IMG/VR virus record: IMGVR_UViG_3300013121_000033
Span: 64,001-128,000 of that record
Strand: one strand, 5' to 3'
Source of the DNA: a virus
Taxonomy: Duplodnaviria; Caudoviricetes
DNA: 64,000 nt
Below the pieces are notes generated by a model. It ran no database searches, was not told the origin of the DNA, and worked only from the letters and a program-made list of their open reading frames with translations. The translations under genes were made by a program, and so were the position numbers. Positions 1 to 64,000 of the stretch are shown piece after piece; positions within the stretch are counted from its first letter, which is position 1, and every line of letters begins with the position of its first letter.

Positions 1-2234
1 TCGCCGAGCGACGAATGGTGGGTGGGGTCCCAGTCGAACCCGGCGCGCGCCCAGGTGTAGCCGCCGTTCGCGCCGAGGTTCGGGTCGGAGACGGCGTACA
101 CGGTGACCTTGTCGACCCCGGCTGCGAGGTAGGCGTCGAGCGACGCGGCGAGGAACCGGGTGCCGATCCCTTGCCCCTGGTGGGCGGGGTCGATCGCCAG
201 GTCGATCTGGTAGGCGGTCGCTGCGCCGTCGCTGTCGATGTAGAAGCTGCGGTCGAACTGGCCGACCTCGACACCGTCGCTGTCCTCGATCACCCCCGAG
301 ACGACGAGTTGCCCGTTCGACAACGTCGCTTCGGTCACCTTCGACCGGACGCCGTCGCCGAGGTCGTGTTCGAGTAGCGACCTCGCCAACGTCTCGGCGT
401 GCGCGGTGCGTTCGTGGCCGAGATCGACACCCTTGTAGTCGTTGAGACTGTCGACCGGGCCGACCGCTTGGGGGAGGACCGCCCGGAGGCGTGACTCGAT
501 GGCGCGTTGTTCGTTCTCGGGGTTCGCCGGGGCTGTCTGGTTCGCGGCGGGTAGCCACTCGCGAACCCGGTTCCACCAGCGGTCACCGTCGTTGGTGCGG
601 TAGCCGGGGTCGACTTTGGCGTTGGGGTCGGTCGCGGCGAGCGTGTAGGCGAGGAGCGCGTCGGCGGCCTGTTCGCCCCGGTGGCCTGGGTCGACTTCGA
701 CCATGCGGATCGCGAGTTCGCCGTGGCCGGACGTGTAGTCGAGGTAGCCGATCGGGTCCCCGGTGACCGTGTCGTTCATCACGTAGGACGACAGGTAGTA
801 GCCGTCGATCGAGTCGCCGCCCGACGAGACGACAGTGACCGCTCGCCCATTCGGCAGCTTGAACGCCGAGACGGGTTCCTCCCAACCGGTGACGGGGTGC
901 GGGGGTTTCGTCGGCCACGGCTCACCGAACTTCGGGGTCGGCAGGTCGATGCGTTCGTCGGCGAACCCGGAGGGCGGCTCGGGCTTGACCAACGGGATAC
1001 GGTCGCGTAGCTCCCGTTCCAACGCCGGGTCGATGGGGGCGGACGGCGACTCGGGGGCGGCGGCGAGTTCGATGTCGCCGTACGCAGTGAACTCTGCGCC
1101 CTTCGGGTAGCCGCCCGGCTCGTCGCCGGTGAGATGCCCGAGGGACACCGCGCCCCGGGCGGAGACGGCTCCGTCGGCGGTGCGGGTGAAGCGTTGACCG
1201 ATGCGGTCCTCGAACTCGGCTCCGACCGGCAGGTCGGCGATGCGGTCCTGACCGAACTTGGAGCCGCCCGGGATCACGTCGCCGACGGGGCGGGGGGTGA
1301 CGGTGCGGGCGGCGTCGGGGACGGGGAGGCCGTGGCGGTCGGCCTGGTCGATCACCCACTGGTGGAGGGCTGGTTGGTGGTCGACGAGCCACTGCGGGTT
1401 GGTGTGCAGAAGCGCGTACGCTTCGGCGGTCATCTCGTCGGGATTGTCGTGGGACGGAATCCACGACGGCCCATCGGTCAGACGGTTGTAGGCGGCCTGC
1501 TTGTCCGCTGCCGGGAGCATGGCGTCGAGGACGTGCCCGGCTTCGTGGTACAGGGTTGCCCGGCGGGTTTCGGGGGGGCTCGACCAGTAGTCCGGGCTGA
1601 CCCGCAGGTAGACGTTTCCGTCGCGGTGCTCGTAACTTGCGTGGGCTCGTGCCCCGGGTTGAAGCCACCCGGGTGACCGCCCTGCGGCAACATCGGCCTG
1701 GTCGTATTGCCACGGGCGTGTCGTTTCCCAGTCGGCGATACCGAGGCGAGCGATGTCGGGGCGGAACACGTCGGCACGTTCTTGGTCCGCGGTGCGGGAC
1801 AGGGTGGGGGGGTGCCAGTTGCGGACCTCACGGAACCCGGCATCCCAAGCGTTGCGGTCGGGGCCTGCGATTGCGGGACGGTCCCCGAACGCTTCTACGG
1901 CCCACCGGGTGTCGTCGCGGAGCCCGGTGTCCCATCCGGGGGTGGAGCGGTAGTGGTCGTCGAGCAGCCTCCTGATCTCGGATCGGGCCTGGCCGTCGCC
2001 GCGGAGTAGGCGGCGGAGCAGGTTGAACGACACGAACCCGCGGGGCGCGAACTGGCCGTTGCCGGGGTCGTGCCAGTTCCCGAGTTCGTCGAGGCCGCCT
2101 TTCGCTTCGTCCTCGACGCGGCGGCGGACAGCGGCGGTGACAGGAGCGAGCAGGTCGATGACGTCGCTGAGCGGGACCCCGGCGGCGAGAAGAGCGGCCC
2201 TGCTAGCAGCGTAATCAGGGGCCGACGTCGACAC
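1..2234 (-). CDS. Large polyvalent protein, 3' end truncated by window: N-terminal VTAA/WHDPGNGQF motif, HExxH zincin metallopeptidase, two GNAT acetyltransferase domains
   Basis: Not in the ORF track because it has no stop in the window. Manual translation from GTG 2234 is open for about 744 codons: LAPVTAAVRRRVEDEAKGGLDELGNWHDPGNGQFAPRG; LYHEAGHVLD...DEMTAEAYA; IRMVEVDPGHRGEQAADALL; IDPAHQGQGIGTRFL...GGYTWARAGFDW. Confidence 0.85.
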   Translation of the reverse strand, partial: MSTSAPDYAASRAALLAAGVPLSDVIDLLAPVTAAVRRRVEDEAKGGLDELGNWHDPGNGQFAPRGFVSFNLLRRLLRGDGQARSEIRRLLDDHYRSTPGWDTGLRDDTRWAVEAFGDRPAIAGPDRNAWDAGFREVRNWHPPTLSRTADQERADVFRPDIARLGIADWETTRPWQYDQADVAAGRSPGWLQPGARAHASYEHRDGNVYLRVSPDYWSSPPETRRATLYHEAGHVLDAMLPAADKQAAYNRLTDGPSWIPSHDNPDEMTAEAYALLHTNPQWLVDHQPALHQWVIDQADRHGLPVPDAARTVTPRPVGDVIPGGSKFGQDRIADLPVGAEFEDRIGQRFTRTADGAVSARGAVSLGHLTGDEPGGYPKGAEFTAYGDIELAAAPESPSAPIDPALERELRDRIPLVKPEPPSGFADERIDLPTPKFGEPWPTKPPHPVTGWEEPVSAFKLPNGRAVTVVSSGGDSIDGYYLSSYVMNDTVTGDPIGYLDYTSGHGELAIRMVEVDPGHRGEQAADALLAYTLAATDPNAKVDPGYRTNDGDRWWNRVREWLPAANQTAPANPENEQRAIESRLRAVLPQAVGPVDSLNDYKGVDLGHERTAHAETLARSLLEHDLGDGVRSKVTEATLSNGQLVVSGVIEDSDGVEVGQFDRSFYIDSDGAATAYQIDLAIDPAHQGQGIGTRFLAASLDAYLAAGVDKVTVYAVSDPNLGANGGYTWARAGFDWDPTHHSSLG

Positions 2235-2370
2235 TGTCGGTCCCGGTGTCGGCCTGCCGGTCGGCTTCGATCTGTTCGTAGATCGAGTCGGGCGGGTCGT
2301 CAGTCGTCGCTGTCCGAGCCCAGTCCAGGTAGGCAGCGTTGACGCGCCCGAGCAGTTCCGTCCGGTCCAT
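2215..2370 (-). CDS. Small acidic hypothetical protein (51 aa, MDRTELLGRVNAAYLDW...)
   Basis: Manual translation; ATG lies 7 nt after the CATACT -10 box of the repeated late-promoter motif; overlaps the start of the next gene. Confidence 0.6.
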   Translation of the reverse strand: MDRTELLGRVNAAYLDWARTATTDDPPDSIYEQIEADRQADTGTDSVDVGP

Positions 2371-2377
2371 GCCGTCA

Positions 2378-2399
2378 AGTATGTCGGGTGGGTGTGTCA
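2378..2399 (-). promoter_or_regulatory. Putative late promoter TGACACACCCACCC-NN-CATACT
   Basis: Copy of the fixed-spacing motif; 7 nt to ATG (leaderless). Confidence 0.7.
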
Positions 2400-2426
2400 G
2401 CGCCCGCCGTACATAGTTGATGATGG

Positions 2427-2738
2427 TCAGGTGGGGATGCGGGCCTCGCGCCAGGCGATCACCGTCGGGTACACGACGGGTTCGGTGTCGGTGATGACGC
2501 CCTTGTACTCGGACAGGTTGACCGGCAGGAACGTCTCCGGGTCGAACGGGTCGGCGTCGCGTGCGGTGAAGATCAGGGGATCGTCGGAGATGTCATCGAG
2601 GTACCGGCCGACGGGGTGACCGTCGGCGTCCTTGCCGATCTCGACGACCGGACGCTGGTCACCCCACTCTTCGTACATCTGCGTGTACTCGCCGTACTGC
2701 CAGGTGCCCTCAGGGTTGGTTGGGTCGAGCGGCCTCAT
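2427..2738 (-). CDS. Small acidic hypothetical protein, coupled to the upstream giant protein (possible inhibitor/immunity)
   Basis: ATGA overlap at 2735-2738; typical codon usage. Confidence 0.7.
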   Translation of the reverse strand: MRPLDPTNPEGTWQYGEYTQMYEEWGDQRPVVEIGKDADGHPVGRYLDDISDDPLIFTARDADPFDPETFLPVNLSEYKGVITDTEPVVYPTVIAWREARIPT

Positions 2739-5700
2739 GGCGCCACCGTACCCGCCGCTGCGGCGTCTCCCATCGCTGCGACGTCCACGGGGGCGTCCGG
2801 TGCGTCCGGTGCGCCACCTCCGATGCCGGGAAGCTGCGGGGTGAACGGTTGCGTTGTCGGCGTGGAAGGTTCAGCGATCGGGACGTCGACAGGTCGGACC
2901 GGGCGGATGTAGTCGAGGAAGTACGAGAACGCCTGCTCGGCTTCACGGCTGTACCCGCGGCGACGGTGGAACTTCGGGTGGGTGACCGTCGTGTAGAACT
3001 CGGCGATCAACTCGGCGCGGTTCGTTGCCGCATAGCGTGACACCTCAGCGATGACCGACTGGTTGTCGAGGACGTACTTGATGAACCGTTCACGTTCCCG
3101 GCGGCGGGTGTGTTCGAGTTTCCCGTCGATGACGTGGCCGAACTCGTGGCGGACGAGGCCGGTGACGGAACCGTCCGCCGAGAACGTCCACTTCCGTTTC
3201 GTCGCGTCGTCGAGGAACACTCCGTCGGGCACCATGCTTTTCGCGATGGGGCCGTCGGCGGGGTCGCCGATCTCGACGATCTCGTCGCCGACTTTCGTTC
3301 GGCTGCGTAGCAGTTCCGAGACGGCCGCCCACGCCGACGCGTCCGATTCGGCGCGTGACTTGTTGAACCCGATGACGGACGTACCGGTGACAACAAACGC
3401 GATCGTGTTCGGGTCGACGCCGTGAGAGAAGTAGCCGAACACGGGGGCGCCGAAGCTGTCGACCTGCGCGGCGAGCATCGGGCTGGACGCGACTGCTTCG
3501 GCCCATGACGCCATGGCGAGGTCGTGGTCTGCTGTCGCTTCGCTCCCGAAGCGGGCTCCGAACTTGTCGACCCAGAAGTCGGACAGCCCGGCCTTCTTGA
3601 ACTGTCCCGACCCGATCTGGTCGAGACTGTTCGCGGACTGCGCTGTCGGGAACGCTGCCCCGTCAGCGAACGCGTCGATGAGCCGCTTCCGAAGCTGGGC
3701 TTCGTCCATCCCAGCGTGGAGCAGGTTCCGCTGAGGCGGAGTCAGGTCGGAGGTGGCTTCGTGGCCGACGGCGATCTGGACGTCGGACCAGTTGAAGTCG
3801 GGGTGTTGAGCGAGAGCGGTGAGGACGGCAGTGGCGATCTTGTCGACGGCGGCGGTGTCGTCGGTGACGAGCCCGTTGCCCTTGATCTGGTCCGGTTCGG
3901 GGATCGCCGCGAGGATCGCCGAGGTGACGTCGGGTCGCTGTGCTGCAACGCGGTTGGTGCGGAGTTGGTCGGTGACGCGTTCGGCGAAGTCGATGAAGGC
4001 CCCGAGGCCGCCGACCTCGTAGCCGTTCTGGACTGCCATGAGGTCCGCGTCGGTGAACCCGTCGAGCGGCGGGAACGCTCCGATCGCAGACCCGAACTTG
4101 CGTGGTTGCGCCCCCATCGACTCTTGGAGCAGGTCGAGGTAGGCGATCGTGCTGCCGATCCGGTCAAGCGCGATCTGGTCGCCGCCGCGGGCGATGGCGA
4201 TGAGGTCGGGGAGGGTGGTTTCGAGGGTGCGGTTGAACTCGTCGAGTGCTGGACGGTTCCATCCGCCTTCGAGGCCGAGGGCGCGGGCTTCGGCGACGAG
4301 GTCCGCTGCCCGTTGGGTGGTGCGGCCGAATCGTTCGAGTCGCGCCGCTGTCGCCGCGTCGCTTTCCACGGTTCCGGTGCGGCGGAGGGCGTAGCGGATG
4401 GTGCCGACCTTCTTGCGGGCTTCGCCGATCTGGCCGAGAGTGACGTTCGGGTCGCCTGCCTGCCAGCGGGCTTCGAGGGTGCGGGCGACTGCCGTAGCAC
4501 GGTTCGCCCAATCTCCGGCGGCGAGGTCCGCTGCGGACATGTTGTAGGAGCGGACGTCGAGAACGGCTTGGAACTCGGAGGCCAGAACGTTGGGGTCGAG
4601 GATCAGCCCGGTGGGGTCGATGTCGGGGGCGTCGGGGATGGCGACGGGTTCGGTGACCCCTTCGTAGCCGTACTCTGCGAGACGTTCAGCGATCTGAGCG
4701 TCGAGTGCTTTGCGGGTCTTGGGGTCGAGGGTGTCGCGTTTCTCTGCGGCGTAGTTGAGCAGTGCGTTGACGGCGAGTGCTTTGCGTCGCTCGGAGGTGC
4801 CGGACTGGAAGTTCGAACCGCGGCCGTTGCGAGTGATTCGGGCTGCTGAGCCCCCCCACTCGAACGACTGCGAGTCGGTGCCCTTCATGATCTTGGCGTC
4901 CCAGATTCCGGTCTTGCGGTCGCGGCCGACGACGACATTCGAACCGCCCTTGTAGGAGCGGGTCACGGAGAGGCCGTCGGGGAGGAGGACGGTGACAGTC
5001 GACGACTCGGGGTTGAGGGTGTAGATGATCTCGGGTGACGCGTACCGGTCCGTCGAGTACGGGGCCGGTTCGCGCCATGCCGCGGTCGAGTCGTCGAACC
5101 CGGTGTAGTCCAGCGACGCCGTATCTGGCAACGGGTCCGGCCCGTTCGGCACGTCGACTGGTTCGTCGGGTTGTGACGGGGTGACCGCGAGGGTGGTGTC
5201 GGCGCCGACGAGGTCACGGAACGTGTCGTAGGGGATCAGGGTGCCGGACCCGGAACGGACGCCGTCGGATTCTGTCGTGTAGGTCGTCCCGGACGGCATC
5301 GTGACAGTCGATCCCAACGGGAAGTCGCGGAGGCCGTCCGGGGTCGACGGGCGCGTCTCGGGGACGTCCGGGTTGGGGGCGTCCGGTTCGGGGACCGGGG
5401 CGGCGAGGTTCGCTGCGGTCCATCCGTCCTGCCACGCCTTGAGAACGTCGATGTTGGACCCGACCTCCGGGTTGAGGACCAGGTTCTTGTCGAGGGCCGG
5501 GGCGTTCGTCTTGCCATCCCGGTATGCCTGCGCGCCGAGTTGGCGGGCCTCTTCGACCGTCGTGAACGGACGGTCCGGCACTTCCAGGGCCTCGGGGACG
5601 TCCGGGGTGGTGTCAGGGACGGAGTCGACGATCCACCGGTCGCCCCGAAGGCCCTGGCTGATCGCCCCCCACCCGTCGGCCGGGGGTGACCAGATGTCGC

Positions 5701-8113
5701 CTGAGCCAACCTCCAACTGGCCGGAGTCGCCGACACGGAACGTCGTGTTGGGCAGGTCGGTGTTGCGAAACGTCGCCCCCGGGGGAAGTTCACGCAGCTT
5801 CCACGGTGGGATCGAGTCGCCCGCGTTGAACTCGGTGGATGCGTCGGGGGTGACGGGTGCTGCCGGTGCGACGTTGCTCGCGTCGGGAGTGTTGACCGCT
5901 GTCAGGTTGGAGACGTCGTAGTTCGTCGGGTCCCACCACGCCTTGTCGTCGTCGTAGAGCGCCTGGACCTGGTCATGCAGGCTGTCGTCGAGAGTCGAGT
6001 AGACGTTGCCGTCCTTGACGAGGTACATGCGACGCTGCTTCGTGAGCCGCCCGTACTCGTCGATGTTCTGCCACTGGAACTCGTAGAACCCGTCCTCTTG
6101 GAAGTTCGGTCGGACAGCCCAACCGCGGACTGCGCCGGAGCCGCCGATGTCGACCGTCGCCCGTTGCGACACGACGCCCTTCGACACGAAGTCGCGGGAG
6201 AACCTGCCAGTCGACCAGTCGCCGCCGTCGATCTTCGCTAGGTACGTCTTGGCCGTCGGCGCCTTTTTCGTGAAGATCGTTGCGATCGGAGCGATCGGCT
6301 TCGGTTCCTCGGGGGCGGCAACGTCGATCCCCTCGGCAACCCCTTTCGCTTGCGCGTCGGTGACAGCAGCGGCGAGGGCGTCACGGATGAACCCGGTGTT
6401 CGACGATGGCCCCTCGGTCGGGTCCTCGGTGGGGTTGAGGGAGCCGTACTCGGAGATGCCGCGGCCTTCGTTCCGGATCGTCCAGTCGGCCGACGTCCTG
6501 AACGGTGTCGATGTCGAGTAGCCGACGTTGCGACGGTCGAGTTCGAGCGTGGCGTCGACTTCGATCTTCGTGGTGGTGCCGTCAGGCTCGGGGATGTCGA
6601 GTGTGTAGGTGTCGGTGCGGGACTCGATCCACCGGCCTGGCTGCGACCCGACCCGTTCCCGGTCTGTGCGCCCCTTCGCCACGCTCCACCCGAGCGGCGA
6701 TGACGGTGTCGCGTCGGGTTCGGGGATGCCCGGTTCGGTGGCGGGCATCTTGTTCTTCTCGGGGAGCCATTCCTGGACGCGCTCCCACCACTTTGCTCCG
6801 TCCTCGGTCAATACGCCGGGGTTGACCTTGAGGTCAGGGTTGTCGGCGATCGTTCGCGCCAGGAGCACGTCCCCGACTTGTTCACCGTGGAACCCTGGGT
6901 CGGCTTCGACCATCCGGATGAACAACTCGCCGTCGCGGCTGCTCGACGTGTAGTCGAGGTACCCCATCCGGTCACCTGACGCCGCGTCGTACATGGCGTA
7001 GGACGACAGGTAGTCGCCGTCGATCGAGTCACCGCCGACGCTGCGAATCTCGACCTCACGGCCGGAGGGAAGCAGGACCCGGCTTTCCGGTTCGCGGTAC
7101 CCGGTCACCGGGTGCGGCGCGGCGGTCGGCCAGTCCTGACCGAGCGTGACCTGTGGGCGGTCCGGCTTGGTGATCGTGGGAACGTCCGGTTCTGGCGAAG
7201 GCGCCGTCGCTTCGGGGACGTCGGGGGTGGGGGCTTCGGGGGGCGGGTCGATCGCCCAACCGTCGCCGTCACGGCGCGGGACGTTGTCGGTGAACCTGGC
7301 CCACGCCGCTTTGATCTCGCGGCCGTCGCCGGTCGTGACGAGCGCAGAACGGTCGTCGGAGTATCGGACGTGGACGATGTCGCCCTTTGCGATCCCGTAG
7401 CGGGCGAGGTACCCGTCGGCGACTTGTGCCGGTCCGCCCTGGTCGCCTGCTTCTTTCAAGCGGGTAGCGGTGAGCGCACCGACACCGACCTTCGTGGCAG
7501 TCGTGTTGCCACGTTGCTGTGGCCGGTCGATCCGAGCGTGGGTGTCGTCCGCTGCGAAGTCGGCGAACCTCCCCCACTTCACCCGGTACTCGGACCGGCG
7601 CCCTTCGGTGTCGAACACGTCAATGATGCCGTGTTGGTCGTCGCCGAACCGGACTCGAACCGCTTGGCCTTTTCCGATCCCGAGCCGGGACAAGTAGTTG
7701 TCGCGTGCGACGAGCCAGTCACCGTCCGGCTTGCCTTTGACGTGATCGACAGCGAACAGGGACCGCATCGCTTCCAACGCGAGCGCTTTCGCCGTCGACC
7801 ACCCTGGCTTTGCGAACTCTCCGGAACCGGGGTCATGCCAGTTCCCGATGTCGTCGAACCCGCCGAGGGTGCCGTCATCGGGGACAGCGCGGCGCACCTT
7901 CCGTGCTGCGGCGGTGACGCCGGGCTGTTGCGACGGTGACCCGACCGGAGGGTTCGGGTCCGGGTCGGTCGGGTGCATCGGCATGTCGACCTGCACGTCG
8001 GAGATGCGCGCCAGGATCATCTCGGCGAGGACCGCCTCGATCTGGTCGAGTTGTTCTTCGAGCGCGTCGACCGCGCCGATGAGATCGACGGTCGACTCGT
8101 TGTCGGCAGCCAT
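2735..8113 (-). CDS. Giant polyvalent protein (~1790 aa): N-terminal VTAA/WHDPGSGEF motif, GNAT domain, Pro-rich linkers, C-terminal zincin metallopeptidase
   Basis: Start re-called at ATG 8113 (MAADNES). GNAT: IRMVEADPGFHGEQVGDVLL...TEDGAKWW. Zincin: VRHEFGHVIDG...VSRYAATNRAELIAE. Confidence 0.85.
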   Translation of the reverse strand: MAADNESTVDLIGAVDALEEQLDQIEAVLAEMILARISDVQVDMPMHPTDPDPNPPVGSPSQQPGVTAAARKVRRAVPDDGTLGGFDDIGNWHDPGSGEFAKPGWSTAKALALEAMRSLFAVDHVKGKPDGDWLVARDNYLSRLGIGKGQAVRVRFGDDQHGIIDVFDTEGRRSEYRVKWGRFADFAADDTHARIDRPQQRGNTTATKVGVGALTATRLKEAGDQGGPAQVADGYLARYGIAKGDIVHVRYSDDRSALVTTGDGREIKAAWARFTDNVPRRDGDGWAIDPPPEAPTPDVPEATAPSPEPDVPTITKPDRPQVTLGQDWPTAAPHPVTGYREPESRVLLPSGREVEIRSVGGDSIDGDYLSSYAMYDAASGDRMGYLDYTSSSRDGELFIRMVEADPGFHGEQVGDVLLARTIADNPDLKVNPGVLTEDGAKWWERVQEWLPEKNKMPATEPGIPEPDATPSSPLGWSVAKGRTDRERVGSQPGRWIESRTDTYTLDIPEPDGTTTKIEVDATLELDRRNVGYSTSTPFRTSADWTIRNEGRGISEYGSLNPTEDPTEGPSSNTGFIRDALAAAVTDAQAKGVAEGIDVAAPEEPKPIAPIATIFTKKAPTAKTYLAKIDGGDWSTGRFSRDFVSKGVVSQRATVDIGGSGAVRGWAVRPNFQEDGFYEFQWQNIDEYGRLTKQRRMYLVKDGNVYSTLDDSLHDQVQALYDDDKAWWDPTNYDVSNLTAVNTPDASNVAPAAPVTPDASTEFNAGDSIPPWKLRELPPGATFRNTDLPNTTFRVGDSGQLEVGSGDIWSPPADGWGAISQGLRGDRWIVDSVPDTTPDVPEALEVPDRPFTTVEEARQLGAQAYRDGKTNAPALDKNLVLNPEVGSNIDVLKAWQDGWTAANLAAPVPEPDAPNPDVPETRPSTPDGLRDFPLGSTVTMPSGTTYTTESDGVRSGSGTLIPYDTFRDLVGADTTLAVTPSQPDEPVDVPNGPDPLPDTASLDYTGFDDSTAAWREPAPYSTDRYASPEIIYTLNPESSTVTVLLPDGLSVTRSYKGGSNVVVGRDRKTGIWDAKIMKGTDSQSFEWGGSAARITRNGRGSNFQSGTSERRKALAVNALLNYAAEKRDTLDPKTRKALDAQIAERLAEYGYEGVTEPVAIPDAPDIDPTGLILDPNVLASEFQAVLDVRSYNMSAADLAAGDWANRATAVARTLEARWQAGDPNVTLGQIGEARKKVGTIRYALRRTGTVESDAATAARLERFGRTTQRAADLVAEARALGLEGGWNRPALDEFNRTLETTLPDLIAIARGGDQIALDRIGSTIAYLDLLQESMGAQPRKFGSAIGAFPPLDGFTDADLMAVQNGYEVGGLGAFIDFAERVTDQLRTNRVAAQRPDVTSAILAAIPEPDQIKGNGLVTDDTAAVDKIATAVLTALAQHPDFNWSDVQIAVGHEATSDLTPPQRNLLHAGMDEAQLRKRLIDAFADGAAFPTAQSANSLDQIGSGQFKKAGLSDFWVDKFGARFGSEATADHDLAMASWAEAVASSPMLAAQVDSFGAPVFGYFSHGVDPNTIAFVVTGTSVIGFNKSRAESDASAWAAVSELLRSRTKVGDEIVEIGDPADGPIAKSMVPDGVFLDDATKRKWTFSADGSVTGLVRHEFGHVIDGKLEHTRRRERERFIKYVLDNQSVIAEVSRYAATNRAELIAEFYTTVTHPKFHRRRGYSREAEQAFSYFLDYIRPVRPVDVPIAEPSTPTTQPFTPQLPGIGGGAPDAPDAPVDVAAMGDAAAAGTVAP

Positions 8114-8118
8114 GAAGG

Positions 8119-9072
8119 TCAGCCGAGCGGGAGGGCGGGCAGGTCGAACCCGAAGTCGTTGTCGGCGCTGTACGGGGTGACACCGGAACCGCCGCACGAC
8201 GGGCACCCTGCGCCGCCGCAGTCGTGGTGGCCGTAGACCTCCATGAAGAGGCTGTTGTCGAAGTCCTCGTCGGAGATGGCGACATCGGGGATGAGGTCAG
8301 CGACGAGGCTGGCCGTGACGGCTTCGAGCGCGGCGATCCGGTCGCCGAGTTCGGAAACGGGTGCGATGGGCTCCCACATGCTGTACCAGACCTCTTCGCC
8401 GGTGGTTGGGTCGAGTGCGGCGGTGACGGCGAACCGGTGGTCGAGCCGTTCCTTGCGCAGCAGCCGGGCGCCTGGACGGAACCCGGGGTTGTTCACCAAC
8501 TGTGCGCCGGTGAACTCGTGGTGGTTGAGCGACGGGATGTGCCGCCAGTCGCCTGACGTCGCACCGGACATCATCGAGATCGCATCCCACAGGGTGCGGC
8601 CCGGTTCGACAACCCCGAGAGCCATGAGGCCGACACCGGGGACGTCGTGGTAGCGGACGCGCATCTGCCGGAGCGCGGTGTCGGCGTTGTAGTGCTCGGC
8701 CGCTTCGACGGGGGACACGGACGGGTCGCGGACGACATGGGAGATCGCCCCTGCGATCGCCGCGGTTCGGATCGGTCGACCGTCGTCGCAGACCGTCTGG
8801 CCGACGTGGGAGAACTCGTAGTTCGTGACGGACTTTGGGGCGGGCCAGCAGCGGCCCGTGGGGGAACCTCCGAGAACGCATTCGCCCTCGGGTGCGACGA
8901 GGACCGCGACTCGGCCGGTGTCGGGGCCGTTGAGCTTGATCTGGATGAGGGCGCCGTCCTCGTCCCACCAGTCGGGAATCTCGTAGAACCAGTGGGCCGG
9001 GGGGAGGTGTGGGGCGGCCAGTGGAGCGTTGAGGTCCGGGACGGTCGAGGTGTCCAGCAGCACGTCGCTCAT
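8119..9072 (-). CDS. Capsid maturation protease (actinophage type)
   Basis: Motifs PPAHWF...GRV...C...C..APKS..Y...AAEHYN...SGDWR...LVNNPGF resemble proteases of cluster-B-like actinophages; downstream of portal; start re-called at ATG 9072. Confidence 0.75.
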   Translation of the reverse strand: MSDVLLDTSTVPDLNAPLAAPHLPPAHWFYEIPDWWDEDGALIQIKLNGPDTGRVAVLVAPEGECVLGGSPTGRCWPAPKSVTNYEFSHVGQTVCDDGRPIRTAAIAGAISHVVRDPSVSPVEAAEHYNADTALRQMRVRYHDVPGVGLMALGVVEPGRTLWDAISMMSGATSGDWRHIPSLNHHEFTGAQLVNNPGFRPGARLLRKERLDHRFAVTAALDPTTGEEVWYSMWEPIAPVSELGDRIAALEAVTASLVADLIPDVAISDEDFDNSLFMEVYGHHDCGGAGCPSCGGSGVTPYSADNDFGFDLPALPLG

Positions 9073-9079
9073 GGGTGAC

Positions 9080-9101
9080 ATCTTGACGGGTGGACGTGTC
9101 A
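9080..9101 (-). promoter_or_regulatory. Putative late promoter TGACACGTCCACCC-NN-CAAGAT
   Basis: Motif copy; 7 nt to the protease ATG. Confidence 0.7.
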
Positions 9102-9132
9102 TCTATCCGCCACAGCCCCCCATGTCAGGCAT

Positions 9133-10044
9133 CTATGTGGCGGTGACAGCTTTCTTGGCGAGGTAGCGGCGGTTCGCTTCGTTGGCGCAGGTTCGGCAGC
9201 GGCGTGCTGTGCCGTCGCGTTCGAGTTTGAGGTTGTCGCCGTCGAGGGGGTGTCCGTTGTTGCAGTGGGTCTTGCGGGCGTTCACGGCGGCCTTCGATTG
9301 TCCACGCAATCCGTTGTTTCGGTTCGTGGCTGGCACGGTGTGGAGCGGGTTTCCGCAGCAGGTGTTGTCGCAGAGGTGGTCGAGGGTGAGGCCGTCGGGG
9401 ACGGGGCCGTTGACGAGGGTCCAGGTGATCCGGTGGACCAGAGTCTCGCTACCTGTGTCGGGCGTGCCTGTGCTGATGCGGCCGTAGCCCTTCTCGTTGC
9501 GGTATCCCTGGTACTCCCAGCAGGACCAGAGGAACGCCCACGCCGGGGCGCCTGCGGGGAGAGCGAACTTGGCTGCCATCCGGACAGGAGTCGGCGTTCC
9601 GGGTGGCAGCCGGTTCGTCATGTCGAGCTTCGCGACCGACACGTCGCCGTGACGCTGCCATCGGGCGTAGTGCATGGGGCACAGCGGTTGCCCCTCGTTG
9701 TCGTGTCCGTTGGCCGGTCGTTCGCAAATAGCGCAAGGAACACCGAGCGGCCCGCGGCCAGGGGAGCGGCCTGCCAGCGGGTCACCGTGGCGCTGCCAAC
9801 GCAGATAGTGGCTCGCGCAGAACGGCGTCCCGTTACCGTTGCGCCGCTTCGCCAACGACTCGCACCCGTCCGCCGCACACATCGTCCCCTTCGGGAGGCG
9901 AGGCGAGCGGACTGCTATGGGTGCGGCCATGTCAGCGCCTCGGCGCTCACGTTCGGCGTGCGCGGGGCACAGCCACACCTCACGATCGGCCTTACTGCGG
10001 AACTTTCCAGGGCGTTGACACCACGGGCAGACCTTCACAGTCAA
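9133..10044 (-). CDS. Free-standing HNH homing endonuclease with N-terminal Cys/His repeats
   Basis: CWEYQG..N.KGYG, VHRITW..VNGPVPDGLTLDHLCDNTCCGNPLH, KTHCNNGH...RRCRTC; repeated C..C...C..HY.RWQRHGD units. Confidence 0.9.
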   Translation of the reverse strand: MTVKVCPWCQRPGKFRSKADREVWLCPAHAERERRGADMAAPIAVRSPRLPKGTMCAADGCESLAKRRNGNGTPFCASHYLRWQRHGDPLAGRSPGRGPLGVPCAICERPANGHDNEGQPLCPMHYARWQRHGDVSVAKLDMTNRLPPGTPTPVRMAAKFALPAGAPAWAFLWSCWEYQGYRNEKGYGRISTGTPDTGSETLVHRITWTLVNGPVPDGLTLDHLCDNTCCGNPLHTVPATNRNNGLRGQSKAAVNARKTHCNNGHPLDGDNLKLERDGTARRCRTCANEANRRYLAKKAVTAT

Positions 10045-10068
10045 CGACCATAGCCGCGCTGCATCCTG

Positions 10069-12420
10069 CTAATCCACAACCCACCTAAGAAGCACAAGAC
10101 ACTTACAGCCGCCGTGGTCGTTAGGCATGTATGGGGCGATTTCGCTGTACTTCGTGAACTCGCGGCCGTGGAGGGCGACGTGGGGGGGGAACGGGACTTC
10201 GGGTTCGCCGAAGTAGCCGTGGTCCCATTGCATCGTGAACTTCCCGGGGAGAAGGGTCACGGTGTTGTGGCCGGTGAGGTGGCCGGTGTTGCCCTTCCAT
10301 TCGCCGCCGGTTGAGGGGCGGGGCTGGTTCGCTGCGTTCCGGACGAGGGCTCCGCCGACAGCGGTCTGTGCGCCACCGGCGACCATCATCGTGGAGCGGA
10401 CGATGTTCAACGGGGTTTTGATCCCCTTGAACGACCCCTTCGCGACGCGGGTGGTGAGCCAGTCGGCCATGGCGGCCGAGTGGTGCGCGGCGGCGTTCGC
10501 GGCGAGCAACGCTGCGACGGTACCGATGAGCGGCCCCCACTTGGCCCAGAACCCTTCGTGGGCGTCCGCGATGACCTGTTCGACCTGCGGCTGGTATTCG
10601 GCGACAACGTCAGCGATGACCCCGTCGACGCCGACCTGCTGGCGTTGCGCTGCGTCGGCTTCGGCCCACAGCATCTCGAACGACTTGGACCGTGCCGCTT
10701 CGCGTTCGACGCTGCCACGGGGGAAGGTGGTGACGAGACGGCGGGTCAGTTCAGCGGTGACCGCGGTCGTCATCGCCGCAGTGAGCGCGGTGAGAGCGGC
10801 TTCGGTGCGGAGGTCGTGCTTCGATGCGTCGTCGTAGACGGCGTTCGGGTCGTAGCCGAGGTCGTCGAGGGTGACCGCGGCGGTGACCGCTGGCATCGGT
10901 GGTTCCTGGATGTTCGTGTCGCCGTTCGGGGTGCCGGGGGTGCCGGTCGGCGACCCGAACCCGGGAGGGAGGCCAGAAGGTCCCGCCGGGAGCGCGGGCG
11001 GTTCCGACGCGGTCGCCTCGATCGCATCCGGGGCTGCGCCGCCGCCGGTGTCGGGGACGATGACCTGACCGTCCTCGTCGACCTCGACGTACGGCGCGCC
11101 CTTCGAACCGGTCGACAACTCCCAGAACTCGAACTCGGAGAGGCCGTCGGGGAGCGGCATGACGGGGATACCGAGTTCGCGGGCGACGTCCTCACGGGAG
11201 ATGACGCCCGCCTGCCACGCCGCCATGAGGTCGGCGAACATCGACGGCCGCTTGAGTAGGAACTGCATGTCCCACTGGACACGCACCTTGCGCGCGTCGT
11301 ACCCCCAGCCTTCCAAGTGCTCGTTCATGGCGCGAACCCGGTCCTGGAAGTACCAGCGGGTCAGTTCCTTCACGAGCGGGTTGAGCTTCGGTGCGAGGCC
11401 CTGCTTCACCTGGGATTCTTGGAGCAGGAACTCGTTCCAGTGGTTCGCTGCGCCCGGTCCTTGGGTGAGCAACTGCTCGGGGAAGTTCACGGCACGAGCG
11501 ATCGCGGCGGTCGCCTTGTCCTCGACTTCCAAGATCAACGGGTCGAGGTCACGTCCGATCTCGACGTACTGCGCGGGCTTCCCGATGTACGGGTACGGGA
11601 GTGTGGCCGCCGGGGAGTCGTCGTTGCGGTACGACTCCTTGCCGTGACGGAGGTAGTCGTCGACGATCTGGTCCATCGGTTCGAGGTCGTCCTCGCCGTC
11701 GGGGTCCGGCTTGAACGGGCGGGCACCCTTGCCGGTTTCGTCGCCGGGATCGAACGCCATCATGCCGTTGAGGACGAGGCGACCGTTGATCGTGCGGGTC
11801 TGCGAACGGACCGCGGCGCGGAGGCGGCGCAGGTCTGAGAGCGCCCGGCACACCGGCGAGTACGGCTTCCACTGTTCGTAGGGGTCGGGGAACCACGACA
11901 TGAACACGCGGCCGCGGAGCGGGGTGCGGCGCTGGCGGCCCCACAGGTCCGTCCAGGTGAACATCTCCTGGTCGGCGTTCCCGGAGAGGGTGACGTTGTA
12001 GCCGGTCTGCTGGTCGGCGATCAGCCAGCAGCGGCCGATGCTTTCCCGGGCGCGGACGTAGGTGAACATCAGGTCCGACTGGTCCTGCAACTGGCCGCGC
12101 CACCCGGCGATGATGACTTGGAGGACGGGGTCGTCGGAACGTTCCCAGCCGTCGGCTGAACCCTTCCCGGTGAACACCTCCGGGTACAGGGGACACAAGC
12201 TCGCCATGAAGGCGATGGTGTCGAGGTAGTAGCCGAGGACGCCGGGACCGTGCCGGTCGAAGTCCATGACTTGCCGTTGCCACTGGACGGGCTGGCCGCC
12301 AGATAGTTGCGAGCCGCGGGGTCGGGCCGCGACAGGGGCGAGGGCTGCTGTGACGCCCTCGATGGGGTCGCCGGAACGGCGGCGTTCGGGAGTCGTGGGC
12401 CTCCGGGGTTCCACGGCCAT
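10069..12420 (-). CDS. Portal protein fused to a C-terminal MuF-like domain
   Basis: Start ATG 12420 with GAGAGG SD (the track's extension to 13308 is antisense to the ATPase). WQRQV...GVLGYY, PE.L.......NHW portal motifs; Pro/Gly linker; C-terminal W.HG...PFPPH..LHG...PNDHGGCKC. Confidence 0.8.
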   Translation of the reverse strand: MAVEPRRPTTPERRRSGDPIEGVTAALAPVAARPRGSQLSGGQPVQWQRQVMDFDRHGPGVLGYYLDTIAFMASLCPLYPEVFTGKGSADGWERSDDPVLQVIIAGWRGQLQDQSDLMFTYVRARESIGRCWLIADQQTGYNVTLSGNADQEMFTWTDLWGRQRRTPLRGRVFMSWFPDPYEQWKPYSPVCRALSDLRRLRAAVRSQTRTINGRLVLNGMMAFDPGDETGKGARPFKPDPDGEDDLEPMDQIVDDYLRHGKESYRNDDSPAATLPYPYIGKPAQYVEIGRDLDPLILEVEDKATAAIARAVNFPEQLLTQGPGAANHWNEFLLQESQVKQGLAPKLNPLVKELTRWYFQDRVRAMNEHLEGWGYDARKVRVQWDMQFLLKRPSMFADLMAAWQAGVISREDVARELGIPVMPLPDGLSEFEFWELSTGSKGAPYVEVDEDGQVIVPDTGGGAAPDAIEATASEPPALPAGPSGLPPGFGSPTGTPGTPNGDTNIQEPPMPAVTAAVTLDDLGYDPNAVYDDASKHDLRTEAALTALTAAMTTAVTAELTRRLVTTFPRGSVEREAARSKSFEMLWAEADAAQRQQVGVDGVIADVVAEYQPQVEQVIADAHEGFWAKWGPLIGTVAALLAANAAAHHSAAMADWLTTRVAKGSFKGIKTPLNIVRSTMMVAGGAQTAVGGALVRNAANQPRPSTGGEWKGNTGHLTGHNTVTLLPGKFTMQWDHGYFGEPEVPFPPHVALHGREFTKYSEIAPYMPNDHGGCKCLVLLRWVVD

Positions 12421-12480
12421 CCTCTCTGCATCTATGTGGTTGGTGGCCGGGTCCGCTCCGGGCGCTTCTCGACCGGTGGC

Positions 12481-12502
12481 AGTCTGACTGGTGGACGTGT
12501 CA
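12481..12502 (-). promoter_or_regulatory. Putative late promoter TGACACGTCCACCA-NN-CAGACT
   Basis: Motif copy upstream of portal. Confidence 0.7.
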
Positions 12503-12528
12503 CCGGCGTGCACCCCACCCCCGCATCG

Positions 12529-12557
12529 TTGACGTGACCACAACGGGCGGGTAGGGT
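12529..12557 (+). promoter_or_regulatory. Sigma70/SigA-type promoter TTGACG-N17-TAGGGT
   Basis: Near-consensus -35/-10 with 17-nt spacer containing the shared ACCACAAC. Confidence 0.7.
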
Positions 12558-12588
12558 TGCGGGGATCGTCAACGGCAAGGGTGAAGGC

Positions 12589-13872
12589 ATGCGCATCTTC
12601 GGGTTCCAGGTGTACGGGTTCAAGGGCATCCGTGCGGTCGAGGTCGAGTTGGACCCCGACGGAAACCTGGTGGTCGTCACCGGCAAGAACGGGGCGGGGA
12701 AGTCGAGTGTCCTCGATGGCCTGTGGGCGGCGTTGTCCGGGAAGGCGGTGCCGCAGCGGCCGATCCACGACGGGGAGAGCGAGGCGTCGGTGTCGCTCGA
12801 CCTGGGCGACTACATCGTGCACCGGAGGTTCACCCAGTCCGGAGCGAAGTTGACGGTCGAGGCGCGCGACGGTGCCCGCTACCGGCGGGCGCAGGAACTC
12901 CTCGACGGGTTCGTCGGGGCGTTGTCGTTCGATCCGCTCGGGTTCACGAACCTCAAGGCCCGCGACCAGGTCGCCGCATTGCTTGACGTCGTCGACTTGC
13001 CGTTCGACCCTGCGGCGCTCGACGACGAGTACCGGGAGACGTTCGAGCAGCGGACCGTCACGAACCGGATGGTGAAGGAACTGTCCGCGCAGGTCGACGC
13101 AATCCCGCTCGCCCCTGACGGCACCCCTGACGAAGAGGTCGCGGTCGCTGACCTGGCCCGCGAGTACGCCGCCGCGCAGGAAGCGATCGCTGAGCGGTCC
13201 AGGCGGACCGAAGCGGTGCTCGCAGCACGAGACGCCGAGTCGAGCGCTGCCGACGAAGTCGCCAGGTTGGAAGCGGCGTTGGAAGCTGCCCGTGCTGGCC
13301 TCGTGCAACGGACCGTGGATCGGGAGGGGGCGGAGGCCCTGTTGGCTGTGATGCCGTCGTCGGACGAGTTGATGGCTGCCCGTGACGACGTCCAGGCGCG
13401 ACTAGCGGAGGTCGATGAGGTCAACGCTGCGGTGCGGGCGAAGCGGCAGCGGGCCGAGCAGGTCGACAGGTTGACGTTGCTGGAAGCGACAGCGGAGGAG
13501 CAGAACGAACGGTTGGCGGCGATCCAACGTCAGCGGGAGGAAGGGATCGCTCAGGCGGCGATGCCTGTCCCTGGGCTCGGGTTCACCGAGGAAGGCGTCA
13601 CCTACAACGGGGTGCCGTACTCGCAGTGTTCGACCGCCGAGCAGATCAAGGTCGCGGTCGGGATCGCGATGGCGGCGAACCCGCGGCTGCGGGTGTTGCG
13701 CATCGCGGAGGGCGGCTTGCTCGACGCCGACACCCTCGCGGTCATCGAGTCGATGGCCGGGGAGAACGACTACCAGGTGTTCGTCGAGGTCGTGAACCTC
13801 CCCGGCGGCGACCTGGGCTGCCAGACCATCGAGATCGTCGACGGGCACCTCGCCACCGACGGGGAAGGGTGA
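12589..13872 (+). CDS. AAA/SMC-Rad50-like ATPase with coiled coil
   Basis: Walker A GKNGAGKSS, long coiled coil, C-terminal S.AEQ...RVLRI signature. Confidence 0.85.
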   Translation: MRIFGFQVYGFKGIRAVEVELDPDGNLVVVTGKNGAGKSSVLDGLWAALSGKAVPQRPIHDGESEASVSLDLGDYIVHRRFTQSGAKLTVEARDGARYRRAQELLDGFVGALSFDPLGFTNLKARDQVAALLDVVDLPFDPAALDDEYRETFEQRTVTNRMVKELSAQVDAIPLAPDGTPDEEVAVADLAREYAAAQEAIAERSRRTEAVLAARDAESSAADEVARLEAALEAARAGLVQRTVDREGAEALLAVMPSSDELMAARDDVQARLAEVDEVNAAVRAKRQRAEQVDRLTLLEATAEEQNERLAAIQRQREEGIAQAAMPVPGLGFTEEGVTYNGVPYSQCSTAEQIKVAVGIAMAANPRLRVLRIAEGGLLDADTLAVIESMAGENDYQVFVEVVNLPGGDLGCQTIEIVDGHLATDGEG

Positions 13873-13874
13873 AC

Positions 13875-14312
13875 ATGAGCACCGATTTGGAATCGTTGGC
13901 GCGCAACGCCCGGCCGCGGCCGTGGACGTACGACGCGTCGTCGGGGATCGTGAAGGCGCAGGTCGGGACCGTCGCCGACTTCGGGCCGTCGAACCCTGAC
14001 GCCGAGTTCGTCCTCGCTCTCGTGAACGGCTACGAGGAAGGCGAGGGCGGCACCCCGGTCCCCGACACGGTCGCGGTTGATGTCGACCGTCCGTTGCTCA
14101 CCCCACTCGGTCGGATCAAGGACGGCGCCGAGTCCCGCCCGGAGACACCGGAGGACCGGATGAAGGTGTTCGCCGAGTTGTTGGCGTGGCTGCGGGCGAA
14201 CCTGACGGCGTCCGGGTCGCGGCCCGACTGGGGTGCGGCGTTCGCGAAGTGCCCCGACCACCTCGCCCAGGCGTTCAACGACACGCTCAACACGGGGAAC
14301 GGGCCGTTGTGA
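13875..14312 (+). CDS. Hypothetical protein
   Basis: ATG just after the ATPase stop; operon context. Confidence 0.6.
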   Translation: MSTDLESLARNARPRPWTYDASSGIVKAQVGTVADFGPSNPDAEFVLALVNGYEEGEGGTPVPDTVAVDVDRPLLTPLGRIKDGAESRPETPEDRMKVFAELLAWLRANLTASGSRPDWGAAFAKCPDHLAQAFNDTLNTGNGPL

Positions 14313-14977
14313 CCGTGGAGCCGGGCAGCGAGTGGACCAGTAAGGCGTCGGGGACGAAGTACACGGTCACCGAAGTGACAGGCGAGCAGGTGGCGTGGCG
14401 GTCCGAGGACGGGCGTCTCGGGGTCGACACCATCGAGGCGTGGAGAGCGGACATGGTGAAAGGGTCGATCCTCGACGTGCAGTTCCCGTCGCGGGCGCCG
14501 TGGACTCCCGGCGAGGTCGCGAAGCTCGCCGAGTGGCAGAACTGCGGGTGGGTGCACCCGTTCACCTGCGGCGCATGCCGCGACACGCTCGGGACTGACG
14601 GGAACGAACGGAAGCTCGTCCCGACGGTCCGAGGGTGGGAGTGTCCGACGTGCGACTACACACAGAACTGGTGCCACCAGTTCATGCTCGACGGCCCCCC
14701 ACCGTCACCGTTCGGGACGCGACCGTCGAACGACATCGCTGTCGACCCGGCGGTCCTAGTGCTCGCACTGCGCGGCGCGACTGCGCTGAAAGTCGACCCG
14801 GACCTCATCGTCCTGTGCGCCACGACTGCCGCAACTCACGCCGCGGCGTGCGCTGCTGCCGGAGTGATCTCGAAGCTCGTCGAGGTGTTGACCGTCATCG
14901 CGGTGAGCGTCGAGGACCCCGTCGCAGCGAATGCGGCTCGAACCGTGGCCGACCAACTCGGCCTGTCTCATGGCTGA
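14309..14977 (+). CDS. Hypothetical protein with HPFTC..C / CPTCDY zinc motif
   Basis: GTGA overlap; Cys motifs. Confidence 0.6.
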   Translation: MTVEPGSEWTSKASGTKYTVTEVTGEQVAWRSEDGRLGVDTIEAWRADMVKGSILDVQFPSRAPWTPGEVAKLAEWQNCGWVHPFTCGACRDTLGTDGNERKLVPTVRGWECPTCDYTQNWCHQFMLDGPPPSPFGTRPSNDIAVDPAVLVLALRGATALKVDPDLIVLCATTAATHAAACAAAGVISKLVEVLTVIAVSVEDPVAANAARTVADQLGLSHG

Positions 14978-15362
14978 CCTCGCCGAGCAGATGCTCGCTC
15001 ACGCTGTCGGCGACTACGTCGTGCAGTCGCACTGGATGGCGAACGGCAAGACGAGCGGCCACGTTCCAGCAGCGGCGCATGCCGCGACGTACACGCTGCC
15101 GTTCCTTCGGTTCACCCGGTCCCCTTGGCGGCTCGCGGTGATCGGCGGCACCCACTTCGTGATCGACCGGTGGCGGCTCGCCAGGTACGTCGTGTGGGCC
15201 AAGAACCAGGTGGCTCCGGCGGACCAGCGGTTCCCGCTCGACAGCACAACGACCGGCTACCCGGCCGAGACGCCACCGTGGCTCGCTGTGTGGCTGATGA
15301 TCGTCTGCGACAACGTCCTCCACGTCCTCGTCAACCGGGCGGCTTTGAAGGGAGTCAACTGA
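14970..15362 (+). CDS. DUF3307-like membrane protein
   Basis: AHAVGDYVVQS.WMA..K, THFVID, D...H motifs. Confidence 0.75.
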   Translation: MADLAEQMLAHAVGDYVVQSHWMANGKTSGHVPAAAHAATYTLPFLRFTRSPWRLAVIGGTHFVIDRWRLARYVVWAKNQVAPADQRFPLDSTTTGYPAETPPWLAVWLMIVCDNVLHVLVNRAALKGVN

Positions 15363-15706
15363 TGCATGTGACCAGATACGACCGGACGGCGGTCATGTCG
15401 TTGTCGTACGAGCCGGACCCGTCGATGGACGCCGTGTTCGCTTCGTCTCTCCCCAGCGTCGGGGCGTACGCGATGCCGCACAACGAGTGGGTGCTGGTCG
15501 GCCGACCCACCGAGATCACCGTCATGATCCTCCCCGGCGAGGGACGCATCGGTGAGGCAGTATTGCCGGGCAGCGAGGACGATGCCGGATGGCAACGCGA
15601 CCAGCGTGAGGTTGCCCTGTCGCTCGCTACTGCCGTGACAACCACGGGTGAGGATGCGTTGGTCGTGGCCGAGCAGTTCTACCAGTGGATCGAGCGGGGG
15701 GACTGA
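15362..15706 (+). CDS. Hypothetical protein
   Basis: TGATG coupling, GGAG SD. Confidence 0.55.
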   Translation: MHVTRYDRTAVMSLSYEPDPSMDAVFASSLPSVGAYAMPHNEWVLVGRPTEITVMILPGEGRIGEAVLPGSEDDAGWQRDQREVALSLATAVTTTGEDALVVAEQFYQWIERGD

Positions 15707-15707
15707 G

Positions 15708-16307
15708 ATGGCTTTCCGCCGCCGCCGCTCCCCGGCGCCACCTTCGTTGTTCGACAAGGCCCTCGACTTGGTCGATGGCATGGAATCGGTGCCGGTGGTG
15801 AACGTCGCTGACGCTCCGATCTCGGAGTTGCGCCGCCTGTTCGTCGACGGGACCCCATCGACAGCGGATATGGCAGCGTTGCTGGTCAGGTTGGAACGTG
15901 TGGAGGCATCGAGCCGGGCGTTGCAGGCGTCCCGTACCGGTGTCCGCAGCACCGACCCTGACACGGCCGCTGACGCCGCCGCCGCGGTCCGGAAGCGGGA
16001 AGGGACGAACCTGGCAGCGTTCCGGGCGGGGACCCACAAGCACCGGCTGCTCGCGACGTACGCCCGGCTCGCTGACCAGTACGGGGGGTCCGAGTTCGGG
16101 GTGTCAGACGATGTCGTCGCACGGGAAGCCGGGTTGCATCGGCCGGGGGTGTGCTGGTGGAAGCGGTCGAGCGAACTCCGCCAGGTCGGCTACATCGAGG
16201 CCACCGGCGCAGTCGCGGTCGACCCGGACTCGGGGAAGGAACGGGAGCGCTGCCGGATCACCGACGCCGGACGCGCGTACCTCGCGGCGTTGGGGCCGGT
16301 CGAGTGA
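15708..16307 (+). CDS. Hypothetical protein with C-terminal winged-helix-like region
   Basis: WKRSSELRQVGYIEATG...RITDAGR pattern. Confidence 0.55.
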   Translation: MAFRRRRSPAPPSLFDKALDLVDGMESVPVVNVADAPISELRRLFVDGTPSTADMAALLVRLERVEASSRALQASRTGVRSTDPDTAADAAAAVRKREGTNLAAFRAGTHKHRLLATYARLADQYGGSEFGVSDDVVAREAGLHRPGVCWWKRSSELRQVGYIEATGAVAVDPDSGKERERCRITDAGRAYLAALGPVE

Positions 16308-16516
16308 CGGCGCCGCTGCGCGTCGGCGACGTCCTGTACGGGTTCTGCGGCGGCTCGTTCGGGTCGGACTTCGCGAAGAGCTACGACGACAAGCGGGTCG
16401 AGGCGATCGGCGCCGACTGGGTCGTGGCTCGCGACACCGACGGGGAACCGCTGTTCTACAAGGGCGACCCCGACGACCTGACCCGCCACCGAACCCCGGA
16501 GGACACTGATGGATGA
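16304..16516 (+). CDS. Small hypothetical phage protein
   Basis: GTGA overlap; VGDVLYGFCGG.FG...KRVEAIGADWVVAR. Confidence 0.6.
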   Translation: MTAPLRVGDVLYGFCGGSFGSDFAKSYDDKRVEAIGADWVVARDTDGEPLFYKGDPDDLTRHRTPEDTDG

Positions 16517-16874
16517 CGAGCCGTGCGGCCGGTGGGTTGTGACCCGCTTCCTGGAAGGCGCTCAGGCGGAGACACGGTGGTGTGACCGCCGGGATGGGCC
16601 GTGCCCGTTCCCGAACACGCCGCCGGTCGACCCGGACGGCCCTCTGTGTGGGGCGTCACCGACGAAACGGCTGCGGGTCACATACAGCGACGACACCGTT
16701 CAACGGTCCCTGGATCGGTTCCAACGGCTCGTGTCGGAACGGTTGATGCTCACCGGCGACGACCACGCTTACGAGGAAACCCTCCGGGGTTTGGCTGCGG
16801 TCGGGTTGATCGCCGACGACATCTTCATCGCACGCTCGGCGCTGGAAGCGTGCGGCGCTGATGGCGGCGAATGA
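16509..16874 (+). CDS. Hypothetical protein
   Basis: GGAGG SD, operon context. Confidence 0.5.
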   Translation: MDDEPCGRWVVTRFLEGAQAETRWCDRRDGPCPFPNTPPVDPDGPLCGASPTKRLRVTYSDDTVQRSLDRFQRLVSERLMLTGDDHAYEETLRGLAAVGLIADDIFIARSALEACGADGGE

Positions 16875-17326
16875 GTCACGTCCTGGTTGTCGGCCCGTGG
16901 GACAACGAGACGCGCCGCCCGGTCTGGATGATGGAGCATCCTGATACCTGCCAGGTTGGCGAGTGTCGGGTGTCGGTGTTGTTGGCCCGGTTCGAGTTGG
17001 ACGCGTTTCATGGTGGCGAACCGGTCCGGGAGTGGGGAGCGCTGGCGTCTGATTGGCCTGCTGGGGTGTCGTCGGTGCCGGGTCGTTACCGGGTTCGGGC
17101 GTCTGGTGACTTCATCGAGGTCGACACCAGGTCTGCGTCGGCGGACTGGGCTGAGGTTGACGGGATGTGGCATCGCGTCGACTGGGATTCCCGTAGCGGC
17201 GAGGCCGTGTTGGTGTGCTCGGGCCTGATCGTTCCGAAGGCCCCGGCTGATGTGTTCGACTACCGGTGGTCGCCGCCCGGTGCCGTCTGTCCGACGTCGG
17301 GGTGTCAACGCCCCGTGGAACCGTAG
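16871..17326 (+). CDS. Hypothetical protein
   Basis: ATGA overlap. Confidence 0.55.
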   Translation: MSHVLVVGPWDNETRRPVWMMEHPDTCQVGECRVSVLLARFELDAFHGGEPVREWGALASDWPAGVSSVPGRYRVRASGDFIEVDTRSASADWAEVDGMWHRVDWDSRSGEAVLVCSGLIVPKAPADVFDYRWSPPGAVCPTSGCQRPVEP

Positions 17327-17335
17327 GAGGGGATT

Positions 17336-17893
17336 GTGGGTTGGAGTATCGGGTTCGATCAGCGGTGGCGCCGCGACGTCGGGTACGGGGTCCCGGCGAC
17401 GTGTGACTATCCGGGGTGCGAACGGTCGATCGACCGTGGCCTCGCGTTCGTGTGTGGCGGCCGCCCGTACGGCGGCGCGTTCGGGTGCGGCTTGTTCTTC
17501 TGCTCGGACCATCAGTTCGGCGTCGAGTTCCCCCTCGGTGACCTCACCCCGAGCGAGGTCGAACCCGACGGCCTGGTAAGCGTCGACGACGACGGCAACC
17601 CGGTCATCTATGTCGGGCAGGTGTGTGAACGGTGCGCCGACTTCCTTCAAGCTGGCGGCGACCTCGAACCGTTCACCCCGTCACTGGACACCGTCGAGTG
17701 GATGGCGTTCAAGCTGCTCCACCCGTCGTGGCAAGAGTGGCGCGACGGGCACGCCGACGAGGTGTCAGCGATGCGCCAGTCGATCATCGACCGGCTGCCG
17801 TTGATGCCTCCCGACGCGATCTCCCGGATCGTCGCCGAGTTCGAGTTCGACGACATCAACGCCGACGACACCCGGCGTCTCTTGCGCCTCTAG
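17336..17893 (+). CDS. Cys-rich hypothetical phage protein
   Basis: AGGAGG SD; MGWSIG...RDVGYGVPATCD.PGC...IDRGL..VCG...GCGLFFC..H. Confidence 0.7.
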   Translation: MGWSIGFDQRWRRDVGYGVPATCDYPGCERSIDRGLAFVCGGRPYGGAFGCGLFFCSDHQFGVEFPLGDLTPSEVEPDGLVSVDDDGNPVIYVGQVCERCADFLQAGGDLEPFTPSLDTVEWMAFKLLHPSWQEWRDGHADEVSAMRQSIIDRLPLMPPDAISRIVAEFEFDDINADDTRRLLRL

Positions 17894-20800
17894 AACAGGG
17901 ACGGCTGGGCGTCGTCCACTGGCCGCCGTCGTTCCTGCACTCCTGCGTACTGGGGGCCTCCGCGGTAGCCGCGTTCGATCCGCTGGCGGATCAACGGCAG
18001 GTAGTCGCCGGTCTTTTCGACTGCGACCACGTTGAACCCTTCGAGGATCGCAGCCTCGATCGTGGTGCCGGACCCGGCGAACGGCTCAAGGATCACGCCC
18101 GGTCGGGATTCAAGGGGCGTCCCGCAGACACGACACCGCCGCAGTGCGGACAGATGACCGGCTTCCGCGGCTTCGGCAGCCTGTCGTGCTCGCGCTTCGG
18201 GAGCACTTCCAGATTCTCCGGCCGGTTGTCCGCCTTGTCGCCGTTCTTGTGGTGCACGACCTCGTCGGCGGTCAGCATCCGACCCAAGTGCTCCGCCATG
18301 ACCATCCGATGCACCAACACCATCCCGGTCTTCGACGCCATCGGGTGCTCCGGTCGATACACGGCCAGGTAGCCCCGTGGCGTCACGGTTGGCGTGGTCT
18401 TGCGTCGGGAGAGACCCGCCGCCTTTGCGGCACACGCCCGCGAGCAGAACCGTGTCGTCTTCGCTCGCGGCGAGAATGTCGTCCCGCACTTCTCGCACGC
18501 TCGCTCGGGGATTGGCGTGCGGCCCCGCATCGCCTCCGCCGCGCACGTCGGTGAGCAGAACTTCTGACGCGCCCTCCTCGTCGTCGTTCCGCACACGGGA
18601 CACGGGGAGCGGGGAATCACCCGGCTCGCCGCCCGGCACGCGTCGGAGCAATACGTCGCCTCCGCCCGCTTGACTGTCGTCCCGCACAGGGGGCACGTCG
18701 TCAAGGGGTGCTTCCGTGCTCGCCCGGCGGCCTTGTTCCTGCACCGCACCGAACAGACGATCTGTTCCGGTCTGTTGGGTGTGAACGGTTCTTGGCATTC
18801 TCTGCACAGCTTCACGATCAGGCAGCGTAGAACACGCGGGGCAGTGCCATGTGGACGGCGGGGTCACCAACCTGCACAGCCAGCGCATCAACGCGAGCGG
18901 TTTCACCGTCGGATGCCGGGTCCCGTCCTCCCCGACCGGTCGTTCCGACGACGGCGCCTTCGCGACGTACATGAACGCCGGATCGGGTAGCTCCACCTCG
19001 AACGTCGGGAAGAACCGCGACGCCCCGCCCGTGTCGCTGTACTCCGCTCCCGTTCTTCGCATACCGAACCCTTTGCCGCCGTCACGAGTCCATGACGACT
19101 CCTCGGTCCCGCGCCGCTCACTCCCAGGTCGACCGGACACGTCCCCGGACTGTTCGTCGAGCGCGGCGACCGGACACCCCGGCTCGCACTCCCACTCCGG
19201 CACATGCCGCCAACGGTTCCATTCGCTGGCTCCCGACTCAGCGCTCGTCTTGCCACCTTCGTAGCCGACCTTGCCTGGGGTCTTGACGGTGCGGGTGCCG
19301 ACCTGTCGGCACCCCTCGGAATGGGAGAACGTGAAGTAGTCGGACCACCCGGGCGGGATCAACTCAGCCGGGATCGCAACTCCGCGTTCTCCGCCCGGAG
19401 CCGTTCCACCTCGATCAGCAACATCGCGTACTGTCGCTCGATCTCCCGATGACCCACCGAATGCGCCGCCCTCGGGACCACAGTCAGGTTCTCCGGGCGG
19501 TTGTCCGCCTTCTCCCCATTCTCGTGGTGCACCACCTCGTTCGTCGTCAGCGGCCGTCCCAGCTTCGCTGCTGCTACCGCCCGGTGCTCCGCCACGTACC
19601 GCTGTGTCGGCTTGACCATCTGCCTGACGAGCGCTTGCGTCGCCTCGGGGAGCAGGTCGATCATCACGAACCGGTAGCCCCCGCTGTTCGTGTAGGTCCC
19701 GCCCTTCCACTGCGACGATCGTTCCTTCACGTACCGGCCCGTCGCTGCCGCCGACATCTTCGCCCGCGCCTCCGTGGTGTGTGCCTTCCCCAGCCGGTTC
19801 CGGTTCCTTGCGTTCGCTGCCTGTCGGCATCGAGCCGAGCAGTACCGGCGACGACCGTTTCGCACCCACCCCGGAGTCACCTCGAACGGCTCGTTGCACT
19901 GACGACAGTTGATCGTCACCCACTCCGTCTTGCGGACCCCCTTCCGCGAAGCCCCCGTGCACGCCATCGAGCAAAACTTCCGTCTCGCCAGGTCCGACGG
20001 CATCCCCCAAATCGGCTCGCCGCAGTGGGCGCAAGGCTTCGAGATTGCCGTAGTAGGCAACGATCGCATCTTCGACTTCGGCGGGGAGGTCATCGCGGAG
20101 AGCGTAGTAGTCATACCGCAGATGCGACATCACGAAGTTGGCGGGCCACCGGCCCTCGGTGGTCGTGCCGACCGCTTTCGATCCGCCGTCGAACCCCGAC
20201 CCGGCGTTCTGCCTGCCCGCGTACACGGCCCCGTTAGCCGATTCCTTCGGGTCGATCTCACGGGCTGGTCGCCCACCGGCCTCCGTCGGAGCGACCCGTG
20301 TGCCGTCGATGTTGAGTGCGCCGGTGCCGTGTTCGAGCACGTTCGCGGCGAGGGTGCCTGACAGCGGCTTGCGGGCGAGAAGGATGGGCTCATGAGCGGG
20401 CTTCAACGCCGTCCCCCATGACGACCACCGCTCGGCAAGGTCCGAGGTAGGGACCCGCTCGACGCGCTCGCCAACCCATCGTTCACCGTCGCCCTGGTAG
20501 CCAAAATCACCACGGGTGATGGCGACAACCTCGTCGCCCCGCTCCATCGCTTCATCGAACGGCGTGACGTCGAGCCCCATCGCCACCTTGATCCTCGGCC
20601 ACAGCCCCGGCTCGGGCAGGCTGATCCCGTCCTCCCAGTTCCGCACGTTCCCGTCCGACCGACCATCGAAGATCGCCCGCTCAAACTCGGCACGCGATAA
20701 CCCCAGTTCCTCGCGACGCGCCCGCATGAACACGACCGCCTCCCGCGCCGCTAGTGCACCACCCGCACGCTTCGCGATCGCCTTCCCAACATTCATGGAC

Positions 20801-22156
20801 TTCGGGAAGCCTGAGTTGCCGGTGATGAACACCTTGCCGTTGCGGCGAGCAACAAACGCGCCCGAGGGTACGCCGATGCACCACACCTCACCCGTGTAGC
20901 TCTCCCACATCGCAGCGTCCAGGTGCCTGTGCTGTAGCTCAGTCGTGGCCGTCTGGCGGGCGTACACAGCGCCACCCGAGCGACCGGTGGCCGGGTCTCG
21001 CATCCCGACCTTCCCGGCCCGCCCGGTGAGGGCTAGCAAGGTCTGGAACCACACGAGGTCGTCCTCGTGCTTCTGGAAGAACTGCCATGCCCCGAGCGCC
21101 CCTCGCTTCCGTTGCTGGTGGCCGTCGCCGAGTAGCGCCGCTTCGAGCAACGCCTCCTTCTCCGCTGCCGTCATCCGCCACAGCAGTTCGTACGTGGGCC
21201 GCTTGCCGGGGAGGTCCGCCCGCACGCGGTTCGCTAGGTCGCCGGAGAAGAACCACGTCGTTTCGACGTACTCACGGTCGCGGTAGGTGCGGGTCCGGTC
21301 GTATCGCTTGTGGGTGCCGAGACGATCCATGAGAGCAGCAATCTGCGCCACCTTGTCAGAGTTGACACTCGACTGGTAAATCCGCACGCCGGTGCCAGAC
21401 AGATCGAACCCGCCTTCGGTCCATACCCAGCCGAGCAGCGCTGCGTAGTCGGTACCGCCGATGCCGGGGCCGTCGTGTAGCCCCGCGACTGGCAACCGGA
21501 GGCGGCGGGCCGGGCGCAGGTCGGCAGCTTCAGCGACGGTCCACACGTTGTCGTACCACTCGCGGCGAACCCCGTTGGTCATCCGCCGTTGGGAGCGCTG
21601 GTGCCAGACACGGTGGTTCGGGGTGAGCATCTGATCGGTGTCGGCATTGCGGAGCACGGTCATGGGACCGTCCCACGGTGCCCGGTAGGTGCGATCGACT
21701 GCGGCGAGAGTTACCGCTCCCGTCGCTGGGTCCCACTGTGCGACGAGGTCGCCTTCCACAAGGTCGATGCCAGAACGCCAACCCGTCGGGGTCAGCACCT
21801 CGACATCGTCGGTGAGGCACCCGTAGACCCAGTGGATCGAGTCTCTGATCTCGAACCCGGCGTCCTCAACCCCCGAAGCCAACCGGTGATAGCAGCGGGT
21901 CGCGCCGAACGCGACCAGGTGGCCGCCCGGTTTCAGCACACGGAAGCATTCCGCAGCCCACTCGCGGCACCACTCCTCGAACCGGCGCGGCGACTCGAAC
22001 GCATCCCAACTCGAACCCATGAAGCCGCCGCCCGGGAAGGCATAAGGCGGGTCCGTCACGAACTGCGTCGATCGAGCAGTCAGGGAGGGTGGGGAGGATG
22101 TCCTCGACGCGGCCGTGGTGGATCGCGACGCGGTCGTCGGTGTACCAGATGGTCAC
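17890..22156 (-). CDS. N4/N6 DNA methyltransferase carrying an intein, an XRE-HTH and two overprinted HNH inserts; +1 nt frameshift near 22060
   Basis: TDPPY, RVLKPGG, GFPKS, WGTALKPAHEPI, GRWPAN, HPTVKP, EPFAGSGTT. The N-terminal strand (..IHHGRVEDILPTLPDCSIDAV) from GTG 22156 is in a different frame from DPPY. Confidence 0.85.
18093..18815 (-). CDS. HNH homing endonuclease overprinted (+1 frame) inside the methyltransferase
   Basis: Four CxxC...CSxxC zinc repeats, then GY..VY.PEHP...VLVHRMVMAEHLGRML...EVVHHKNGDKADNRPENL; TACGCT 8 nt upstream of GTG. Confidence 0.9.
   Translation of the reverse strand: MKLCRECQEPFTPNRPEQIVCSVRCRNKAAGRARKHPLTTCPLCGTTVKRAEATYCSDACRAASRVIPRSPCPVCGTTTRRARQKFCSPTCAAEAMRGRTPIPERACEKCGTTFSPRAKTTRFCSRACAAKAAGLSRRKTTPTVTPRGYLAVYRPEHPMASKTGMVLVHRMVMAEHLGRMLTADEVVHHKNGDKADNRPENLEVLPKREHDRLPKPRKPVICPHCGGVVSAGRPLNPDRA
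19359..20093 (-). CDS. Second HNH homing endonuclease overprinted (+1 frame) inside the methyltransferase
   Basis: Two zinc repeats, NUMOD3-like GKAHTTEARAKMS, WKGG, YVAEHR...LGRPL...EVVHHENGEKADNRPENL; TACGCT 7 nt upstream of ATG 20093. Confidence 0.9.
   Translation of the reverse strand: MTSPPKSKMRSLPTTAISKPCAHCGEPIWGMPSDLARRKFCSMACTGASRKGVRKTEWVTINCRQCNEPFEVTPGWVRNGRRRYCSARCRQAANARNRNRLGKAHTTEARAKMSAAATGRYVKERSSQWKGGTYTNSGGYRFVMIDLLPEATQALVRQMVKPTQRYVAEHRAVAAAKLGRPLTTNEVVHHENGEKADNRPENLTVVPRAAHSVGHREIERQYAMLLIEVERLRAENAELRSRLS
20815..21819 (-). mobile_element. Intein (335 aa) with LAGLIDADG-type endonuclease in methyltransferase
   Basis: WVYG|CLTDDVEVLTPTGW ... LLGWVWTEG ... LLEAALLGDG ... 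RRNGKVFITGN|SGFPKS; removal restores WVYGSGFPKS. Confidence 0.9.
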
Positions 22157-22181
22157 AGGTGGGGGAGCGTAGGCGAAGGGG

Positions 22182-22601
22182 TTACGCGGTGATGTGGTTG
22201 AGGGCGGCGGTGGCGGTCTGGCCGAGGAGTTCGTAGACGGGGTCGGGGTAGTCGGCGGCGTGGCGGTCGTGGTAGTCGGCGAGGGCGTCGATGAACTTGT
22301 TGGGTTGGCGGGTGCGGGCGGTGATCGCGACGGCTTCGGTGACGAACACGAGGTCGGCGAGGTCGGTGATCTCGTGTTCGCTGGTGGCGCCGTCCAGGGC
22401 TGCGGCGGCCCGGTGGAGGATCGCGGTTTCGAGGAGTTCGTGGAGGCTCGTGAAGTGGACGTAGACCGCTCCGGCGGTGAACCCGGCGGTGCGGGCGATG
22501 TCCTGGACGCGTGTCCGGTAGCCCTTCTCTGCGAACAGGTCCGCTGTTGCGGTGATGAGGCGTTCACGGGTGGAGAGTTCGATGTCGATGACGTTGCTCA
22601 T
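22182..22601 (-). CDS. TetR-family HTH regulator
   Basis: RERLITATADLFAEKGY..RVQDIARTAGFTAGAVYVHF. Confidence 0.85.
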   Translation of the reverse strand: MSNVIDIELSTRERLITATADLFAEKGYRTRVQDIARTAGFTAGAVYVHFTSLHELLETAILHRAAAALDGATSEHEITDLADLVFVTEAVAITARTRQPNKFIDALADYHDRHAADYPDPVYELLGQTATAALNHITA

Positions 22602-22649
22602 GGTGAACATTCTTGTTCGGATGGGGGTGGTGGGTCAACGGGGCTGCCG

Positions 22650-22988
22650 TCAGCCCGCACCCCGCTCGTACTCGGTCATGGCAGGTCGCGGATGACCAGC
22701 GGCGACGACGTTCAAGTTCGCCGAATCGGTACGGGGGACGCCCTCGACGCGGCCACGGTGCACCGCCCACCCGTCCGGGTCGATCCCGGCGCCGACATGA
22801 ACCGCCCAGTCCCGGGGCCGTGGTTCCTGCGACGCCCGCCGCGATCTCGGCGTCAACGCTGCGTACCGGTAGTTCCCGACCGTGTCCGTCCCGGTCCGGT
22901 CATTCCAGATGACCAGCAGCGCCGTCACCCCACCCCACGCCGACCGCGGGTTCCCACCCGGGTGCAGTTCAACCTCCACGACGATCAC
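22650..22988 (-). CDS. Hypothetical protein
   Basis: GTGA overlap with the upstream methyltransferase. Confidence 0.55.
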   Translation of the reverse strand: MIVVEVELHPGGNPRSAWGGVTALLVIWNDRTGTDTVGNYRYAALTPRSRRASQEPRPRDWAVHVGAGIDPDGWAVHRGRVEGVPRTDSANLNVVAAGHPRPAMTEYERGAG

Positions 22989-23671
22989 AGCAGCGTCCCA
23001 GGTTCGTTGGTCCACCACACTTCGCTGTAAGAACGATGGCCCCCGTCGTTCATTGCGAACTGTCCGTTCCACGGCATCCAATCGGCTCCCTTCTGCTCGC
23101 ACACGATGACTTGCCCGCGTCGGGTCATCGACCATGACGCAAGGGCCTGGAAGTTGATGTTCGTATTGTCGTAGCGGTAGCGACCTCCCCGAGTCCGGTC
23201 CGGGCGTCCGGCTTGGTATTGATAAGGCGGGTCGATAAACCAGGTAGCTTCGATGTCGGGAGCGTCGGCGTAGTCGCCATGACGTACGTCGAAGTGGCGG
23301 CACTCGTCCACGACAGCGGCGATGCGTTGCACCATTGGCGTGAACCGCTGCGCCATCCGTTCCGTGACTTGGAACTCGGACGGAGTGTCGCGAGTTGTTC
23401 GGCCGGAAGCAAACGCTACAAGCAGGTCGTCGCAAGACGCTCCAACCGTGGGAGGTTTCATTGCTCGAATTGCGTGGGCAGGGGTAGCAAGCAGGCGATG
23501 CCACAGTTCTACGACTCGTTCGTCGCGTTCTACCAGGATCACTGTCGGTGAGCGACGGTGAAGCACCGCGTACGCGGCGGACCCGGCAAAGGGTTCCACG
23601 ACTGCCGCACAGCGCGGGGCGGGATAGCGGCGAGCAGCTAGAAACTTGGAGCCGTAATACTTGAACATCAC
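22985..23671 (-). CDS. Dam/D12-like N6-adenine DNA methyltransferase
   Basis: FKYYGSK, EPFAGSAAY, FIDPPY; lower GC than neighbours. Confidence 0.85.
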   Translation of the reverse strand: MMFKYYGSKFLAARRYPAPRCAAVVEPFAGSAAYAVLHRRSPTVILVERDERVVELWHRLLATPAHAIRAMKPPTVGASCDDLLVAFASGRTTRDTPSEFQVTERMAQRFTPMVQRIAAVVDECRHFDVRHGDYADAPDIEATWFIDPPYQYQAGRPDRTRGGRYRYDNTNINFQALASWSMTRRGQVIVCEQKGADWMPWNGQFAMNDGGHRSYSEVWWTNEPGTLL

Positions 23672-24516
23672 AACATCGCCGTCTGTTCAGGGGGCGGTTC
23701 CTGAGCAGCGAACAACGACACGGTCGTGTTGTCGAGCCGGGCCGCGGCCATCTCCGCGTACCGTTCGGACTTCTCGATCCCCACGGCCCGCACACCCGCC
23801 GCTTTCGCTGCTACGAGCGTGGTGCCCGATCCGGCGAACGGGTCGAGCACGGCAGACGGAGCGGTCGTTTCGATCGCACGCGCCGGTAGACCGACAGGGA
23901 ACGGAGCCGGGTGCGGGTTGCCCCTTTCCTGCGGCACCGACCAGACGTCGCCGACGCCGGACGCGCCTTTCGACTTGAGCCGCCACGATTCTTCCGCGAC
24001 GACGATGATCACCTCGTAGGTCGGGACGTAGTGAGTCGGCGCGAAGTTGATCCCTCCCGCCCGCGCCCAGATGATCTCCTGACGGACCGGGAGTGCATCG
24101 GGGATGAGGCATCGCGGGTGCCAGAGAGTGCGTTGCGGGCGCGGCTTGTGGTTGTAGAAGATCGCACCGTTGGCGGTGAGGCAGCCCCACATCGCTGTGA
24201 CACAGGCGCGCTGCCACTCCTCGTACTCCCCCATCGGCATAGCGTCGTCGTGGTCGTCGTAGCCGTGAGCGAGTCCGTCAGCGTGATCGAGCCGCTTCCA
24301 CTTATGGTGTCCGCCTGACCCTTTCACCCCACCCCACTTCCCCATCTTCATGTCGGGGTACTTTCGGGTGTCGGCGAACCCGCCTCCCGTGCTTGTCCCG
24401 AGGTTGTACGGCGGGGAGGTGAACACGAGGTCGAACCGCTCGTCGAGTTGCGGCATGACTTCGAGGCAGTCGCCGACGTAGATCGTGACGTTGTCGGCGT
24501 TGTAGTAGGGGGTCAC
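23668..24516 (-). CDS. N4/N6 DNA methyltransferase
   Basis: GDCLEVM, FTSPPYN, HPAPFP, DPFAGSGTT. Confidence 0.9.
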   Translation of the reverse strand: MTPYYNADNVTIYVGDCLEVMPQLDERFDLVFTSPPYNLGTSTGGGFADTRKYPDMKMGKWGGVKGSGGHHKWKRLDHADGLAHGYDDHDDAMPMGEYEEWQRACVTAMWGCLTANGAIFYNHKPRPQRTLWHPRCLIPDALPVRQEIIWARAGGINFAPTHYVPTYEVIIVVAEESWRLKSKGASGVGDVWSVPQERGNPHPAPFPVGLPARAIETTAPSAVLDPFAGSGTTLVAAKAAGVRAVGIEKSERYAEMAAARLDNTTVSLFAAQEPPPEQTAML

Positions 24517-24965
24517 GACGCCTCGGTGGGGTGGGCGGTGCCGACCGGTTGGCCGTAGCGGTTCAGCCGGTCGTTGACGTACCGGCGGAACTCTTCGAGG
24601 ACCGGGAGCATCCGTTCTTGGAGATGCGGGGGTGCGATCTCGTAGGCGTGTTCGCAACGGGCCAGGTCGCCTGCATCGTGCGGGCAGTTCCAGTCGCACT
24701 CGTCGCCGCGCCACCACCACGCCCCTTCGGTTTCGGTCCAACCTGGGGAGCGGGGCCGGTCGAGGACCCCGACCGCGTGACAGACGAGCGCATCCGACGA
24801 CACACCCCGGTTGGTGGTGGCGAGCCAGGCGTGGATGAAGTCCCGTTCGGCGCGGAACAGGTCGGCGTCGGCCCCGCGGGGAGCCCGGTCGAGGGTGCGG
24901 GCGATCGTGGTGAGACGCCCGGCGAGGAGCGCTGACGATTCTTTGGTGAGCGTGGAGAAAGCCAT
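24513..24965 (-). CDS. Hypothetical protein
   Basis: Coupled overlaps on both sides. Confidence 0.55.
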   Translation of the reverse strand: MAFSTLTKESSALLAGRLTTIARTLDRAPRGADADLFRAERDFIHAWLATTNRGVSSDALVCHAVGVLDRPRSPGWTETEGAWWWRGDECDWNCPHDAGDLARCEHAYEIAPPHLQERMLPVLEEFRRYVNDRLNRYGQPVGTAHPTEAS

Positions 24966-26716
24966 CAGAACAGAGACGGTGCGGGAGTGGTGCCCGCTTG
25001 GAGGATGGTGAGGGTCGAGAAGTTCGACGCGGCGTGTTTCTGCTCGAACGGGACGACGATCTTGCCGGTCCCGTCGCAGGTGTCGCACAGGCCGAGTGGT
25101 TTCATCACGCCGACGAACCCGGTGGCTTTGCAGTCGGGGCAGTTCACCTTGCGGTCCGGTTGGGGTCTGACGTTCGCCCGGTAGTGGAACTCGTCGACCT
25201 TGCGGGCGCCGAGTGTTTCGGCGTGCCGGGCGACCATGTCGGGCTGCCACCACTTCCGCCCCGAGTTCACCTGCGCCATCGACTTGTAGAGGACGTAGCC
25301 CTCCGGTCGGGCGACTTGGAGCGCCCCGGCCAGCATGCGGAGCATGAGGTCATGGCGGTCGTCTCGGGAGGTGACGACGTGCACTCCGTAGCGGGCGTCG
25401 ACCTCGGCGGTGGGGGTGCCGTTGCAGTTCCCCGTGAAGTAGACGTAGCCGTTCCGCCTGGCGAGCCAGGTGTGGTTTGGGACGGTGACGCACCACACAG
25501 CGCAGGTCTGCTCGGTTACTTGGGCCGGTTTCCTGGACATGCGGATGTGTGTTCGGTTTCGAAGATTGACGGTGTGGCCGAGGTGCGGGTGGTGTGATGT
25601 CGAGGTCGCAATCCCTGCGAGGGTGCACGCGTACTGGAACGCTTCGGCCATCGGTTCGAGCCGTTGCGTCAGCCGCCGAGTCCCGATCGGTGACCGAGTG
25701 CCGTCGGCGGCGAGCGACGTCCCGATGAAGAGTTCAAGCTGGTCAGAGGTGAGCGAGTCAATGAAAGCTCGGGAGACGACCTTGTGGGGGGCGTGGCGGA
25801 GCAGTTCACGTCCCACGTCGGCGGAGAAGATGAACAGAGTGTTCCGTCCTTCGGTCCTGACCCGCCACCGGAGAACGCCGTCGGTCGTGCCGCTCAGGCG
25901 AGGGAACCGTTCGACCGGCGGGCCGTACAGCTTTTCGAAGCACTGGTAGATGCGTTCGCAGTTGTTGGGATTGACAGCGTGCGACTGTGTGATCTTCCCG
26001 TAGGCGCCGGAACCGACCGCTCCCGATCGTCCGCCGTCGATGTGGCCTTCGGTCCAGAACCAGGCGACGAGTTCCACGAGAGCGTCGTCATGCACAGTTT
26101 CGGTCGGCTGGTTCGCATGCCTGGCGCAAAGTTGCACACGGTGACCAGTGCCAAACGTCGTGCTCGTCGCCCACGTTCGGCGCCCCTGGTAGTCGACCAC
26201 AGGCCAACGGTGGTCGTGGGTCGTGAGCGACGAGTGCGACTTGCCGCTGATCTCCACCATCTGCCGTGGTTCGGCCGGGAGGACGTGGACGTGTTGGACA
26301 GGCTGCCACTCGCCAAGCCCTGACTCGTGGTTCAAGGTGTAGACCTCGTCGCCAACCTGGCATTCAGCCCATGTCCTCCATCCGGCCCTCGTCATGATCT
26401 CGGTGTCAAGCGAGACGCATTTGTATGGAGGGTCGACGACCACGGCGTCGAACCGGCCGAGCAGGTGGGCGGGAGGTGCGGCAGCGTCGACCGAATAGCC
26501 GATTGGAGAGATGTCCGGGTTGAGGTCGCAGGCTGTCAGGTGAGTCGGGGTCCACACCGTCCAGAAGCCACCGGCCTCACCGTAGGTGAGGTCGATGATC
26601 GTCATGTCGTCGTTGAGGTAGCGGCCGTGGCGGGCGATGTCCGCGATCAGCACAGCGTTCGATGACCAGTCGCCGATCGCGAGTAACGGCCACCTGAACA
26701 GAGAGAGGTCAGGCAC
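24965..26716 (-). CDS. DNA methyltransferase with intein
   Basis: IDLTYGEAGGFW, FDAVVVDPPY, RPQP...QKHA..N.S; start re-called at GTG 26716. Confidence 0.8.
   Translation of the reverse strand: MPDLSLFRWPLLAIGDWSSNAVLIADIARHGRYLNDDMTIIDLTYGEAGGFWTVWTPTHLTACDLNPDISPIGYSVDAAAPPAHLLGRFDAVVVDPPYKCVSLDTEIMTRAGWRTWAECQVGDEVYTLNHESGLGEWQPVQHVHVLPAEPRQMVEISGKSHSSLTTHDHRWPVVDYQGRRTWATSTTFGTGHRVQLCARHANQPTETVHDDALVELVAWFWTEGHIDGGRSGAVGSGAYGKITQSHAVNPNNCERIYQCFEKLYGPPVERFPRLSGTTDGVLRWRVRTEGRNTLFIFSADVGRELLRHAPHKVVSRAFIDSLTSDQLELFIGTSLAADGTRSPIGTRRLTQRLEPMAEAFQYACTLAGIATSTSHHPHLGHTVNLRNRTHIRMSRKPAQVTEQTCAVWCVTVPNHTWLARRNGYVYFTGNCNGTPTAEVDARYGVHVVTSRDDRHDLMLRMLAGALQVARPEGYVLYKSMAQVNSGRKWWQPDMVARHAETLGARKVDEFHYRANVRPQPDRKVNCPDCKATGFVGVMKPLGLCDTCDGTGKIVVPFEQKHAASNFSTLTILQAGTTPAPSLF
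25427..26419 (-). mobile_element. Intein (331 aa), LAGLIDADG-type
   Basis: DPPYK|CVSLDTEIMTRAGW ... LVAWFWTEG ... SLAADG ... RRNGYVYFTGN|C. Confidence 0.9.
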
Positions 26717-26732
26717 GAACGGGGGGGGAGGG

Positions 26733-27056
26733 TCAGTCGGCGGTGAGCGTGACGCCGAGGTCAGCGACGGTCGACGCGACCGCTTCCCGCACCTCGGCGA
26801 GAGCCGCTTCGTCGATGTAGCAACGGGCGTCGCGGCCCGACGCGTAGAACCACTGCTCGATCTGCTCGAAGAACCAGCCGGGCGACCTGCCGACCCGGAA
26901 CGCGACAGCGGGGAAGTCGCCCCGGTAGCGCTCACGCCACATCGCGATCGTGCCCCGCGCGATCTGTTCGTCCGTCGCCCTGTTCCGGATGATCGTCGCG
27001 ATCTCGTACTCGCCGACCGGGGTCAACGTCGCTGCTGATGTCGTTGTTCGTGCCAT
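26733..27056 (-). CDS. Excisionase/AlpA-like HTH DNA-binding protein
   Basis: VGEYEIA...TIAMWRERY..DFP......SPGW...IEQW; has its own promoter. Confidence 0.6.
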   Translation of the reverse strand: MARTTTSAATLTPVGEYEIATIIRNRATDEQIARGTIAMWRERYRGDFPAVAFRVGRSPGWFFEQIEQWFYASGRDARCYIDEAALAEVREAVASTVADLGVTLTAD

Positions 27057-27062
27057 CACAAC

Positions 27063-27092
27063 AGGATACGGGGCTTGTTCACGTTGCGTCAA
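27063..27092 (-). promoter_or_regulatory. SigA-type leaderless promoter TTGACG-N18-TATCCT-N6-ATG, -35 inside palindrome ACGTTGNNNCAACGT
   Basis: Read directly from sequence. Confidence 0.6.
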
Positions 27093-27378
27093 CGTCGGCG
27101 AGAAGTGATGCCGGGAGGCCGTCGGGGAACACGCCGGTCGGGTTGATCCACGGATGCCGCCACGAACGGACATCGGGGACGGGCCGGTGACGGTGGCGTT
27201 CCGGGAACCGGCCAAGAACCGACGGGTCGAGGTTGTCTGCGGCCACCCGGTTCGCGTACGCGACACGGTGACCGCCACAGATGCCGCAGCGGGCGTCGAG
27301 CCGCCACCCGAACAGCACCTTCGTCCAGGTGACCACAACCCACGGTTGCGTCGACCACGACGTCTGGAACGACTTCAC
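27079..27378 (-). CDS. Hypothetical protein
   Basis: GTGA overlap with whiB stop. Confidence 0.5.
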   Translation of the reverse strand: MKSFQTSWSTQPWVVVTWTKVLFGWRLDARCGICGGHRVAYANRVAADNLDPSVLGRFPERHRHRPVPDVRSWRHPWINPTGVFPDGLPASLLADVDAT

Positions 27379-27692
27379 CGGCACCCCATCTCGGCAAGAT
27401 AGTCGGCGAGGGTGACCTCGCCGTTCGCGATGCGGTGACGGGCGACTCGACGGTCCCGGGCGCTGGTCCCCGCCCACACCCCCCAGTCCTCCCCGTTCAT
27501 CGCAGCGGTCAGGCACGGGCACTTGTAGGGGCAGCGGCGGCACAGGTCGCGGCACTCCGACGGCACCCACGTCTCTGAGGCACGAGGTGGGACGTCGACG
27601 TCTGGTGACTCGATCACCGGGTAGAACAGGTGGGTCAACCCGGCGCAAGGCGGCGGGGCGCCGTCGACATCGACGACCCGGTCCAGGTTCAC
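27375..27692 (-). CDS. whiB: WhiB-family transcription factor
   Basis: C...LFYP...C..CP...C...A......GVWAGTS..DR. Confidence 0.85.
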   Translation of the reverse strand: MNLDRVVDVDGAPPPCAGLTHLFYPVIESPDVDVPPRASETWVPSECRDLCRRCPYKCPCLTAAMNGEDWGVWAGTSARDRRVARHRIANGEVTLADYLAEMGCR

Positions 27693-27925
27693 GACTCGTC
27701 CCGAGCAGCGGCGACGGCGACGGCGGGCAGGTGAGCGGTGACTCCGAGCCCGTCGAGTGCAGCGACGAGCAACCCGCCCAGATTCACGACGTCGTCGGCG
27801 GTGAACTCTGCGGCGACGACAGCCGCGTACGGGTCGGCCGCGGCGAGAGCCGTGACCAGGGCACGAACAGGGGGCGACCACCCGTCGGGGAACCGGGTGC
27901 CGTAGTGGGGGACCGGGCAGTCCAC
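27689..27925 (-). CDS. Hypothetical protein
   Basis: Operon context. Confidence 0.45.
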   Translation of the reverse strand: MDCPVPHYGTRFPDGWSPPVRALVTALAAADPYAAVVAAEFTADDVVNLGGLLVAALDGLGVTAHLPAVAVAAARDES

Positions 27926-27927
27926 GG

Positions 27928-28326
27928 TCAGAACCCGTGAACGATCGGCCCGGCACCCTCCATGAACAACGTCATGCCGAGGGTGGGGAACTCGCGGGGT
28001 CGAAGCAACCAGACCCGCATCTTCGGGGCGCCAGGACAGATCGCCATAGCCATCGCGGACTCGGCGAGACGGTCGAGCATCGACTGCTGCGCGTCGGTCG
28101 GTTTGGACGCTCGGTCGTCGGTCTTGAGTTCGATCGCTGCCATCCCGCGTGACGGGTGCGAACAGAACAGGTCGGGCCAACCGCGTGCGTCGTCGTCGCC
28201 GATCAGGTGTTGGACGCCGGTCCGCGTGTTGCGGACCACGCGTCGGCTGTCGTGGAAGTGCACGACAGTCCAACCGCAGCGGCGGGCGAACGTCATCACC
28301 TGCTGCTGGAAGTCCTTTTCCAGCAC
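27928..28326 (-). CDS. VRR-NUC endonuclease (Holliday-junction resolvase-like)
   Basis: EKDFQ..V...A...GW, GWPDL, IELK, PT.AQ.. Confidence 0.85.
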   Translation of the reverse strand: MLEKDFQQQVMTFARRCGWTVVHFHDSRRVVRNTRTGVQHLIGDDDARGWPDLFCSHPSRGMAAIELKTDDRASKPTDAQQSMLDRLAESAMAMAICPGAPKMRVWLLRPREFPTLGMTLFMEGAGPIVHGF

Positions 28327-28336
28327 GGCGACCCGG

Positions 28337-28642
28337 CTACTCGGCGACCCAGGAGTTGCTGCGGCTGTCCCAGCCGATGACCTGCCCCGGTTCGGCGGCG
28401 CCAATCGCCTTCGCGAGGTTCATGACTGCGAGGTCAGCGAACGTCGCATCCGGGAACATGGGAGACAGCTTGAACGTGGGGTGCCGTTCGCCCGGGGTGA
28501 GCGGAGCGTCGGACAGTGAGCAGGCGACGACATCCCCCTCACCGTCGTACCGCTTCGTGAACATCGTCGCGATACGGTCGGCGGCCACAAGCGTCATGCC
28601 CTTGTCCTCGCCGTCAGCGAGCCACTTCTCCACGAACACCAC
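28337..28642 (-). CDS. Hypothetical protein
   Basis: GTG with AAGGGG SD-like sequence; start uncertain. Confidence 0.5.
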   Translation of the reverse strand: MVFVEKWLADGEDKGMTLVAADRIATMFTKRYDGEGDVVACSLSDAPLTPGERHPTFKLSPMFPDATFADLAVMNLAKAIGAAEPGQVIGWDSRSNSWVAE

Positions 28643-28805
28643 GGTTTCCGGACCCCTTGTCGATCTGCCCCTTTCGGGGGCGTTGCCGATGATCCCGGTC
28701 CCCGCGGTGGCGGACCTCGAACGACGCCAACATACATGAGCGACACCTTGGGTTGGTGAACCTCCACCATCTATGTCGGGGGGGTCGGTATCATCACGCG
28801 CCGAG

Positions 28806-29129
28806 ATGGCGGCCGCGCCGACAGTGCCACTGAACCCACTGCTCACCTACTGGGCCAAGCGCAACCCCCCGCACCAGCAATCGAACTGCGTGTGCACGCA
28901 GGGCGGCGTGTGCGGATCGTTGGAGGCGCTGGCAGACCGGTTGGGGGTGTCGCGCTCGACGATGATCCGCCGACGCGCCCAGGGCACCCTGACACTCACC
29001 GAAGCCGAAGCATGGTGTGGGCGACTCCGGGTCCTCCCGACCGTGATCTGGCCGAAGTGGTATCAGGTTCCCGTCACCGCAGCGTTGACCGGCAACCAGC
29101 AACGGTGGAACGGGCGGTTGTTCGCATGA
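28806..29129 (+). CDS. HTH DNA-binding protein
   Basis: LEALADRLGVSRSTMIRRR...AEAWC..L...P..IWP. Confidence 0.65.
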   Translation: MAAAPTVPLNPLLTYWAKRNPPHQQSNCVCTQGGVCGSLEALADRLGVSRSTMIRRRAQGTLTLTEAEAWCGRLRVLPTVIWPKWYQVPVTAALTGNQQRWNGRLFA

Positions 29130-29794
29130 GCGACCCGTGGGCCATCCGCATCATCGACCACGACGACGCCGTCGACCCCGAGCAGCTACTCGCGAACCCG
29201 CGGAACTGGCACATCCACCCGCGGAACCAGCAGAAGGCGATGGAGGACATCCTCGCCGGGATCGGATGGGTGTCCCGAGTGATCGTCAACCGGCGAACCG
29301 ACTTCGTCGTCGACGGCCACATGCGAGTCACGCTCGCCATCAGCGCTGGACAGAACGTCCCCGTCGACTACGTCGAGTTGTCCGACGAGGAAGAGGCGGC
29401 GATCCTCGCGACATTCGACACGATCCCGATGCTCGCGGTGGTCGACCCCGCCATGTTCGCTCGGACGATGGAGGACGTGCCGCCCCTCTCCGAGTCCGTC
29501 GCGTCAGCGATCGAGACAGCGATGAAGAACCCTCGGAAGTTGAAAGACGGAGACGGCGGGGGGGAACCGGACCGCGAACGCGACGACACCCGCACCGCCG
29601 ACGGCGTCCCCGACGTCGACCGCGAATCGTTCACGTTCGGCTACATCCACTGGGGTTCGACCCATGTGTCGTGCTCGGGTGAAGCGATCAAACAACTCGA
29701 CCGCTGGTACGCGTCCTACAAGGCTGAACACAACGGGCACGACCAGGGGTTCGCCGAGTGGATGGTCGAAACACTCAGTGAGATTCTGGGCTGA
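29126..29794 (+). CDS. ParB-like nuclease domain protein
   Basis: LLANPRNW.IHP..Q, IGW...VIVN.RT..VVDGH.R. Confidence 0.8.
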   Translation: MSDPWAIRIIDHDDAVDPEQLLANPRNWHIHPRNQQKAMEDILAGIGWVSRVIVNRRTDFVVDGHMRVTLAISAGQNVPVDYVELSDEEEAAILATFDTIPMLAVVDPAMFARTMEDVPPLSESVASAIETAMKNPRKLKDGDGGGEPDRERDDTRTADGVPDVDRESFTFGYIHWGSTHVSCSGEAIKQLDRWYASYKAEHNGHDQGFAEWMVETLSEILG

Positions 29795-30513
29795 TGGCAC
29801 GACGCCCCATTGACCTCGAAGCGGTCGGCCGCATCCGCAACGGGCTGCCGCCATACCCGAACGAGTTCGACTTCTACGAGCGGCGCCGCAAGGCGGCCGA
29901 GTTCCGCACGGCCCGCATCCCCTACGAGCAGATCGGCCTCCTGCTCGCCGCCGACCCGAAGATCAACTCGCGTGGCGTCGCGTTCAACGCCGGGTACGGG
30001 TGGCGCCAATACCGGAAGGGTGACCCGCCGCCGTCCCCCGCGAAGCTGATCGCTGGCGTCGAGCGTGACATCGACAAGGCGATGACCGAAGCCCGTGTGC
30101 GGGCGATGGAGAACAGCGACCGGTTGCTCGCCGAAGAGATCGCGACGATCGACGCTGTCACACAGGCGATGTGGTCGGAGATGGCAGCGGGGTCGCACTG
30201 GCACGGGTTCCGCATCCTCCAAGGCGTCGAACTCCGAGCGAAACTCGAAGGGCTACTCACCGCGCAGGGGGTCAACCCTGCGCTTGCCGCCGCAGCCGAA
30301 GCGATCGAAGCGTCGTCACCGAAGGCGTTGGAAGGACCGCAGCCGACATGGGAAGTCCCCGGGTTCACCGCTGACGTCGTCGCAGTCCTCTCCCAGTCCG
30401 GGCTTATCACCGACGACCAGGCAGACGCAGCGCTCCGAGCGATCGGACCCGCCAACGTTCCCGTCGACGCCAACGTGATCGACGTCGATAGCGACGAACC
30501 TGTCGAGGCGTGA
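29794..30513 (+). CDS. Probable terminase small subunit
   Basis: HTH-like N-terminus (YEQIG), helical body; coupled directly upstream of terL. Confidence 0.6.
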   Translation: MARRPIDLEAVGRIRNGLPPYPNEFDFYERRRKAAEFRTARIPYEQIGLLLAADPKINSRGVAFNAGYGWRQYRKGDPPPSPAKLIAGVERDIDKAMTEARVRAMENSDRLLAEEIATIDAVTQAMWSEMAAGSHWHGFRILQGVELRAKLEGLLTAQGVNPALAAAAEAIEASSPKALEGPQPTWEVPGFTADVVAVLSQSGLITDDQADAALRAIGPANVPVDANVIDVDSDEPVEA

Positions 30514-32156
30514 CCGACACCCTCGACGGGGCCGCAGACGACGCTGCCGACGAAGCCGAAGCCCTCGCCGCAGCGACCAGGCCATCACGCCAAGCCGTCG
30601 GCCCCCCGTGCTGGCTCCCTAACGGGAAACTGCGTATGCGGTATGTGCCGCACACGCTTAAACCGCACGCACAGCAAACCGCATTCCTAGCAACCACATG
30701 CTCTGAACTTTTCTTTGGCGGCAGCGGTGGCGGTGGCAAAAGCGCCGCCTTGCTTATGGCGGCTCTCCAATTTGCAGACGTTCCCGGTTACAACGCGCTC
30801 ATTATTCGCCGCAACTTGACCGACTTGACGATGCCGGGTGCGCTCATTTCGATGAGTCACGACTGGCTAGGCGAGCGGCCTGACTGCTCGTACAACGGCA
30901 ACGACCGCAAGTGGACGTTCCGTGGTGGCGGCACGCTCACGTTCGGGTACATGGCGCACCCGTCCCATGTGGGACGCTACCGCGGAACCGAGTACCACTT
31001 CATCGGGTGGGATGAGCTTGGTGAAATCCCGTGGGAGGACGCCTACACGTTCCTGTTCTCCCGGCGCCGCCGCCCCGGTGGACTCTCCCGAGAGGACATC
31101 ATCTCGTTGTACGGGCAGGCGCCCGACGGGACAACACTGCTCGATGTCCCGCTTCGCACAAGGGCGGCGTCGAACCCGGGCGGTCCCGGCATGGACTGGG
31201 TGAAGGCCCGGTTCGTTGAACCCCTCACTCGGCTCGCGCCGTTCATCCGGTCGTCGTACCGTGACAATCCGGGCATCATCGACGAGGAATACGAGGAATC
31301 GCTTGCGCAACTCACCGAGGTCGAGCGTCGCCGCATGGGTGACGGCGACTGGGAGGTGCAGGAGATTCCTGGCGCCGTGTGGCGGCTCAAGGACATCTAC
31401 CGCGACGACTTCCCGTACTGGCGGAAGGGTGTGCGGGTCGAACCGGAGCCGTGGGAATGGGTCGACGGCGACGGCGGTGCGTGCATGTCGCGGTTCGATA
31501 CCGTCATCGTCGGGGTCGACCCGTCCGTCGGTGAGGGCGCCGGGGACGAGTGCGGCATCGTGGCCGTGGGACGCGAGTCCAAGTCAGGGCGGGTCGTCGT
31601 GTTGGAGGACTCGTCGGTTGCGGCGCATCCCGACGTGTGGGGCAAGGAAGTCGTGTTGCTCGCCGACCGGCTCGGGGCGTCCCGGATCGTGTTGGAGAAG
31701 AACAACGGCGGCGAAGAGAACCGCATCGTGATTCGTGCCGCGGCGGACCTGTTGGAACTCCCGATGCCGACGGTGAAGTTGATCTCGGCGCAGGGGTCGA
31801 AGGCGTGGCGGGCGAACTCGGTGGTGCAGGGGTACCGGCGGCTGAGCCGACCCCATGACACTGGCGAACCAGTCGAGGCAGCGGCGACGCCGGAAGAACC
31901 GGATGACAAGCCTCCTGCGACAGCGGCGGCGGAAGCGGGGAAGGTGCCGGACCCGTTGATCGTCCACTCGTACGCGGTGCGCGGCGGCCGCCTGGAAGCG
32001 CAGATGGTCGGGTGGGTGCCGGAGAAGGCTCGCCCCAAGACGTCACCGGACCGTGTCGACGCCCTCGTCCACGCCCTCCGCGAACTCCTGTACCCCGAAG
32101 GTGCGCCGTCACCGAAGCGGCCACGGGGCGCGTCCGAACAACTATCTCAGTGGTGA
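30510..32156 (+). CDS. terL: Terminase large subunit
   Basis: FGGSGGGGKS Walker A, IGWDE Walker B, ASNPGG, VGVDPS...DECGIV, SPDRVDAL. Confidence 0.95.
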   Translation: MTDTLDGAADDAADEAEALAAATRPSRQAVGPPCWLPNGKLRMRYVPHTLKPHAQQTAFLATTCSELFFGGSGGGGKSAALLMAALQFADVPGYNALIIRRNLTDLTMPGALISMSHDWLGERPDCSYNGNDRKWTFRGGGTLTFGYMAHPSHVGRYRGTEYHFIGWDELGEIPWEDAYTFLFSRRRRPGGLSREDIISLYGQAPDGTTLLDVPLRTRAASNPGGPGMDWVKARFVEPLTRLAPFIRSSYRDNPGIIDEEYEESLAQLTEVERRRMGDGDWEVQEIPGAVWRLKDIYRDDFPYWRKGVRVEPEPWEWVDGDGGACMSRFDTVIVGVDPSVGEGAGDECGIVAVGRESKSGRVVVLEDSSVAAHPDVWGKEVVLLADRLGASRIVLEKNNGGEENRIVIRAAADLLELPMPTVKLISAQGSKAWRANSVVQGYRRLSRPHDTGEPVEAAATPEEPDDKPPATAAAEAGKVPDPLIVHSYAVRGGRLEAQMVGWVPEKARPKTSPDRVDALVHALRELLYPEGAPSPKRPRGASEQLSQW

Positions 32157-32184
32157 CGGCAACGATCCGGTACGGTCAGATCGC

Positions 32185-32493
32185 ATGGAGCAGCCCGCCA
32201 TCGGCGACGTCGTGTCGAGCCTTGTCCGCGACCTCAGCCTCCGCCAAACGGCCGCCGTCGAAACGGCGGTCCGTGCCGCGATCTCGCAGATTCCGCGGCA
32301 CCTGTGGGGCCTCATCGAGGTCGAGTTCTACGAACCGACCCTGTTGTGGGGGAAGCCGACCTCGACGAACGCGGTGCCAGTCACCCTTTCGGCGAAGGCA
32401 CCGAAAGTGATCGTCCGACAGTTCCGCGACGTCGGCCCGGTCGAGTACCTGCGCCGCTACCGGGCGATCGCCGCGGCGATGAACGCCGCCTAG
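32185..32493 (+). CDS. Hypothetical protein
   Basis: TACGGT 8 nt before ATG. Confidence 0.5.
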   Translation: MEQPAIGDVVSSLVRDLSLRQTAAVETAVRAAISQIPRHLWGLIEVEFYEPTLLWGKPTSTNAVPVTLSAKAPKVIVRQFRDVGPVEYLRRYRAIAAAMNAA

Positions 32494-32774
32494 CTCTTCG
32501 TCGTCTTGCGGCGGCGGAACCCTCGGGTCCGGCGCCACCCGAACTTCGGTTGCGGCAACGTCCGGCCGTGGGAGTCGACGATGACGTGCGGCCCGTAGTG
32601 GAAGGCTGCGACGAGGACGTCGGCGACGTCGCTCTCGTTCTCGTACTGCTGCTTCGGTGGCGTCATGAGCACGGTGTCACCGTTCGAGTGCTTGACGACG
32701 GCGTAGTAGCGGCCGTCGTCGTGCTGCATGATGGTCGCCGTGTACGCGTGAGCCGGTGGTGTTCGGATCGCCAT
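32490..32774 (-). CDS. Small protein, possibly YegP/DUF1508-like
   Basis: DGRYY..VKHSNGDTVL.....Y...SD pattern; TAGCCT-N6-ATG. Confidence 0.5.
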   Translation of the reverse strand: MAIRTPPAHAYTATIMQHDDGRYYAVVKHSNGDTVLMTPPKQQYENESDVADVLVAAFHYGPHVIVDSHGRTLPQPKFGWRRTRGFRRRKTTKS

Positions 32775-32812
32775 GTGTCGAGGCTACCGGCCTCGTTGCA
32801 TGACAGGTCGGA

Positions 32813-34981
32813 TCACCCGATCTCGACGTACGCCGCCTTGAACCCGGTGCCGGAGTGGGCGCCCGCCTGGACGACCGCGGCGTTCCACTGTGTGCCGACG
32901 ATGCCGATTGGGCCGAGCGGATCAGGGAGACACACTTCCTTCTGGACTTCGCCCTCGGGGAGGGTGCAGGAAGCGACGAGCGTGTTGTTCCGGTAGAGGC
33001 CCCAGATGGTGTCGCCGCTGGTAGTGGTCAAGAGTTCCGCCGCGTCGATTCGGAGACGGACCACCTTGATCGGCTTCTTCGACCACCCCGCAGCCACCTC
33101 GGGGACCCCGACAGCGATCGTGGCGTCGCCGCCCTGCGACCACGACATCTCCTGGTCGTCGATCGTGCCCGCGTCCTGGACCGACGGCGACGACGGGGAG
33201 GCGAGCGACGTTTCCCCGCCGAGCGCGCCGAGCGCTGCCCTCTTGAGCCACCGGTCAACCTTGTCGGCCTCTTCCTCCAACGGTGACAGCAGCTTCGGAA
33301 CGGACAGGAGATGCCCTGCTGTTGCTTCGGATGCCGCCCAACCGACGCAACGGAGCGGGACCTCGACAAGGTCCGCGGTGACACAGTTGACGCGGTCGCC
33401 GGTGACGAGCGCAGCCCCGGGGACACCCGGGTCGCCGACAGGGGCTTCGTTCGCGACCTCAACGGCAGTCGAGAACGCGGCGAGCTTCTTCATCGTCTCG
33501 GTGCCGAGAACTCGGGCGGTGGTCAACTCGCGGGTGTCGTTGAGGGAGAGGAACCCTTCCTTGCGGTTGTAGGTGTTGACCGTGTCCTCGTTGACGATCT
33601 CGAAGTAGCCGCCGTCGTAGCGGACGCACAGGACGGTCTTGAGGGATGCGGCGCTGGCCTTGTGGCCGAGGTCGGTGGCGTTGACACCGATGGCGATGGT
33701 GAGGTCGCCGTCGTGTTCGACGCGGCCCGGCATCGTGGTGACACCGTCGCTGATCCCACGGGCGAACCAGCCGTCGAGGTAGCGGACGGTGTCGCCCGGT
33801 TCCATGTGCGCAGCGAACTCCAAGTAGCCCTCAGAGAACTGCTTGAGGACGTCGAGCAAGGACGCTCCGACACGGGTCGACTGCGCGCTGTAGCACTGCG
33901 CGATCGCGGTGGTGCCGCCGCTATCGACGGTGCCGTCACCACCCCAGCTTGACTCCCAGTTCTGGACTGTCGCGAAACCGGTGCCGAGGTCGCCGTAGCT
34001 GTCCCGTGCATGGGCTTCGTCGAGGACGATGTCGGCGACTTGGAGTGGCGTGAAGCCGGGGGGCTGGTCGGGGTAGGCGAGGCACAGCCAGTCGGAGTCC
34101 GTCCGGAACAGGAGTTGTTGAAGTCGCCCGAACACGGTGACGACGACTTCGTAGACGGCGCAGAGGAACACACTGATGTTCCCGGCGTTCGTGCCGGTCG
34201 TTTCGGTGCGGTCGTAGTTCTTGACGGCAGCGGACAGGACGTGGTCGCCTGCGGTGACGATGACCCGGACATACTTGCCGCGCTGCCACCCGTCGGCGCT
34301 GGGCGGCGAGTCGAACGATGCAAGGGGGACCCCGTCGAGACGGAGGTCGTAGGCGTCGTCGCCGCACACCCAGATGACGAGTTCCCGTGTTTCGGCGAGG
34401 GTGAAGTGGCGGCGCGTGTACCAGGTGCCGACAGGGTCGTGGTCGCCGGAGAGAACGCTCGGGGCGATCCACCAGCCGCTCGGGTCGACCCACGTCTGGG
34501 GTGCGCCGAACAGGCCGTCGGGTGGGACCTGGGCGGGGTTCTGGCACTGCTGGAACCGTTCGACTGCGGGGGTCCACGCGGAGTCGTCGAGGCGAGGTTC
34601 GGAGAAGTCCCAGTAGCGGATGTCGCTGTAGGGGAGGGACCCGAGGCCGCCCGGCGGGTAGACGAGGCAGCCTTCCAGTTCGGAGAGAACGCCGCGCCCA
34701 GCGAAGCTGCGCATCTCGCCTGCGAACTCGTCGTCGTCGATGGTCTGCTGGTCAATCGACTCGATGACCGTCCACGCTGAGGGGACCCCGTCGATCGACC
34801 ACTCGACGACGTTTGTTTCCTGCGGGGCGTCGGCTTCGGCGAAGTGCCGGTTGATCGAGAACGACCCCGCGCCGACGTCGTTGATGTCGTCGGACACCTT
34901 GGGGTCCTCGATGCGACCGATCTCGGCGCGGGTGTCGCCGTCGATCGTGATGATCGCTGCGGTGATACGACGGTCCGTCAT
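32813..34981 (-). CDS. Minor tail protein with carbohydrate-binding-like insert
   Basis: Second gene after tape measure; GAGSFSI; WYTRRHF...DDAYDLRLDG...GDHVL insert. Confidence 0.75.
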   Translation of the reverse strand: MTDRRITAAIITIDGDTRAEIGRIEDPKVSDDINDVGAGSFSINRHFAEADAPQETNVVEWSIDGVPSAWTVIESIDQQTIDDDEFAGEMRSFAGRGVLSELEGCLVYPPGGLGSLPYSDIRYWDFSEPRLDDSAWTPAVERFQQCQNPAQVPPDGLFGAPQTWVDPSGWWIAPSVLSGDHDPVGTWYTRRHFTLAETRELVIWVCGDDAYDLRLDGVPLASFDSPPSADGWQRGKYVRVIVTAGDHVLSAAVKNYDRTETTGTNAGNISVFLCAVYEVVVTVFGRLQQLLFRTDSDWLCLAYPDQPPGFTPLQVADIVLDEAHARDSYGDLGTGFATVQNWESSWGGDGTVDSGGTTAIAQCYSAQSTRVGASLLDVLKQFSEGYLEFAAHMEPGDTVRYLDGWFARGISDGVTTMPGRVEHDGDLTIAIGVNATDLGHKASAASLKTVLCVRYDGGYFEIVNEDTVNTYNRKEGFLSLNDTRELTTARVLGTETMKKLAAFSTAVEVANEAPVGDPGVPGAALVTGDRVNCVTADLVEVPLRCVGWAASEATAGHLLSVPKLLSPLEEEADKVDRWLKRAALGALGGETSLASPSSPSVQDAGTIDDQEMSWSQGGDATIAVGVPEVAAGWSKKPIKVVRLRIDAAELLTTTSGDTIWGLYRNNTLVASCTLPEGEVQKEVCLPDPLGPIGIVGTQWNAAVVQAGAHSGTGFKAAYVEIG

Positions 34982-36033
34982 GCGACCACCGCCCCGGCGG
35001 GCACATCCATGGTGAGAGTGGCGCGGCTGGCGGTTCGGTACTCGCCGTCACCCATGCGGGCCTTCGAATGGGCCGAGTTGAACCGGAGGGGGAACACACG
35101 GGCGTCGAACGGGAAGGGACCGTCAGGGGCGTCGAGTTCGCATTCGGTGGTGCCGTCACCGGTCGTGACCGGGCGAGTGACGTAGCGGCGGAGGTACATG
35201 ATGTTCGACCAGAACCCGGTCATTTCGTCGGGTGCCGCGGAACCGTCGGGGTACACGTCGTGCGCGACCCACAGGTCGAAGTCCAGGTCGTCGAGCATGT
35301 CCGTCTTGGTTGGGAACGTGGCGCGACCCGTTTCGCCGGACACGTTGCGGGAGTGGATTCTGTAGTTCGGGTCACGGGTGAGGTCCCACAGGTCGTGGAT
35401 GTTCCACGCCGGGGTGTGCATCGGGATGTCGTTGACGGTGAGTAGCAGCAGGTCGTCGCAGCAGCCGGGGGAGGGGCCGACAGGGTCGGGGATCGTCATG
35501 GTGGCGAGGTCGTCGGCGGTGACGAGCGTCCCGAGGGGCAGGAAGACGTCGAAGGTGACCATCCACGCGCGGCGAAAGATGCCGTCCCCCATCATGACCT
35601 GTGCTTTGCGGCGGCCGAAGACCAGGCTGCCGGGGATCACGGGGTGCGTGTAGTCACCTGTTGGGGTGGCGAGCGTCGCTGACTTGGTACCGTCGTCGCT
35701 GTCGTCGATCGTCGACACGGCCGACGTGATGAGCGTGCGGAACAGGTTGAGGTTCGCCCAGAACCCTTGCTCGTCGTCGCTGTACTGGACGCCGTCGGGG
35801 TCGACCTCACCGGTAATCCATGCGGTGAGGGTAACCGTGGCCGAGTCGAGGTTGAACGGGTAGGTGACCCGGCCGGACGCGTGAGGAACCACTGTTTCTT
35901 CGACCAGGTATTCGGGGTCGAGCGCGAGTGCCCACAGGTCGAGGACGTTCCATGCCGGGGTGTGCAACGACGTGGCCCCCATTGTGAGGGCGAGTCCTGA
36001 TCCGTCGCAGCATGGGTCCCACGGTGCGGCCAT
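34978..36033 (-). CDS. Distal tail-like minor tail protein with internal tandem duplication
   Basis: Immediately after tape measure; two homologous halves. Confidence 0.7.
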   Translation of the reverse strand: MAAPWDPCCDGSGLALTMGATSLHTPAWNVLDLWALALDPEYLVEETVVPHASGRVTYPFNLDSATVTLTAWITGEVDPDGVQYSDDEQGFWANLNLFRTLITSAVSTIDDSDDGTKSATLATPTGDYTHPVIPGSLVFGRRKAQVMMGDGIFRRAWMVTFDVFLPLGTLVTADDLATMTIPDPVGPSPGCCDDLLLLTVNDIPMHTPAWNIHDLWDLTRDPNYRIHSRNVSGETGRATFPTKTDMLDDLDFDLWVAHDVYPDGSAAPDEMTGFWSNIMYLRRYVTRPVTTGDGTTECELDAPDGPFPFDARVFPLRFNSAHSKARMGDGEYRTASRATLTMDVPAGAVVA

Positions 36034-39000
36034 CAGCCGGACCTTTCATCGACCGGTCGACCGGTACGGCGGATGCGGCGCATCGTACGGGCGAGGTTGC
36101 GGGCATCGCTGCCGCGCGGACCGCCTTCGGGGACGACGACGTCTCCGAAGGTCAGACCGCCCTGGCCGTTCGCCGCGAGCAGCGACCGAATCGCCCGGAG
36201 CATCGCGACGACTTCCGGGTCGGTCGCTGGGACCGCTTGGACGACGGGCTGTGCGATGACGGTGATGTTGCCCTGACCGTCGCTACGGACAGGGGCGTCA
36301 GGCCACGACGGCAGAGCGTTTGTCGCCGGGGTCGCCGCCGCTGCGATCGCTTGTGCCGCAGCGTCGACAGCGGCCTGCTGCGAGCGGATACCGATAGCGA
36401 GGCCGCGTGACACGTTCTCGCCGATGTCCATGGTGACCTTCGACGGGGAGTTGATCCCGAGGGCTTCCCGGATGATGGCCGCTACGCGGGACGCCATGTT
36501 CGTGACAGCGACCTCCACATCGGGTTGGATCATTTCCAGCCCGGCGACGATGCCGCGGCCGATGGCAGTGCCGATGGCAGTGCCACCAGCGGCGGCGCGA
36601 ACGGTCAGAGCGAGGAACGAGACAGCGAGGACGGCCGCCAACGGGTCGGCCGCGGTCGCAGCCGTCACCGCTGCGGCGGCGAACCCCACCGTGAGCCCCC
36701 CGATGAACGCGGCGGTGATCCCGGCGGCTGCCGCCCCGGCCGTCACCGCTGCCGTCGCCCCGAACGATTGGAGCGCTGCGAGGAACAGGGGCTCGACGAA
36801 CACCACTCCACTGGTTGCCGCCGCGCCGAAAGCCCGGCCGATCCCCTCGCCCTGCGCGCTGGCGATGGGAATGGCAACGGAGGCGGCAGCGAGGAACCCG
36901 GAGGCGAGGCGGGCGGCCAACACCAGAGCGAAGACCGGTGACAGAGCCGCGCCGCGAACACCGCTAGCGAACTCGCCCCCGATGGCCTCACCGGCGGCAG
37001 CGGCGGCTCCCGATGCTTGAGCTTGGACCGACTGGAACGCGACGATCAGGGACAGGGACAGGGCCGCTCGGATCAGGGCGGCGGGAACCGCCGAATCACG
37101 GAGGGTGATAGCGAACGCCTGACCGATGCTGAACCCGGCGGCGGCTGCAACCGGGGCGACAACGGAGGCGATCGTTGCGTACTGCCCGATGAGAGTCGCG
37201 GTGGTGTCCGCCACGGCGATCCCGTAGCGGGACGATTCGACGACGGCCCCGCTGAACACCGACCCGATCGTCGATCCTGCTGTTTCGGCGAAGAGTGCCG
37301 ACTGCTCGGCGACGGCGACGAAGACGGCGACGACTTCCGCTGCGACGGCGTCGCCGTTCACGACTGCCGCGTCGTGCAGGTTGTCGGAGAACGACTCTCC
37401 GATGAGGGTTCCCGTTGAAACGGCTGTCGGGACGACCGAGTTGGCGATGACAACGAACCCGGCGATGAGCCCAACGGTGACGACGAACGCTCCGTTCTCG
37501 GTGACCGCCTCGCGCAGATTCGCAGCGAACGCTCCGCCGATCGACTGGCCTGCGGCCGAGGCGACCGGAAGGGTCGACGCTGCGATGTCGATGATGAACC
37601 CGGCGACCGCTGCATCGGCCGCTACAGCGTTGGCGTTGCCGCCGGACGTGATCGAGTTGAGCATCCCGGAGATGAATGTGCCTCCGAGGCTTGCGCCCGC
37701 TTCGGTCTGGCCGCCAGCAGACCCGACAGCGGCGACGAACGCGTCGGCGATCACCTTGGCTGCCGCCTCGATGTCCCCCTTGCGGGTCGTGATTGCCTGA
37801 GTGAGGGAGTCGATGAACGCGTCGGCGGTACCGGTGCCAGCGGTTGCTGCGGATGTCGCGACGCCGGGTGCCGCAGTGTCGATCGCGGTGGATGCCGCGT
37901 CGGCGACCCCGGTAGCGGCGCCGCTGACGGCGCCCTGGGAACTTTCGATGCCAGCAGCGAAGGACTCGCCAACCGCTGCGCCTTGGGATAGGACGCTGTC
38001 GCGAGCGGACTGCACCGCCGATGCGATCGCCGACTTCTGGCGGTCGGCGAGTTCCCCGCCCTCACGGGCGGCGTTGCGTTGCCCCGGTCGGATGTCCTGA
38101 CCAAGCTGCCGGTCGTCAAGGTTGCCAAGCACCTTGGACAGGTCGAGGGAGTTCCGAATGGCGTCAGCGATCCCGGACTGCGCCGCTGTGATCCGATTCT
38201 CGACGTTCTCCTTGGTCGCAGTGAGGGAGTCGTCGATGACCTTCACCCCGGCGGCACCCTGGTTGTTCAGGTAGGTCCGCATCGCGTCGAACTGTGCGGG
38301 GTCAGTGATCTTGGCGACGATCTCGGCGACGTTGCCGAACTGTGCGTCCTCCAAGAGCCGAACGAGTTCCAACTGCTCGGCCTTGAAGTTCAGGTCGTCG
38401 ACCGCCTTGCGGAACGCCCCCTCGATGTCGACCGCGTTCTTGAGGTCGAGGGCCTTCTGCAACTCAGTGTTGAACGACGCCTTCAACCCGGGCGACATGG
38501 CTTTGAGTTCCGCCTCGACCTGACGGAACGCTTCAACGGGGAGAGAGGCGACGGCGTCAGCGAACGCTTCCATCCCGGAGTCACGAAGGTTGAGAACCGC
38601 GGTCGCCTGACGGGTCGTGGTCTTGATGTCGTCGATGGCGAGCAGCAACGCGCCCTTCAAGTCCTTCGCTGACCGTTGTGCTTCGTCGGCGGCCTCATCG
38701 GCCTTTACCTTGGCCTTGTCGATGGTAAAGAAGTCCTCGGGGTCGAACGACCCGGTGATCCCACCCTTGGCCTTATCCTTGGACGTGTCGAGGAAGCTAG
38801 AAATGCTGAGCGGTTCGATCTTGAGGGACTTGGACAGGTCGAACGTCGGGCCTTCGGTAAGGCGCTTTTGGAGGTCGTCGATGAGCGCGAGGCTTTGCTT
38901 GAACGACTTAGTTGTTCCAGTGACCTGACCTGCGGTCCGCTGTGCCTGGTTCCCGAACTGAGCCATTCCACTTGTAGCCCCGTCAAGACTGGCCTGGTAC

Positions 39001-42000
39001 TTATCGACAATGGCTGAGATGTCGGAGGTCGTCGACCCAAACCCTGACATGGCAGCCTTGCCCTTGTCGATAGCTGCCGCTTCCTTGAGCATCGACTTCT
39101 CAAACGTCTTCGGAAGCGTGACGCCCTTGTCGGAGAACGCCTCTCGGATTGCCTTCAAGTATTCAGGCCGAACCTCGGCCGGGAGCGATTGCAGGGATTC
39201 CTTGGCGGTCTTAGTGGCGGCGTTGATGGCATCCCGTAGCGACGCGCCCGGGTCGAACTCTTTGGTCAGGTTGTCCTTGAACGAACCTGAACCGAATGCT
39301 GTCTTGAACTCGGCGACACCGATTCCGACGCCTGGCAGGAAGGCGTTGCGCCCCGAGCGAATCCCTTGCCCAAGGGTGTCCTGGAAGTCGGCCACGGCGT
39401 TGTCGGCGAGTTCCTTGGCCTGCTTGGAGAAGTCGCCCTTGCCCACTGCCAGGGCGAGCGCGTCGACCGAGAACTTCGTCTGGTCGATGTGGCCGGTGAG
39501 GGCGTCAGCGGCGGCCCCCATGAGTTCGTAGGCGCCGACCGCGAGGATCGCCGCCGTTCCGATCCCTCCGATCGCTGTGCCGAGTGCGCCGAACCCGCCT
39601 GCCGCCCCTGCCGCCCCAGCGCCAGCGTTACCGGCGGCGCCGCCGACCCCACCGAGGGCGCCCGTCGCCCCCTTCGCGATGCCGCTGATGGTGGAAAGCG
39701 CTTGCCCGACTCCGTTGATGACCTGCACGACGGAGCGGAGCAGCATGAACGCCTTGAACGCTGCGAACAGTGCTACGAGGATCGGGACGAGCCACGAGGC
39801 GTTGTCGCCGACGAAACGGATCACGTCGGCGATGGCCCGCAGGATCACCTCTACTGCGCCCAGCAGGGCCGCGTTGGTGACGATGTCGACGATGGCAGTG
39901 ATGATCTCGCTGCCCGCCCCCACGACGGCGTCGATGACGTCCTGGATAGCGGGGAGTAGCCGAACGAAGGCGTCGATGATCGGAGGGCCGATCTGTGCGA
40001 TCAACGACAGGAGGTCGACGAACACCTTTGCGAGGATCGGGGCGATGGCACCGAGAGCCTTACCGATGCCGTTGATGATGTCGCCGAACCCTGACAGGTC
40101 AACGTCGCCCAGGCCGGTGGAGACGGCATCGACGAAGATCGAGAAGGCTGCGGCTGCGTAGCCGAGCATGGTGACGATGCCGTCGATGAACGACGCGAAC
40201 CCAGAGGACGACACGATCCTGGTGAGAGCCGTGAACACCAGCCCGAGGGCAGCGTTCAGTCCGGTGAACAAGGTTGTCAGCGGCCCGGACAGCGCGACGA
40301 TCAGTGAGAGGAACGCCTTGAACGGTTCGACGAAAGCGCTGCCGACGTCGAGGATGACGCGTAGCAGCGAGTTGAGCGCCTGGAACAGAGGCCCGATGAT
40401 CTGGTTGACGACCCCCACGAACGGTGCGAGGTAGGAGGCGAACAGGTCGATCGTCGAGGCGAGGTTCCGGCCGAGGATGTCGAAGACCGGGTTGCCGTTG
40501 AGCACGGCGGAGAGTTGGTTCACCCATCGGAGCCCCGCTTCGGTCAGCGGGTTGAAGAACTGTGCCGCCATCGGGGCGACGGCGTCGGTGAGCCCGATGA
40601 GGCTCGACATGATCGGGCCGCGGAACCGGTTGACGAACTCGGTGGCGATCGGACCGACTGTCTGACCGATGACAGTCTTGAGTTGGCCGAGGGTTTCCTT
40701 GATCGAACCGAGTAGGCCCTTGTCGAGAGCGATACCGAGCCCGAGGACACCTGCGGCTGCGAACCCGGCGGCGCCACCGATGGTGAGCAGGCCGCCTGCG
40801 ATACCGAGGACGCCGGTGAGCAGCGACGCAAGCGAGGCGAACAGGGCGGGGAGGGCGAGCAGGGCGAGGCCCGAGGCGAGTGTTCCGAGAGCGGACCCGA
40901 TGGTGCTCAGTACGGTCTTGACGCCGGACGCGATCTGCGAGAGCAACGGCCCGACGGCGTCGGCGATGCCCCGGAACACGGCAGGGATTTCGCGGGCGAC
41001 GGCGGCGATGCGAGGGCCGATGGTGCCGAGGAACCGGGCGATGGGACGTGATACGGAGGCGACGAGCGCGGCGGCGCCTCGGCCGAGGGCAGCGACGTCG
41101 ATCGCCCCTCGGGTGTCGCTCTTGAGAGAGCGGAACAAGCGAGAGAGCCCCTTGACACCGAACCCGATCTCGGCGATCCCCTTGGTGGCATCCTCGCTGC
41201 TGCCAAGCCCGAGAGAGGCGAGTAGGCCGCGGCGGCCGCCGGACGCGATGGAACGCACCCCGGTGAACGCCTCGCGGAGTGTGCGCCCCATTCGTCGGAA
41301 GTTGGCGTCACCTTCGTCCGCGAGGTCGTTGAACAGGCGGGAGAACTTGGAGGTGTTGACGCCGTCGAACAGTCCGACGAGGGAGCGGCGAAGGCGCGTG
41401 CCGATGTTGATGCGACCCAAGTTCTCCAAGTCGATCCCGGCGGACCTGAGCGACTTGCGGAAGTCGGCGACGATCTTGTCGGCGGTCTTGGTGCCGTCGG
41501 TGATGGCCTTCACGGAGTCGATGACGGCTGACGGGTCGAGGCCGAGTTGGGTGGTGAGCCGTGTCGCGGTCGCGACTTCCCGTTGGAGCTTCGCCCCGAG
41601 TGTCCTGATCTGTGAGGGGTCGGCGTCGATCCGGGCGGTGATGTCGAGGATGCGGTTCCATGACGCTGCCGCTTCGCGGATGACCCGGTTCGCTCCGGAG
41701 GTGTCGGCGGTGAGGTCGATACCGGTGAGGTCGATCCACTTCGTCCGGGCGTCGGTGAGCGCTGCGGTGATGCGGCCGATGGGGCCGGTCGGGTCGACGT
41801 TGAGGGCGTCCTGGTCGACCTCCGCGGTGATCCCGATGTTGCGTCCGTCGAGCGCCGAGATGAAGGCTTCAAGCTCGGAAAGTAGAGCGAGCGCTTTGGC
41901 GATGTCGACGTCGGTTGAGATGTCGATGACGCGGTCGATCGAGTCGAGTTGGGCTCGGACGGCTTGCACCGCGGTGGTGACGCCGTCAGCGTCGAGGGTG

Positions 42001-45000
42001 ACCGACGGGTGAACGCCGTCGCGTTCGATCGCGTCGACCCGTTCACGGAGCAGCGCTTCGTTCGCTCGGAAGGTGTCGAGGTTGAGGACGGCCCGGATGG
42101 TCGCCTCGACGTCGGTCACCTCAGATTGGAGTTCGGCAATCCGGGCGAGGGCTTCGCCGTTGTCGACACCGACGCCGATGACGAGCGCCTGACGGAAGGC
42201 TGCGATCTCGGTTTGGAGAACCCCCAGGCGTTCCGAGGCGGCGTCGATGTCAGCGGTCGCCTTGACGGTGGCGACGAGCCGGTCGAGTTGGAACACCTGG
42301 TTGCTGACCTCGAAGAACCCCCGGTTGACGTCGTCGTCGTCGACTCGGACCTTGACGACGGCGTCACGGAACGAGGCGAGTTCGACGCGGAGTTCATCGA
42401 GGACAGCGCGGGCGGGTGACGAGTCGGCGTCGACCTCGGACGTGACGGTGCGTTCGAGGGCGTCGAGTGCCCGTTGGATCGACGCGATCTCGGTGAGCGC
42501 GTCGAACGCTTCAAGACCGAAGTCGGCGGTCCACTTTCGGGAGAGTTCATGGAGCCGGGCGACCAGGACGTCGACTGCGGTGACGGCGTCGCCGTCATCG
42601 ACGCCGATCTCGGTGAGGATCGGCTTCGAAGCGAGCGCTGTGAGGAACCCGAGGGACAGGGCGGCGGTGTCGATCTGTGAGGCGTCGACACCGACGGTGG
42701 TGTCGGGGAGCGCTTCCGTTTCGACGAGTACCTGGGAGATGGCTCGCTGGAACTCGGCGAGGTCGAGGCTGACCGACCCGCGGATGTCGCGGACGACGGA
42801 CTGTGCAAGCGCTGCGGCGGCACCGACCTCGTTGTCGAGTTCGGACGTGTCCGCGTGGACGTGTGCGGTGATGTCGGCGAGTTCGGTGAGGCCCGGCTTG
42901 GCCGACGCGATCCGGTCGGCTGTCTCGGACAGGTCGGGCGGGACGACATCGACCTTGATCTGAGCGAGGCGTTCGAGGTTAGCTGTGGCGACCCGGAGCC
43001 GGTCGGCGAGGTTCGACGTGTCAAGGGTGACGTCTCCGTGGACCTGTGCCGCTTCGCGCCACACCTCGGCGGCGTTGAGGATGTCGCCGGTCGCTCCGAT
43101 GGTGGCGATATCGACGGACCCGAGGACCGACGCGATGCGTTCCCACACTCCGCGTTCCCGGGTCAGGTCCCCGGTGACTCCGGACGTGTTCGCTGTGACG
43201 TTGGCGGTGACGCGGGCGGCGTCCTCCCACGCTGTCGTAGCGGTCGTTGCGATGTCCTCGGTGACCCGAGTCGTGTTGACACCGACGTCGACGGTGACGT
43301 CGCCTGCGGTCCCCTGCCAGATAGCGACCGCGGACCTGATCTGTTCGGCGATCGCTGGGACGTTGATGTTCGCGGTGACGTCGACGGTGACGCGGCGACC
43401 GTCGATGGCAGCAGCAGCGCCTTCGACAGCGGCCAGTTGGCTCGTGACCGACTTGGCGTTCGTCGAGATGCGGATGCGGGCCGTTTCGCCGTTGAGGTCG
43501 TCGAGCGCAGCTTTGAGGACGGCAAGGTCGTCGGCGGAGGCTGTCTCGACGTCGATGGTGATGGCGGCGCGGGTGGAGTCGACCGCCGCGACGAGCGCTG
43601 CGACGTCGGCGAGTCGCGTGGTCGCGTCGGCGCTGTTGAGGTCGATGGAGACGGTAGCGGTCGATCCGTCGATGGCAACGAGGCCCGCTTCGATCGCGGA
43701 GATGTCGGCGAGGTCGTTGGGGTCGAGGTTGATCGTGACCGTCGCGGACGCGTTGCTGATGACTGCGAGAGCGGCTTGGACTTGGGCGACACGGTCGAGG
43801 GCGGTGGCGATGTCGACATCGACTTGGACGGAGATCGACGCGATCGAGTTCCACTCGGCGATCAGCGCGACGATCGCAGCGTTGGCGTCGGCCGCGTCGA
43901 GGTCGACGGAGGTCGACACGCGGGCGATCGCTGCCCACAACTCTTGCGAGTCGAGCAGTTCCGCGGTCGCCTCCCGGGTGTCCATCTCGACGCGGGTCGT
44001 GATGGTCGACCCGTCGAGCGTGGCGACCGCCCCGGCGATCGTGGCGAGATCGTCGAGAGTGGAACCGAGGTTCGCTGAGACGACGATGTCGACGCTCTGC
44101 GCGTCGAGCGTGGCTGCCGCCCCGGCGACGGAAGCGAGGTCAGCGAGGGCGGCTTCGACGAGCGCCGCGACGTCGATCGAGACGGCGAGCCCGGAGACAG
44201 ATGCGGCCGCTCCGGCGATCGTTGCGAGGTCAGCGACGGCGGTGCCTGTGACGCTGGCGTCGATGGTGGCGGTGAGCGCATCGACGGTGGTGGCGGCGCC
44301 AGCGACGTCGGCGATGCCGTTGAGGGCGTCAGAGACATCGGCGTTGACCGTGACCGTCGCTGTGACCGCTCCGACTGTGACAGCGGCCCCTGCGATGTCG
44401 GCGAGGCGGTCGATGGCGTCGCCGGTGACGTTGACCTCGACGGTCGCTGTGATCCCGTCGACCTCTTCGGCGGCGGCCCGGACGGCGACCAGGAAGCCGA
44501 GGGAGTCCTTCCCGAGGACATCGACCTCGACGGCGACCGAGGCGACCTGTCCGTCCAGGGTCGACACCTGTGCGGCGAGCGCTTCGATCTGTGCGACGTC
44601 ACCGGGGTCAAGGGTGACGTCGAGGTTGACGGTGGCGTCGGTGAGCGTGTCGAGTGCCGTCGCCAGGGACACGACCTGTTCGAGCGCCCCCTCGCTGTCG
44701 ACGTGGACGGAGGCGGTCAGGTCGACGATGCGGTCCCACTCAGCGGCGAGCGCGGTGAGGGTGGGACCCACCCCGTCGGCGTCGGCGGCGACAAAAGCCT
44801 TGACCGCGGCGGCGGCTTCCCATTCGGCGACAGAGGCCCGCAGGTCAGCGAGGACCGCCTGCGTGGGGATGTCGATGGTGAACGACACGTTGATGCGGCG
44901 GCCGTCCAGCACGACGACAGCGCCGCCGACGTCGGCGAGCGCGGCGAGCGCTTCGGCGTTGTCAACCACGACGGCGACGGTCACGGATCGGGCGTCGAGG

Positions 45001-45710
45001 ATCGCTGTGGCACCTGCGACGTCTGCGAGGTCGTCGAGGGCGGAACCGTCGGTGCCGATCGTGATATCGGCGGTGGCGCCGTCGAGCGCGGCGACCGCGG
45101 CGGCGACCGCTTGCACCGTTGCGAGGGAGTCGGTGTTGAGGTCGATCGACACGACAGCGGTGAGGCCGTCGAGGGAAGCGATCTCTGCTGCGACAGCGGA
45201 GGTGTCGACCACGTCACCTGGGCTCAACCTCACGTCGACGTCGACGGTGACGTCGCCGATCGAGTTGAGGACTTCGCTCAGGGTGACAGCACGAGCGAAC
45301 GCGTCGCCGGTGTCAAGGTCGACAGTGGCTCGCACGTCGACGAGGCGGTCCCACTCTTCGGATTCGGCAGCGAGCCGTTCCGCCACCCCTGTCGTGTCGA
45401 CAGTCGCAGCGACTTCCACCCTCGCGATCGACGCCCAAAACTCTTGCGAGTCGAGCAGTTCCGCGGTCGCCTCACGGGTGTCCATCCGCACCTGGGCCGT
45501 GACCGCAGCGATCCCTTCCCACTCCGCGACCGTCCGCCGCAGTTCCGCCGTCGGCGCCGCCGTATCCACCGCGATCGACGCGACGATGTCGACGATCTCG
45601 TTCCAGTCCGCCGCGGCCCGCTGCAACTTCGCGTACGCACGGTCCAAGTCCCGATCCAACGGATCAAGGTCCAAATGCGCTTCGGCAAAGGCATCCCCGA
45701 GATTGGTCAT
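36033..45710 (-). CDS. Tape measure protein (3225 aa)
   Basis: Longest ORF, Ala-rich, periodic W/F repeats, hydrophobic segments; after the tail chaperones. Confidence 0.9.
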   Translation of the reverse strand: MTNLGDAFAEAHLDLDPLDRDLDRAYAKLQRAAADWNEIVDIVASIAVDTAAPTAELRRTVAEWEGIAAVTAQVRMDTREATAELLDSQEFWASIARVEVAATVDTTGVAERLAAESEEWDRLVDVRATVDLDTGDAFARAVTLSEVLNSIGDVTVDVDVRLSPGDVVDTSAVAAEIASLDGLTAVVSIDLNTDSLATVQAVAAAVAALDGATADITIGTDGSALDDLADVAGATAILDARSVTVAVVVDNAEALAALADVGGAVVVLDGRRINVSFTIDIPTQAVLADLRASVAEWEAAAAVKAFVAADADGVGPTLTALAAEWDRIVDLTASVHVDSEGALEQVVSLATALDTLTDATVNLDVTLDPGDVAQIEALAAQVSTLDGQVASVAVEVDVLGKDSLGFLVAVRAAAEEVDGITATVEVNVTGDAIDRLADIAGAAVTVGAVTATVTVNADVSDALNGIADVAGAATTVDALTATIDASVTGTAVADLATIAGAAASVSGLAVSIDVAALVEAALADLASVAGAAATLDAQSVDIVVSANLGSTLDDLATIAGAVATLDGSTITTRVEMDTREATAELLDSQELWAAIARVSTSVDLDAADANAAIVALIAEWNSIASISVQVDVDIATALDRVAQVQAALAVISNASATVTINLDPNDLADISAIEAGLVAIDGSTATVSIDLNSADATTRLADVAALVAAVDSTRAAITIDVETASADDLAVLKAALDDLNGETARIRISTNAKSVTSQLAAVEGAAAAIDGRRVTVDVTANINVPAIAEQIRSAVAIWQGTAGDVTVDVGVNTTRVTEDIATTATTAWEDAARVTANVTANTSGVTGDLTRERGVWERIASVLGSVDIATIGATGDILNAAEVWREAAQVHGDVTLDTSNLADRLRVATANLERLAQIKVDVVPPDLSETADRIASAKPGLTELADITAHVHADTSELDNEVGAAAALAQSVVRDIRGSVSLDLAEFQRAISQVLVETEALPDTTVGVDASQIDTAALSLGFLTALASKPILTEIGVDDGDAVTAVDVLVARLHELSRKWTADFGLEAFDALTEIASIQRALDALERTVTSEVDADSSPARAVLDELRVELASFRDAVVKVRVDDDDVNRGFFEVSNQVFQLDRLVATVKATADIDAASERLGVLQTEIAAFRQALVIGVGVDNGEALARIAELQSEVTDVEATIRAVLNLDTFRANEALLRERVDAIERDGVHPSVTLDADGVTTAVQAVRAQLDSIDRVIDISTDVDIAKALALLSELEAFISALDGRNIGITAEVDQDALNVDPTGPIGRITAALTDARTKWIDLTGIDLTADTSGANRVIREAAASWNRILDITARIDADPSQIRTLGAKLQREVATATRLTTQLGLDPSAVIDSVKAITDGTKTADKIVADFRKSLRSAGIDLENLGRINIGTRLRRSLVGLFDGVNTSKFSRLFNDLADEGDANFRRMGRTLREAFTGVRSIASGGRRGLLASLGLGSSEDATKGIAEIGFGVKGLSRLFRSLKSDTRGAIDVAALGRGAAALVASVSRPIARFLGTIGPRIAAVAREIPAVFRGIADAVGPLLSQIASGVKTVLSTIGSALGTLASGLALLALPALFASLASLLTGVLGIAGGLLTIGGAAGFAAAGVLGLGIALDKGLLGSIKETLGQLKTVIGQTVGPIATEFVNRFRGPIMSSLIGLTDAVAPMAAQFFNPLTEAGLRWVNQLSAVLNGNPVFDILGRNLASTIDLFASYLAPFVGVVNQIIGPLFQALNSLLRVILDVGSAFVEPFKAFLSLIVALSGPLTTLFTGLNAALGLVFTALTRIVSSSGFASFIDGIVTMLGYAAAAFSIFVDAVSTGLGDVDLSGFGDIINGIGKALGAIAPILAKVFVDLLSLIAQIGPPIIDAFVRLLPAIQDVIDAVVGAGSEIITAIVDIVTNAALLGAVEVILRAIADVIRFVGDNASWLVPILVALFAAFKAFMLLRSVVQVINGVGQALSTISGIAKGATGALGGVGGAAGNAGAGAAGAAGGFGALGTAIGGIGTAAILAVGAYELMGAAADALTGHIDQTKFSVDALALAVGKGDFSKQAKELADNAVADFQDTLGQGIRSGRNAFLPGVGIGVAEFKTAFGSGSFKDNLTKEFDPGASLRDAINAATKTAKESLQSLPAEVRPEYLKAIREAFSDKGVTLPKTFEKSMLKEAAAIDKGKAAMSGFGSTTSDISAIVDKYQASLDGATSGMAQFGNQAQRTAGQVTGTTKSFKQSLALIDDLQKRLTEGPTFDLSKSLKIEPLSISSFLDTSKDKAKGGITGSFDPEDFFTIDKAKVKADEAADEAQRSAKDLKGALLLAIDDIKTTTRQATAVLNLRDSGMEAFADAVASLPVEAFRQVEAELKAMSPGLKASFNTELQKALDLKNAVDIEGAFRKAVDDLNFKAEQLELVRLLEDAQFGNVAEIVAKITDPAQFDAMRTYLNNQGAAGVKVIDDSLTATKENVENRITAAQSGIADAIRNSLDLSKVLGNLDDRQLGQDIRPGQRNAAREGGELADRQKSAIASAVQSARDSVLSQGAAVGESFAAGIESSQGAVSGAATGVADAASTAIDTAAPGVATSAATAGTGTADAFIDSLTQAITTRKGDIEAAAKVIADAFVAAVGSAGGQTEAGASLGGTFISGMLNSITSGGNANAVAADAAVAGFIIDIAASTLPVASAAGQSIGGAFAANLREAVTENGAFVVTVGLIAGFVVIANSVVPTAVSTGTLIGESFSDNLHDAAVVNGDAVAAEVVAVFVAVAEQSALFAETAGSTIGSVFSGAVVESSRYGIAVADTTATLIGQYATIASVVAPVAAAAGFSIGQAFAITLRDSAVPAALIRAALSLSLIVAFQSVQAQASGAAAAAGEAIGGEFASGVRGAALSPVFALVLAARLASGFLAAASVAIPIASAQGEGIGRAFGAAATSGVVFVEPLFLAALQSFGATAAVTAGAAAAGITAAFIGGLTVGFAAAAVTAATAADPLAAVLAVSFLALTVRAAAGGTAIGTAIGRGIVAGLEMIQPDVEVAVTNMASRVAAIIREALGINSPSKVTMDIGENVSRGLAIGIRSQQAAVDAAAQAIAAAATPATNALPSWPDAPVRSDGQGNITVIAQPVVQAVPATDPEVVAMLRAIRSLLAANGQGGLTFGDVVVPEGGPRGSDARNLARTMRRIRRTGRPVDERSG
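43936..45490. repeat. Pair of ~50-nt near-identical direct repeats exactly 1500 nt apart inside the tape measure gene
   Basis: CTCTTGCGAGTCGAGCAGTTCCGCGGTCGCCTC at 43941 and 45441 (MDTREATAELLDSQE). Confidence 0.9.
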
Positions 45711-45833
45711 CGGTTACGCCTTGTGCTCACCCGCGAGAGGCGACGCCGTTCGGTTGTGTGAGGCGTCGCCCGGGTTGCTCATCGAGAGTCCGTGGGGGGT
45801 CAGGGGGTGGGGTCAGGATACGAGATGGGCGAG

Positions 45834-46180
45834 TCACGACTCGGAGGCGGCGGCTTGCTGTTTGGCTGCCCGCTTGGCCTTGATCCCGGCGACCGCCTTC
45901 TTGAGCATGTCCTCGCTCCACCCGGCCCCCTGGATGACGTCCATCGTGCGCTGCTTCCGCCCGGCGTCGGAGTCCTCCCACGGGGCGTCGAACGCCGCGA
46001 TGACCTTCGCCAGTTCCTCCGGGTGCCCTTGGAGGGGTTCGAGGATGTAGGCGAACGTGGCGTCGATCAGGTCTGTGGCAGACCAGCGGGAGAGGTCGAT
46101 TCCGCGGGCGAGGAAGGCTCCGCGGTAGCGGGGCCAGTCGTCACCGAGGACGGCTGCGACTCGCGCTCGCCGCCTGCGGT
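45834..46180 (-). CDS. Tail assembly chaperone, frameshifted extension
   Basis: -1 frame ORF without its own start (DDWPRYRGAFLARGIDL...) overlapping the chaperone 3' end. Confidence 0.65.
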
Positions 46181-46600
46181 AGGGGCCTCGGGGTCCTCGC
46201 CGTCGTCCTTCTTCGGCGAGTAGTGCGCCATGAGCCGCTTGAACACGTCCATCAACTCGTTGACGTCGATCGGTTCGGTTCGGCTCTTCACCCGCTCCGT
46301 CAGCCGGACGACGGAATCCTCGTAGAGGACCCCGCCGAGGGCGTTGAGGGCCTGACGGATGAACTCGCGCATCGCGTCGCCGACGGCGTTGAGGTCGTCC
46401 TTGTCGACCTTCTCCATGTCCTTCGCCGCGACGTTCACGGCGGACATGCGGGACGTGAACTCGCCGAACTCGTCGGCGGGGAGCGACGGGACCGCTTCGT
46501 AGCGGGTGCCGTCGATCGTGATGAACGCGACCCCGGCGGCCGCCTTGGTGGTGATGGACCCGAGGTCGATGCCTGCGCCCTGGTTGATGCTGTCGGTCAT
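46067..46600 (-). CDS. Tail assembly chaperone
   Basis: Upstream of tape measure; ends in PT + Ser/Thr-rich tail; TAGGGT-N8-ATG. Confidence 0.75.
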   Translation of the reverse strand: MTDSINQGAGIDLGSITTKAAAGVAFITIDGTRYEAVPSLPADEFGEFTSRMSAVNVAAKDMEKVDKDDLNAVGDAMREFIRQALNALGGVLYEDSVVRLTERVKSRTEPIDVNELMDVFKRLMAHYSPKKDDGEDPEAPTAGGERESQPSSVTTGPATAEPSSPAESTSPAGLPQT

Positions 46601-46669
46601 GGGGCGGCACCCTACAGGCATCGTTGTGTTGGGCAACGGATGGTCGGTGCTCCCCGAGAGCGCCGAGAG

Positions 46670-47101
46670 CTACTGCTTGCCGTAACGGTGCTCGACCACG
46701 TTGCTCTCCCCGAACACGGCCACGAGGCCCCGCCGGAAGAACCGCTGCCCGACCTGCCCCTTCACCCTGCGGGCGAACACCCGGGCACCCGAATCCTGGT
46801 CGATCCACGACAGAACCTTCGCAGTCTGCGGAGTGATGTACCGCTTGAGCGGGCCGTAAAGGCCGGTGCCCTGATCGACGAACGGGGCGTGGCGAGAGCG
46901 GAACCACACCCGGAACGCCGGGCGCCCTTCGGCGTCAGTGAACGGGTCGACACCTGACTCCTGTTGAAGGCCCCCGGTACGCCGCGGCGCCGCGGCGACG
47001 ATGTGGGCGTGGGTGGCGTGGCCGACGTCGTGTTGCCAGCGTGACCCGATCTCGCGGACCAGTTCGTCGCGGGCGGCGGGGTTCCGGACGACACGGGCCA
47101 T
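46670..47101 (-). CDS. HK97 gp10-like neck/tail completion protein
   Basis: APRRTGGL, APFVDQGTG, KVLSW...VFARRVKG..G.RFF. Confidence 0.75.
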   Translation of the reverse strand: MARVVRNPAARDELVREIGSRWQHDVGHATHAHIVAAAPRRTGGLQQESGVDPFTDAEGRPAFRVWFRSRHAPFVDQGTGLYGPLKRYITPQTAKVLSWIDQDSGARVFARRVKGQVGQRFFRRGLVAVFGESNVVEHRYGKQ

Positions 47102-47122
47102 CCCGACAGCGTAGATGTCGGG

Positions 47123-47368
47123 TCAGGCCGACCAGATGTCCGGGACCTCGACCTCGACCTGACCGTCAAGTTCAGGTTCAGGGTCGTCGGGGTGCCGATA
47201 GGACGCTGCCGGAACCCAATCGGGTTCGGAAACGTCGGCGGCTGTGACCTCACGAACGTAGGGGAGCATCATGTTGAACCGGCGACGGGAGATCGTCACC
47301 TTGTCGCCTTTGTCGCCCTCCGGGAACCGGAGCAACAGGACCGCATCAACCAGTTCGTCGTCGATCAC
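47123..47368 (-). CDS. Hypothetical protein
   Basis: GTGA overlap. Confidence 0.5.
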   Translation of the reverse strand: MIDDELVDAVLLLRFPEGDKGDKVTISRRRFNMMLPYVREVTAADVSEPDWVPAASYRHPDDPEPELDGQVEVEVPDIWSA

Positions 47369-47925
47369 TCGTCGTCCTCGTCGTCCTCGGTTCCAGGCTC
47401 GACGCAGCAGCTTGGAAGCTCGACGGTGAACCCGACCCGGAACCCTCCGCACCCGCCTTCGGGGTCGAGGGGGATCAGGTTGTCGAGTCCGACCTTCGCA
47501 CGCAAGTTCTTGGAGATTTCGGGGAGGCAACAGATGATCGCCGCCCACGTCCGGGCCTCGGCCTCAGCGAGACGGAGGCCGTACTCCTCACGCTTGTCCT
47601 TGGGCGGCATCCCTCCCGACTCGGTGATCGTCGGCCCGCAGATGTAGTAGGAGATCGTGACCTTCTGCGCGGAACTGACCTCAGTGCACCCCTTCTGGAA
47701 CTCGCGTTGCTCGATCGTCTGCGACCGCGGCGGCCACGTCCCCGACGTCGGCCACCGTTCGCCGTGCTCCGCAGTGATGACCCCGGTGCCGCAGCAGTCG
47801 GCCGGGGGGACCCCGACGTTCGGGTAGCCGTAGCGAATCTCCGGCAGCGCAGCGTCGTCACCGTCAGCGATCCCGTTCGCGACACAGTCAGCGAGCGTTT
47901 CCATCCAGTCCCACACGGTGAGCAT
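47365..47925 (-). CDS. Probable tail terminator
   Basis: PPADCC, P...EGGCGG motifs; tail gene context; TAGCGT-N8-ATG. Confidence 0.6.
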   Translation of the reverse strand: MLTVWDWMETLADCVANGIADGDDAALPEIRYGYPNVGVPPADCCGTGVITAEHGERWPTSGTWPPRSQTIEQREFQKGCTEVSSAQKVTISYYICGPTITESGGMPPKDKREEYGLRLAEAEARTWAAIICCLPEISKNLRAKVGLDNLIPLDPEGGCGGFRVGFTVELPSCCVEPGTEDDEDDE

Positions 47926-47979
47926 GGGGGGTGACGCTAGCGGGCGCCCTACGCAACTCCCCGGAACCCTCCACCCGTG

Positions 47980-48008
47980 TTGACGCCACCACAACACGTC
48001 GGTATGCT
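47980..48008 (+). promoter_or_regulatory. SigA-type leaderless promoter TTGACG-N17-TATGCT-N6-ATG
   Basis: Near consensus; 43/50 identical to the cassette at 62221-62270. Confidence 0.8.
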
Positions 48009-48014
48009 GGCGGC

Positions 48015-50327
48015 ATGGACAACGACATCACCCCGACCGACGAGCAGCAGGAAGCGATCGACCTGTACCGCAAGGGCGACACCATGGTCGTCGAAGCGCT
48101 CGCCGGGACCGGCAAGACCTCCACTGCGATCCTGATGTGCGAAGCGGAACCTGACCGCAAGGTCACCTACATGGCGTTCAACAAGGCGATCGTGACCGAC
48201 GTCTCCGGCGACCTCCCGTCGAACGCGACAGCGTCGACCGTGCACAGCCTCGCATTCCGGGTGACCGGCACCCGGATGCGTCACCGGCTCAACTCGCCCC
48301 GCATGCTCTCCAAGGACATCGCCCGCATGCTCGGCGTCCGGCCGATCACAGTCGACACCGGCGGCGGGTCCAAGTCGCTGTCCGACAGCTACCTCGCCTC
48401 GCTCGTCATGCGAGCACTCAAGGGGTTCGCCGCCTCGGCTGACACCGAGCCCGGACGCCACCACTTCCCCTACATCGACGGCGTCGACTTCCCCACCCCC
48501 CAGGGTCAGCGCGGCTGGCGGAACAACGACGCCATCCGAGCCGAACTGCTCCCCGCGGTTCGCAAGGCGTGGAGCGACGTCACCGACCCCCGCGGGAAGC
48601 TCACCTACGACCACGCCTACTACCTCAAGGAATGGGCGCTCGGGTCCCCCAAGATCAACTCCGACGTCGTCATGATCGACGAGCGACAGGACTTGTCCGG
48701 CGTCATGATCTCCGTCGTCACCGCACAAACCGACGCACAGGTCGTCCTCATCGGCGACAGCCAGCAGGCCATCTACTGCCAGCCGATTGGCACTTCGGTG
48801 CTCCTCGCAGGACGCCGCAAGGCTGATGCCCGGTCGACCCCGATCGAGAACCTGCGGGTTGGGGACCGAGTCGTGAGCTACGGGGTCTCGTCGTCTCATC
48901 TGCGATGGGCGGGTTCAGAGGTCACCGCCGTGCGTCGCCGCCACTACACAGGCGACCTCGTGGAAATCGAAGCAGACGGGTACCGGAGTTCCTACACAGT
49001 TGACCACCACGTCGTCGCTCGTCTGGGGCATCACAACGACAACCGTCACGTCGTCTACCTCATGCGACGGGACGGGCGATTCCGGATCGGCCGCGTCCCC
49101 TGGCGCTACACCTCGCAAGGTGGCATGTGGGGTCCGGGACACCGGGCATCCCGAGAGGGTGCCGACGGACTGTGGGTCCTCGGGATGTTCGACACACAGG
49201 CCGAGGCCGCCCTTCACGAGTCGCTGTGGTCCTACAGCTACGGGGTGCCACAGGTCTGCTTCGCCAAGCACGGCGACGTCGATCCCGCGGCCTTCTGGGC
49301 CAAGTACGATGGCGACGCCGCTGGGGCCGCCCGGCTGCTCGCCGACTTCGGCCTACTTGTTGACCACCCCCTCTGGGACCCCGCTCAGAGAGGTGTTGGG
49401 CTCCGGCGGCCGTTCGTAACCCGTGCATGCAACCTCGTGGACGGCATGATGGTCGCTGTCGCTGACCGGTTCGAATACGACGCCCACCATCGGCGATACA
49501 TGTCGTGGCCTCAGGCTTGGGTCCCGATCCAGGTCAGCCGGTCACTGTATGACGGAGACGTCGTGTCGATCTCCGTGGCCGACCATCACACCTACGTCGC
49601 CGACGGCATCGTCACTCACAACTCGTGGATGGGCGCCACGGACGCGACCGCTCACTTCCCCGACGCGCCCGTCACGAACCTGACCCAGTCGTTCCGGTTC
49701 GGTCCCGAGGTCGCAGACCAGGCGAACGTGTTCCTCTCGATGCTGACCGATCTGCGGCTCGTCGGGTCGCCGTACATGACGTCGGTCATCGGTCCGGTCG
49801 ACCGGCCTCGGGCGATCCTCACCCGAACGAACGCCAAGGCGGTCAAGATTCTGTTCACGCTGCTCAACCAGGGCGTGAAGGCTGCGATCGTCGGAGGGGC
49901 GAAGGACGTCCTCGCGTTCGCGAAGGCGGCGAAGTCGCTGATGGACACTGGGTGGACGAGCCACCCCGAACTGGCGTGCTTCTCGACGTGGATCGAGGTG
50001 CAAACCTACGTGGACGCCGACGAGATGGGCGGCGAACTCGCACTGCTGGTCAAGCTGGTCGACGAGTTCGGGGTCGACGAGATCATCGACGGGTTGGAGC
50101 GGCAGCCGAGCGAACGTCACGCCGAGACGGTCATCATCACCGCTCACCGGTCCAAGGGACTCGGATACGAGTCGGTCCTCGTCGCCGACGACTTCGTCGA
50201 CCTGACCGACCCCGAGGCGTCCGTGTCGGATGAGGAGATCAGGTTGCAGTACGTCGCCGTGACCCGGGCGAAGCAGGAACTCGACGTGTCGAACCTGCCG
50301 ATCCTCGCCGACGGGGACGACCTGTGA
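48015..50327 (+). CDS. UvrD/SF1 helicase with intein
   Basis: ALAGTGKT, TVHSLAF, IDERQD, GDSQQAIY, LTQSFRF, TAHRSKGL, YVAVTRAK. Confidence 0.92.
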   Translation: MDNDITPTDEQQEAIDLYRKGDTMVVEALAGTGKTSTAILMCEAEPDRKVTYMAFNKAIVTDVSGDLPSNATASTVHSLAFRVTGTRMRHRLNSPRMLSKDIARMLGVRPITVDTGGGSKSLSDSYLASLVMRALKGFAASADTEPGRHHFPYIDGVDFPTPQGQRGWRNNDAIRAELLPAVRKAWSDVTDPRGKLTYDHAYYLKEWALGSPKINSDVVMIDERQDLSGVMISVVTAQTDAQVVLIGDSQQAIYCQPIGTSVLLAGRRKADARSTPIENLRVGDRVVSYGVSSSHLRWAGSEVTAVRRRHYTGDLVEIEADGYRSSYTVDHHVVARLGHHNDNRHVVYLMRRDGRFRIGRVPWRYTSQGGMWGPGHRASREGADGLWVLGMFDTQAEAALHESLWSYSYGVPQVCFAKHGDVDPAAFWAKYDGDAAGAARLLADFGLLVDHPLWDPAQRGVGLRRPFVTRACNLVDGMMVAVADRFEYDAHHRRYMSWPQAWVPIQVSRSLYDGDVVSISVADHHTYVADGIVTHNSWMGATDATAHFPDAPVTNLTQSFRFGPEVADQANVFLSMLTDLRLVGSPYMTSVIGPVDRPRAILTRTNAKAVKILFTLLNQGVKAAIVGGAKDVLAFAKAAKSLMDTGWTSHPELACFSTWIEVQTYVDADEMGGELALLVKLVDEFGVDEIIDGLERQPSERHAETVIITAHRSKGLGYESVLVADDFVDLTDPEASVSDEEIRLQYVAVTRAKQELDVSNLPILADGDDL
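48777..49622 (+). mobile_element. Intein (282 aa) with a non-LAGLIDADG central domain
   Basis: QQAIY|CQPIGT...IENLRVGDRV...TVDH...YVADGIVTHN|SWMGA. Confidence 0.9.
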
Positions 50328-50605
50328 ACGTCGAGTCGGTGATCGTCCTGCTCAAGTTCTGCCGGGACCGCAACCAGCCGGTCCAGCCGGTCCTCGCCGA
50401 ACTCGCGCTCGACACGATCGAAGGTCTGCTCGACGTGCTCACCGAAGCGACAGCGGTCGCCGAGACAGCCGTCACCGCGACTCGGGCGTTGCACTCCCGT
50501 GAAGTGCACCTCCTCGCAGAGAACGCTGGCCTCCGCGCCGACCTCATCAACCTTCGAGCCGAGACGGTCGAGATGAGGGCCAAGAAACGGCGAGGTGCGA
50601 CATGA
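50324..50605 (+). CDS. Hypothetical protein
   Basis: GTGA overlap. Confidence 0.5.
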   Translation: MNVESVIVLLKFCRDRNQPVQPVLAELALDTIEGLLDVLTEATAVAETAVTATRALHSREVHLLAENAGLRADLINLRAETVEMRAKKRRGAT

Positions 50606-50832
50606 CCTGGTCGATTGTCGCGTTGCCGTTGCACGACGGCGACGAACCCGACGTCGTCGCGTTCGAACCGACAGGGGACGCACCCCTCGGTGACCGGTTC
50701 GAGGTGCGAGTCAAAGCGGTCAGCCTCGTTCTCGAACGGGCCGACGACGACCCCCGGTGGGCGTACAGCCGGGTCGAACTGCGGGACCCTGACGGCAAGG
50801 TGGCGGGCTTCATCCCAGCGAGGACACCATGA
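50602..50832 (+). CDS. Hypothetical protein
   Basis: ATGA overlap, GAGG SD. Confidence 0.55.
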   Translation: MTWSIVALPLHDGDEPDVVAFEPTGDAPLGDRFEVRVKAVSLVLERADDDPRWAYSRVELRDPDGKVAGFIPARTP

Positions 50833-50969
50833 CTCCTGAACAGTGGAATCACGCCGAGACGACCGCGAACCGGGCAGCCGCCGCGTCGTTCACCCACGAC
50901 ATCTACTGGCTGCTGCTCGCAGCGGCCGTAGTCGCGGTCGCCGTGTACCTGTGGCGCACCCGGTCCTGA
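50829..50969 (+). CDS. Small membrane protein
   Basis: ATGA overlap; single hydrophobic helix IYWLLLAAAVVAVAVYLW. Confidence 0.5.
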   Translation: MTPEQWNHAETTANRAAAASFTHDIYWLLLAAAVVAVAVYLWRTRS

Positions 50970-50980
50970 GACGCGGCGAA

Positions 50981-51011
50981 GCGGCCACGGGGGCTCGAAT
51001 CCCGTGACCGC
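50981..51011 (-). terminator. GC-rich hairpin between convergent genes
   Basis: GCGGTCACGGG-loop-CCCGTGGCCGC on the minus strand, after the major tail gene. Confidence 0.6.
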
Positions 51012-51044
51012 CCCGCCAACATGACCGACCGGGGAAGGGTCAGA

Positions 51045-51728
51045 TCAGGAGCCGGTGCCGAACGCTGCCGGGTCGCTCGACGACTCGGGCAGCGTGACGT
51101 CGGCGCCGTCGAACAGGTACGTCGTGTACCACTCGTCGCTGTCGTAGACGTCGGTCCACTTGTCGAGGTCCGTCGGCAGGGCTTCGGGGTCGAGGCCGGA
51201 GGACTTGAAGCCCTTGCCCTGGAACCCGGGCTTCACCAGGTCGGTGCCGTTGATCGTCGTGGCGCCGTTCGGCTTCCAGTTCTTGACGAGCGGGAAGAGG
51301 ACACCGAAGACCGGTGCTTCCTCGCCGCCGCCAAGCTCACACGCGTTGGCGTCCAACTGGACCAGCACCTCGACGATCACGACGGCGTTGGCGTCGAGGT
51401 CGACACGGCCGTAGCCGACCGTCGACCCGGCGCGCACCTTGGCGTTCGACCCCATGAGGAAGTTGTCGAGCGCCGGGATGATCCCGCACGTCGTGAGCGT
51501 CACCTGCGTGTTCTGAAGCTCGTCCGAGCCCACGTCGGTGTGGCACTTGCGGCCCGTGAAGTTGCGCTCGACGTTGGTGTCGCCCTCGTCGATCTGCTCT
51601 TCCCAGGTGACCTCGCTGACCTCGTTCGTCGAGAGGCGACCGGTGGCGCCCTCGTCGGGCACACCGCAGCCGGTGGCGTCGAACACCGACACCATGCCTT
51701 CGCCCTGACGGATCTTGATGCTCGCCAT
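51045..51728 (-). CDS. Major tail protein
   Basis: D..GC.P, EEQIDEG......NF.G..C, L..CG..P motifs of actinophage tail tubes; GGAGG SD; own promoter and terminator. Confidence 0.75.
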   Translation of the reverse strand: MASIKIRQGEGMVSVFDATGCGVPDEGATGRLSTNEVSEVTWEEQIDEGDTNVERNFTGRKCHTDVGSDELQNTQVTLTTCGIIPALDNFLMGSNAKVRAGSTVGYGRVDLDANAVVIVEVLVQLDANACELGGGEEAPVFGVLFPLVKNWKPNGATTINGTDLVKPGFQGKGFKSSGLDPEALPTDLDKWTDVYDSDEWYTTYLFDGADVTLPESSSDPAAFGTGS

Positions 51729-51772
51729 CGGTGACCTCCGACTCGTTGCCCTCTGTGGGCGGCTCGGCGGTC

Positions 51773-51794
51773 AGTATCAGGGGTGGACGTGTCA
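51773..51794 (-). promoter_or_regulatory. Putative late promoter TGACACGTCCACCC-NN-GATACT
   Basis: Motif copy. Confidence 0.7.
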
Positions 51795-51804
51795 GCGGCG
51801 TGTT

Positions 51805-52791
51805 TCAGCCCGCTGGGAACCAGTAGACGGCGGCGTCCGGGGCGAGAGGATCGTGGAGGCGTCGAGGTTTGCTGCGCCCGTACTGCTCGATCATCGTGTC
51901 GATGAACTGGACGCCGACCTGGCCGGGTTCCCGTTGCCGCAACTGGACCGTCACCCCGTTGTGGGACACAGAGGTGGCGTTGGTGGGCAACGCGCATTGG
52001 TCGCTGCCGTCGAGTTGCAGGTGCATCTCGCATGCGAGGCGCTTCGCTGCACGGATGAGCGGGTCGGGGGGGGGTTCGCCGACGGCGATGTGGAACCACC
52101 ACGAGTTCTCGGCGCCGAGGGGTCGGTCCATGTCTTGCAGGGGCCACGGCAGCAGCGGTGATTCGTCGCCGTCCCAACCCTTCTGTGCGATGACGAACCG
52201 TTGGCGTTCGACCCGGTAGTAGTCGGGGGAGATCACCGTCCCGTTGACGTATACGCCGAGCACGGTGACCGGGCCGCGGACATAGTTGCGCAGGTCGATC
52301 TGGTCGGCGGGGGTGCGCCAGCGGCGCGTCGCACACCGGCGTGAGTCGGTGTACGGGCGGATCAGCGCTTCGCAGACCCCGGTCCAGTAGCCGCCGGTGG
52401 CGTCGAACAGCCAGCGTGTCGCCTCTGCGGCGAGGTCATCGGCGGTGTACCCGACGTCGTCGGGGATGGTGCAGTCGAGGTCGGAGCCGGTGATCCACGG
52501 GTCGCACGGGCCGCGGCGCAGCGCGTCGGGCGGTGCGACGGTGACGTCGACATCGGTGGCGGCCGATCCGGCGTCCGTGGCCGCCGTGACCGTGACGGGG
52601 TAGCGGCCGGGAATCGGGTAGGAGTGGGTGAACTCGTCACCGGGGGAGCCGGTCGACGTGCCGGTCCCCCAGTCGACGGTGATCGTGATGTCGCCGTCGT
52701 CGGCGTCGGTGGAGGTGATCGTCCACGCGACCTGTTCGGGCAGCGTCAGCGAAGTGGCGCCGGTGACGGTCGGGGCGGTGGGGACGGCCAT
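51805..52791 (-). CDS. Head-to-tail adaptor with N-terminal PKD/Ig-like domain
   Basis: VDWG.G.......THSY..PGRYPVTVT (PKD); AT.WL...TG...G.C...RP, WP..QD, AA..LACE.......C.LP....SVS..GVT (adaptor). Confidence 0.8.
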   Translation of the reverse strand: MAVPTAPTVTGATSLTLPEQVAWTITSTDADDGDITITVDWGTGTSTGSPGDEFTHSYPIPGRYPVTVTAATDAGSAATDVDVTVAPPDALRRGPCDPWITGSDLDCTIPDDVGYTADDLAAEATRWLFDATGGYWTGVCEALIRPYTDSRRCATRRWRTPADQIDLRNYVRGPVTVLGVYVNGTVISPDYYRVERQRFVIAQKGWDGDESPLLPWPLQDMDRPLGAENSWWFHIAVGEPPPDPLIRAAKRLACEMHLQLDGSDQCALPTNATSVSHNGVTVQLRQREPGQVGVQFIDTMIEQYGRSKPRRLHDPLAPDAAVYWFPAG

Positions 52792-52798
52792 GGGGTCA

Positions 52799-52820
52799 AG
52801 TATCTACCGGGCGTGCGTCA
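52799..52820 (-). promoter_or_regulatory. Degenerate late promoter TGACGCACGCCCGG-NN-GATACT
   Basis: Same spacing; 7 nt to ATG. Confidence 0.55.
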
Positions 52821-53030
52821 GAACTCGATCCCGAGGCGATCGCACAGTTCACGGATCGCTGTGCGAGCGGCTTCGGCACGGGAGATGCGGCGGCCGCAGT
52901 CGGTGGTGAGACGGTCGGCGAGGCGGTCGAGAACGTCGGATTCGTCTTCGCTCATCGAGATCGACACGCCGACGCGTCGCTCTGACAGCGGCTTTCGAGT
53001 GCGGCGCGGTGGGGGCGGGGCCGTCATCAT
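52818..53030 (-). CDS. Ribbon-helix-helix-like DNA-binding protein
   Basis: VGVSISMSEDE...LDRLA......ISRAEAARTAI. Confidence 0.6.
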   Translation of the reverse strand: MMTAPPPPRRTRKPLSERRVGVSISMSEDESDVLDRLADRLTTDCGRRISRAEAARTAIRELCDRLGIEF

Positions 53031-53410
53031 TCGTCGTCGTCCTCGCCGAGCGCCATCCCCAAGAGCTTGTTGATGTGCAGGATGATGCCTTCGACGATGT
53101 GGAGCCACGGCTGTGCGGCGGCGACGGCCATCCACCAGATGAACCCGTAGACGAACCCGCCGCGTCGGTGGCGGCGAGTGGCGACAGTGACCGCAGCGGA
53201 GAACCAGACCCCGAGGCACCAGGGGCAGGTGATGAGGTCGAGGAACCAGCCGCGGATCGGGCCGCCTTTCTCGCACCATTCGTGGAGTGCTTCGCGTGGT
53301 TCGTCGAAGATCGTGTCCTCGATCGCCAGGCGGACGAGCCGGTAGGTGGCGCCGACGCTGAGCCCGTACAGCAGTGCTCGGTCAGCCGATGTGTTGCGTT
53401 GGGCAACCAT
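53027..53410 (-). CDS. DUF1360-like membrane protein
   Basis: ATYRLVRL..EDTIF...R, LITCPWCLGVW. Confidence 0.75.
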   Translation of the reverse strand: MVAQRNTSADRALLYGLSVGATYRLVRLAIEDTIFDEPREALHEWCEKGGPIRGWFLDLITCPWCLGVWFSAAVTVATRRHRRGGFVYGFIWWMAVAAAQPWLHIVEGIILHINKLLGMALGEDDDE

Positions 53411-53532
53411 GACGGAGGGAGGCTACCGACCGGGTTGCTGCGAGGCGCGCATCCTCGTCGAGGTTCGGACCGCCCGGCGCCACGCGCACGGCGCGGCGGG
53501 GAGGGAGAGGCGACGCGGGCAGCGCCGGACGG

Positions 53533-53922
53533 TCAGGGATTCCGCCGAACGGCGGCTTCGGTGTACCGCACGACGCCAGTGTCGTCGAGGTGGCGGTATG
53601 CGATCCACTCGGTCGTGCCGTCCTCGCCGATGTGGACAGCGACAACAGCGGGGAGGGCGGACGGGTCGGTGGCGAGGTAGTCGCCCCACTCGTCGGTGGC
53701 AGGGTGTCCCCAGGTGCGGTGCAGGACGGCGAACTCGCCAACTGCAATGTCGAGGTCGGCGAAGTAGCTGGCAGCCGTCGCCGCGGCCTCGACGGTGTCG
53801 TGGGTGTCGACCCCGGTGATGACAGACGTGGACGCGCCAACAGGGACCGCTGCGACGGCGTCGCGTCGGTCACCGGATGCGATGTAGTGCTCGATTGCCT
53901 CGACCACGTTCATGGTGTTCAT
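53533..53922 (-). CDS. Hypothetical protein
   Basis: Open frame with typical codon usage. Confidence 0.55.
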   Translation of the reverse strand: MNTMNVVEAIEHYIASGDRRDAVAAVPVGASTSVITGVDTHDTVEAAATAASYFADLDIAVGEFAVLHRTWGHPATDEWGDYLATDPSALPAVVAVHIGEDGTTEWIAYRHLDDTGVVRYTEAAVRRNP

Positions 53923-53977
53923 GATACGTCAACACCTTGTGTTAGGCAACATAACTCTGTGATGTGGAGCGGCCGCG

Positions 53978-53999
53978 TGACCGGTCCGCCCCGTACCCT
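53978..53999 (+). promoter_or_regulatory. Putative late promoter TGACCGGTCCGCCC-NN-TACCCT for the lysis cassette
   Basis: Same spacing; 7 nt to in-frame GTG 54007. Confidence 0.6.
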
Positions 54000-54006
54000 G
54001 AACACC

Positions 54007-54447
54007 GTGCTGGCGACCCATCTATCCGTCGTGATCGCCGTCGGTGACCCCGGATTCCCGGAGTGGTTGTCGTCAGGTGGGTCGCTCGCTGTTCTCATCG
54101 GGGTCGTCGGCCTGTTCCTGTCAGGAAAGATCACCACGGCCAAGGACGTCGAAGAGCGGCTAGAGCAGCACCGTCACACCTGTGACGCTGAACTGCTTGC
54201 TGCAAGCACTCGCATCGAGTTGTTGTCCAACCACCTCGCCGACGTCACCCAGGACCGGGACAAGTGGCGCGAAGCAGCGGAGGAAGCCAACCGTGCTCTC
54301 GCGATGGCTGAGTCGACGACGGAGAAGGCGCTCGAATCGGGACGGATGGCGACAGCGCTTCTGGCCGCTCTGCAAACGGCGCTCGAACGTGGGTATCCCA
54401 AGGGTGAGTCTTCCATTCGAGGAACCGGAGATGGAGCCCCAACCTGA
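54007..54447 (+). CDS. Membrane-anchored coiled-coil protein (lysis cassette)
   Basis: One TM helix then coiled coil with RDKWR. Confidence 0.65.
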   Translation: MLATHLSVVIAVGDPGFPEWLSSGGSLAVLIGVVGLFLSGKITTAKDVEERLEQHRHTCDAELLAASTRIELLSNHLADVTQDRDKWREAAEEANRALAMAESTTEKALESGRMATALLAALQTALERGYPKGESSIRGTGDGAPT

Positions 54448-54628
54448 CATGGCAGCAGCGATCACACCGGCGTTGACCGCCGACCAGGCGCTCGCCCGCG
54501 CCCGCGCCTCCAAGGAACGTCTGACGGCCTGTGTCGAAGAGGTCGACCGGGTCCACGAAGCGACGACCCGGTTGACGAAGGCCAATCACTTCGTCGAGAT
54601 GTTCGAAGCCGTTCTCGCTGGGAGGTGA
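54431..54628 (+). CDS. Small helical protein (lysis cassette)
   Basis: ANHF..MFE C-terminus; overlap. Confidence 0.55.
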   Translation: MEPQPDMAAAITPALTADQALARARASKERLTACVEEVDRVHEATTRLTKANHFVEMFEAVLAGR

Positions 54629-54635
54629 CCAAGCC

Positions 54636-54998
54636 GTGATCGGGTTCCTTGATTGCGCCGTTCGTACCGGCGGGGGCTGCGCGCCTCAGGTGTACGGGTG
54701 GATGCTCGGGGCGGTGATCGCCTACGGGCTGGCCGCGTCGGTCGCGTTCCTCGTTGCCTGGTGGGGGGCAGACCCGCGCCGACCGTTGAAGTCGTCGTCG
54801 TATCTTGAGGTGTGGCTGACCCCCACCGTGTTCTCCGTCATCTACTTCCGCCAGTTGGTTCGCATCTTGCGAGCAGACACGGGGTTGGTGCTGATCGGAT
54901 GGTGGGACACCCTGTTCCAGGTTGCTGTCGTCGTGGGGATGACCACTATCGTCACGCTCCGATGGATGAACTGGCGGCGGACGACGGGACCGTCCTGA
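54636..54998 (+). CDS. Membrane protein (3 TM)
   Basis: GGAGG SD; hydrophobic segments. Confidence 0.65.
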   Translation: MIGFLDCAVRTGGGCAPQVYGWMLGAVIAYGLAASVAFLVAWWGADPRRPLKSSSYLEVWLTPTVFSVIYFRQLVRILRADTGLVLIGWWDTLFQVAVVVGMTTIVTLRWMNWRRTTGPS

Positions 54999-55342
54999 AC
55001 GGGCTTCACCAGGTGACCGTCGGCGGGTGCACGTCGTATGGGGCGACGGTGTTGCTCGGGTTCGTGTGCACGCTCGGGTTCTTCGTCGCTCTCATCTACC
55101 TGGCCCGCCACCGGCCTCGCGGTGAAGCACTCCCCGCGTATGCGGCAGCGTTGGCGTCGCTGCTGTTCGACGCCAACGTGATCTGGCGTATCCAGTACGG
55201 CCCGGCGTCGAGGTTCGGGTCGTGGTGGCACTACGCGTCGTCGTTCGCGGCGTTCACGCTGGTGAACCTCTCAGTGGCGCTGCGTCTCTACAGGTGGCGG
55301 CTGAACCGTTTCAACTGGCCTACCGGCCCGCCGTCCGAGTAG
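54962..55342 (+). CDS. Membrane protein (3 TM), start uncertain
   Basis: Hydrophobic segments; resembles the preceding protein in layout (GGC..YG). Confidence 0.55.
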   Translation: MDELAADDGTVLNGLHQVTVGGCTSYGATVLLGFVCTLGFFVALIYLARHRPRGEALPAYAAALASLLFDANVIWRIQYGPASRFGSWWHYASSFAAFTLVNLSVALRLYRWRLNRFNWPTGPPSE

Positions 55343-55404
55343 CGGGGTCCCCCGGTTCGTGGGGGTTGCCTCGTATCCTCCGCGGTCAAGACGGAGGTGC
55401 ACAC

Positions 55405-55884
55405 ATGCTCGCTGAGACGACGGTAACGGCAGGCGCGGGGATGTTGACGGTGGCGGCAGCGACCGGCCTGGCTGCGACGGTGAAGAAGGCGTACGACTTG
55501 TCGAAGCAGGTCGCGAACCAGAACTGGCATGACGTGGTCGCGCAGCTACTCGCGTGGGGCCTCGGGGTGCTCGTGGTGTGGGCGTGGTCGAAGTCCGACA
55601 TCTACGGGGCCGCTGTGCAGTTGCCGGGTTCGGGGAACACGTTGGCGTCGGCGGACCTGTGGTCGGTCATCGTGATCGGCGTGACAGCCGGATCGACCGG
55701 TGGCGTCTTGTTCTCCGACATCCCGAAGGCGATCGACCGCACACAGACCGCAGCGATGCCGAAGCTGTTCCCCGGCGACAACGATCCGCTGGCGACAGTG
55801 CCGCCTGTCGCCCCCCCGGTCCCAGTGCAGACGGTCGGTCAGGTGGGGGTGCCCGCCCATTTCCCTCAGTGGCCCTCGGACTGA
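55405..55884 (+). CDS. Putative holin
   Basis: GGAGG SD; 2-3 TM segments; near endolysin. Confidence 0.6.
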   Translation: MLAETTVTAGAGMLTVAAATGLAATVKKAYDLSKQVANQNWHDVVAQLLAWGLGVLVVWAWSKSDIYGAAVQLPGSGNTLASADLWSVIVIGVTAGSTGGVLFSDIPKAIDRTQTAAMPKLFPGDNDPLATVPPVAPPVPVQTVGQVGVPAHFPQWPSD

Positions 55885-55910
55885 CCGGTTCGGGGGAACC
55901 GACGCCGACA

Positions 55911-56063
55911 GTGGCGGAGATGGACGAAGTGGCCCTCTGGGCGTACGACGGCGTCGAGGGCGTCGCCATCGTCAACATCGACGACGAGGACACCCACGAG
56001 GACCGGGTCCCGAGGCACGGGTGGACCCCCCGCTTCTGGACCGACCCGAGGCGGTACGCATAG
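55911..56063 (+). CDS. Small acidic hypothetical protein
   Basis: Stop abuts endolysin ATG. Confidence 0.45.
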   Translation: MAEMDEVALWAYDGVEGVAIVNIDDEDTHEDRVPRHGWTPRFWTDPRRYA

Positions 56064-56801
56064 ATGCCGGTCCTGTCGCAGACGGGGCTCGCGAAGGCGT
56101 GGGGGCCGCCGTGCACTGGTGAACGCCTCTCGATCAAGCTGTTCGGCACCGGGGTCGTCACGGTCCGAGCGTCGCTCGGTGACGCCGTCCTCGCGTTCGA
56201 CGCGTGCTGCCGCTACTACAACTACCCGACCCGCCGCATCGACACCGGCGCCTACGCATGCCGCAAGAAGCGGGGCCTGTCTGGCTGGTCGAACCACGCG
56301 TACGCGACGGCCATGGACATCAACTGGCTGTCGAACCTGTACGGCCGGAAGCTCGTCACGGACATGCCCCCCGAGTTCCGGGCCGCGTTCAAAGCGATCC
56401 GCACGAAGAGCGGAGTCCAGGTGTGGGGTTGGGGCGGGGACTGGAAAGGCATCAAAGATGCCATGCATGTCGAGGTCATTTGTTCTCCCGCCGATATCTG
56501 GTCGGGGATCGACCCGGCAACGGTCCCGGGCGGGATGCAGTGGCCGCCGCCACCGCCAGTTACCGGCACGCCGGTCGAGGACGCTCCCCCCGAGCAGGAG
56601 GAAGAGGACATGGTCATCTACCAGCAGAACTACGGGAAGGGGTTCGCGGCGCTGTCGAACGGCGGCTACCTCGTGTACCTCGACTCAGAGCAGTTGGCGT
56701 TCTGGGAGGGCCGGATGAACGTCCCGAAGGAAGTCGTGATCGCACGCGAGTGGGACCTGATCCGTACCGTGCACATCAACGGCCAGTCGGTGCCCCGCTA
56801 G
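56064..56801 (+). CDS. Endolysin, M15-family peptidase
   Basis: GAY.CR......SNHAY..A.DIN, WGGDW...DAMH.E. Confidence 0.9.
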   Translation: MPVLSQTGLAKAWGPPCTGERLSIKLFGTGVVTVRASLGDAVLAFDACCRYYNYPTRRIDTGAYACRKKRGLSGWSNHAYATAMDINWLSNLYGRKLVTDMPPEFRAAFKAIRTKSGVQVWGWGGDWKGIKDAMHVEVICSPADIWSGIDPATVPGGMQWPPPPPVTGTPVEDAPPEQEEEDMVIYQQNYGKGFAALSNGGYLVYLDSEQLAFWEGRMNVPKEVVIAREWDLIRTVHINGQSVPR

Positions 56802-56837
56802 CCCGGCACCAGGTGACCCTACGAGGTCACTCGCCAG

Positions 56838-56911
56838 TGTCCCCAGTCGGATTCGAACCGACGATGACCGGAGTGAAAGTCCGGCGACTTGGACCGCTAG
56901 TCGATGGGGGC
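56838..56911 (-). tRNA. tRNA-Glu(TTC)
   Basis: Cloverleaf; anticodon arm CCGGA-CTTTCAC-TCCGG; GGTTCGAATCC T-arm; C2-A71 mismatch; no encoded CCA. Confidence 0.85.
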
Positions 56912-56912
56912 T

Positions 56913-56988
56913 TGGCACCGCGCACGAGATTCGAACTCGTAACCTCCGCCGTGAGAAGGCGGTGTGCTGCCAGTTGCACCAGCGCGGC
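56913..56988 (-). tRNA. tRNA-Glu(CTC)
   Basis: CCGCC-TTCTCAC-GGCGG; GTTCGAATC; encoded CCA. Confidence 0.9.
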
Positions 56989-57018
56989 TCGAACTACAAG
57001 AGGCCATCGGGTGCAGCG

Positions 57019-57091
57019 TTCCGAGGGGAGGACTCGAACCTCCGGCCTCCCGATCCAGAGTCGGGCGTTCCGCCAACTGAACTACCTCGGA
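57019..57091 (-). tRNA. tRNA-Gln(CTG)
   Basis: TCCGAGG/CCTCGGA acceptor stem; CCCGA-CTCTGGA-TCGGG; GGTTCGAGTCC. Confidence 0.9.
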
Positions 57092-57100
57092 GCGGTGGGG

Positions 57101-57130
57101 GCTCCCCGAGGCGTGACGCGTTCGGGGAGC
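57101..57130. terminator. Strong hairpin just upstream of the tRNA cluster
   Basis: GCTCCCCGA...TCGGGGAGC inverted repeat. Confidence 0.45.
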
Positions 57131-57194
57131 TACACCTGGCGCTGCGGCCGACGGCCGGTGCGCTCTCGATGTTCTCGACGCCGAAGCATGCCGG

Positions 57195-57713
57195 TCACGG
57201 TACCACAGCAAGCGGCGACCACGACAAGTCATTCATGGCGTCGAGCAGGACGGCACGGGCAGGCGTCTCGACAGATGCCGGAGGGTCGAGCCAGCCGTCA
57301 GGGTTGAGAACGCTCTGTATCAAGGTGCGGCACCCGCGCTCGGCTGCCCATGCGCCGATGACGATGTGAGCGAGTATCGACGTCGACCCAGACCAACCGC
57401 CGCCCGTGTCGGTGATCCGGGTGTTGACCTCGATGAACGCTTCGCCGGGCCACACGCCGTCTGGTCGGCAGGAGGAGTCGTACTCGGCGAGGTTTCGTTC
57501 GAGCCCGGCATTCACAGTGAACCCCCAGCTTCCCCCGGCGTGCACCCCTTCCGGTATCCACCATTGCCAGGTGCCGCCGAGGTCCGGGTAGTCGTGGTGC
57601 GGGATCGGCTCGACACGGGGGCGGAGAGTGTGGAGCAGGCGGGCGACGGCGTCGCGTAACTCGACCGGGTTCACCGGGTCGAGGAACCGGACGGCGGAGT
57701 CGGGCGCGGTCAC
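57195..57713 (-). CDS. Hypothetical protein
   Basis: GTGA overlap. Confidence 0.55.
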   Translation of the reverse strand: MTAPDSAVRFLDPVNPVELRDAVARLLHTLRPRVEPIPHHDYPDLGGTWQWWIPEGVHAGGSWGFTVNAGLERNLAEYDSSCRPDGVWPGEAFIEVNTRITDTGGGWSGSTSILAHIVIGAWAAERGCRTLIQSVLNPDGWLDPPASVETPARAVLLDAMNDLSWSPLAVVP

Positions 57714-58294
57714 GTCCGTCCGAACCCGGGTACCGGGGTGGGCTGCCACGATGGGAGTTGTGGACGATGCGCGGCGATCCACGCCTTGACGCGCTCACGA
57801 ATCGTTGAAGCCGATGGCGGGGTGATGTCGAGCGCCCAGTACAAGGTGCAGTAGTAGGCGACGTCGGCGACGACGCCGACCACTGTCGCAGTACCGGTCA
57901 TGACCGTCTCGTGTCTCGCCGCCATGACCGTTGTCCATGCGTAGAAGAACAGGTCGATGACGAGGAACACGGGTGCGGCGCGCCGGGCGGCGTGGACGAT
58001 GTTGACCGGGATCATGCCGTGACGGTTGGCTTGCCGTTCGACATCACTGAGATGCCGCCAGTAGAGAACACACACGCCGGACCACGCGGCGAACAGGACC
58101 CAATCGCCGACCGAGTCCCAATACTCCGGGGTCATGGCGGTACGGGCTGTCTCGCAGGCGAGGTACACGGTCATCGACACGCGGGTGAGCGTGAAGTTCG
58201 ACCAGCCCGTCACCCGGTGCGCGGCTCGGAGTGCCCGATGGAACCACGGTGCGACGGCGCGGTCGACGCGAGGCAGGTACGGGTGGAGCCTCAT
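57710..58294 (-). CDS. Membrane protein
   Basis: ATGA overlap; about 4 hydrophobic segments. Confidence 0.6.
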   Translation of the reverse strand: MRLHPYLPRVDRAVAPWFHRALRAAHRVTGWSNFTLTRVSMTVYLACETARTAMTPEYWDSVGDWVLFAAWSGVCVLYWRHLSDVERQANRHGMIPVNIVHAARRAAPVFLVIDLFFYAWTTVMAARHETVMTGTATVVGVVADVAYYCTLYWALDITPPSASTIRERVKAWIAAHRPQLPSWQPTPVPGFGRT

Positions 58295-59244
58295 GACACC
58301 TGCCGTTGGCGAAGCTGGTAGGCGGATGTCTGGCAGGACCGCGAGCAGTAGCTCGGGACGCGGCCGCGGCGGCCGGTCGGGTGCGGCGGGAGGGTGTTCG
58401 AGCAGTCCGGGTGGGCGCAGGGGCGTTCGGGGGCAACGATCGCCGCGTTGGCGCGCACGGGGAGCGGCACGGGGACAGCGGCGCTTTCGCGGTGGCTGGT
58501 GGCGAACATGACGTCGCGTCGGTCGTCGGGGCAGAGGCGGCACGTCACACAGGCGCCGACGCCGTCGTCCATGAGGGAGAGGCGCCGGTTGTTCTCGGGG
58601 CATGCGACGGCGTCGTGGCCGGGGACGAGAGCGCGGGCAGTCGAGTAGTCGACGGCGCACAGCGCGAGACGGACCCCGGGATGGCGTGCCCGCACCGCTT
58701 CGGCGTCGGGGGCGTTCTCGGCGTCGACGGACAGGTAGAGGGCGAGGTTGGGGAGGCCGACGAACTCGGCGACAACGTCAACCGGTGGGCGGAAACTGCG
58801 GGTGTACGCCCAGAACTGGATGTCGCGGTGCCGGTCGATCACCGTCGCCCACGCTCGGGCGTAGTCAACGGAGAAGAAGTCGCCGTCCCAGTGGATGCGG
58901 AACAGGCGAAGTTCGGGGGGGAGCGCGGCGCGTGTCGCTGCCCGGTCGAACCTGCCAATCATCTCGTCGAGCAGGCCGGTCATCGCGTCGACGGTGCCCG
59001 CGGCTTGGAGGACGCGCAGGTTGTACTCGACCGCGGCGCGGACCCCGGCGGACTGCTCCGATCGGGACGCGTAGCAAGACCGGCAGAACTCGGTGGCGCC
59101 GGGACATGACGTGCCGGAGGGGAGGCCGAAGCTGTTGTGGATCGTCGCGAGCCACCGGCGGCGCGACGGCTGATAGATGCCGAGGGGGGCGACCTTGCGG
59201 TCCCGGCTGAGCTTGAGCTTGTCGTTCACGGTGTCGCTCTCCAC
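58291..59244 (-). CDS. GP88-like Cys-rich protein
   Basis: SFGLPSG.SCPGAT..C..CYA, FRIHWDGDFF, FWAYTRS, NL.LYLSVD, GAC..C.LC. Confidence 0.8.
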   Translation of the reverse strand: MESDTVNDKLKLSRDRKVAPLGIYQPSRRRWLATIHNSFGLPSGTSCPGATEFCRSCYASRSEQSAGVRAAVEYNLRVLQAAGTVDAMTGLLDEMIGRFDRAATRAALPPELRLFRIHWDGDFFSVDYARAWATVIDRHRDIQFWAYTRSFRPPVDVVAEFVGLPNLALYLSVDAENAPDAEAVRARHPGVRLALCAVDYSTARALVPGHDAVACPENNRRLSLMDDGVGACVTCRLCPDDRRDVMFATSHRESAAVPVPLPVRANAAIVAPERPCAHPDCSNTLPPHPTGRRGRVPSYCSRSCQTSAYQLRQRQVS

Positions 59245-60497
59245 ACTTGCATGCCCTCGGCCGGACGGCCGCCCTCAACGAACACGGGGGCAATCCATCG
59301 TGTCTCGTACCACCAGTCGTCGCGCGGACCGCATCGTGCCCGCCGGAAGTGGCCGCGCCGCCAATGGGACTTCACGGTCCGATCGGCGGAGTGCTCCGAG
59401 TCCCGGGTTCGTTCCGACGGGGTCAGGTCGATGACCCGCACCTTCGGAGCGAACCGGCCGCGGGTGGCGTCACGGCGTGCGGACGATGTCCCCTTGCGGG
59501 CCGCCTTCGCGTCGGCTGCGGTGAACGGTTCGGCGTCACCGAAGATTGCTGACGGTTCCGGCGCCTTGAGCGACACGAGCGCCGCGACGCCGTGAGCGAA
59601 CCCACGAAGGTTCGACCGGGAGAGACGCCCTGGGATCGGGGCGACGCAGAGGAACTGTGCAGCGTTGTCCATGTCGGGGAAGGCGCTCGCGCCTTCGATC
59701 GTACGACCGAGGGCAGTGGCGGGTTTGGTGAGGTCGACGCCGCCTTCGATAATCCAGATGACCTCGTCAGCGAGGCCGACACCGCCCGGCCCGGCAGAGA
59801 GGACGATGCCGACGATCCGCCAGTCGTTGTCGACAAACGACATGTGCGCGGCGAGCATCCGAGGGAGCGGGTCCCTGGCCCCGTGTTCCGGCGTCCGGAA
59901 GTAATGCGGGTGGTAGATGGTGGCGTTGGTGGGGCGGAACGGGACAGACAGGGTGACGCAGACCCGTTCGAACGGGAGGTGGATGTTCTCGACTACGTCC
60001 GGGGGTGGGGCGTCGGTGTGGTCGAGCGCGTCGCACAACGATGCCGTCATGAACACGTCGTGGGCGGTGGACAGCGCGCCGCTCAACGGGGGGTCCCACA
60101 CGGTCGCCATGCGGCGGAGGTAGAGACAGTGAACGGGGGCGAGTCGGCCGGTGGCCGAGTCTGGCGTGATGATGCCAGCGACGGCGTCCTGCTGGTCGAC
60201 GTCGGGGGCATCAGGCAGGTCGTCGAGCGGGAACGGCCCCTGTTCTTCCCCAAACGTCGAATCGCCGTCATCGGCGGCAGCAGCAAGGTCAGCGTCATCG
60301 AGGGCGTAGAGCCGGACCATCACCCAACCTTGGCGTTCCAATGCAGCCTGGCGAGCTTCGATTTCTTCCAGTTTCGACTGTGCCGCTGCCACCTCGCTGC
60401 CAGCGAGTTGGAGCAGAAGATCGTCAACGATCGACGACGACTCGACTCGTGGGGGGATCAGGGCGAACGATTTCAGGTTGTCCGGCAGGTCGATCAT
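59226..60497 (-). CDS. Hypothetical phage protein with C-terminal HWRRGHFR motif
   Basis: ATGA overlap; motif SHWRRGHFRR...RWIAPVFV. Confidence 0.65.
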   Translation of the reverse strand: MIDLPDNLKSFALIPPRVESSSIVDDLLLQLAGSEVAAAQSKLEEIEARQAALERQGWVMVRLYALDDADLAAAADDGDSTFGEEQGPFPLDDLPDAPDVDQQDAVAGIITPDSATGRLAPVHCLYLRRMATVWDPPLSGALSTAHDVFMTASLCDALDHTDAPPPDVVENIHLPFERVCVTLSVPFRPTNATIYHPHYFRTPEHGARDPLPRMLAAHMSFVDNDWRIVGIVLSAGPGGVGLADEVIWIIEGGVDLTKPATALGRTIEGASAFPDMDNAAQFLCVAPIPGRLSRSNLRGFAHGVAALVSLKAPEPSAIFGDAEPFTAADAKAARKGTSSARRDATRGRFAPKVRVIDLTPSERTRDSEHSADRTVKSHWRRGHFRRARCGPRDDWWYETRWIAPVFVEGGRPAEGMQVWRATP

Positions 60498-61009
60498 GCT
60501 GCTTCGATCGAGAGGGACACAACGACTCCGCCGCCACGGGCAGAGAGATCGGCGCCGTAGGGGAACTGGGTGTCGAACATGTTGACGGTCGGTTGGATCA
60601 TCTCGGGGACAGCGCCGGGGTGGAAGCGGAGCAGCCCGCGGTAGGGGCCTGCACCGTTGAGCGTGACGACGACCGGAGTTGGGGGCTTGCCGTGACACTC
60701 GACGTAGCTGACCGTTCCGCAGTAGCGGAACCGGTTCTGTTCGTCGCACCACGCGTGCATCTGCCACGGTTCACCGCGGTTCGAGATCAGCGGCCACGCC
60801 GCCGCTGCGACACCGTGGACTGTCGCAAGGGACGTCGACGCGATGTCGAGCATGGTGGCGTCGTTGTAGCCGACCCGGAACCGGTGGCGTCCGCCGGGGT
60901 GGGCGCGGTGGAACTCGGCGAGCCCGTCGGCGCGGGTGTAGCGGCCGTCGTTGCCGTCCGGGGCGAGGAACCAGACGGCGAGGAACTGGTCGACGTTGGT
61001 CATCGTCAC
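60494..61009 (-). CDS. Hypothetical protein
   Basis: Coupled overlaps. Confidence 0.55.
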   Translation of the reverse strand: MTMTNVDQFLAVWFLAPDGNDGRYTRADGLAEFHRAHPGGRHRFRVGYNDATMLDIASTSLATVHGVAAAAWPLISNRGEPWQMHAWCDEQNRFRYCGTVSYVECHGKPPTPVVVTLNGAGPYRGLLRFHPGAVPEMIQPTVNMFDTQFPYGADLSARGGGVVVSLSIEAA

Positions 61010-62232
61010 GCTGCCTTGCATCGGGTGAGGACCGTCTCGTGGCGGCCCTGGTAGGTGTCGTGCTTCTTGACGGTGCCGGTGAAGGTGATCGGCTCTCCGG
61101 CCTCTCGGGCTTCGTCGGCGGCGTCGGCGAAGCTGGTGGTGCAGCCGGTGAACACCTTGACCCACCCGGCGGTCGTGGCGACCACGATGACCGCCTGTGT
61201 GCCCCACTGGTTCTCGAAGCAGGAGAACCGGGTGACTCGACCGGTCAGCGTGACCCGCTCGCCCTCGGCGCCGACCCAGGCGTCGGGCACCTCGGCGTCG
61301 GCGGCTTCGCGGGCCTTGCGTTCTGCGATCCGGCCCTGCTCCCGGTCCCACGCCGACACTGCCGACACCGCCAGGCCCAGGCCCTTCGGGCGGACCCAGT
61401 CGTTGTCGAGGACGGCGACCAGGTTGGCGAGGTAGTCGTTGCCTTCGGGGTCGATGCTGCGGACCCAGTCGACGATCCGCTGCGCTTCGGCGGCGTGAGT
61501 GCCGCTGTGCAGGTCGTCGCGGGCGGCCTTGACGTCGTCGTCGTCGTAGCTCCTCGGGGTCAGGATCGAGGCGACGTCGGCCTTGGTGGGGGCTTCGAAG
61601 CTGGCGGGCTTCCACCCCCACCGGCGGACCGCGACGATCGCTGCCTCGATCACCACGTTGGTGTCCCACCCCCAGTCGACGTGACCGCCGCCCCAGCCGT
61701 CGTCGGGCTCGTCGAGCAGGTCGGCCGTGACGTCCATGTACCAGATCAGCCGGGCGGGGTCGACACCGAGGTAGTCGCGGACGCAGGTCGTGCCGACCCG
61801 GACCAGGTTGCCGTCGGTGTCGGCGACGACGATGAGCTTGTTGCGGCGCAGGTGGCGGTCGCAGTGGTCGCACACGCTGACGGTGCGGAACGCCTCGGGG
61901 AGGGTGAACCCGTTGACCGAGTTGAGGAGGACGTTCGGGGCGGCGGTGGCGAAGTCGATGGTTCCGGCGAGCTTCCAGTCGCCGGGGAGGGCGACGGGGG
62001 CGACGGTGATGGTGACGTCGTGGACGATCTCCCAGCGGTCGACGGGGTCCGTCTCGGCGCTGACCTTGACGCTGCGGGCGTCGCTGACGGTCAGGGTGAC
62101 GTCGCCGTCGAGGCCCTTCTTCGCGATGCGGTCGTGGAGCTTCGCGACCCGTTCGCGGATCACAGCGACACCGGCGGCCGAAACGGTGGCCGTGGTGACG
62201 CCTTCCTGGTCGGTGGTCTGGTCGTTGTCCAT
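61006..62232 (-). CDS. Hypothetical phage protein: CxxC/VG..C zinc motif and C-terminal OB-fold-like domain
   Basis: CDHC...RRN...VGTTC.RDYLG; G..GER......V...TGTVKKH..Y.G..ETVLTR. Confidence 0.75.
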   Translation of the reverse strand: MDNDQTTDQEGVTTATVSAAGVAVIRERVAKLHDRIAKKGLDGDVTLTVSDARSVKVSAETDPVDRWEIVHDVTITVAPVALPGDWKLAGTIDFATAAPNVLLNSVNGFTLPEAFRTVSVCDHCDRHLRRNKLIVVADTDGNLVRVGTTCVRDYLGVDPARLIWYMDVTADLLDEPDDGWGGGHVDWGWDTNVVIEAAIVAVRRWGWKPASFEAPTKADVASILTPRSYDDDDVKAARDDLHSGTHAAEAQRIVDWVRSIDPEGNDYLANLVAVLDNDWVRPKGLGLAVSAVSAWDREQGRIAERKAREAADAEVPDAWVGAEGERVTLTGRVTRFSCFENQWGTQAVIVVATTAGWVKVFTGCTTSFADAADEAREAGEPITFTGTVKKHDTYQGRHETVLTRCKAA

Positions 62233-62238
62233 GCCCAC

Positions 62239-62267
62239 AGGATACCGCCCTGTTGTGGTCACGTCAA
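62239..62267 (-). promoter_or_regulatory. SigA-type leaderless promoter TTGACG-N17-TATCCT-N6-ATG
   Basis: Near consensus; paralogous to the 47980 cassette. Confidence 0.8.
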
Positions 62268-62468
62268 CACGTCAGAGCGGGCCGCAGAGTTGCCGGAGGA
62301 CAGCGCCGGGCCACAACCGGCACTGGCGGCACAGGAAGTAGCGGCGTTCGCCGTCGATCACCGGGTCGTGCCGGAACCCGTTCCGGGAGCGGCGTTCCAT
62401 CATCAGCACCGACATCTCGTGGACGGAGACGGCCGGGTTGTCACAGCACGAGCACCGCTCACCGCTGC

Positions 62469-63041
62469 TCAGGGGCGTGAGATGAGCGCCCATACGGCAC
62501 GAGCCCAGCGTGCCCGGCCGATCGCCGAGTAGCGGTCGTCGATGTCGATGTCGAGGTAGGTGACGAGATCGTCGAGAGTCCAGGGGATCGGGAGAGCGCG
62601 GCCATGGGTGATGAGCCAGGTGACTGCTGCCGACGAGAGGTCGATGGGGTGAAGGGGCGTCTCGACAGGGAGGGGGGGTGTGGGGGCGGGACCGCAGGTG
62701 AGATCGACCGCGGCTGGGGTCGAGTCGAGAGATACAACGTTGCGGTACTGGGTCCACTGGAAGTACGCGGCGGCGGCGTCGCCAACCTCGACGGCTGTCT
62801 CTGCGTCGTAACGGTCGTGGAAGCCGCTGTAGTCGAGGTAGGCGGCGTCGGCTGCGTCGAGGTCGGCCGGGCGGAGGCGGGTCTGCCAGGTGTGCTCGGC
62901 GCCGTCGAGGATCACGGCCCACTCCCAGATCGTCGACGTTGAGGTCGGTGGGTCGACGGTGGCGGTGACAGCAGCGAACGCGAGGCGGTTCTCCACGGCT
63001 TGCTGCGCGTAGAACTGGTCGGGCGTGGGGATGTTGGACAT
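62469..63041 (-). CDS. Hypothetical protein
   Basis: GGAG SD; typical codon usage. Confidence 0.65.
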   Translation of the reverse strand: MSNIPTPDQFYAQQAVENRLAFAAVTATVDPPTSTSTIWEWAVILDGAEHTWQTRLRPADLDAADAAYLDYSGFHDRYDAETAVEVGDAAAAYFQWTQYRNVVSLDSTPAAVDLTCGPAPTPPLPVETPLHPIDLSSAAVTWLITHGRALPIPWTLDDLVTYLDIDIDDRYSAIGRARWARAVWALISRP

Positions 63042-63180
63042 GACCGGGGCTCCGTTCGGGGGTCAGCGTCGTACTTCGACGGGGTCGGAGGCGACGTTCG
63101 GGTAGGAGGACGTGAGCCCGTTCCCGCTTCCCCTCGGGACGAGCGGTTGCCCATCTGATGCGAGGCGGCGCCCGAGTCGG

Positions 63181-63561
63181 TCACGTTGCATCGGTGTCTC
63201 CCAACTGCTGTAGGTGGTGCACGAAGCGGCGGGCTTCGAGTTCGGAGTGGCCCGCCATCATGTACTCGTGGGCGGCGAGCGCGGCGACATGGTCGGGTGG
63301 GACGAAGCTCAGCCACCAGGTGCCACCGACGTCGACGGTGTAGGGGGTTCCTTCGGCGCCGAACGTGAACCCCCAGCACTGCATGGACCCGTCACGGGCG
63401 CGTGTGTCCTCGTCGAGTTCGTGTGTCCACCCGACTCGGCCGTTCGATCCCATCGGCCACCGGCAGCCGTCGCCGTCGGCGCCGAGTTCCTGCCACGTCG
63501 GGATGCGTTCCCAGCCGTCGGGGATGACGGCGTCGTCGGGGATGGTGAACGATTCGATCAT
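63181..63561 (-). CDS. Hypothetical protein
   Basis: ATGA overlap, AGGA SD. Confidence 0.6.
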   Translation of the reverse strand: MIESFTIPDDAVIPDGWERIPTWQELGADGDGCRWPMGSNGRVGWTHELDEDTRARDGSMQCWGFTFGAEGTPYTVDVGGTWWLSFVPPDHVAALAAHEYMMAGHSELEARRFVHHLQQLGDTDAT

Positions 63562-63815
63562 GGGAGTTTCCTGAGGATGTCGTGGGCTTTGGCGCCTTCG
63601 ATGGTGGGGCAGTACCGGCGGGGGGTGTCGGTGAGGGCGATCACCCATTCGTTCGACACGAGGCGGTTGAGGCAGCCGTGGACGTACCTCTCTTCGAGGC
63701 GTCCCGCGGCGTGCAACACGATCTGTTCGGCATCGAGTCCGACGCCGTCGGAGCCGTGTTCGACGAGCACTTGGAGTGTCGTCCGCATCATCGGGGTGAC
63801 GTTGACCGTCAACAT
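63558..63815 (-). CDS. Small winged-helix-like protein
   Basis: LQVL......I......VHGCLNRL....WV......RRY..T..G. Confidence 0.55.
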   Translation of the reverse strand: MLTVNVTPMMRTTLQVLVEHGSDGVGLDAEQIVLHAAGRLEERYVHGCLNRLVSNEWVIALTDTPRRYCPTIEGAKAHDILRKLP

Positions 63816-63817
63816 CG

Positions 63818-64000
63818 TCAAGTCCAGGTCCGGGCGGGTGGGAGCCCGGCGGCGAGCGCTTCGAGGACCGCGACATGCCAGCGGGCGTGGAGGTCGCCCA
63901 TCGGGGTGCCGGTGCCGTGGCTGGCGAGGTTCCACAAGACCTGCTGGTGCGGCGAGTAGTGAACGTTGTCGCCGCCGTGGGCGTACACGAAGCGGCTCTC
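63818..64000 (-). CDS. 3' end of a hypothetical protein (5' truncated by window)
   Basis: Open frame from the window edge to TGA at 63818. Confidence 0.5.
   Translation of the reverse strand, partial: ESRFVYAHGGDNVHYSPHQQVLWNLASHGTGTPMGDLHARWHVAVLEALAAGLPPARTWT

Follow-up and report, generated by a model that had tools for sequence, protein, structure and literature searches.

How can one viral gene carry a DNA methyltransferase, an intein and two hidden genes for HNH nucleases in a reading frame that is never interrupted by a stop codon, and what becomes of the host protein? This question is raised by a gene on the minus strand of the window, i.e. the whole stretch of 64,000 nucleotides that was analysed. 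The window originates from a 225,159-bp virus record, which is a single contig with a GC content of ∼67%. The earlier note had proposed that the nucleases are expressed from internal promoters, while the frame of the host gene is kept open so that the target gene survives without splicing. The locus as a whole is best explained, and with good probability, by three selfish elements in one methylase, namely the intein and two hidden HNH elements of the ShiLan type, which would home while being read through.

The methyltransferase gene and its interruptions

The main frame of the methyltransferase extends from 22059 to 17890 on the minus strand, beginning with VTDPPY. A count of 1389 stop-free codons up to its stop agrees with the single open frame of about 1390 codons that had been noticed before. 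The frame matches the N6/N4 DNA methylase family PF01555 (E 2.3e-18) and contains motif IV (DPPY) ahead of motif I (FxGxG), the order of the beta-class N6/N4 enzymes. The predicted model of the homologue L013 matches CcrM (6pbd) and RsrI. By these features, the host gene is assigned to the beta-class N6/N4 DNA methyltransferases of the ShiLan/Dorothy actinophage family. Nucleotide searches of phage and plasmid collections yielded no close relative of the locus. A variable region at 20557 to 20730 (minus strand) resembles a helix-turn-helix domain. The XRE-like fold suspected there finds a counterpart in HTH_31, but the match is weak (E 0.004) and stays under the Pfam cut-off.

The window methylase aligns with its homologues from the Mycobacterium phages HufflyPuff, BlueCrab and ShiLan. 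The comparison with insert-free homologues, which the earlier note had suggested as a check, delimits three interruptions: the intein and two inserts, A and B. Both inserts are absent from all three phage homologues, and the lengths of both are multiples of three.

The intein is located in frame at 20815 to 21819 (minus strand) and spans residues Cys81 to Asn415, with Ser416 as the next residue. Direct matches are weak, with E 0.003 for an intein in the PDB and E 0.088 for LAGLIDADG_3. In the alignment, it is homologous to the intein of ShiLan gp65 and BlueCrab gp67 and occupies the same site. The intein read at these positions from the sequence is supported by the fitting junction residues and by this homology to the published ShiLan-family intein. 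It would be an ordinary selfish element that protein splicing removes.

Insert A (19321 to 20121, minus strand) comprises 801 nt or 267 codons between GRWPANFVMSH and SEGCRQVG, and the residues SH are duplicated at both of its ends. L024 represents the uninterrupted site of this insert. The gene HNH1 (19359 to 20093, minus strand) lies within insert A in the +1 frame and encodes zinc ribbons, a NUMOD3-like stretch and an HNH_3 domain (PF13392, E 8.7e-10 for the ORF from 20114 or 20093 to 19359). Its ATG at 20093 is conserved in relatives; a further ATG in the same frame lies upstream at 20114. Insert B (18100 to 18855, minus strand) separates LVTPP from GVILEPFAGSG immediately upstream of motif I and comprises 756 nt or 252 codons. 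It is associated with HNH2 (18093 to 18815, minus strand), which is likewise in the +1 frame, starts with GTG and encodes four CxxC...CxxxC zinc modules and an HNH_3 domain (PF13392, E 2.7e-14). The TGA stop of HNH2 overlaps the host codons G-V-I. Two complete zinc-finger and HNH genes in the same +1 frame relative to the methylase had been described from the letters of the DNA, and PF13392 was found in both. The motif HH..N..DNRPENL..H is intact in the hidden HNH proteins. HNH1 and HNH2 share 31% identity, and no further copies of either were found in the window genome. The hidden elements A and B are classed as two different families. [quoted passage not shown]

Not all of the methyltransferase motifs are found in a single frame, as had been claimed. 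The first 32 codons (22061 to 22156, minus strand), which could be aligned with homologues, begin with GTG at 22156, read VTIWYTDDRVAIHHGRVEDILPTLPDCSIDAV and end with SIDAV. The sequence that begins with VTDPPY is read in another frame, and the gene end placed at 22156 is out of register with the 1389-codon frame. A 1-nt frameshift is situated at codon 33, with an extra base at ∼22062 between GTT and GTG, i.e. between SIDAV and VTDPPY and just before DPPY. Between the N-terminal strand and motif I, the reading frame of the methylase is broken. Programmed frameshifting was ruled out at this position as no slippery sequence is present. The frameshift appears to be real rather than an assembly error, although this is a leaning. 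In addition, the conserved GD motif of the methylase reads GR in the window. Since the N-terminus is out of frame and GD is changed to GR, the methylase may have lost its function and may be inactive in the phage as assembled. If the frameshift is real, the enzyme is probably inactive in the window phage, and only a recent origin of the lesion would explain that the 1389-codon frame is still open.

The host frame across the inserts

Position 1 of the host codons coincides with position 3 of the HNH codons, which has a G+C content of 83–84%. Thus, stop codons in the host frame are intrinsically rare. Among the own genes of the window genome, the same frame relation is open in 13% of 245-codon windows, which gives the chance level. 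When the codons were shuffled, 3.9 stops were expected for HNH1 and 2.9 for HNH2, while none was observed in either; the probability of finding no stop was 0.013 and 0.034, respectively. Taken alone, the open host frame of the window is suggestive and counts as weak evidence.

The host frame is also open in two homologous insert A elements, L008 (P0008) and L009 (P0011). These were found by a host-protein search that needs an open frame, and their ascertainment is biased. Relatives were therefore also considered from a search blind to the host frame, which consisted of HNH protein searches and a DNA-pattern scan of metagenomes. Through it, both nucleases were found to have relatives, which occupy the two methylase sites known from the window. 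Loci were judged when methylase similarity was present on both sides of the nuclease, which left ∼18 (L010/11, L012, L013, L014, L015, L016, L017, L024, L039, L046, L047, L052/54, L075 in antisense orientation, L006, L094/95 and L096). A scan of viral contigs with both HNH proteins gave four loci, with L006 as the sole informative one.

In every one of the ∼18 loci flanked on both sides, the flanks are in register and the host frame is free of stops. Homologous inserts that often carry stops in the methylase frame, a possibility raised by the earlier note against its own reading, were not encountered, as none of these loci has a broken host frame. The number of stops expected from shuffles is 2–12.5 in the relatives and amounts to ∼10 for L017 (50% GC) and ∼12 for L046 (46% GC). 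All same-strand examples with a GC content of at least 46% show host position 1 at HNH position 3 and zero host-frame stops. As far as a comparison of sequences can settle it, the relatives establish purging of stop codons from the host frame beyond chance.

The interior of the inserts has a higher identity to relatives in the HNH frame (54–63%) than in the host frame (37–45%), and most of its variation is found at HNH position 3. Thus, the interior is apparently selected for the nuclease, plus the avoidance of host-frame stops.

The ends of the inserts carry conserved peptides in the host frame. The N-terminal flank of insert A (20044 to 20121, minus strand; LRYDYYALRDDLPAEVEDAIVAYYG) follows the pattern h-x-L-(R/K)-x-x-(L/V)-P-x-E-V...I..YYG and was predicted by AlphaFold2 with a pLDDT of 73–92. 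The C-terminal flank (19321 to 19389, minus strand; ERGVAIPAELIPPGWSDYFTFSH) has the pattern (R/K)(R/T)L.V....VP.GW..YF and a pLDDT of 80–88. Both end peptides are conserved over elements of 50% to 70% GC. Most variation in the C-terminal flank falls on host codon position 3, as would be expected if this piece is coding in the host frame. Insert B has a host-frame CxxC at each end in all five members (5/5). In the window, these are CPAC at its start (18832 to 18843, minus strand) and CRVC at its end (18124 to 18135, minus strand). The cysteine pairs, HCPAC/RCRVC in the window and CCDC/CASC, CVDC/CADC and CVDC/CPAC in relatives, could form a four-cysteine zinc site.

The AlphaFold2 model of the homologue L013, which contains insert A alone, has a core with a pLDDT >90, an interior with 30–38 and flanks with 71–91. 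Its flanks are predicted to form a strand (residues 265–271), a helix (277–289) and two further strands (507–509 and 521–528). In the model of the window protein, both inserts resemble that of L013, with ordered flanks and disordered interiors. Over the two proteins, the pLDDT ranges from 71 to 92 in the flanks and from 29 to 40 in the interiors.

Expression of the nucleases and alternatives to read-through

A TACGCT box resembling a -10 element is located 7 nt before the ATG of HNH1 at 20093 (20101 to 20106, minus strand), and another one 8 nt before the GTG of HNH2 at 18815 (18824 to 18829, minus strand), exactly at the distances of 7–8 nt that had been noted. The same hexamer is present 9 nt before the methyltransferase GTG at 22156 (22166 to 22171, minus strand). 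TACGCT occurs at 12 sites on both strands of the 225-kb genome, and three of the twelve are in the methylase gene. The more general TANNNT is scarce in the genome with 281 sites. In 25% of these sites compared to 5.8% of random positions, a start codon with an open frame of at least 50 codons follows at a distance of 6–8 nt. These figures fit the leaderless layout that had been supposed elsewhere in this genome.

The boxes are TACGCT, TACGCT, TATTCT and TACACT in the insert A family, with a constant distance of 7 nt to the conserved start downstream, and TATGCT at N6, TAGACT at N6 and TACTGT at N8 in relatives of insert B. Overall, a TANNNT box was found in 12 of 20 elements (11 by script and the box of insert A by sequence inspection). 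It is kept 6–8 nt before the start across relatives, and its inner bases vary. A scan with the E. coli-type -35/-10 consensus, which is unsuited to actinobacterial leaderless promoters, found no TANNNT box.

Signs of splicing were sought in the inserts as well. Rfam covariance models, with regard to group I and group II cores, gave zero matches, both for the window and for seven related loci. At each end of both inserts, the HNH ORF leaves ≤40 nt uncovered, too little to accommodate a ribozyme core. Neither a conserved junction nucleophile nor a HINT match or a Pfam intein match was obtained for insert A or B. The initial impression that neither insert has intein termini or an intron structure was upheld by Rfam, Pfam and the junctions alike. 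Translational bypassing of the inserts was ruled out, as ∼750–800 nt are too long; known bypassed gaps are far shorter.

Read-through without splicing is well supported by these computations. The nuclease gene in the +1 frame would probably be expressed from a leaderless mRNA that begins at its own TANNNT box 6–8 nt before the start. A ribosome translating the methylase would read through the insert, resulting in a disordered loop of ∼200 residues. The end pieces in the host frame would fold and hold the ends of this loop together, with a strand-helix and strands in insert A and a CxxC...CxxC pair in insert B. The HNH protein presumably cuts insert-free alleles in the DNA that encodes conserved motifs (GRWPAN...H|S..C for A and TPP|GVLDPF for B). 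The element would then be copied into the cut allele through recombinational repair. From the sequence, we infer that the internal boxes drive transcription, that no splicing takes place, that the read-through enzyme is active and that the elements home. The proposal of internal promoters, an open host frame and no splicing is partly supported, as the purged stops, the -10 boxes and the flanks argue for it on comparative grounds. However, the part concerning the survival of the target gene is unsupported for the window phage due to the frameshift at codon 33.

Four other explanations were weighed against read-through. The gene could be a dead pseudogene into which free-standing HNH genes have moved, and their GC3-rich codons would leave the host frame open by chance. 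This would agree with the frameshift at codon 33, with GR in place of GD and with the 13% of 245-codon windows that are open in the same relation in the own genome. However, both inserts are multiples of three and in register, relatives of 46–58% GC are open as well where shuffles predict 5–12 stops, and none of the ∼18 loci is broken. As the host-frame flanks are also conserved and predicted to fold, a dead gene opened by chance is very unlikely. A split enzyme, whose pieces reassemble after re-initiation at a host-frame start behind each HNH gene, is about equally improbable. It draws on the overlap of the HNH stops with host-frame starts (TTGA ends HNH1 and GTGA ends HNH2) and on the methylases of ShiLan and BlueCrab, which are truly split into gp65 plus gp67. 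However, a TGA in the +1 frame gives a start codon with three of the four possible preceding bases, so that the overlap is expected by chance. A split would also leave unexplained the stop-free host frame upstream and the conservation of clasp-like flanks on both sides of the inserts.

Removal at the RNA level would require an unrecognised self-splicing or host-assisted mechanism, and the read-through protein would never be the functional product. Group I introns can and often do carry HNH genes, e.g. I-HmuI. The SH...SH at the insert ends also resembles the intron-edge similarity described in PMC11855218. Spliced inserts would need neither stop purging nor conserved host-frame flanks, though, and with the empty Rfam results for the window and seven related loci and with ≤40 nt beyond the HNH ORF at each end, too little for a ribozyme core, such a removal is most unlikely. 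Least credible of all is a +1 shift of ribosomes translating the methylase, which would produce HNH fusions and make internal promoters unnecessary. Although same-strand relatives with at least 46% GC invariably show the +1 relation, there is no slippery motif at the junctions, and the antisense examples L008 and L075 cannot use this mechanism. Moreover, it would not account for a TANNNT box kept 6–8 nt before the conserved start with variable inner bases. Read-through of two hidden HNH elements thus remains the preferred explanation.

Comparison with known systems

Inteins with homing endonuclease domains are similar to inserts A and B in being selfish elements in a conserved host motif that are translated in frame. 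They differ as A and B contain no conserved junction nucleophile or HINT fold, carry the nuclease in another frame and are apparently retained in the protein. Free-standing phage homing endonucleases can split genes, e.g. mobE in nrd genes. Introns of the I-HmuI type and mobE-type endonucleases share with the window inserts an HNH homing nuclease tied to a conserved target and a patchy distribution. In contrast to them, the window inserts have no ribozyme, and the host would be read through instead of being spliced or split.

The "third homing strategy" of the earlier note is not new, as both the ShiLan domain and an insert in Pacc40 are published examples of it (PMC9957025, PMC11855218). The ShiLan domain is a hidden out-of-frame HNH in the gp65 methylase of Mycobacterium phage ShiLan (Gosselin 2023, PMC9957025; Arsenault, Gosselin and Gogarten 2025, PMC11855218). 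In these papers, an open host frame with a hidden HNH and without splicing signatures is described, and leaderless translation is proposed (PMC9957025; PMC11855218). The 2025 paper leaves two questions open, namely the mode of expression of the hidden nucleases and the tolerance of the host enzyme towards the insert (PMC11855218).

The present analysis adds promoter, end-module and statistical detail on hidden HNH elements. Concerning expression, a -10 box 6–8 nt before the start predicts leaderless transcripts with defined 5' ends. Concerning tolerance, the prediction drawn from the conserved end modules is a disordered loop that is held shut at its base. The blind survey without broken frames provides statistical support for stop purging, which neither ShiLan paper reports in the sections considered. 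The design also matters for annotation, as gene callers report only one of the two genes, the long methylase or the nuclease nested in it.

A wider proposal, which is about as likely as not, is that read-through homing elements form a broad and organised class. It would comprise contigs of 29% to 70% GC, either strand, several methylase sites and even inteins, in which the element replaces the endonuclease domain. The members would have strand-helix or four-cysteine zinc clasps with the leaderless promoter placed in the clasp codons, and A and B would be the type examples of two families.

The hidden HNH/AP2-like insert in Pacc40 gp60 resembles the window inserts with its out-of-frame nuclease-like ORF, its open methylase frame and an intein in the gene (PMC11855218). 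Its methylase and its nuclease both belong to other families. The ShiLan domain is found in the same methylase family with the same intein site as the window gene; the host frame is kept open, a complete zinc-finger and HNH gene lies in another frame, intein and intron signatures are absent and leaderless expression was proposed. However, its insertion site is between WGTALKP and AFEP, while the window inserts are located after GRWPAN..SH and before GVLDPFAGSG, sites that are not reported in the two ShiLan papers considered (PMC9957025 and PMC11855218). The HNH lineages differ as well, with tblastn identities of 31–39% over part of the protein. In addition, the window gene holds two hidden elements and an intein together, and its -10 boxes and host-frame end modules are backed by conservation in relatives. 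Judged by these features, inserts A and B share the design of the ShiLan domain and are not the same element. With the hidden HNH design first published in 2023–2025, they are new examples of it and not a new kind.

Surroundings of the methylase gene and promoter-like boxes in the genome

The methylase gene is the last of three consecutive methylase genes on the minus strand, the other two, in the upstream region at 22182-24741, being a second PF01555 methylase at 23668-24741 and a probable Dam-like methylase at 22985-23671. The latter carries EPFAGS and DPPY motifs, and a Pfam search of this candidate returned no match. A TetR-family gene, also on the minus strand, lies directly upstream of the gene under study at 22182-22610. 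Within the methylase itself, the N-terminal 32 codons are separated from the DPPY motif by a 1-nt frameshift (22050-22075, minus strand), which is either a recent inactivating mutation or an assembly error.

The -10-like box TANNNT was strongly depleted in the whole genome, with 281 sites on both strands compared to roughly 2000 expected by our own estimate from base composition. TAGGGT was the most frequent start-associated box and was followed by the start of a long ORF at 19 of its 28 sites.

Nested nuclease genes in related loci

In the related loci L010/L011 (3101-5371) and L012 (3191-6367), the annotation shows homologues of HNH1, the gene nested in insert A, as separate genes that precede a methylase. 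The open methylase frame is actually longer, has a permuted motif order and contains these homologues, directly after GRWPAN as in insert A; the host gene is cut short by gene callers. In hosts with a low GC content of 29-39% (L047, L052 and L054), the HNH frame and the open host frame are shifted against each other by the alternative offset, which suggests that the frame relation follows whichever offset has the fewest stops under local codon usage.

An out-of-frame HNH gene was also observed inside inteins, at the usual place of the endonuclease domain (L009, 4584-5417; L025, 2312-2998; L046, 2309-3178). Intein and host frame are open across all three, while 2-12 stops are expected from codon-order shuffles of the HNH genes. 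Two other open methylase frames contain an antisense nuclease, namely a zinc-finger and DUF559/Vsr-like ORF after DPPYEL (L008, 2911-3570, minus strand) and an HNH gene opposite the methylase (L075, 2145-2648).

Split methylases of ShiLan and BlueCrab

The methylase is split in the Mycobacterium phages ShiLan (L001, 1193-4466) and BlueCrab (L002, 1276-3943), with the body in gp65 and gp67, respectively, and motif I in a separate small gene. The C-terminal end of this body, KLRLRADLTPEQVDHVVARLREAG, is similar to the N flank of insert A and may be the leftover of a decayed element.

Follow-up and report, generated by a model that had tools for sequence, protein, structure and literature searches.

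A hidden HNH gene ahead of motif I in a phage DNA methylase, bracketed in the host frame by cysteine pairs that may form a zinc clasp

The interrupted methylase gene and its nested HNH endonuclease

The window analysed here is a 64,000-nt stretch (positions 64,001 to 128,000) of the Caudoviricetes record IMGVR_UViG_3300013121_000033 in IMG/VR. On its minus strand, as for all features below, lies a 1389-codon open frame for an N6/N4 DNA methylase (17890..22059; PF01555, E=2.3e-18), which runs from VTDPPY (motif IV) to the C-terminus and holds one intein and two HNH inserts. The true N-terminus, from a GTG at 22155 to SIDAV (22060..22155), is in another frame owing to one extra base between SIDAV and VTDPPY, 5′ of DPPY, whereas homologs read ...SVDAIVTDPPY unbroken. 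The window methylase may thus have become a pseudogene recently, or the extra base may be an error in the assembly of the record. Megablast against GenBank phages gave just a 115-nt match, in the methylase, indicating that there is no close cultured relative.

Insert 2, the subject of this report, spans 252 host-frame codons (S1069-P1320; 756 nt; 18100..18855), and is therefore a multiple of three in length, with zero host-frame stops. It follows LVTPP at the end of the motif X helix (residues 1064-1068; 18856..18870) and precedes GVILEPFAGSGTT, which begins at residue 1321 (18099), with motif I (FAGSGTT; 18061..18081) further downstream. The earlier note had placed the insert in the LVTPP-GxxLxPF loop before motif I, and comparison of the window frame with uninterrupted relatives bears this out: 69 insert-free viral relatives have a single codon between the last proline of LVTPP and G.VLDPF, which confirms the insert as real, with a net gain of 251 codons. 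Two further methylases, P0320 and P0195, are also unbroken at this site. The host-frame reading of the loop is 80% G/S/P/E/D/R/K/Q/T/A and is bracketed by two cysteine knuckles, CPAC at the 5′ end (residues 1073-1076; 18832..18843) and CRVC at the 3′ end (residues 1309-1312; 18124..18135). The coordinates first given for both were exact; their spacing, put at about 235 residues, is 232 by our count.

Within the insert, in the +1 frame relative to the methylase, a GTG-started gene encodes a 240-aa homing-type HNH_3 endonuclease, HNH2 (18093..18815), that matches Pfam PF13392 (E=2.7e-14; 52.9 bits against a cut-off of 24.8). Its ORF occupies 723 of the 756 nt of the insert, leaving 33 nt outside. 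In the HNH frame, residues 4-128 form four CxxC...CxxxC zinc-finger repeats (18432..18806), presumed to bind DNA, and residues 167-212 form the catalytic core covered by the Pfam match (18180..18317), with VVHHKNG..DNR.ENLE...H invariant among nested HNH2 relatives. CPAC lies upstream of the HNH2 start codon and is therefore encoded by the host frame alone; CRVC overprints the weakly conserved HNH2 tail. An HNH-frame CPHC (18141..18152), invariant in all aligned nested relatives, is distinct from the host-frame CRVC, which starts 6 nt downstream of it. We rejected an HNH-to-host frameshift fusion joining CPHC and CRVC, which would put just two residues between the pairs and yield an odd product of HNH with a methylase tail.

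The hexamer TACGCT (18824..18829) is indeed present just 3′ of the CPAC codons, 8 nt before the HNH2 GTG (18815), as the earlier note had observed; the promoter role that it assigned to this box gains no support beyond the fit to TANNNT. A sigma-70 promoter scan found nothing, and only some of the relatives have a TANNNT box at leaderless spacing.

The nearest HNH2 relatives in IMG/VR (L084 and L087-L091) are 41-52% identical to it, and the nearest in genome collections are L167, from a Steroidobacteraceae MAG, and L184, from a Cloacimonadota MAG with 40% GC. At all of these loci, and at L247 and L249, the HNH gene lies at +1 within a methylase ORF, directly ahead of motif I; the HNH_3 proteins less closely related to it come from free-standing genes. 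The same cassette type is found in several methylase subfamilies, and in the L084 sub-lineage (P0002-P0006) the cassette is 93-99% identical against 57-72% for the N-terminal flank. No near-identical partner of the window copy turned up in the collections searched. Its closest relative, P0218, is 63-71% identical in aligned blocks and has lost ~149 codons by an in-frame deletion that removed the HNH start and zinc fingers, while keeping SSWHCPAC, RRCGVCGTPLETRPGV and the open frame. Judging from the host-frame deletion alone, the HNH frame of P0218 has probably decayed. The contig that carries P0218 has another HNH gene as well, which divides the methylase into two gene calls.

Conservation of the cysteine pairs and selection on codons

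The earlier note had proposed that both CxxC halves would be conserved in insert-bearing homologs. Both pairs are present in all 24 carriers of the insert 2 lineage, 11 seen at the DNA level and 13 at the protein level, which cover several methylase subfamilies, phyla and GC contents. Each carrier has a Cx2-3C just past the 5′ junction (Cx3C in P0124) and a CxxC 10-22 residues before hLDPF, and the residues between the paired cysteines vary among carriers. At each of the nine loci examined for this, 13-37 nt separate the 5′ pair from the HNH start downstream of it. Neither pair occurs in the 69 insert-free relatives of the window methylase. A related cassette in P0126, which occupies a different site (an intein site), is likewise bracketed, by CxC...CPRCG.

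We permuted synonymous codons within each HNH ORF and counted host-frame stops and CxxC motifs. Permuted ORFs average 2-10 host-frame stops, against an observed 0, and the probability of zero stops ranges from 0 to 0.075 per locus, with a product across eight inserts of ~1e-25. The window copy of insert 2 stands at the upper limit (0.075) and its relatives at 0 to 0.006, including 2.5e-4 for L167 and 0 in 20,000 permutations for L184. A host-frame CxxC in the HNH2 tail arises in 2.3% of synonymous permutations for the window, and the 3′ pair in 0.8-26% per locus. For the window 3′ pair to exist, the HNH frame has to use two rare codons, GGT (13% of Gly codons) and TCT (3% of Ser codons). This pair is found in 8/8 nested HNHs versus 2/37 free-standing ones; of the latter two, L178 seems to be nested as well, within a ligase-like gene that has an RCPHCDG knuckle next to the HNH. 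The open host frame and the 3′ pair are beyond chance, and codon choice is under selection for both. As to which frame leads, the HNH frame outscores the host-frame loop in 55/55 locus pairs (median BLOSUM 313 vs 111), and these alignment scores point to the host-frame loop as the passenger.

A probable zinc clasp and its alternatives

Structure prediction was also foreseen by the earlier note, which expected juxtaposed knuckles around a disordered loop. In AlphaFold2 models, judged by pLDDT and DSSP, confidently predicted knuckles flank a loop that is predicted to be disordered, and the beta-class methylase core is predicted to be intact, that of P0002 having Foldseek matches to CcrM, M.BceJIV and RsrI. 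The two knuckles have pLDDT 95 and 93 in the 530-aa homolog P0002, and ~70-78 and 88 in the window methylase, values that may reflect a learned zinc-knuckle motif since only a handful of sequences align there. Residues 371-456 of P0002, and the loop between the knuckles of the window methylase, score below 50. In P0002, the first knuckle has DSSP strands around it at residues 303-305 and 311-318, and the second is followed by one at 480-482; the window model has short strands at TWH and ESR.

We consider it probable that insert 2 is a mobile cassette with a hidden out-of-frame HNH gene, and that its host-frame cysteine knuckles act as a zinc clasp with no splicing involved. The earlier note had read the cysteine pairs in this way, and the outcomes of the homolog comparison and of structure prediction, as it had foreseen them, lend support to that reading. 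HNH2 would be translated in the +1 frame, with an internal start codon of its own, while the methylase frame runs through, turning the HNH gene into a hydrophilic, disordered loop of ~230 residues. The 5′ Cx2-3C and 3′ CxxC(G) knuckles would most likely chelate one zinc in a zinc-ribbon-like clasp, pinning the loop ends at the site of ‘PPGG’ in the uninterrupted enzyme. With its ends so pinned, the loop would allow the flanking helix and strand to pack normally, and neither RNA nor protein splicing would be needed. We infer zinc binding and the clasp function, and read-through translation would yield an active methylase; the cassette may home by cleavage of empty motif I sites.

An unlikely alternative is that the cysteine pairs are hitch-hiking remnants, the first host having had a native ribbon that was carried along by co-conversion, with the loop tolerated simply as a disordered segment and the cysteines idle. 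A native ribbon does occur at the same site in methylase relatives of L084, and the 5′ knuckle of the cassette is similar to it (CVDCGRPLTVVE versus CPECGAPWERVVE). Moreover, insert 1 of the same gene, a ShiLan-type insert that is stop-free in the host frame (P=0.0017), has no cysteine pair and is tolerated, so that tolerance of an insert does not strictly depend on a clasp. However, idle remnants should decay, and these pairs persist in diverged and degenerate copies: they are in 24/24 carriers despite HNH proteins at 41-55% identity and variable residues between the cysteines, the 3′ pair requires disfavoured HNH-frame codons, and both pairs outlast the loss of most of the HNH gene in P0218. 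Rather less likely still is a genuine zinc ribbon with another role, contacting DNA for the methylase or regulating the nuclease rather than clamping the loop. Zinc ribbons often bind nucleic acid and some insert-free methylases have a native ribbon at this place, but in the family of the window methylase the ribbon is confined to insert-bearing members, it sits constantly at the exact base of the loop across unrelated hosts, and the related cassette at the P0126 intein site is bracketed too.

Removal of the insert by unrecognised RNA or protein splicing, or production of the gene as reassembling fragments with a C-terminal piece started from a GTG overlapping the HNH stop, seems very improbable. 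In the window the HNH2 stop TGA does overlap a host-frame GTG (18097-18095) as GTGA, and the methylase on the P0218 contig is divided by another HNH gene. The GTGA overlap is nevertheless unique to the window, the other ten loci having GTA, TTA or CTA, on which ground we rejected translational coupling of a split gene. A group I or group II intron was rejected given the mere 33 nt outside the HNH ORF, which fills the rest of the insert, and an Rfam search for intron families that returned no match at E<=1. As an intein the insert was also rejected: it begins with Ser and ends ...ESRP followed by Gly, and so lacks splice residues; Pfam found no intein domain in its host-frame reading, and its interior is low-complexity and predicted to be disordered. 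Selection against host-frame stops would furthermore be needless if the insert were removed or the gene were split. The more serious competitor, though we think it the less likely, is that the window methylase is a dead gene, its open frame and cysteine pairs being leftovers that no longer have a function. The one-base frameshift between SIDAV and VTDPPY favours it, as does the published dispensability of a methylase of this type in related phages (PMC11855218). Against this, the frame of 1389 codons is still fully open, which suggests that the mutation is very recent or the assembly wrong, and a dead gene would concern the window copy only, leaving the family-wide conservation unexplained. 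On balance we retain the zinc clasp as the best account of the cysteine pairs.

Comparison with known systems

Hidden HNH inserts in phage methylases have already been published; the cysteine clasp is the new part. An out-of-frame HNH gene hidden in the mycobacteriophage DNA methylase gp65 is known as the ShiLan domain (Gosselin et al. 2023, PMC9957025; Arsenault, Gosselin and Gogarten 2025, PMC11855218), the insert of Pacc40 gp60 is the same kind of insertion (PMC9957025; PMC11855218), and retention of the insert in the protein as an unspliced loop has been proposed for the ShiLan domain (PMC11855218). Insert 2 resembles it in having a PF01555 methylase host that also carries an intein, in being a stop-free, in-frame insertion with no intein or intron signature, in containing a complete zinc-finger and HNH gene in another frame of the same strand, and, at least for the L084 sub-lineage, in a seemingly patchy distribution and apparent mobility. 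HNH2 shares 35-41% identity with the hidden HNH of Mantra and Bipolar, and the HNH of insert 1 (HNH1) shares 31-33% with the ShiLan HNH. Insert 2 differs from the ShiLan domain in its site, immediately before motif I, in the frame of its HNH gene (+1, as against the ‘third frame’ given for the ShiLan HNH), in its host-frame Cx2-3C and CxxC end knuckles, and in the reach of its lineage beyond actinophages to Gammaproteobacteria and Cloacimonadota MAGs. The two ShiLan papers make no mention of a host-frame cysteine clasp, the terms ‘ribbon’ and ‘CxxC’ being absent from both (PMC9957025, PMC11855218), and ‘zinc’ in the 2025 paper refers to the HNH frame only (PMC11855218).

How an unspliced insertion of 200 residues is tolerated at a conserved enzyme site was left as an open question in 2025. 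The insert 2 lineage suggests a testable answer, in which the element brings its own cysteine knuckles, selected in the host frame and probably closing the loop with zinc. Should it be confirmed, selfish genes would have a way to live in proteins that needs no splicing, and two overlapping frames would be seen under selection at once. The clasp could also be a natural design for large loop insertions into enzymes. Annotators should note that a second gene can be concealed in a long ‘methylase’ ORF that has low-complexity stretches. More tentatively, and as a possibility that we hold less firmly than the clasp itself, homing endonuclease genes may enter conserved coding sites by a third general route beside introns and inteins, a portable zinc-ribbon clasp. 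The cassette would bring a staple held by metal to close the very loop that it opens. The endonuclease would be overprinted in whichever frame leaves the host reading stop-poor and hydrophilic, and the clasp would also serve elsewhere, at another site (P0126) and in another gene (L178), and outlast decay of the endonuclease (P0218).

Inteins, including those with out-of-frame homing endonucleases (bioRxiv 10.1101/2025.01.02.630785), offer a close parallel. In both cases a conserved site in the host protein harbours a homing endonuclease gene and the host frame stays uninterrupted, the inserted polypeptide has (for insert 2, putatively) its ends held together, and the endonuclease can decay while the host-sparing part stays, as in mini-inteins and apparently in P0218. 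Unlike inteins, insert 2 has neither a Hint fold nor splicing residues, and it would stay in the mature protein with its ends joined by a metal site rather than a peptide bond.

The native zinc ribbon of the insert-free L084 methylase relatives (P0007-P0013), which reads CCPECGAPWERVVE ... PTCDHG ... GGTVLDPF, occupies the same surface position as the cassette and has a similar first knuckle and following strand, with a variable loop between its knuckles. That loop is, however, roughly 40-80 residues long with no nested gene, its second knuckle is CxC or CxH rather than CPxCG, and the ribbon belongs to the host gene, with no mobility of its own. Free-standing HNH_3 (I-HmuI-like) endonucleases resemble HNH2 itself, which matches PF13392 and has N-terminal zinc-finger repeats, but differ from the nested arrangement in that the host gene of insert 2 is neither split nor interrupted by a stop.

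The window methylase and its inserts

The IMG/VR virus record that holds the window is 225 kb long, at ~67% GC. A 1389-codon methylase ORF (22059..17890, minus strand) has a match to PF01555 (N6/N4 DNA methylase); its first residues include DPPY, and FAGSGTT lies towards its end. Host-frame translation of this strand places LVTPP at residues 1064-1068, the 5' knuckle CPAC at residues 1073-1076 (18843-18832), the 3' knuckle CRVC at residues 1309-1312 (18135-18124) and GVILEPF from residue 1321, in exact agreement with the coordinates and sequence reading of the earlier note. The +1 frame contains the 240-aa HNH2 ORF (18815..18093, minus), in which a Pfam HNH_3 core (E=2.7e-14) is accompanied by four fingers of the form CxxC...CxxxC. 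In 69 viral methylase relatives with traceable frames, a single codon separates the last proline of LVTPP from G.VLDPF, and this junction has neither insert nor cysteines; the window carries 252 codons there instead. The proposed interruption before motif I is borne out against these relatives, and insert 2 is a true insertion.

The methylase N-terminus (GTG 22155, MTIWYTDDRVAIHHGRVEDILPTLPDCSIDAV ... SIDAV) and VTDPPY differ in frame by one base (window 22040-22160, minus) owing to an extra base at their junction (GCA GTT C GTG ACG); homologs read from the N-terminus to VTDPPY without a break. This is either a record or assembly error or a very recent inactivation of the gene copy, and our conclusions on selection are drawn from the family rather than the window copy. 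Insert 1 (region 19321-20121, minus) contains an HNH ORF (20114..19359, minus) which is a distant member of the ShiLan lineage, with 31-33% identity to the HNHs hidden in ShiLan, Mantra, Bipolar and others; a degenerate duplication of 11 residues (GRWPANFVMSH ... PGWSDYFTFSH) flanks the insert, which lacks the cysteine bracket. The empty site reads RWPSNFVLSH/AEGC in the related methylase P0218. A 335-residue intein (CLTDD ... VFITGN/S; 20815-21819, minus) separates IHWVYG from SGFPKS; it has Gly rather than His in the penultimate position, and its sole Pfam match is a sub-threshold LAGLIDADG_3 (E=0.083).

Distribution of the cassette and selection on its two frames

Using the HNH alignment as query, we found the six closest IMG/VR loci (L084, the same as L086, and L087-L091; 41-52% identity) to have the HNH nested at +1 in a long open methylase ORF, with motif I directly after the HNH stop; ~75 more distant HNH_3 genes are free-standing. 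Two further nested loci came from a prokaryote scan of one genome per species (L167, Steroidobacteraceae MAG; L184, Cloacimonadota MAG, 40% GC), and fourteen further carriers from protein searches (P0122-P0127, P0129, P0136, P0218, P0221-P0225, P0227), with DNA-level confirmation of P0126 (L247) and P0136 (L249). Carrier hosts span several clearly distinct methylase subfamilies, namely the window's HPTVKP...LVTPP type, SPPYWGLRDYG, GAHYAV.P.EL, and a type in which a native CCAxCG...GWxPxCxC ribbon is already present. Five methylases, P0002-P0006 (P0002 being the 530-aa L084 protein), are 57-72% identical over the N-terminal flank and 93-99% over the cassette, including GCPELYCVDCGRPLTVVE and RCPACGSTNLAK, a pattern that is the signature of recent lateral spread. 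The motif I-site cassettes form a distinct, widespread lineage. Hidden HNH genes at a third site in the same methylase family (L166, Cylindrospermopsis phage Cr-LKS3 gp59, OM373202.1 39044-40894; and L221) lie after WGTALKPA.E in the other frame offset, with duplicated flanks but without a cysteine bracket; in the Cr-LKS3 record the entire ORF is annotated merely as 'DNA methylase'.

In this genome, ~10-13% of 240-codon stretches contain no stop in the relevant overlapping frame. When synonymous codons were shuffled within each HNH ORF, keeping protein and codon set unchanged, 2-10 host-frame stops were expected on average and none was observed in any locus. The probability of zero stops was 0.075 for insert 2 and 0.0017 for insert 1 of the window, 0 to 0.006 across six viral relatives, 2.5e-4 for L167 and 0 in 20,000 permutations for L184, with a product of ~1e-25 over the first eight inserts. 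The open host frame is maintained by selection. The HNH frame is the better conserved in 55/55 locus pairs (median local BLOSUM score 313 vs 111), the picture being that of a functional nuclease gene whose codon choice keeps a second frame readable, ending in cysteines. The window loop comprises 16% ILVFMWY and 80% G/S/P/E/D/R/K/Q/T/A; hydrophobic residues are few because host codon position 2 is HNH codon position 1.

Conservation and predicted structure of the cysteine bracket

The earlier note expected both CxxC halves to be conserved in insert-bearing homologs, and they are so in all 24 carriers: a Cx2-3C stands four to eight residues past the 5' junction, and a CxxC precedes hLDPF by 10-22 residues. 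The residues between the cysteines vary (5': PA, PN, VD, PR, TV, VS, VK, SV, PS, ET; 3': RV, AH, PA, PT, PH, PD, PQ, ST, PE, PK), indicating that the cysteines rather than the DNA sequence are what is conserved. In 9/9 loci examined the first HNH start codon comes 13-37 nt after the 5' pair, which is therefore encoded by the host frame alone. The 3' pair shares nucleotides with the variable HNH tail, but is no by-product of it, given that among HNH relatives with a C-terminal knuckle a downstream -1-frame CxxC occurs in 8/8 nested vs 2/37 free-standing genes (one of these two, L178, looks nested in another gene), and that synonymous-codon permutation regenerates the 3' CxxC in 0.8-26% of cases per locus (window, 2.3%). 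The CRVC cysteine codons of the window hinge on HNH-frame GGT and TCT, which account for 13% of the Gly codons and 3% of the Ser codons of this genome.

A second related hidden HNH in the +1 frame, at the intein site of another methylase (L247:476-1108; P0126, residues ~95-300), has the host-frame bracket VFCRCGS ... PGCPRCGKPLE, so the bracket can accompany the cassette to a different site. L178:3300-4100 contains an HNH of the HNH2 family inside a ligase-like gene (KIDGT motif), where the -1 frame reads ...ALRCPHCDGPED and then runs on as host protein; the upstream and downstream host frames differ and contain stops, and the locus may be a non-methylase host with a nested element, or something more complex. 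In L087, L089, L090, L091 and L167 the HNH start is preceded, at exactly four codons, by a TAG (TAGNNN + 6 nt + ATG/GTG), read in the host frame as V/A-L-E/D of the strand that follows the first knuckle; the TAG may be a stop closing the HNH frame, a -10-like box or mere host-frame conservation.

The earlier note proposed that the two knuckles bind one zinc beside a disordered loop, stapling the insert ends together. The AlphaFold2 model of the L084 methylase (530 aa, 117-sequence alignment, pTM 0.72) has pLDDT values of 95 and 93 over the 5' and 3' knuckle blocks and <50 over residues 371-456, with short strands on either side of the first knuckle and after the second. Foldseek aligned it over its full length to the beta-class methylases CcrM, M.BceJIV, RsrI and MboIIA (target-normalised TM-scores ~0.75). 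The window model covers residues 416-1389 and so lacks the intein and E1, the 80-residue start of the protein that contains DPPY; it has pLDDT ~70-78 at CPAC, 88 at CRVC and <50 in both HNH loops. Both models show the anticipated knuckles beside a disordered loop; they fit a clasp but do not prove it.

Insert-free relatives of P0002-P0006 have a native zinc ribbon at the cassette's place (CCPECGAPWERVVE, a variable stretch of roughly 40-80 residues, PTCDHG), so a metal-closed loop before motif I is structurally acceptable to the methylase fold; this ribbon is a plausible evolutionary source of the bracket. P0218, the window's closest relative (63-71% identity in aligned blocks), has an in-frame deletion of ~149 codons (residues 1081-1229 of protein P0001) which takes out the HNH start and all four fingers and retains SSWHCPAC, RRCGVCGTPLETRPGVILDPF and the open frame. 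The bracket belongs to the cassette and would serve the host; P0218 is the most informative case here. On the P0218 contig (JGI sample 3300056388) two called genes (148 aa and 476 aa) make up the methylase, separated by a PF01844-type HNH gene, so one methylase lineage shows both a true split by a nuclease gene and a degenerate clasped cassette.

Alternative readings and published relatives

Splicing of insert 2 is very unlikely: the HNH ORF occupies 723 of 756 nt, leaving no space for a ribozyme, an Rfam search of the insert gave no match, and the insert has neither intein residues nor a Pfam intein domain. A split gene with coupled translation was rejected since the GTGA start/stop overlap occurs in the window alone, the other ten loci having GTA, TTA or CTA. 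That the cysteines are neutral hitch-hikers fits poorly with their retention in every carrier, their codon cost and their survival in P0218. Another role for the ribbon, such as DNA contact, is possible. The clasp inference passes the computational tests available. The suggestion that TACGCT is a promoter found no support: it is only a TANNNT match, a consensus scan finds no promoter, and relatives are inconsistent.

The ShiLan domain of mycobacteriophage methylase gp65 is a stop-free in-frame insertion without intein or intron features, another frame of which conceals an HNH endonuclease; it is patchily distributed and has diverged less than its host gene, and the proposal is that the protein keeps it as a loop (Gosselin et al., 2023, PMC9957025; Arsenault, Gosselin and Gogarten, 2025, PMC11855218). 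A hidden out-of-frame HNH in a methylase is therefore an already known phenomenon. In our full-text search neither paper mentions host-frame cysteines: PMC11855218 uses 'zinc' of the HNH frame alone and lacks 'ribbon' and 'CxxC', and PMC9957025 lacks 'zinc' and 'cysteine'. Zinc is not mentioned either in a 2025 preprint that describes actinophage inteins with out-of-frame endonucleases inside them. As far as the searched literature shows, a conserved cassette-borne cysteine clasp at the motif I site is unreported. The flank duplication published for the ShiLan domain is likewise seen at insert 1 of the window; HNH2 is 35-41% identical to the ShiLan-type hidden HNHs, yet lies at another site. 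The P0218 cassette parallels a mini-intein, in which the nuclease decays and the host-sparing part stays.

What the first reader, a model, noticed from the sequence alone, without database searches (positions are those of the whole stretch)
19321..20121. HNH insert 1 has a duplicated Ser-His target and protein-like clasp flanks
Seen: removing 19321-20121 (801 nt, a multiple of 3) restores GRWPANFVMSH|SEGCRQVG, and SH appears on both sides (MSH...FSH). The frame-0 flanks LRYDYYALRDDLPAEVEDAIVAYYGN and VAIPAELIPPGWSDYFTF look like folded sequence, unlike the interior. The YYAL codons double as the TACGCT -10 box 7 nt before the HNH ATG. Inference: a second, non-zinc type of clasp that also carries the promoter.
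Basis: partly seen in the sequence, partly recalled or inferred. Interest (0 to 1): 0.8.

Follow-up and report, generated by a model that had tools for sequence, protein, structure and literature searches.

The report
Out-of-frame HNH cassette inside methylase

Summary
19321-20121 (minus strand) is an 801-nt insertion in a PF01555 phage DNA methylase. Removing it restores the junction seen in an insert-less homologue.

It is an HNH_3 homing-endonuclease gene in the +1 frame. The kind is already published as the 'ShiLan domain' (PMC11855218). This copy is a different HNH lineage at a new site.

New here:
- The same element sits at the same site in at least 13 further diverged methylase loci found through the HNH.
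- The host frame is stop-free through 13 of 14. Codon-order shuffles expect 2.5-10 stops; P(open) is 0.000-0.047 per locus.
- Both host-frame flanks always co-occur: 13 proteins have both, 0 have one, 109 have none.
- The flanks also bracket three HNH-less 'mini' versions.
- Outside the HNH ORF the flanks are best conserved in the host frame.
- AlphaFold2 gives them pLDDT 83-95, against 32-46 for the interior.
- A TANNNT box at a fixed offset, 7 nt before the HNH start codon, recurs in six copies.

Not supported: the Ser-His duplication is unique to this copy. No splicing signal was found. That the flanks physically hold the loop shut remains a prediction.

The parts
17890..22059 (-). Host gene: PF01555 N6/N4 DNA methylase, one stop-free frame of 1389 codons. 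It holds an intein, insert 1 and insert 2.
   Evidence: ORF list and Pfam hit, E=3.4e-18. It is 52-62% identical to mycobacteriophage methylases, including the ShiLan gp65 family.
22061..22156 (-). True N-terminal 32 codons of the methylase, in another frame. One extra base at 22060 separates them from the rest.
   Evidence: Sequence reading. Homologues have this segment in frame. TACGCT lies 9 nt before the GTG at 22156.
20815..21819 (-). Classical intein at the same site as in phages Lilac, Hannaconda and RedBird; ShiLan gp65 carries one too.
   Evidence: Alignment A1 with phage methylases that have or lack it; ShiLan gp65 translation.
20122..20154 (-). Host motif GRWPAN....H. It ends in the conserved His directly before the insertion point.
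   Evidence: G, R, W, P, N and H are nearly invariant in 71 sequences.
19321..20121 (-). Insert 1: an 801-nt cassette, in frame with the host and with no host-frame stop.
20017..20121 (-). 5' flank in the host frame: a predicted strand plus a helix. The first 9 codons lie upstream of the likely HNH start; the rest overlaps the HNH N-terminus.
   Evidence: AF2 places strand 95-101 and helix 107-128; mean pLDDT per 10-residue block is 90, 95 and 83 for residues 91-120, then 49 for 121-130. Host-frame conservation score for insert codons 1-9 is 1.38, against 0.16 and 0.29 in the other frames. Aligned in 20 family members.
20101..20106 (-). TACGCT, a -10-like hexamer inside the Tyr-Ala codons of the host frame.
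   Evidence: It lies 7 nt before ATG 20093. TANNNT stands at the same offset in 6 of 8 full copies and in L023 and L024. There are only 12 TACGCT in the 225-kb genome, and 4 of them lie 6-9 nt before the start of a long ORF.
19359..20093 (-). HNH_3 homing-endonuclease ORF in the +1 frame, with N-terminal zinc-ribbon repeats. It runs from the likely start ATG 20093 to the stop at 19359-19361; the maximal ORF starts at 20114.
   Evidence: Pfam PF13392, E=8.7e-10. 68 relatives, about 30 of them at 53-66% identity. The start aligns with the starts in L018, L019 and L024.
19321..19380 (-). 3' flank in the host frame (motif ..LIPPGW..YF..). The last 38 nt lie after the HNH stop codon.
   Evidence: AF2 pLDDT 92-95. 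Host-frame score for the post-stop codons is 2.25, against 0.98 and 0.47. The motif persists in copies whose HNH is only 35-40% identical.
19309..19320 (-). Host sequence resumes (SEGC), with the first of three conserved Cys.
   Evidence: H93, C364, C405 and C409 of the model numbering are nearly invariant.
18100..18855 (-). Insert 2, for context: a second out-of-frame HNH cassette (ORF 18093-18815) with Cys-x2-Cys flanks in the host frame and its own TACGCT at 18824-18829.
   Evidence: P0001 has a short in-frame version with the same flanks. HNH1 and HNH2 are 31% identical.

Best explanation
Insert 1 is a splicing-free homing element. It is an HNH_3 endonuclease gene carried in the +1 frame inside a phage PF01555 DNA-methylase gene. 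It was inserted exactly after the conserved His of the GRWPxN....H motif of the target-recognition region.

Shown:
- It is an insertion, absent from close homologues.
- Homologous cassettes occupy the same site in methylases only 32-57% identical to each other.
- The HNH can be far more alike than its hosts (84-88% against 41-56%), which points to horizontal spread.
- The host frame is kept free of stops far beyond chance, and the length is a multiple of three.
- There is no room for, and no signal of, an intron ribozyme or an intein.

Inferred:
- The methylase mRNA is translated straight through. This yields a methylase with a ~267-residue insertion whose interior is disordered filler.
- The two ends of the insertion (about 30 and 20 residues) form a small alpha/beta unit at the base of the loop, next to the host His/Cys motif. 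This unit brings the chain back together.
- The endonuclease is made separately from a leaderless transcript. That transcript starts at ATG 20093 and is driven by the TACGCT -10 box embedded in the 5' flank.
- The endonuclease cuts insert-less methylase alleles in co-infecting phages, so that repair copies the cassette in.
- Copies that lose the HNH by internal in-frame deletion survive as minis that keep both flanks.
For: It is an insertion.
- P0001 and about 50 other homologues lack it at this exact point.

The kind is published.
- PMC11855218 and PMC9957025 describe it. I saw the nested HNH in MISSy myself, and the same read-through insert translations in ShiLan, Starcevich and Mantra.

The same element sits at the same site, always in the +1 frame.
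- Loci: L014/15, L016, L017, L018, L019, L020, L022, L023, L024, L025, L026, L027.
- 12 read-through proteins from an exhaustive search carry it too.

The host frame is kept open.
- It is open in 13 of 14 loci found through the HNH.
- Shuffles give P(open) of 0.000-0.047 per locus, with 2.5-10.2 stops expected and 0 observed. This includes a 49% GC copy.

No splicing signal.
- Rfam gave no intron hit in the window at E<=1, nor in 8 related loci.
- Only 7-28 nt and 38 nt of the insert lie outside the ORF.
- Pfam finds nothing but the methylase in the host frame.

Flanks.
- Co-occurrence: 13 with both, 0 with one, 109 with neither.
- Minis: P0074/L013, P0197, P0202. L013 keeps remnants of the HNH N- and C-termini and its stop codon in the +1 frame, so it is a deletion derivative.
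- Frame-specific conservation.
- AF2 pLDDT is 83-95 (full element) and 91-94 (mini) for the flanks, against 32-46 and 43-55 between them.

Promoter.
-.

Mobility.
- Identity matrix.
Against: - No experiment shows that the insert stays in the mRNA or in the protein.
- In this window the methylase has a 1-nt frameshift after codon 32. This copy may not make an active enzyme, or the record may carry an assembly error.
- A simple codon-position count was flat in the short flank pieces outside the HNH ORF.
- Much of the 5' flank conservation is explained by the -10 box and the overlapping HNH N-terminus.
- The alignment used for the frame scores was built on host-frame proteins, which favours that frame.
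- AF2 confidence is a prediction, no coordinates were available to read contacts, and the matches to known folds are weak (Z<=3.6).
Confidence: 0.78

Rival explanations
1. The flanks are conserved for DNA-level and HNH-level reasons only: the -10 promoter, the HNH N- and C-terminal coding, and perhaps target-site features. They are not a protein module that closes the loop. The methylase tolerates or loses function regardless.
For: - Host-frame AYYG is the same DNA as HNH-frame PTTA, and the Tyr codon at insert position 6 is the TA of the -10 box.
- Insert codons 10-60 score best in the HNH frame.
- The codon-position count is flat in the pure flank pieces.
Against: - The first 9 and the last 13 codons lie outside the HNH ORF, yet score best in the host frame, at the level of host exons.
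- The minis, which have a dead HNH (L013 has also lost the TA of the box), keep both flank patterns.
- The 3' motif persists where the HNH is only 35-40% identical.
- AF2 folds the flanks but not the equally conserved interior.
Confidence: 0.3
2. In this phage the methylase is already a pseudogene. The cassette is a relic whose open host frame no longer matters.
For: A one-base frameshift separates the first 32 codons from the rest. According to PMC11855218 the methylase is dispensable in related phages.
Against: - 1389 codons remain stop-free through an intein and two cassettes.
- P(open) for insert 1 alone is 0.007.
- The host motifs are intact.
- A single indel in a metagenome assembly may be an error.
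Confidence: 0.15
3. The insert is removed from the mRNA by an unrecognised intron or by host-factor-dependent splicing.
For: HNH genes are common in phage group I introns, and some mycobacteriophage introns are atypical (PMC3706429, as cited in PMC11855218).
Against: - No Rfam hit in the window or in 8 related loci.
- The ORF fills all but 7-28 nt plus 38 nt of the insert.
- An intron needs neither a length divisible by three nor an open host frame, yet both are kept in 13 of 14 loci.
- In-frame minis exist.
Confidence: 0.06
4. Ribosomes hop over the insert, from the His codon before it to the identical His codon at its end (translational bypass).
For: CAT precedes both junctions in this copy.
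Against: The repeated Ser-His/CAT is absent from all 19 other copies. To my knowledge the known hops span about 50 nt, not 801. A hop would not need an open frame.
Confidence: 0.01

Closest known systems
ShiLan domain: out-of-frame 'hidden' HNH insertion in mycobacteriophage ShiLan gp65-type DNA methylases (Gosselin et al. 2023, PMC9957025; Arsenault et al. 2025, PMC11855218)
   Same: - Same host gene family: the window's methylase is 52-62% identical and has the same intein site.
- An HNH with zinc ribbons in another frame.
- Host frame without stops.
- No intron or intein signals.
- Patchy distribution.
- Read-through with a loop, and leaderless expression, were both proposed there.
   Different: - Different site: after ALKP in motif VIII there, after GRWPxN....H in the recognition region here.
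- Different relative frame: +2 there, +1 here.
- The HNH is only 31-33% identical.
- The ShiLan insert begins with a copy-like stretch of the downstream host sequence. This family shows no such mimicry.
- Here conserved, confidently folded flanks at both ends, HNH-less minis and a fixed -10/start spacing are documented.
Other reported hidden endonucleases in phage methylases: Pacc40 gp60 (PMC11855218) and Applejack (PMC12613952)
   Same: A nested out-of-frame endonuclease ORF in a methylase, with an open host frame.
   Different: Pacc40 gp60 is, per the paper, a divergent methylase with its insert at another position; I compared neither record's sequence with this one. No flank module is described.
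Inteins and mini-inteins
   Same: - Invade conserved motifs.
- In frame with the host.
- Carry a homing endonuclease.
- Decay to endonuclease-less minis whose two terminal pieces are retained and fold together.
   Different: - No Hint fold and no splicing residues: the insert starts with Leu and ends with Ser-His.
- The endonuclease is in another frame and has its own promoter.
- The insert is presumed to stay in the protein.
HNH genes in phage group I introns (I-HmuI type; cluster J mycobacteriophage introns, PMC3706429)
   Same: A related HNH/zinc-ribbon endonuclease architecture, and homing into conserved sites of phage genes.
   Different: No ribozyme, and the host frame is preserved.
Free-standing homing endonuclease genes that split a host gene into two polypeptides (e.g. 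mobE in nrdA of phage Aeh1; from my own knowledge, not checked here)
   Same: An endonuclease gene inside a host gene without an intron or intein.
   Different: Those create a stop and a restart. Here a single ORF runs through. Only 1 of 14 loci (L021) is out of frame.

Membership tests
ShiLan-type out-of-frame HNH insertion elements in phage methylases | Insertion in a PF01555 methylase at a conserved site, absent from close homologues | tested here: met
ShiLan-type out-of-frame HNH insertion elements in phage methylases | No stop codon in the host frame and a length divisible by three | tested here: met
   801 nt, 0 stops, P=0.007 by shuffling. 13 of 14 related loci are open.
ShiLan-type out-of-frame HNH insertion elements in phage methylases | Another frame encodes an HNH endonuclease with zinc-ribbon modules | tested here: met
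   PF13392, E=8.7e-10; Cys-x2-Cys repeats
ShiLan-type out-of-frame HNH insertion elements in phage methylases | Same insertion site and close sequence kinship with the ShiLan insert | tested here: not met
   Different site and relative frame; HNH 31-33% identical over 157 residues. It is a sister lineage, not the same element.
ShiLan-type out-of-frame HNH insertion elements in phage methylases | Insert retained in the mRNA and the protein | not testable with these tools
   Needs RT-PCR or proteomics. Also untested for ShiLan itself.
Intein | Hint fold; Cys/Ser/Thr at the first residue; His-Asn plus Cys/Ser/Thr at the C-terminal junction | tested here: not met
   The insert starts with Leu and ends with Ser-His. 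The host-frame interior is predicted disordered. There is no Pfam hit besides the methylase.
Group I / group II intron | Ribozyme core detectable by covariance models; non-coding RNA flanking the ORF | tested here: inconclusive
   No Rfam hit at E<=1 in the window, nor at gathering score in 8 related loci. Only 7-28 nt plus 38 nt lie outside the ORF. An unknown RNA cannot be excluded by these models.
HNH_3 (PF13392) homing endonucleases | HNH_3 profile match with the conserved His-His..Asn-Gly..Asp-Asn..Asn-Leu..His pattern | tested here: met
   invariant H189, H190, N198, N202 and H211 in 22 relatives
HNH_3 (PF13392) homing endonucleases | Site-specific cleavage of the empty allele | not testable with these tools
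   Inferred from the same-site distribution across divergent hosts

The most novel reading that the evidence does not exclude
The two flanks are halves of a portable 'insertion-tolerance adaptor'. This would be a small alpha/beta domain, carried by the element and split by the endonuclease gene, that re-closes the host chain. It would let a homing endonuclease colonise a conserved, structurally critical motif with no RNA or protein splicing: a third solution beside introns and inteins. The same ~100 nt would also carry the nuclease's leaderless promoter. HNH-less minis would be its non-autonomous form.
Probability: 0.4. Interest if true: 0.8.

Novelty: new variant of a known kind. Interest (0 to 1): 0.6.

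Why it matters
Homing endonuclease genes are thought to need an intron or an intein to live inside essential motifs. The 2025 ShiLan report raised a splicing-free alternative from a handful of cultured phages.

This window and its relatives add the following:
- The strategy is widespread. About a fifth of 80 HNH_3 loci sampled from metagenomes are nested in an open covering ORF, at five or more methylase sites.
- The host reading frame is actively kept open.
- One lineage carries a conserved, confidently folded flank module and a fixed leaderless promoter.

This gives concrete, testable parts for asking how a protein tolerates a 267-residue filler in a conserved motif. It also offers a possible natural scaffold for inserting cargo into proteins. 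For genome annotation, long 'methylase' ORFs with low-complexity stretches hide real endonuclease genes.

Tried and rejected
- Group I/II intron: Rfam found nothing in the window or in 8 related loci.
- Intein: no motifs.
- Exon mimicry or target duplication. I suspected that the insert's 3' end copies the upstream host strand, as ShiLan's 5' end copies the downstream one. In the window 22 of 33 nt agree, but across 20 copies the likeness equals shuffled controls (P=0.32). Dropped.
- Translational hop between the repeated His codons: not conserved. Dropped.
- Landing-pad idea, that the flanks are native host sequence into which the HNH inserted. Rejected: the L013 mini retains the HNH N- and C-terminal remnants and the stop codon in the +1 frame, and no insert-less homologue has either flank.
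- Complex prediction of the 5' flank against the 3' flank plus host hairpin: no verdict (score 0.08, controls not run). It counts neither way.
- Foldseek of the full model against the PDB: no match.
- VIA search of the mini model: only weak matches to common folds (Z<=3.6).
- Codon-position variability in the short flank pieces: flat, with low power.
- First null for an open frame, taken from the genome's high-GC3 genes, gave 17-21%. It was replaced by per-locus codon shuffles, which are much stricter because these HNH genes use more T-ending codons.
- The search for related loci in viral contigs with HNH1 gave only two weak loci.
Neither the frameshift nor any RNA evidence could be checked.
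- DNA for P0001's contig was not available.
Full report
**What is at the coordinates**

The window is part of a 225-kb, 68% GC virus record. On the minus strand, 17890-22059 is one stop-free frame of 1389 codons. It matches the PF01555 N6/N4 DNA methylase family. It is 52-62% identical to mycobacteriophage methylases of the Lilac, Hannaconda and RedBird type; ShiLan gp65 belongs to the same family.

Against those homologues the frame holds three extra blocks:
- a classical intein at 20815-21819;
- insert 1 at 19321-20121;
- insert 2 at about 18100-18855.

Insert 1 is 801 nt. In the +1 frame it holds a 251-codon ORF (19359-20114) that matches HNH_3 (PF13392, E=8.7e-10) and has Cys-x2-Cys zinc-ribbon repeats.

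**It is an insertion, and the junction is right**

A search restricted to the segment after the insert found 1786 shorter methylases. The closest, P0001 (67-69% identical), reads ...GRWPSNFVLSH directly followed by AEGC.... This is the join that excising 19321-20121 produces in the window. In a 71-sequence alignment the His before the insert and three Cys after it are nearly invariant. The cassette therefore sits inside a conserved His-x3-Cys...Cys-x3-Cys motif, probably a metal site (inference).

**The kind is already published**

- A literature search found Arsenault, Gosselin and Gogarten 2025 (PMC11855218) and Gosselin et al. 2023 (PMC9957025).
- They describe the 'ShiLan domain': an insertion in the homologous methylase of phage ShiLan and relatives that gives no stop in the methylase frame and hides an HNH endonuclease in another frame.
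- They found no intron or intein signature. They proposed that the insert stays in the protein as a loop and that the HNH is made by leaderless initiation.
- I saw the nested HNH directly in MISSy, and the same read-through insert translations in ShiLan, Starcevich and Mantra.
- That element lies at another site (after ALKP), in the +2 frame. Its HNH is only 31-33% identical to HNH1.

So the window shows the known kind, as a different lineage at a different site.

**A family at this site**

HNH1 has 68 relatives in the protein collection, about 30 of them at 53-66% identity. I looked up eight with longer contigs. All eight sit in a PF01555 methylase directly after the GRWPxN....H motif, in the +1 frame. 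A metagenome scan added five more, L023-L027. Three of these have an HNH only 35-40% identical, in hosts that lack the His/Cys ligands.

- In 13 of the 14 loci found through the HNH (the window included), the host frame before and after the insert is the same and has no stop inside. L021 is out of frame.
- Shuffling the codon order of each HNH ORF predicts 2.5-10.2 host-frame stops. It leaves the frame open in only 0.0-4.7% of trials (window: 0.7%; a 49% GC copy: 0 of 2000).
- An exhaustive profile-free search with the mini version returned 12 more methylases, 536-1363 residues long, in which gene callers read straight through the element.
- HNH identity exceeds host-exon identity in most pairs. 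The extreme is 84-88% against 41-56% for L014/L016/L020. That fits horizontal spread between divergent methylases.

**No sign of splicing**

- Rfam found no intron, at E<=1 in the window or at gathering score in eight related loci.
- Only 7-28 nt upstream and 38 nt downstream of the ORF belong to the insert, which leaves no room for a ribozyme.
- The host-frame translation has no intein residues or Pfam match.
- An intron would need neither an open frame nor a length divisible by three.

**The flanks**

- Among 122 fetched methylases with the GRWP motif, 13 carry both flank motifs, none carries one alone, and 109 carry neither.
- The interior between the flanks ranges from about 220 residues down to about 20. 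The short ones are the three minis: P0074/L013, P0202 and P0197.
- The L013 mini still reads, in the +1 frame, the first ~30 and the last ~20 residues of the HNH, with the stop codon in place. The minis are therefore deletion derivatives, not landing pads.
- I scored conservation separately in the three frames over seven independent DNA copies:

| Segment | Host frame | Other frames |
|---|---|---|
| Insert codons 1-9 (before the HNH start) | 1.38 | 0.16 and 0.29 |
| 13 codons after the HNH stop | 2.25 | 0.98 and 0.47 |
| Interior | 1.35 | 3.1 (HNH frame) |

- In the interior the host frame does no better than the third frame.
- Codons 10-26 score well in both the host and HNH frames. Host-frame AYYG is the same DNA as HNH-frame PTTA.
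- AlphaFold2 on the window segment (71-row alignment) gives mean pLDDT per 10-residue block of 90, 95 and 83 for residues 91-120 (a strand, then the start of a helix) and 92-95 for residues 341-370 (strands that run into the host hairpin). Most blocks between are 32-46.
- The natural mini gives the same picture: flanks 91-94, linker 43-55.
- A representative-wide structure search of the mini model found only weak matches (Z<=3.6). All of them span residues ~101-184, so the model treats both flanks as one small alpha/beta unit.

Caveats:
- the frame scores rest on a host-frame alignment;
- a plain codon-position count was flat in these short pieces;
- no coordinates were available, so contacts could not be read.

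**The promoter**

- TACGCT lies at 20101-20106, 7 nt before ATG 20093.
- In the whole genome TACGCT occurs only 12 times. Four of these lie 6-9 nt before the start of a long ORF: the methylase itself, HNH1, HNH2 and one other gene.
- TANNNT in general precedes long-ORF starts in 26% of cases, against 3-10% for control hexamers.
- Across the family a TANNNT stands at the same offset in 6 of 8 full copies, and also in L023 and L024.
- In six copies (window, L017, L018, L019, L023, L024) an ATG or GTG in the HNH frame follows after exactly 7 nt.
- The L013 mini has lost the TA.

This supports a leaderless HNH transcript. It also means that the conserved Tyr at insert position 6 is at least partly a promoter constraint.

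**What did not hold**

- Ser-His on both sides is unique to this copy. The idea that the 3' end mimics the upstream host strand fails family-wide (P=0.32).
- The complex prediction of the two flanks gave no verdict and is not used.

**Mechanism, with status**

Shown:
- insertion;
- homologous cassettes at one site in divergent hosts;
- selection for an open host frame;
- paired flanks;
- minis;
- a conserved -10/start spacing.

Inferred:
- read-through translation with a disordered loop;
- flanks, perhaps with the host His/Cys site, closing the loop;
- leaderless expression of the HNH;
- homing by cleavage of empty sites.

**Caveat for this copy**

One extra base at 22060 puts the first 32 codons of the methylase (22061-22156) in another frame.

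**Verdict**

The kind is known since 2023-2025. This is a new variant: a new site, a new HNH lineage, a flank module, a promoter and minis.

Noticed in passing
window 22060-22156 (-): The methylase's first 32 codons start at GTG 22156, 9 nt after a TACGCT. A single extra base at 22060 puts them out of frame with the rest. This is either a recent pseudogenisation or an assembly indel.
   Followed up: partly
window 18100-18855 (-); P0001 residues ~330-440: Insert 2 has a short, HNH-less, in-frame counterpart in P0001. It keeps the same Cys-x2-Cys flanks on both sides, so the 'mini with retained flanks' pattern repeats at the second site.
   Followed up: partly
whole genome (G000), both strands: TANNNT hexamers are scarce (281 in 2 x 225 kb). 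26% of them lie 5-9 nt before an ATG/GTG that opens an ORF of at least 60 codons, against 3-10% for control hexamers. This suggests widespread leaderless transcription in this phage.
   Followed up: partly
L013:4429-5058; L019:1371-1577 and 4091-4537 (antisense); L022:690-1148; contig of P0001: The same methylase genes carry further nested or adjacent HNH genes at other sites: PF01844 type in the L013, L019 and P0001 contigs, an HNH1-like hit in L022. In L013 the host frame also runs open through a 209-codon HNH. In L019 one HNH-like stretch is antisense.
   Followed up: partly
L032, L048, L052, L053, L064, L068 (metagenome loci): More distant HNH_3 genes are nested out of frame in open PF01555 ORFs at other positions. 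These include the classical intein site (L052, after residue 80) and the linker/ShiLan region. The relative frame is +1 in some and -1 in others.
   Followed up: partly
L034:882-2621; L077:3-1097: HNH_3 genes fully covered by an open ORF in another frame, where that ORF has no similarity to the methylase. These may be out-of-frame cassettes in other host genes.
   Followed up: no
L021:1479-3792: The only same-site copy whose host frame is broken. The frame shifts inside the 5' flank and the methylase resumes in another frame. This is either decay or a sequencing error.
   Followed up: no
L014:2634-4631; L016; L020: These hosts have a different domain order. The recognition-region module with the GRWPAN motif comes first in the ORF, and segments matching the N-terminal catalytic part of the window's methylase follow it. 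The cassette sits at the same motif all the same.
   Followed up: no
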